The notes beneath the pieces are model-generated. The model saw nothing but the letters and a program-made list of their open reading frames with translations, did no database searches and was not told where the DNA came from. The position numbers were made by a program, and so were the translations under genes. A stretch of DNA of 14,573 nt, taken from the NCBI GenBank assembly GCA_049700215.1, contig JBNAVT010000038.1, positions 1 to 14,573 on the forward strand, in the 5' to 3' direction. This DNA comes from Thermoproteota archaeon. GTDB taxonomy: Archaea > Thermoproteota > EX4484-205 > JAAOZP01. Below are positions 1 through 14,573 of the stretch, piece by piece (positions within the stretch are counted from its first letter, which is position 1; each line of letters starts with the position of its first letter).

Positions 1-2
1 GG

Positions 3-311
3 CTAGTGATAGATGGTGGTTGCAGGGATGTGGCTGAAATAAGGAGGGAAAGGTTCCCTGTTTTCTGCAGGGGAGTAGGCCGCACTGAGACTGTGGGGAG
101 GCTTATCCTGAGGCCTGAGGACGTTAACATACCTGTCACCGTCGGAGACGTGCCTGTGGAGCCCGGGGACTTCGTGATGGGCGACGATGACGGAGTGGTG
201 GTTATCCCTAGGGAGCTGGCTGAAGCGGTCTCGGAGAGAGCGCTGCGACAGTTTCAGGAGGACCGTGCCAACCAGAAGCCTTATTTGGAGAAGCTCGGCA
301 TAAGGCTTTAG
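3..311 (+). CDS. RraA family / HMG-CHA aldolase-like protein, 5'-partial
   Basis: Frame is open from the window edge (CTA GTG ATA GAT GGT...). Contains LVIDGGCRD, FPVFCRG and V.PGDFVMGDDDGVVVIP, the typical C-terminal half of the RraA-like fold. TAG stop at 309-311. Confidence 0.9.
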   Translation, partial: LVIDGGCRDVAEIRRERFPVFCRGVGRTETVGRLILRPEDVNIPVTVGDVPVEPGDFVMGDDDGVVVIPRELAEAVSERALRQFQEDRANQKPYLEKLGIRL

Positions 312-316
312 GAGGT
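311..316 (+). promoter_or_regulatory. Shine-Dalgarno site for the PPC/DUF296 gene
   Basis: GGAGGT overlaps the upstream TAG stop and lies 6 nt before ATG at 323. Confidence 0.7.
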
Positions 317-322
317 TTGAAG

Positions 323-751
323 ATGGACTCTTGGAGAGCGGGATTAGGAAGAATTATCGTTTTGAGAGGGGATCGTGGCGAGGATCTTTTAGAAACCATT
401 GAAACCACCGCTCGGGGCAACCGGATTGCAAACGGCGTCATAATCTCGGCAATAGGTACTCTTGAAAAATGTCGCATTCATAGGGTTACTTCCAAGAAGC
501 TTCCGCCTGAGGTGGAGTATGTTGACATAGATGGTCCTTTAGAAATAAACTCGGTAAGTGGCGTAATAGCGAACGGTAGGCTTCATGCGCATATTTCTGT
601 TTCAAATGGTAAGGGTACTTACGGGGGGCACTTAGAGCCGGGAAGCCGAATACTTTATCTTGCGGAAATAGTGGTGGCAGAGATTACTGGAGTCTCGTTC
701 AACCGGGTTCCAGACATGGCGACGGGTCTGAGTCTTCTAAGGGCTGTCTAG
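323..751 (+). CDS. PPC domain (DUF296, AF0104-like) putative metal-binding protein
   Basis: Motifs R...GEDLLE, SAIGTL, EINSVSG, HAHISVS, GGHL..G and AEIVV match PPC/DUF296. ATG at 323 is preferred to the track's TTG at 317 because of SD spacing. Confidence 0.88.
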   Translation: MDSWRAGLGRIIVLRGDRGEDLLETIETTARGNRIANGVIISAIGTLEKCRIHRVTSKKLPPEVEYVDIDGPLEINSVSGVIANGRLHAHISVSNGKGTYGGHLEPGSRILYLAEIVVAEITGVSFNRVPDMATGLSLLRAV

Positions 752-780
752 GTTAAAGGCTTCAATCCTGTTTGCCCGTT

Positions 781-793
781 AAAAATTCTTAAA
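781..793 (+). promoter_or_regulatory. Putative BRE/TATA promoter for cutA (leaderless-type spacing)
   Basis: AAAAATTCTTAAA ends about 22 nt upstream of ATG 815; no SD is visible. Confidence 0.4.
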
Positions 794-814
794 GGGCTCT
801 GGCTGATTAGCTTC

Positions 815-1138
815 ATGGACAGGTATATTCAGGTTTTAACAACAACTGGGAAAAGGGAGGACGCTGAGAAGATTGCAAGGATACTGTTGGAAAGGAGACT
901 GGCAGGATGTGTTCAAGTAGTAGGCCCAATATCCAGTCTATACTGGTGGAAAGGAAGAATCGAGAAAGCAGAAGAATGGTTATGCTTAATCAAGAGCAGA
1001 GAAGACTTGTATGAAGAACTTGAGAAAACTATCAGAGAGAATCATCTATATGAGGTTCCGGAGATTATTGCGATGCCGATAATTTCTGGAAGCAGAAGCT
1101 ACCTGGAATGGATGGGTACGGTGCTTAAAAGGCAATAA
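815..1138 (+). CDS. cutA: Divalent-cation tolerance protein CutA
   Basis: 107 aa with RLAGCVQ, SLYWWKGRIE..EE, IKS and H.YEVPEII...I..G...YLEW, the CutA signature pattern. Confidence 0.95.
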   Translation: MDRYIQVLTTTGKREDAEKIARILLERRLAGCVQVVGPISSLYWWKGRIEKAEEWLCLIKSREDLYEELEKTIRENHLYEVPEIIAMPIISGSRSYLEWMGTVLKRQ

Positions 1139-1150
1139 GTTTAACCGCTT

Positions 1151-1530
1151 CTAAATCACTACTTGTTTCCCGTTATTTCTCAACCTCTTCGTGATATGAA
1201 CCACTAGCACCCCTGTTAAATAGGTGAAAACTAGGGATAGGTTACATAGCCTATTTTTAGCATAAGGCTTTTGGAAACGGTTACGAGTAAATTGAAATAT
1301 GCCTATAACCTCAAGTTCTGATGAACCAAGATTAGAAATGATAATGTGGTAAGTACCAGAGTTAACGCGTGCTAATCGTGCTTAATGTCGGCTTCAGTTG
1401 TTTTCTTTACCGTTCCTAATACTCTTAAAGCTTCTCTCCCATCATCAGTAAGCTTATAGCTTCCTTCTGGCATGGTTTCTGCAAGCTCATTCAGCTTACT
1501 CAAATGAAACCGGAGGTGACCACTACTCTC
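1151..1530 (-). pseudogene. Decayed winged helix-turn-helix regulator with C-terminal transmembrane helices (5' part lost)
   Basis: Manual translation of the minus strand from 1530 gives ESSGHLRFHLSKLNELAETMPEGSYKLTDDGREALRVL (recognition helix + wing of archaeal ArsR-like wHTH). In-frame TAGs follow at 1374-1372 and 1305-1303, around a hydrophobic segment HALTLVLTTLSFLILV. After an apparent frameshift near 1240 comes LSLVFTYLTGVLVVHITKRLR...TAG (1153-1151). No start codon or N-terminal helices are present. Confidence 0.75.
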
Positions 1531-1548
1531 ACGTGCGTGCCGTATTTT

Positions 1549-2463
1549 CTAAACTCGATGATTATTCAAATGGTTGTTTGAAGAAGCATCCTCCTGAATA
1601 CTGCGGCCAAGTTTCTCCATCGTCTCTAGTATTTCGTCGTCAAGCCGTTTATGTCTCCGGCTCCTGTGTCTACCGGCTACATAAGGGCCTATTGATTCGA
1701 AAGCTGTTTTAGCCAGCTCATCTCCCTCTCCTTCTGAAAAGCGCCTCCAGGACTCGGGAAAGTGAACATAATCCTCCGGGTTCGTCCAGCTTATGTCAAA
1801 CTCCTCCAGTTTCTCAGGGGGGACGCATACCGCTACACGGTCTAGAATCCTGTGCAGGGATAAGGGTGTCGTGAAAACCCTCTGAATGTCTATCCGGTTC
1901 TCGACAACGAGCCCCTCTGTAGGCTCCAGCCTGTTGGCGATGAAACAGGTTACTGAGTATGCTATGTCAATCGGCTCTATTCTTCTCCTAATATCAGTGC
2001 TGAAGCAGAAAGGGTTGACGTGGACGTGAGTACCCCGGCCGCTCCACTTGATGAAGACGGATTTAGCCACCCCCAGCTTATCCAGCAGGCTTACTATTTC
2101 CCGGGCTTTGCCAATCACTTTCCTCCAGTCCCCATCCTTAGAATCTATGTCCCACACAGGAGATGAATAAACTATGTTACTCCTATCCAGAATGTCCTCC
2201 CTAGTTTTAAGCTTGGAATATATGTGGGCTGTGGCATAGAAGGCTCTCGGCCTGTACTGCTTGTAGCGGTCGATTAACAGTGCTACTTCTGAATCGGAGC
2301 CTATGGTTAACGGTCTTCCTTTTTCATACCTGATCATCATGCGCATACCTTTTTCTCCAATTGTTTCGCAGTGGATGGCGATCCAACGCCCCTTGCAATA
2401 ATCAGCCAGTTCTCTTCTCACTTCAGGCTTCCCATAGTGTTCTAACGGAACCCGGAGGCTCAT
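1549..2463 (-). CDS. Archaeo-eukaryotic primase (AEP) superfamily protein, stand-alone, not canonical PriS
   Basis: AEP motif I PVWDIDS (DxD), motif II KWSGRGTHVH (SG.G.H) and motif III NRIDIQRVFTTPLSLH. Its ATG overlaps the KaiC-like stop (ATGA, 2463-2460). Confidence 0.8.
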   Translation of the reverse strand: MSLRVPLEHYGKPEVRRELADYCKGRWIAIHCETIGEKGMRMMIRYEKGRPLTIGSDSEVALLIDRYKQYRPRAFYATAHIYSKLKTREDILDRSNIVYSSPVWDIDSKDGDWRKVIGKAREIVSLLDKLGVAKSVFIKWSGRGTHVHVNPFCFSTDIRRRIEPIDIAYSVTCFIANRLEPTEGLVVENRIDIQRVFTTPLSLHRILDRVAVCVPPEKLEEFDISWTNPEDYVHFPESWRRFSEGEGDELAKTAFESIGPYVAGRHRSRRHKRLDDEILETMEKLGRSIQEDASSNNHLNNHRV

Positions 2464-3254
2464 AGTTCCTTCTCAGCCTCTTTTCTTGCCCCAACTATTT
2501 TCCTCATGACTTCAGAGGGAAGCTTATAGTCTTCAACCCTTCTCTCAACCCTACCCAGAACCACCAGCCCTACGCCGGGTTTAATATCGATCTCATGGAG
2601 ATACCTGCTGTGGTCTGTCTGCCTCATCTTCTCGATGACGATGAATCTTTTCAACTCTCCGCCTCTCAAAAGCCTCCTGAACCTTATTATCCCGTCTGCT
2701 ATGTGTTCTACGCCGAAGCCGAAGCTCTCAGCAGTGGTTATCGCATACTGGCTCACGGCAAGTATCGTGAAGCTCCACTTGGAGAGAACCTTCTTAACAT
2801 AGTAGCTGTACCTCCTAGCCATTGCAGGCTTGTCCAGCCAGAATGCTGAAAGACTGTCGATGACGATCCTAGCCCTACCGTATCCAAGCTCCTTCTTAGC
2901 CTCTATTATCTTAGATACGAGGGCTTCCATGTCTAGGCTCTGCAGGCTCCACTTGTCTGTTCTACCCATTAAGGCATCGATTATTATCACCTTGCCTTCT
3001 TCAATCCTCTTCTGGAAATCCATTTTAAACTGTGATGCCTGCCTAACTATAGACTCCCTACTCTCCTCAGTTGTGACATAGATGCACTTGTCTCCCTCTT
3101 CAACACCCTTGTTAATGAAATGTATGGCGAGTATTGTTTTTCCGCATCCGGGTTCTCCGGTTACGGCGACGAAGAACCCCTCCGGTATTCCGCCTTGAAG
3201 CAGGGAGTCTAGCCCCTCAACCCCGGTGCTAAGCCTCTTAACCTCCAGCGTCAT
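2460..3254 (-). CDS. KaiC domain-containing ATPase (single-domain archaeal RecA/RAD55 superfamily; resembles the PAE1156-type family)
   Basis: RLSTGVEGLD..LQGGIP, Walker A GEPGCGKT, TTEES, Walker B IVIDS, SAFWLDKPAMAR, EHIADGIIRF, EKMRQT. ATG at 3254 (MTLEVKRLSTG) is preferred over GTG 3293 because the family normally begins just before RLSTG. Confidence 0.92.
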   Translation of the reverse strand: MTLEVKRLSTGVEGLDSLLQGGIPEGFFVAVTGEPGCGKTILAIHFINKGVEEGDKCIYVTTEESRESIVRQASQFKMDFQKRIEEGKVIIIDALMGRTDKWSLQSLDMEALVSKIIEAKKELGYGRARIVIDSLSAFWLDKPAMARRYSYYVKKVLSKWSFTILAVSQYAITTAESFGFGVEHIADGIIRFRRLLRGGELKRFIVIEKMRQTDHSRYLHEIDIKPGVGLVVLGRVERRVEDYKLPSEVMRKIVGARKEAEKEL

Positions 3255-3328
3255 AATACTATTTGTTTGGTTAGTGGCATAAGAACTTATCACTCTACTG
3301 CCAGCGGCCTCCCCATTTTAAAGTATCT

Positions 3329-6046
3329 TTAACCGGTTTCAGATCGGGCTATCTCATACCAGATAGTCTGGAAATCAGGCCCGATTGAAAAAACTTTATA
3401 CTGTCCCTCGTTAGAAACCTGCACCTGCTTAATCCTTCTTCCTATGCCGTCTAATGCCCATACTTCTATCTCCCTGCCTGTTTTAATCCTTAGCGTCGCC
3501 CCAACCCCTTCTACTAGCGTTGGAGCCGAACCCCAGTTCGTGCCGCAGGTTATAGGCTCCATGGCTGTTTTCACGCCAGCTAAATCGTTTAGTCTCCACG
3601 TTAACAATGCCGTGTTCTCCTCATACGTGCGGAGCCTCATCCCGGTGTTAGTAACGTAGCCAGCAGCTATTAGCAGAAGCCTGCTCCAGGAATCGAGGCT
3701 TTCTCCCTCCAGCACCGAGACCGTTACGACGCTCCAGCCTTCTAGAAGCGTTTCACCCGGCTCGATGACGAGTGCTCCAAAGTCTAGGCTCCTCCCCCCG
3801 GTGAAGCCTACGGCAGCTATGCTTCTCGAAGTATTGATTGTTAGGACTCCTCTCCCGGAATCAGACACGTCCCAAGCGACCTCCCCGGTGTCGGAGCGGT
3901 AGACACGCCCGGAAACACTGAAACCAGCCTTGGGAGAAGCTTCCTCATCGAGGCTGACGGCTGTTCTATGCGTGAGGGAGACCAATGGGTTTAAACCCAT
4001 GTGGCTAGCGTCCGGCAGCGCCCAAGCGTAGACCCTTCCCGCCGATATCAGGTTTATCTCGTCCTTTCTGCCGAGTCCCACGGAAACAAGCTGTTCAGCA
4101 GGCTTAACGTCGCCTCTCAAGAATATCATGTGCGCGGCTATCATGGTCGCCATTTTAACGGGGTGCTGGTCAATATCGAAGAACCCCCTTATCCTCCTAG
4201 AGTCCCAGTCGCCGCGGCTTCCGTAGTTGAACAGGAAGATTCCATCCCAGTCTTGCAGTGCAGCGTACGCGGCTAGCGTTATGACTGTTTCAGAATCATA
4301 CATGTTTGGAGCAGGATGATTGTATTCGGTGACGAAGTGAGGCTTGTTCACAACCCTTTTAACAGCCAAGCCTACTATCGTGCTCTGCTGGGGATTGTTA
4401 ACCATCGGCTCGTTAACCACGTACCAGTTGCTAGGGTCCCAAGGGGTTCCCGGGAAGGAAGGATGGTTCCAGTAGGCATGCGTGTCTACAACGTCAAGCT
4501 TAGACATTATGTTCGGAGTGCTGCACCCGACTACGGTGCCTATCACTAGGGCTTTCACAGCGAGCTCATCTTTAACGAATCTACGCATCTCCGTGAAAAA
4601 CTCTTCCTCCGTGCTGTACAGGAATTCAACCCAGTCTCTCCTTGCTGCACTCGTCCTTAAGCCGTATTCGGCGAGCCTCAGTATCCTAACGTTTGCCTTT
4701 TCAACACTCTCATCCTCCATCGGTCCGTACCCGCTGAAAAGCCTCATTGAGAAGCAGGAGAAAAGGTAGTTTGCTATGCTCCCACCGAGCCCTGAGACAT
4801 CTAGCCTAGCATTGTCCTCCGACTCCGACGCAACCAGAGCGATCTCGTACTCCTTCCACTCTGTTGTCAGCGATACTTCAACCCTTTGCGAAACTAGTCT
4901 CCATGGCTCGTGCGCCTGAACTAGGCTTACGCTTACGCTAACCGTTTTATCAGCCTTAGCCCTAAACCTGACAAGATAGTTTTCACCCTCCCTGATTCTT
5001 AAACCCGGCTGGTTGAACTGCACATGCCAGCTTTCTGAGCCGAGCCTCGTAACCTTTATTTCCAGAATCCTTCCTCCATTTTCCTCAATCACTCTTCCGG
5101 ATGCTTGCGCACCGTCGTGAACCTCAACCACCCAGCCGTCTAAACCGTTTTCGAAACAGCCGTTTCTGAGAACCTCGGCCTGAGCCCCTGGGCCTGTTTC
5201 AACGCCCCATGCTTCTCTAAACTCCTTGTCAGACAAGTATTTTGAACCCAAATAGGCGTTCCATTTCTCCTGAAGCCTGTTTTTAAAGACGTTTGGAAGC
5301 CTGTCAACCACGCCGCCAAGCCAAGAATGGATAAGCCCCTGCTCGTTCACTATTTCAACGAAGGCCACTGCAGGGTCCTCGGCGTAAGTCATTCCAGTAT
5401 AGGTGTTTAAATGGGTTAAGAGTTGCCTAGCATACTCTTTCTCAAGCTCTTCAAACTCGTCGATGAAAAACCCGAGGGCCTGCTGGTCCTTCCAGTCTAC
5501 TGTCTCCACTTCTCTAGGTAAGCCGTCTGCGGAAGTAAACCTTCTCGATACGAGCAGGTTCAGGTCAACGTATATGCCGTTCTCCTTAAGCTTTGAAATA
5601 AAGTAGTCAAGCCTGTCGAGCGCATCCTTGTTTAGGCGGCGTGTACCCCCAGTGGTCTTGTCAAATATGTTGAAAGCCTCCCAGCTCGCATCCATATGGT
5701 GGAAACGTACCACGTTGACCCCGAATTTAGCGAGCCTGCCGGCTATCCTCCCAGCTTCATCCTTCTCTGGAAAGCATGCTCCTCCACAAATGTTGACTCC
5801 TAGAAACTTCACTCTTCCACCGTTAACATATAGGTGGCCATCCTCCCCAACATAAACGTGTCCAAGGCTACCTGCCGGCTTGTGAAGCCTACTGCTCATG
5901 CTTATCACAGTCTGCTCACCGTCATTCCATGGGAGATGGAAGGGGAACACTCGTTCCTCAAGCGTTACAGGTTTAAATATGCTTTGGAGTAAGGCTAGGG
6001 AGGCAATCAAGCCTACTGTCAACAGGATTAAAAATGTTTTCCTCAT
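3329..6046 (-). CDS. Exported/membrane-anchored clan GH-A glycoside hydrolase with inserted CBM4-like module (GH148/EngU-like beta-glucanase architecture)
   Basis: N-terminal MRK + hydrophobic helix. Motifs FLGVNI, GVNVVRFHHMD, GIYVDLNL, YAEDPAVAFVEIVNE (acid/base Glu, about 5343), DTHAYWNHP, FVTEYNHP (nucleophile Glu, about 4326) and AALQDWDG. A CBM4_9-like insert LRNGCFENGLDGW...WHVQFNQ...VRFRAKA...LTTEWKEY lies at about 4740-5176. Confidence 0.85.
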   Translation of the reverse strand: MRKTFLILLTVGLIASLALLQSIFKPVTLEERVFPFHLPWNDGEQTVISMSSRLHKPAGSLGHVYVGEDGHLYVNGGRVKFLGVNICGGACFPEKDEAGRIAGRLAKFGVNVVRFHHMDASWEAFNIFDKTTGGTRRLNKDALDRLDYFISKLKENGIYVDLNLLVSRRFTSADGLPREVETVDWKDQQALGFFIDEFEELEKEYARQLLTHLNTYTGMTYAEDPAVAFVEIVNEQGLIHSWLGGVVDRLPNVFKNRLQEKWNAYLGSKYLSDKEFREAWGVETGPGAQAEVLRNGCFENGLDGWVVEVHDGAQASGRVIEENGGRILEIKVTRLGSESWHVQFNQPGLRIREGENYLVRFRAKADKTVSVSVSLVQAHEPWRLVSQRVEVSLTTEWKEYEIALVASESEDNARLDVSGLGGSIANYLFSCFSMRLFSGYGPMEDESVEKANVRILRLAEYGLRTSAARRDWVEFLYSTEEEFFTEMRRFVKDELAVKALVIGTVVGCSTPNIMSKLDVVDTHAYWNHPSFPGTPWDPSNWYVVNEPMVNNPQQSTIVGLAVKRVVNKPHFVTEYNHPAPNMYDSETVITLAAYAALQDWDGIFLFNYGSRGDWDSRRIRGFFDIDQHPVKMATMIAAHMIFLRGDVKPAEQLVSVGLGRKDEINLISAGRVYAWALPDASHMGLNPLVSLTHRTAVSLDEEASPKAGFSVSGRVYRSDTGEVAWDVSDSGRGVLTINTSRSIAAVGFTGGRSLDFGALVIEPGETLLEGWSVVTVSVLEGESLDSWSRLLLIAAGYVTNTGMRLRTYEENTALLTWRLNDLAGVKTAMEPITCGTNWGSAPTLVEGVGATLRIKTGREIEVWALDGIGRRIKQVQVSNEGQYKVFSIGPDFQTIWYEIARSETG

Positions 6047-6072
6047 CCGGTTTAAACAGGCCTTATGAAAAA

Positions 6073-6086
6073 GATATAAATCTTAA
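6073..6086 (-). promoter_or_regulatory. Putative TATA box for the glycoside hydrolase gene
   Basis: Minus strand TTAAGATTTATATC ends about 27 nt upstream of ATG 6046; no SD, consistent with a leaderless or short-leader transcript. Confidence 0.5.
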
Positions 6087-6167
6087 AGCGTGAGAGCACA
6101 GTATCTAGGCCGGCTATTCGAAAACATATGCGCCAAGGGGAAAACGGATTTTTCAGATACTGTTTTT

Positions 6168-8105
6168 CTACCAGGGCCATATCCATGAGGCTCTTGAAAC
6201 CAGGGTGATCGTGGTTCCCATTGCTACGACAATACCTATGCCCGCTGCGAACCCTGCCAGGACTATGCCTCTTATTGACAACCATTTTTCCGGCCCGAGT
6301 ATACGCGTCATCAAATACTTGCTTACAAGGGACATTAAGAACAACATTACCGTGTAGGGCGGTGTGCTGTACATTCCACCAACTAGCCCAACCGGGTTGA
6401 ACGGTACTCCCAGCCTGTTTAACGGGATTGAGACGAGGCTGACGCCGACAGATATGCCCATTCCCATCAGAATCTGGTCCGGCTTTATGAGTATCTGCCG
6501 GGTTGCAAACAGCGAGTCGCTGATGGCGTAGTTCGGCCAAATACCGTACACGTATGGGAATAAGTAGGAGGGTATTGGAGCTATTCTCCAGAAGAAGTCT
6601 GTAAATATGAGGCCGAACGTTGTTACCAGTATGAAGGATATTATGACTGCCTTAAAATAGTCCATGGGTCTCGTCCCCGTTGCATACGCCACCTTGGTGG
6701 AGTTCGCGAAGTATGGTGTGGAGAAGCCAGCTATGGCTGGTGTGAAAATCCATCCGGCGTAGCCGTTGTAGGGGCTGAAGTATATGGCTGCCTTCCACAT
6801 GTTGTATATGAAGTCGGAGGAGAAGGTCAGCCCCAGTTCACCGTAAATCCTGGCGCCGACAGACGCTAAAACGAAGCTGAACCCTACTGAAACCAGTATG
6901 GGGAGCCACAATGGAACATCCGGGAGGAGAATGTTGTAGAGCAGCGCGCTCAGAACTGTGGAGCAGAAGAATGTGGCGAGCAGTATCTTTGGCGAAGGAT
7001 ATCCCGGCCCACCCTTCAGCCTGCTTATTTTCGGGAGTGTTTTAAAAGCTGCCACGATCTTCTTGCTTGTCGCGGCTAAAAGATATATCGCCAGGCCGAA
7101 GGATAGACCCATGAACAGGGAAAGCCAGAGTCTTAAGCCTGCTCTCTGAAGTATCAGGAATATTCCCATGCCTGGTGAATACTCCTCGACCCACTGGGGA
7201 GAGAAGCTTTTGAAGGTTGTTAGAGTAAGAGTGTTTCCCAAGATCCATGTGATTACTGATCCCACTAGCATAGCGAAAGTTAGCGAGGGAGGCAGGATCA
7301 TGCCGTAGAGGAAGCTCAACGGGTCTGTTGCTATGCCTATTACTGCCCCCGGCAGGAAGAACTGCGTATAGGGTGTTAAGTCAACCCAAGGGTATGGGAT
7401 TAAACGCGCCTGGGGGCCGATGAGCATAGGCACCAGGTAAAGTATTAAACCGTATATGGCTCCCATCGTTAAAGACAGGATGAAGTAGAGTAGGTCCTGA
7501 GGCTTCCTGTCGTGCAGAGTGTTCACCATGGCTGTGTCGATCTGTGCGAATGGGAATGGCAGAGGCTCCTCCACCACGTACAGGTAGGAGAACAGTATGC
7601 CTATGGATAGTTCCGCCGCCAAGCCTAGGATTGAGAAGGCAAGGTTTACGCCTAGGGCGAAAAACCAGTCTGGGTGCAACAGGGTTCTCAACTGGTGGAC
7701 GACTGACGTTGCTGGGGGAGACATCCATGTGGGAACGTATTCCCTTAACGGGGTGTTGAAAAGCGTGAACTCTAGGCTTAAGGGATTAGTAACGTAGTAA
7801 GACCTGTAGACAAGCCAGTAGTACATGGGCATGGCTCCGCCTATCCCCCCCACGATAGAATATATTATGAAAAGCTCCTGTCTTGAAAGCCTCCTGCCGT
7901 AGATCTGTGTTAAAGCTGTGAAAAGTATTGCCGTCACGTAGGTTGCAGCTGTGCTCACTCCGGATCCTACTGCAAACCATAGGTATATTGAGGAGGGCAG
8001 GAAGATTAATGCAGCCATTATCATTGCTAAGATGCTTCTCCAAGTCAATCCTGGTGAAAATTCCTGCGAGGCTTGCGTCAGGGACCCTTCACCTCGATTT
8101 TTCAC
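6168..8105 (-). CDS. OPT/YSL-superfamily-like polytopic membrane transporter
   Basis: About 645 aa, highly hydrophobic with many TM segments. Contains GLTWRS at the N-terminus, LSRQE, EEPLPFP.A, ARIYGELG, WRIAPIPS..FPY and a terminal G...G.G helix. The true start may be CTG at 8081 (see findings). Confidence 0.8.
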   Translation of the reverse strand: MKNRGEGSLTQASQEFSPGLTWRSILAMIMAALIFLPSSIYLWFAVGSGVSTAATYVTAILFTALTQIYGRRLSRQELFIIYSIVGGIGGAMPMYYWLVYRSYYVTNPLSLEFTLFNTPLREYVPTWMSPPATSVVHQLRTLLHPDWFFALGVNLAFSILGLAAELSIGILFSYLYVVEEPLPFPFAQIDTAMVNTLHDRKPQDLLYFILSLTMGAIYGLILYLVPMLIGPQARLIPYPWVDLTPYTQFFLPGAVIGIATDPLSFLYGMILPPSLTFAMLVGSVITWILGNTLTLTTFKSFSPQWVEEYSPGMGIFLILQRAGLRLWLSLFMGLSFGLAIYLLAATSKKIVAAFKTLPKISRLKGGPGYPSPKILLATFFCSTVLSALLYNILLPDVPLWLPILVSVGFSFVLASVGARIYGELGLTFSSDFIYNMWKAAIYFSPYNGYAGWIFTPAIAGFSTPYFANSTKVAYATGTRPMDYFKAVIISFILVTTFGLIFTDFFWRIAPIPSYLFPYVYGIWPNYAISDSLFATRQILIKPDQILMGMGISVGVSLVSIPLNRLGVPFNPVGLVGGMYSTPPYTVMLFLMSLVSKYLMTRILGPEKWLSIRGIVLAGFAAGIGIVVAMGTTITLVSRASWIWPW

Positions 8106-8116
8106 TGTGATACTCC

Positions 8117-8133
8117 AATATAAAAATTTTTAA
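8117..8133 (-). promoter_or_regulatory. BRE/TATA promoter for the OPT-like gene
   Basis: Minus strand TTAAAAATTTTTATATT; includes the perfect palindrome TAAAAATTTTTA (8121-8132). Confidence 0.6.
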
Positions 8134-8141
8134 TTCCTGCT

Positions 8142-8154
8142 AAAAACTTATAAG
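8142..8154 (+). promoter_or_regulatory. BRE/TATA promoter for the 1517-aa gene
   Basis: AAAAACTTATAAG ends 29 nt upstream of ATG 8183. Confidence 0.6.
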
Positions 8155-8182
8155 CCAGCATGCTTCCGTTTTCACAAAAGAC

Positions 8183-11100
8183 ATGGCTAGCAGAATTAAG
8201 ATCATGTCGATATTTCTTCTCTCCCTATCCGTCCTCTTAATATCGTCTGCACAGGTTCCAGCGCTCTCTGGGCAGCAGTATTCCACGTCTTTAAAGCCTG
8301 ATTTGAATCCTACTTTAAACGGCCCTGTTTCAGCTGACGAAGAACTGTTTCCGATAGACACGGCTTGGATGAGCCGGTTTGTAACAGAAGTGTCTTCCTA
8401 TGGCTCTAGGATGACTGGTTACCAGGGCTACTACAAGACACTGGAATATCTTTACACTTATCTTAAGAATGATCTGGGGATAACGACCCAGAAACACAAG
8501 TATAAGGTACTGGTGCCCTACGACGAGGAGACCTATGTCGAGGCTTTAGAGCCTTTTAAAGCCAGGTTTAACGCTTACGCGCTCTATCCTAACGGTGTCA
8601 ACCCTTGCCCAACCCCCTCCGGTGGGATAGTTGGAAGCCTGATTTACGCTGGGGGAGGCGACTTGCAGGAGTTAGACGGGAGGAATGTGGAGGGGAGCAT
8701 AGTTGCTATGGAGTTTAATTCCCGGGACAACTGGCTTAAGGTGGTTAACCTTGGAGCCGAGGCAATCATATTCATAGAGCCGGAGCAGACAACCTATCAG
8801 GAGTGCTACGCTAAATTCCTAGACACCCCCATGGGTTTCACGAGGGTCTACGTTAAGAAGCAGGATTGGGATGTTTTGAAAGCCGCCACCCGGGTTAAGA
8901 TCGTTTCCCGAATGGCTTGGAGGGAGGTTGAGGCGGAGAACATAGTTGGTTTTGTAAATGGCACGGCTGTGCCTAACGAGGTCGTCATACTGTCTGCGCA
9001 TTTCGACTCGTGGTCTGTTGTCCCCGGCTTGGCGGCGAGCAAGACTGAGCTGCTACCCTTAGCTCTATTGCTCGAGTATGCCCGTCACCTCAAGGCCAAC
9101 CCGCCTAGGTATTCAGTATGGATAACGCTTTACTCCGGACACTGGCAGGCGCTAAGCGGCTCGAGAGAGTTTGTCGAGGACTATTTTTTCAGGGAGGATG
9201 TGGGCAGTGGGAAGATAACGATTCTCGGAAACATAAACTTCGACCTTATGGCGAGCGACTCCGACGGCCTGCAGCTTCTTCACGCAAGCCAGTACTCAAC
9301 CTACGGCGGGACCTCTATACATAGCGGCGGCTTCCCGCTTAGGCTCTCCTGGTTTAGCACAACGATAGGGAGCATGGTTGACACGCCTGAAGTCAGAGGC
9401 TTCGCGAGGAGGATGCCGAACATTAACGTTTCAGCCCCATCAAGCGCATTCATCTCCTCGCTTGTAAGCATCTTCTTCCAGTACAACGGTTTTTCAGGCA
9501 CGGAGCCCATCCCGTTTATGCTGGATTCGGAGCCTGCTTCGATCGCGGGCATACCTGCGTTCTCCATAACAACCAGGCGTTCAAACAGGATTTACGTGGG
9601 CTCTCCCATAGATGATTCGAACTACGCTGACGTATACGTTTTAGACCCGTACTTCCAACTCATCCTCCATATTGTTGACAGCCTTCTACGGATGGAGTGG
9701 AGTATCGATAGGGCCTCGATCAAGCCGACAAGGTTTCTGCTTTCAAACACGAGAGCATACCCGGGGTATGCTGCTCTTCAGGGCCGAGTTGTTATCTATA
9801 ACTATAGTAAAGGATGGTACGACGGGGTTCCCGGCGCTCTGGTTGAAGTGAGACTGGTTACTTCAACCTACAAGCTTAACAGGATAGTTATGAAAAGCGG
9901 TGAGGACGGGTCTTTCACTGTTCACGGAGTGCCTATTTCCGGCGCAGCCGGGGGAGGGGGGACTGCAGTAATATTCTCGAGATGGATAGCCAGGGGATGG
10001 GTGTTCAACGACGAGGGCATTATCACGATGGCTACTGACCTAGGGCAGTTCGGCATGATGAACTTCCCGCTTGAGATAACTGTCCTACACGCTTACGAGA
10101 ATGTTACTGTAGTTATTGCTAAAGCGGTTTCCGTGGAGGTGTTGGACTTCGAAATCCCAACCGTCATAATGACGCCCAGCATAATTGATCCTAGGGCCGG
10201 CGCATTCGAAATGTGGAGGAGCCCGCCTCAACCGGTTACAGTGTTCTCATTCGAGACGCTTACTAAGAGTCCGCCGATAAGCTACGGCTACTATTCCAAC
10301 GGCTGGGAGCCTGTTTCAATAGTGTGGGTTCAGCCGGGGATAAGGTTCGTAGTCGCCAGCCCGACTGGGATACTTTTAACGAATTCTTCGCTTGAAAACA
10401 CGGAGGGAAGCGGTTTATACGTGGAATATGGGGAGAGGGAAAGGATCCGTTTCTCTACTTTCAGTACTGCTAAAGACCTTTACTATGTTTCATACGGCCG
10501 GTATCTTGAGCTGGTTAAGAGAAACATGGGGAGCCCGAGCGCGGATGAAACCCTGAATAAGGCTAGGAAATACATAGAGGAGGTTGAGAAGCGTTTAGCT
10601 AAGAGGGAGTATAGCGGCATGTATGCTTATGCTCTTCTGGCTAGGGCCTACGCAATTAGAGCGTACTCTGTGGAAGTCATGCCTTTGATAAACGATTCGG
10701 CGAAGTCTCTTCTCTACATGTTTATCCTCGTCATATTCGGCGCCTTCTTCCTTGAGAAGCTTGTCATCCGGGCACGCGGCTCTAGGCGCATTATTGCTAT
10801 AGCTATTCTGGCAGCAATATTCCTAGCGTTGTTCAGCGTTCTGCACCCGGCATTCGGGTTGATGAGCAATATATCCCTAGGCATGATGGGCTCGCTAATA
10901 CTGATCGTCATCATCATAGTGTTCATAATAATACTTTCGATAAGCGAGGAGGTTAGGAAAGGCATCGAGAAACGTGTCCTCGGTGTTCACAGGGCTGAAG
11001 TAAGCAGGCTCGACACGGCGATGATCTCCTTCTCTCTAGGGAGTGAGCATATGCGCCGCAGGCCTTTCCGCGCAATACTGGTTTTCATAACGTTGATCAC

Positions 11101-12736
11101 TATGGTTGTAGCAATGACTTCCTTCACCTCGCTGATGCCTGGGAGGGTAACAGTGCCGGTAACCAGGTATGGGTATGAGTGTAACTCCTACAGGGATGAG
11201 ATCCTCATAAAGCAGGGGAGAGGTGTTCCCCCGAACATTCTTTCAGACAAGGTTCTAGACATCACGAAAATATTTGCTACAGACAAATACTATGTTTTCC
11301 CGAGAGTATGGATTTACGGCCCAGTGGATAGGGCTGCATGGACCACCTCCTTCAGGGTGTGGAGTGCAACCAACACTTCGAGAGTTCCTGCAATAATGGG
11401 GATGACTGTGGAGGAGTTCAACCGGATCGTGAGGGGCACCTGCATCGTGAGGGGTGGGCTGCTTTCCGACGACGCTGATCAGGCGGTCATATCTAGGTCG
11501 CTGGCAACCAACTTGAGCGTAACAATAGGGGACACTATTTACGTTTCAGGCATCCGGTTCACGGTGACTGGAATAATTGATTCAAACGAGGTTGATTTCC
11601 TGCAGGAGGCTGATGGATACAATATTTTCCCGGCTAACCCGAGTTTCTTCCCGACTATAAGCAGGGACATGGCTGTCTCTGCTCAAGCCGGCTCTTCTCC
11701 TCCAAACCTCGGTGTCTCAACAACAATGATAATACCTTACAAGAGGGCGCTGATGATCGGGGGATACATTTCTTCAATAGCCTTAGTGCCGAAGGAAAAA
11801 CTGTCCTTCGAAGAGATATTCAGCCTAGCTAAGGAGCTGGCCTACTCCCTAGACTTGTCAATATACGTTTCCCACGAGGGGAAGCCGTATCTGCTTTCAA
11901 CCTTCACCACGGTTTTGCTCGGAGGGTGGGAAATAATATGGATGATAGTTATCCTGGGGGCGCTCAACATATTTACCACGGTGCTGGGCAGCCTTAGGGA
12001 GCGTGTTAGGGAAGTCCACGTTTTCAGCATCGTCGGCCTATCCCCCATGGGTGTAACCGTTTTCTTCATGACGGAGGTTCTGGTCTATGCTATAATAAGC
12101 GCTTTAGTAGGGTATATTGCTGGATACTTCATGACGAGGGTCTTCATGCTTCTCGGAATACTGCCCTCTGAACACGTTTTCAACTTCGCCTCAGCATTCG
12201 CAATATTAGGAACCCTGGTGACGATGGCGTCAGCCCTAGCAGCAGCCGCATACCCTTCCTACATAGCTTCGAAAGTGGCCACGCCCTCGCTTGAGAGAAG
12301 ATGGAAGTTTAAGACTAAGCCTAAGGGGAACGAGTGGGACATTCCCCTGCTCATAAGCGTTTCGACAATCGAGGAGGGAAGAGGGCTTTTAGCATATTTA
12401 CACGAGTATTTCGCGGGTGCGGGGGCCGTGAAAGAGGGTGTTCACATGGTTAAGGAGCTGCAGCCTCCGAACTACGAGGACCTATCGTTAAGCTTGACAG
12501 TCAGCCTCTCGCCGTTCGAAGTAGGTGTTTCTCAAAGAGTTGATATTGCTGCAAGGCTGAACGAGGAGGTGAAAAGATACGATGTTATGCTCCACCTGGA
12601 GAGGCTTACGGGGCCGCAGAGCACATGGGTAACTTCAAACTACAGGTTCGTAAACGAGTTGAGGAAACAGCTAATAATGTGGGGGTCCTTCTCAGCGGCT
12701 GAGAAAGCAAGCTACATATCTATGGCAAAAGCGTAG
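8183..12736 (+). CDS. Large multidomain membrane protein: signal peptide, M28-peptidase-like fold with PA insert, beta-sandwich, TM bundle, MacB/FtsX-like permease
   Basis: Signal peptide; SRMTGYQG; PA-like GSLIYAGGG...VEGSIVAM...GAEAIIFIE; NIVG...VILSAHFDS; NFDL; carboxypeptidase-regulatory-like GRVV...VPGALVEV...SGEDGSFTVHGVP. Three TMs (about 10710-10940), RRPFRAILVFITL TM, MacB-like AVISRSLATNLSVTIGDTI...FTVTGII, and FtsX-like SLRERVREV.VFSIVGLSP..V...FMTE...GYIAG...AAAYPSYIASKV.P. Confidence 0.88.
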   Translation: MASRIKIMSIFLLSLSVLLISSAQVPALSGQQYSTSLKPDLNPTLNGPVSADEELFPIDTAWMSRFVTEVSSYGSRMTGYQGYYKTLEYLYTYLKNDLGITTQKHKYKVLVPYDEETYVEALEPFKARFNAYALYPNGVNPCPTPSGGIVGSLIYAGGGDLQELDGRNVEGSIVAMEFNSRDNWLKVVNLGAEAIIFIEPEQTTYQECYAKFLDTPMGFTRVYVKKQDWDVLKAATRVKIVSRMAWREVEAENIVGFVNGTAVPNEVVILSAHFDSWSVVPGLAASKTELLPLALLLEYARHLKANPPRYSVWITLYSGHWQALSGSREFVEDYFFREDVGSGKITILGNINFDLMASDSDGLQLLHASQYSTYGGTSIHSGGFPLRLSWFSTTIGSMVDTPEVRGFARRMPNINVSAPSSAFISSLVSIFFQYNGFSGTEPIPFMLDSEPASIAGIPAFSITTRRSNRIYVGSPIDDSNYADVYVLDPYFQLILHIVDSLLRMEWSIDRASIKPTRFLLSNTRAYPGYAALQGRVVIYNYSKGWYDGVPGALVEVRLVTSTYKLNRIVMKSGEDGSFTVHGVPISGAAGGGGTAVIFSRWIARGWVFNDEGIITMATDLGQFGMMNFPLEITVLHAYENVTVVIAKAVSVEVLDFEIPTVIMTPSIIDPRAGAFEMWRSPPQPVTVFSFETLTKSPPISYGYYSNGWEPVSIVWVQPGIRFVVASPTGILLTNSSLENTEGSGLYVEYGERERIRFSTFSTAKDLYYVSYGRYLELVKRNMGSPSADETLNKARKYIEEVEKRLAKREYSGMYAYALLARAYAIRAYSVEVMPLINDSAKSLLYMFILVIFGAFFLEKLVIRARGSRRIIAIAILAAIFLALFSVLHPAFGLMSNISLGMMGSLILIVIIIVFIIILSISEEVRKGIEKRVLGVHRAEVSRLDTAMISFSLGSEHMRRRPFRAILVFITLITMVVAMTSFTSLMPGRVTVPVTRYGYECNSYRDEILIKQGRGVPPNILSDKVLDITKIFATDKYYVFPRVWIYGPVDRAAWTTSFRVWSATNTSRVPAIMGMTVEEFNRIVRGTCIVRGGLLSDDADQAVISRSLATNLSVTIGDTIYVSGIRFTVTGIIDSNEVDFLQEADGYNIFPANPSFFPTISRDMAVSAQAGSSPPNLGVSTTMIIPYKRALMIGGYISSIALVPKEKLSFEEIFSLAKELAYSLDLSIYVSHEGKPYLLSTFTTVLLGGWEIIWMIVILGALNIFTTVLGSLRERVREVHVFSIVGLSPMGVTVFFMTEVLVYAIISALVGYIAGYFMTRVFMLLGILPSEHVFNFASAFAILGTLVTMASALAAAAYPSYIASKVATPSLERRWKFKTKPKGNEWDIPLLISVSTIEEGRGLLAYLHEYFAGAGAVKEGVHMVKELQPPNYEDLSLSLTVSLSPFEVGVSQRVDIAARLNEEVKRYDVMLHLERLTGPQSTWVTSNYRFVNELRKQLIMWGSFSAAEKASYISMAKA

Positions 12737-13379
12737 TGTAAGTATACTCCTCTATTTTCTTAAGCAGGCTAATAACGGTGAGGAATGCTCTCTGAACCAC
12801 TCCTGCAGACTGGAGACCATACAGCATGTGCATCCTCACGATCCAAGCTATGGATTGAGGCACCTCCACGTATTTTTTAACCAGGCTGCTGGTCATCAGC
12901 CCTCTGTCTGAAGTCATCAAGTATGTTTCGAACAGTTCAACCGGTATGATGGATGGGAAGATTTCTATTAAGTCGCCTCCCCCCTTCCTAACCAGTTCCT
13001 CAACATCCCTGCTCCTGACTATTCGCATAATACCCTCCTCCTCAGGCATGTTTATCCCGGTTAGTGATGAGAGTCCACTCCACCTGCTTGCCTTCACGCT
13101 TCTCCTTAAAACCCCTTTCAACTCCAGTTCCACAGACTCTGAAAGCATCCTTCTTAAAAGCTGGCGCTTATCGTGTTTTTCAAGCCTTTTCTCAGGTATT
13201 TCAAGCACACCGGTCATTTCGAACTTCCTTTCGAAGCTGAACTGCATCCTTCTCACGAGGATAATCAGCCTTATTTGCGGGTTTTCAATAGGCTTTACAA
13301 CGAGGTTTCCCCTCCCTGTTTCCTCGAAAGACACTTCATACTTTTCAAGCGCCTTCTCCACGCTCTGAACCCAGGACAT
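12720..13379 (-). CDS. Hypothetical soluble protein (219 aa)
   Basis: ATG start, E/K/R-rich composition like neighbouring genes, TATA-like TTTATTTG about 26 nt upstream (13412-13405); fills the gap between two confident genes. No motif recognised. Confidence 0.75.
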   Translation of the reverse strand: MSWVQSVEKALEKYEVSFEETGRGNLVVKPIENPQIRLIILVRRMQFSFERKFEMTGVLEIPEKRLEKHDKRQLLRRMLSESVELELKGVLRRSVKASRWSGLSSLTGINMPEEEGIMRIVRSRDVEELVRKGGGDLIEIFPSIIPVELFETYLMTSDRGLMTSSLVKKYVEVPQSIAWIVRMHMLYGLQSAGVVQRAFLTVISLLKKIEEYTYTTLLP

Positions 13380-13505
13380 TACCCTTACGCCTGCGAATTT
13401 TCACCAAATAAATCTAACTTGGGAAGTGAAAGGGGTTGCATAGCCATCCGTGGGTTTTTACACCCATTTTAAAGTCTTGATGCTATGAAACGGATGTTTA
13501 CATGC

Positions 13506-13549
13506 GTAAAGTTTAAATTTTGCAAATGTATAACATAAACGAAGGTGAA
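13506..13549 (+). promoter_or_regulatory. BRE/TATA promoter and SD for the second OPT-like gene
   Basis: GTAAAG-TTTAAATT (13506-13519), then AGGTGA (13543-13548) 7 nt before ATG 13556. Confidence 0.65.
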
Positions 13550-13555
13550 AACATT

Positions 13556-14573
13556 ATGGCTACGGAAGTAGAGCTTAGAACAGGTTTAACGGCAAAATCA
13601 CTCGCCGTCTCCATCCCTCTGGCAATATTTTTCGCCTACATGTCGGTTGTGGTAGGCCTTTACACTGACAAGACGTCCACATTCGGTACTTTCATCCTAC
13701 CTATGGTGTACTTAGTTGTGATATTCGAACTCCTGGGGAGAGCCAACCCTAAGATGAGGCTGACGCCCCAGGAGTTGGTTTTCGTATTCTCAGTCATCTC
13801 GTTCCTAGGGATGCACTCCTACCTAACGATGCATGCTGCAGCCCACAACAATCCTTTAAGCATGCCCGTGTACGGTGCTCTCAGCGACTACGAAGCTTTC
13901 TCGATAGACAGTTTGAGGGACTACTGGAGCAGGGCTGTCCCCGCCGTAATAATTGCTCCTGAGCCGATACGCTTCGAGATCGCCACGATGCTGATGAACG
14001 GTAAGGCTCCTGGGCAAGCTGTTCCATGGGGTTACATAATGAACGCAATAATATACTGGGGCCTCGTCTACATGTTCTACGCCTTCATAAGCATATTCGT
14101 CACGTTCGTCTTCGGCAAGGTCTGGGTCGAGGAGGAGAGGCTGATCTTCCCGCTGGCTGTTCCGTCTCTTTACCTGTTCAGGGAAGCGGGTGAGGTGGAT
14201 CCCACTACCAACAAGTCTAGGCTCTTCAACTTCAAGGTTCCAACATCAAAGATTTTCTGGGGCATGTTCGTAATAGGCATGATAAGCGGAATACAGCCCT
14301 TGATAGCTGAGCTCTGGCCGGAGTTCCCAGCGTCCGCATGGTGGGGCGAGCAGAATGTGAACCTGCCTTTCCTCGCCGCGCTCTGGCCAGGAATATATGC
14401 TTCAGCAATATTCTTCATACCTCAGATAGCCGTGGGGCTGGTCATGCCTAACGACGCTCTGATAACACTGATACTCGGCTGGATCATCTTCGGCGTGCTC
14501 TACCAGGGCATAGGCGTGAGCATGGGTATTGTCGCATACCAGGCTGGAATGGAGTACGTCTGGCCTTGGGAAC
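13556..14573 (+). CDS. Second OPT-superfamily-like (DUF6785-like) polytopic membrane protein, 3'-partial; absent from the ORF track
   Basis: Manual translation is open for 339 codons to the window edge: MATEVELRTGLTAKSLAVSIPLAIFF...RLTPQELVFVFS...VPWG...WVEEERLIFPLAVP...KIFWGMFVIG...LGWIIFGVLYQ. Has an SD and TATA. Motifs are collinear with the 6168-8105 protein. Confidence 0.88.
   Translation, partial: MATEVELRTGLTAKSLAVSIPLAIFFAYMSVVVGLYTDKTSTFGTFILPMVYLVVIFELLGRANPKMRLTPQELVFVFSVISFLGMHSYLTMHAAAHNNPLSMPVYGALSDYEAFSIDSLRDYWSRAVPAVIIAPEPIRFEIATMLMNGKAPGQAVPWGYIMNAIIYWGLVYMFYAFISIFVTFVFGKVWVEEERLIFPLAVPSLYLFREAGEVDPTTNKSRLFNFKVPTSKIFWGMFVIGMISGIQPLIAELWPEFPASAWWGEQNVNLPFLAALWPGIYASAIFFIPQIAVGLVMPNDALITLILGWIIFGVLYQGIGVSMGIVAYQAGMEYVWPWE

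Follow-up and report, generated by a model that had tools for sequence, protein, structure and literature searches.

A conserved module of two OPT-like permeases and an M28/PA-MacB fusion protein in archaea and marine bacteria, probably an undescribed nutrient-uptake machine

Background

Proteins of the OPT/YSL family (PF03169, TC 2.A.67) normally work alone; their known substrates are peptides and metal chelates, and they are not known to carry sugars. The type VII ABC systems (MacB, LolCDE, FtsEX, YbbAP, HrtBA and BceAB) are built around an FtsX core together with an ATPase that is fused to it or encoded nearby, while M28/PA proteins (2ek8, YwaD, the transferrin receptor, GCPII and Nicalin) join an aminopeptidase-like fold to a PA domain, the catalytic residues having been lost in the transferrin receptor and Nicalin. 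Two further groups are close in concept, namely the binding-protein-dependent secondary transporters TRAP and TTT, in which an extracytoplasmic capture part feeds a secondary permease, and the Sus-like polysaccharide utilisation loci, with their outer depolymerases and inner exo-glycosidases.

Here, we describe an archaeal locus that encodes two OPT-like membrane proteins (A and C) and a giant protein (B) in which an M28/PA head is carried on a MacB-type permease. A literature search returned no published description of an A-B-C system, and no paper naming DUF6785 or DUF6784, the two Pfam models of the A family. The three proteins probably constitute an undescribed nutrient-uptake machine.

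Organization of the locus

The window, that is, the whole 14,573-nt stretch of DNA that was analysed, corresponds to one whole contig, and the gene for A is truncated for this reason. The sequence-only reading had described four clustered genes in two divergent pairs, and an ORF check found all four where they had been placed, with C divergent from B and a 219-aa gene divergent from A; B and the 219-aa gene are convergent and overlap by 17 bp. The features are as follows.

3329-6046, minus strand: 905-aa secreted or anchored GH5-like and CBM4-type protein (Pfam CBM_4_9; PDB sequence matches)
6168-8105, minus strand: C, 645-aa polytopic membrane protein (ORF; homology to the A family; OPT matches among relatives)
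8106-8182, no strand: C/B divergent intergenic region, 77 bp, AT-rich (sequence read)
8183-12736, plus strand: B, 1517-aa fusion protein (ORF; Pfam M28, MacB_PCD and FtsX)
8183-8257, plus strand: B residues 1-25, N-terminal hydrophobic signal or anchor (hydropathy peak at 7-25)
8309-9682, plus strand: B residues ~43-500, M28 aminopeptidase-like head with PA insert (Pfam; profile)
9695-10669, plus strand: B residues 505-829, stalk with two beta-sandwich domains plus a three-helix bundle (AlphaFold2 model)
10697-10942, plus strand: B residues 839-920, three additional TM helices before the MacB-like core (hydropathy; model)
11072-12277, plus strand: B residues 964-1365, MacB/LolC/FtsX-type permease core (TM1, periplasmic core domain, TM2-4)
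12278-12733, plus strand: B residues 1366-1517, cytoplasmic C-terminal domain, beta-alpha-beta4-alpha2 (alignment; model)
12720-13379, minus strand: 219-aa soluble protein (ORF; overlaps the 3' end of B)
13520-14572, plus strand: A, N-terminal 351 aa of a ~700-aa DUF6785/DUF6784 membrane protein (Pfam DUF6785; open at the 3' end)

The three complete genes are under purifying selection: in comparison with six close relatives, pN/pS is lowest for C (0.04-0.10), followed by B (0.10-0.13) and the 219-aa gene (0.23-0.29). The 77-bp region between C and B presumably holds the promoters of both. In the case of the 219-aa protein, hydropathy revealed no TM segment and no family match rose above the cut-off, and its gene occupies this position only where the neighbouring B is orthologous to that of the window (89% identity in locus L047, 51% in L048, and 31% in L049 and L050). 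By its distribution, it appears to be a lineage-specific accessory or bystander; thus, the small soluble protein that had been proposed as a part of the system does exist, but it is confined to this one group of B orthologues and does not belong to the general module.

The fusion protein B

Six parts make up B, namely a signal peptide, the M28/PA head, the stalk, three extra TM helices, the MacB-type permease and a cytoplasmic domain, and the giant M28/PA-FtsX fusion recognized earlier was borne out by Pfam for M28, MacB_PCD and FtsX and by profile matches for PA. In the head, Pfam places Peptidase_M28 at residues 253-365 (2.9e-8) and has no match for the PA insert. Profile comparison does cover PA, with matches to the M28 and PA aminopeptidase 2ek8 (E 7.5e-28) over both domains and to the PA domains of ZNRF3, as well as to YwaD, the transferrin receptor, GCPII and Nicalin.

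An alignment of the head motifs of 25 archaeal B proteins with a stand-alone canonical M28 protein from the same genome indicates that the active site has been altered. In the window's B, the Glu-Glu pair, made up of the catalytic general-base Glu and a zinc-ligand Glu, is replaced by His-Trp, and the bridging Asp by Thr; many other B copies have Asp or Glu at the latter position. Glu-Glu is absent from all 25 archaeal B proteins and from the one bacterial B that was read, nearly all of the 25 having His-Trp, His-Tyr or His-Phe instead (Tyr-Tyr, His-Gly and His-Thr occur once each), whereas the canonical protein keeps Glu-Glu and all other motifs. Since the pair is missing, the B head is not a canonical peptidase, and the earlier description of an M28 head holds for the fold, as judged from sequence, but not for canonical peptidase function. 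This loss recalls the transferrin receptor and Nicalin; what sets B apart from M28/PA proteins is the conserved His and aromatic residue in nearly all copies, and the fact that the head is fused to a stalk and to a membrane base of seven helices.

The stalk was modelled by AlphaFold2 with a pLDDT of 83.1 and a pTM of 0.80; it has no match among PDB sequences, and Foldseek returned only generic beta-sandwich matches (pilins, adhesins and the S-layer protein SlaB; TM 0.17-0.28). The permease core is recognized by both sequence and fold, with Pfam matches to MacB_PCD (residues 1048-1172, 9e-8) and FtsX (1251-1364, 6.5e-10), profile matches in the PDB to MacB (9.8e-15), LolE, LolC, LolF and YtrF, and Foldseek matches to MacB (5gko_A, 2.5e-12), LolCDE, HrtBA, YbbAP and BceAB, and the four-TM FtsX arrangement is present, TM1 and TM2 being separated by a periplasmic core domain. 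B thus shares the FtsX core of the type VII ABC systems over residues 964-1365, but differs from them in its three extra N-terminal helices, its 800-aa head and stalk, its 150-aa cytoplasmic domain and its constant partners, which are two OPT-like permeases.

The C-terminal domain of ~150 aa ranks among the best-conserved parts of the B alignment and has no PDB sequence match, even at E 10. Among 1.84 billion representative proteins, it matches 1638 clusters at 50% identity, 1350 of them at E<=1e-10 and 705 at E<=1e-30, and it is the signature of the family, with no known relative.

The paired permeases A and C

In the window, A carries DUF6785 (E 3.5e-13) as its sole DUF part. Its C-terminal 226 aa are encoded at the start of contig C5 in this assembly, with 96% identity to residues 474-699 of the full-length, 699-aa orthologue in L047 and a weak DUF6784 match. 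The genome has DUF6785 matches in 7 places, and the A paralogues carry DUF6784 C-terminally, such that members of the A family match both models in a single protein of ~700 aa.

The assignment of C is less direct, as C itself has no Pfam match, even at E 10, and the best of the four C paralogues in this genome, each of which adjoins a B, falls short of the OPT model (E 7.5e-6; 23.4 bits, cut-off 25.8). However, PF03169 is matched by 5 of 29 C relatives (best E 8.8e-11), which indicates that C is OPT-like solely via its relatives, with kinship to OPT/YSL at the superfamily level only. Comparison of the A and C families by hhalign (99.7%, E 2.8e-25, 600 columns) shows full-length homology, and the two are true distant paralogues. 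The acidic residues E77 and E180 and an E-x-L-x-F-P motif are kept in A as well as C and, like the OPT matches among relatives, speak for a permease character. Of the two OPT-like paralogues proposed from the sequence, the paralogy therefore stands, whereas the 645-aa C is not a Pfam OPT member. A and C agree with OPT/YSL proteins in size and many-helix topology, and differ from them in that they are always paired with each other and with B, and in a genomic context that suggests sugars.

A-B-C as a conserved module

Five diverged A-B-C sets, 27-38% identical, are present in the 2.09-Mb genome. Of 20 loci taken from other genomes, 17 contain A, B and C together, arranged in at least six different orders; the remaining three are from one genus, where a full B has other neighbours. 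Of 35 loci centred on C in named MAGs, 32 have B in the flank, and the three misses are cases of C at a contig edge. The same association is evident in genome content across 401 genomes of the phylum, 70 of which have a full B: all 63 with C are among the 70, as are 66 of the 67 with A, and C without B was found in none of the 401. The module is carried by Brockarchaeota-labelled MAGs, Thermofilaceae, Bathyarchaeia and Caldarchaeales, and also by contigs of marine bacteria that are related to a protein labelled Gemmatimonadetes; of 11 such contigs, 6 have the three genes on a single strand in the order B-A-C, and three more have part of this string.

The components have also diverged together. 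Over 19 modules, distances correlate at r 0.92 for A/B, 0.88 for B/C and 0.89 for A/C, values reached in none of 2000 permutations; the split between A and C has 100% support, and their subtrees mirror one another. A, B and C are one conserved unit. The sequence-only reading had named a lack of co-occurrence as grounds for abandoning it; what was found is clustering and co-occurrence in genome after genome, bacterial as well as archaeal. The hetero-oligomeric A/C assembly that it envisaged predicts the retention of both paralogues, and both are indeed kept in every lineage.

Genomic context

The 905-aa gene is co-directional with C across a 121-bp gap and is kept beside C in L047 and L048. Its product has an N-terminal hydrophobic anchor and matches the CBM of laminarinase 16A (1.3e-10) and a GH5 mannanase (6.4e-6) among PDB sequences, and is the probable outer enzyme of this locus. 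An anchored 474-aa GH42-like protein and a GH3 protein without a signal peptide are also encoded around the module, giving the clustering of outer depolymerases and inner glycosidases that is typical of polysaccharide utilisation. Across the family, glycan enzymes are frequent neighbours, but the context is mixed, and some modules lie by unrelated genes, such as those for a P-type ATPase, reverse gyrase and HypF. Other modules of this genome have GH20, DUF4838/GH67N, GFO_IDH_MocA, GH38, Asparaginase_2 and BNR_2 genes nearby, with Asparaginase_2 directly upstream of A and GH38 nearby on contig C3, and those of other genomes have GH57, DUF6259/GHL6, GH2 and TrmB, or a GHL6/GH42M gene between B and C. 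In L104, cytoplasmic sugar isomerase-type and oxidoreductase genes follow C with gaps of <=40 bp, while peptide-type genes (MR_MLE and M20) follow A in L051. Taken together, these neighbours are at least as suggestive of glycans as of peptides.

Proposed mechanism and alternatives

The reading that we prefer is a three-component system in which B is the scaffold that captures oligosaccharides or glycoconjugates at the cell surface and the proton gradient drives their uptake; contact between the proteins, direction, substrate and energy source are what we infer, and we consider the reading evenly poised between right and wrong. The remoteness of the OPT homology, the peptides and metal chelates known as OPT substrates, the mixed gene context and the B-type proteins that lack adjoining A and C speak against it. 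At this locus, the secreted GH5-like/CBM4 and anchored GH42-like proteins would release the substrate, likely a beta-linked oligosaccharide, on the outer side of the membrane, where it would be captured by the non-catalytic M28/PA head, raised above the membrane on the stalk of B. By analogy with MacB and M28/PA proteins, B is probably a dimer, and its MacB-like base and conserved cytoplasmic domain may hold it against A and C. The latter, as anciently duplicated OPT-superfamily permeases, would form a heteromer that moves the substrate inward on the proton gradient, and, if the gradient drives A/C, no ATPase is needed. Breakdown would be finished inside by the GH3 protein, and the paralogous modules may be specialised for the uptake of different oligomeric nutrients. 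Such a system would resemble TRAP, TTT and Sus-like loci in concept, with A, B and C genes set among outer depolymerases and inner exo-glycosidases, but has no sequence relationship to them, and its capture part would be a polytopic MacB-type membrane protein.

If A, B and C do form one machine, its architecture lies outside the textbooks, as an ABC-exporter-type scaffold without an adjoining ATPase gene is combined with two secondary permeases, in a module that is common (up to five copies in a 2-Mb genome) and found in both hot-spring archaea and marine bacteria. Archaeal loci that degrade polysaccharides but lack an ordinary sugar transporter would thereby gain the uptake step that they are missing, and DUF6785 and DUF6784 would acquire a role. 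Annotations that list the giant B proteins among extracellular M28 peptidases or ABC permeases for antimicrobial peptides would be corrected. A bolder and rather doubtful extension is that a mechanotransmission scaffold of the MacB type has exchanged its ATPase for a proton-driven OPT-superfamily permease pair, with the cytoplasmic domain of B at the NBD docking place. This would be a new class of three-component importer, made up of a surface capture head, a stalk and a heteromeric secondary permease, and the main way in which some marine bacteria and many heterotrophic archaea not yet in culture take up oligosaccharides or glycoconjugates.

Alternatively, B may be a working type VII ABC mechanotransmitter whose ATPase is encoded elsewhere, and which exports, extracts or assembles material at the cell surface (surface enzymes, lipid-linked glycans or S-layer parts), while A/C would serve the substrate as a conduit or flippase. 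The full MacB-type core of B is what such a role would call for, and an E-R-x-R-E-(I/V) stretch after TM2, presumably equivalent to the helix on which the ATPase docks in MacB (coupling helix), is conserved in an alignment of 21 B proteins, so that an ATPase encoded elsewhere is conceivable; the genome has one MacB-partner-like ATPase without an FtsX neighbour, on contig C1. In addition, a GH2-headed protein on the B chassis has BacA, UbiA and a polytopic protein of 778 aa as neighbours, which suggests lipid-linked glycan work, and a PorV-like outer-membrane gene lies upstream in the bacterial loci. However, B has no fused ATPase, and an ABC ATPase gene adjoins B in none of 20, 35 and 11 loci in three sets (66 in all, the sets overlapping), nor do any of the 43 ABC_tran matches in the genome fall within 8 kb of its five modules; the survey for a MacB/LolD-type ATPase that the sequence-only reading had called for thus found none accompanying A, B and C. 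Five diverged copies in a small genome, with variable catabolic neighbours, fit nutrient specialisation better, and cytoplasmic glycosidases and sugar-converting enzymes lie in the same gene strings. We regard this alternative as unlikely.

It is likewise improbable that the three proteins are co-regulated but physically independent, A and C being stand-alone secondary permeases and B a surface binding protein or enzyme with its MacB-like part as a mere anchor. The solitary habit of OPT proteins and a shuffled, often divergent gene order would suit such independence. So would the GH2-headed chassis protein, which has A/C adjoining in none of four loci and which, with the B loci of the one genus above, indicates that B-type proteins can stand without adjoining A and C. 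Against it, C never occurs without B in the 401 genomes of the phylum, both A and C have survived all duplications and are kept in bacteria as well, the co-divergence of all three is tight, and the cytoplasmic domain of B is highly conserved, though a mere anchor would not need it.

The uptake of peptides or glycopeptides, in which the altered head would trim or hold peptide ends and A/C would import the products, accords with the peptide substrates established for the OPT family, the binding of peptide termini by the M28/PA heads of GCPII and aminopeptidases, a conserved His at the catalytic Glu position that suggests a preserved pocket, and the peptide-type genes on contig C3 and in L051, but is quite unlikely given the missing general-base and zinc-ligand residues and a locus flanked by glycanases, not peptidases.

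Gene layout of the contig

The four clustered ORFs of the sequence-only reading are present in the window, and are arranged as follows:

6168-8105, minus strand: C, polytopic membrane protein of 645 aa
8183-12736, plus strand: B, giant protein of 1517 aa
12720-13379, minus strand: ORF of 219 aa
13520-14572, plus strand: A, 351 aa, running off the contig end

The window is the entire contig C38 of an assembly of 2.09 Mb in 85 contigs that is 94.6% complete. Contig C5 of the same genome opens with the missing end of A (C5:2-679), encoding 226 aa with 96% identity to residues 474-699 of a full-length A orthologue and a weak match to DUF6784. Judged from this match, C38 and C5 are genome neighbours, separated by a gap of ~120 codons of A. 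Comparison with six relatives (90-98% identical) indicates purifying selection on C, B, and the 219-aa gene. Searches of the window for tRNAs, Rfam families, and tandem or dispersed repeats returned nothing of note.

The 219-aa protein, previously proposed as a small soluble part of the system, is soluble, real and conserved, but is found solely beside orthologues of the window B, always convergent at the B 3' end, and is therefore treated as a lineage-specific accessory or neighbour, not a core part. In the ESM Atlas, only a lead to DUF3156-type clusters, at 0.93, was found for it.

The remainder of the window includes three small housekeeping-type genes unrelated to the module at 3-1138 on the plus strand, namely an RraA-like gene of which only the end is present, CutA1, and a gene for a PCC-domain protein. 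On the minus strand, 1549-3293 encodes a KaiC-type ATPase (277 aa, E 2.6e-57) that overlaps by 4 bp with a 304-aa protein without a family; this pair lies after the gene for a 905-aa protein both in the window and in the related loci L047 and L081-L085.

Relationship of A and C to oligopeptide transporters

A matches the Pfam family DUF6785, C has no Pfam match even at E 10, and NCBIfam holds nothing useful for any of the four proteins. The BLASTP match between A and C is marginal (E 0.010), but profiles built from paralogues in this genome align over 600 columns with 99.7% probability (E 2.8e-25). The OPT model is reached by five of 29 C relatives, the best at 8.8e-11, and one C paralogue in the genome stays below the cut-off, with 23.4 bits where 25.8 are required. 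Because of the profile alignment and the OPT-model scores, A and C can be placed in an OPT-related superfamily, with neither a member of PF03169. The description of the two as OPT-like paralogues thus holds for their homology and wider kinship, but not for membership of the OPT family itself.

A tree built from 32 proteins of each kind separates A from C with full support. Acidic residues E77 and E180 (C numbering) and an E-x-L-x-F-P motif are kept in both, whereas R140, D242 and K485 are conserved in C alone. A PDB sequence search with the C family profile gave no match, DUF6785 matches occur in none of 14 model genomes, and no paper on DUF6785 or DUF6784 was found in the literature searched.

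Anatomy of the giant protein B

The layout of B was derived from hydropathy and two AlphaFold2 models, one of the stalk (pLDDT 83.1) and one of the C-terminal half (pLDDT 82.0):

N-terminus: signal segment, from hydropathy
about residues 43-500: M28/PA head
residues 505-829: stalk, two beta-sandwiches and a three-helix bundle in the AlphaFold2 model
between stalk and core: three extra TM helices
MacB-type core: MacB by sequence profile (9.8e-15) and by Foldseek (2.5e-12)
150 aa: cytoplasmic domain, beta-alpha-beta4-alpha2

Pfam domains in B are Peptidase_M28, MacB_PCD and FtsX, and the head profile matches the M28+PA aminopeptidase 2ek8 (E 7.5e-28), as well as YwaD, transferrin receptor, GCPII and Nicalin, bearing out the proposed fusion of an M28/PA head with an FtsX-type permease. 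The Glu-Glu of the 'A-E-E-x-G-L-x-G-S' motif is absent from all 25 B proteins compared, being replaced nearly throughout by His-Trp/Tyr, while a stand-alone M28 of this genome retains it. On the strength of this loss, read from sequence, the head is not a canonical peptidase.

For the core, further Foldseek matches after MacB are to LolCDE, HrtBA, YbbAP and BceAB. The stalk resembles solely generic sandwiches (pilin, adhesin, S-layer SlaB) at low TM-scores, and has no match in a PDB sequence search. Conservation of the cytoplasmic domain is among the highest in the protein; a PDB sequence search up to E 10 finds no relative of this domain, and the ESM Atlas gives no usable match.

Conservation of the A-B-C module

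Besides the window set, the genome has four A-B-C strings on contigs C6, C4, C43 and C3, each co-directional and with 27-38% identity to the window set. In 20 B-centred loci cut from other genomes of the phylum, A, B and C are all present in 17, in at least six gene orders and in mixed orientations; the three genes are contiguous in 12 of these loci and on a single strand in nine. Likewise, B lies in the flank of 32 of 35 C-centred loci from named MAGs, a set that partly overlaps the B-centred one, and all three genes are present in 27; in the three loci without B, C sits at a contig edge.

When each protein was searched in the same 401 genomes, B was found in 86 at E<=1e-10 and, as full B (E<=1e-40), in 70. 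All 63 genomes with C, and 66 of the 67 with A, fall within those 70. In addition, distances among 19 modules correlate across A, B and C (r 0.88-0.92, reached by 0 of 2000 permutations), statistics that are inflated by the relatedness of the genomes, and the A and C subtrees mirror one another, with a bacterial clade nested in each. Without functional coupling of A, B and C, it would be difficult to account for a pattern that holds across gene orders and across domains. The comparative evidence strongly supports the earlier suggestion of one multi-component system.

The three exceptions among the B-centred loci belong to one genus, and have a full B beside unrelated proteins of 339 and 296 aa; in these genomes A and C are paired at another site, with a shorter FtsX giant two genes away. 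In the exceptional loci (L055, L056, L061), B of 1561-1590 aa is followed by these two conserved proteins, of which the 339-aa one has three TM segments and the 296-aa one is soluble; neither has a family, and B is flanked by GFO_IDH_MocA, aldo/keto reductase and FAD-oxidase genes. A relationship to A or C was ruled out for both proteins, and for the 778-aa partner of a GH2-headed protein described below (hhalign probability <=2.4%).

At C15:35256-37394 (L072), a full-length paralogue with 73% identity to the window A stands on its own, with no B or C adjoining; a canonical stand-alone M28 peptidase lies 5.5 kb away.

Energy source

ABC ATPases were surveyed with an HMM built from those of this genome. 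No ABC ATPase gene adjoins B in the 20 B-centred loci, the 35 C-centred loci or 11 marine metagenome loci, and all 43 ABC_tran matches of the genome fall more than 8 kb from any module. An ATPase does adjoin each of three small FtsX genes of the genome, and contig C1 has a similar ATPase with no FtsX gene next to it. Since B retains a conserved E-R-x-R-E stretch after TM2, an ATPase acting in trans could still be its motor.

Genomic context and possible substrate

In the window, the gene 121 bp after C encodes a 905-aa protein that is anchored at its N-terminus and contains a stretch resembling GH5 mannanase and a CBM4-type module. After A come, on contig C5 as in the orthologous loci, genes for a 474-aa protein that is anchored in the membrane and weakly matches GH42, and for a GH3 protein of 768 aa that lacks a signal peptide; the orthologous locus, 19.5 kb long, encodes no further transporter. 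The outer enzymes are anchored and the inner ones are not, a utilisation-locus layout that argues for import.

Neighbours of the paralogous modules are also in part carbohydrate-related:

C6: GH20, GFO_IDH_MocA, an isomerase-like gene, DUF4838/GH67N
C4: BNR_2
C3: Asparaginase_2, a xylose-isomerase-like TIM barrel, GH38

In other genomes, neighbours include GH57, DUF6259/GHL6, GH2 and TrmB, with a GHL6/GH42M gene between B and C, and in one locus cytoplasmic sugar-converting enzymes directly after C. Counter-examples are MR_MLE with M20, a P-type ATPase, reverse gyrase and HypF, and, with 112 neighbour proteins pooled, the Pfam tally is mixed as to glycan or peptide among the first 25 of 155 families.

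The mechanism, direction and substrate may be put together as follows: B would be a surface capture scaffold for oligosaccharides or glycoconjugates, and their import would be powered by protons. Such proton-driven uptake is given about an even chance of being the function of the module.

A description of the module was not found in the literature searched (FtsX, MacB, M28, archaea, glycoside hydrolase, oligopeptide transporter). In the portions of the papers available, the nearest mentions are single annotated genes, namely a 'hypothetical protein homologous to transporters' adjoining a GH3 gene in Thermofilum adornatum (PMC6965361) and one OPT gene in Staphylothermus marinus (PMC2678158). 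The available portion of the Brockarchaeota paper PMC8065059 lacks the words 'transporter' and 'FtsX', and that of PMC12542729 lacks the module.

Two further features of these contigs were observed. Between the 474-aa gene and GH3 on C5, two ORFs side by side on the minus strand (248 and 332 aa; C5:2270-4026, L074) match AFOR_C and AFOR_N+AFOR_C, which suggests that an aldehyde:ferredoxin oxidoreductase gene has been split; the 95%-identical L047 has nothing there. On C3, a 674-aa ornithine cyclodeaminase/mu-crystallin gene (C3:7777-9801, L071:1777-3801, minus strand) is probably intein-bearing, its family match falling in two stretches with LAGLIDADG_3 between.

The module in bacteria

B residues 443-1511 align (E 3e-60) with a protein annotated as a Gemmatimonadetes ABC permease, whose ORF in marine metagenome contigs is about 1470 aa long and includes the M28/PA head. 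The public gene model of the bacterial B homologue (P0069; L116:2111-6517) has 1103 aa and seems to start too late: the frame is open over 1469-1470 aa, of which the first 366 correspond to the head in the B profile. In the one bacterial B examined, His-Phe replaces Glu-Glu. Marine metagenome contigs carry B, then A, then C on one strand in six of 11 loci, with partial strings in three more.

Upstream of the bacterial string in L118, L122 and L124 are three same-strand genes, encoding proteins of ~1004 aa (weak carboxypeptidase-regulatory-like N-terminus), ~837 aa (no PDB relative) and 347 aa (PorV-like; 6h3i, E 2.1e-8), which may represent an outer-membrane part of the system.

A GH2-headed relative of B

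Contig C16 (C16:31341-36716, L073:5341-10716, minus strand) encodes a 1792-aa protein on a stalk-less B chassis, in which a GH2-like head replaces M28/PA and the MacB core and cytoplasmic domain are shared (B-HMM positions 828-1507). A or C lies beside such proteins in none of four loci (L073, L128, L129, L130). In all four, the gene is divergent to those for a 778-782-aa polytopic protein and a UbiA-like protein, and in this genome BacA adjoins.
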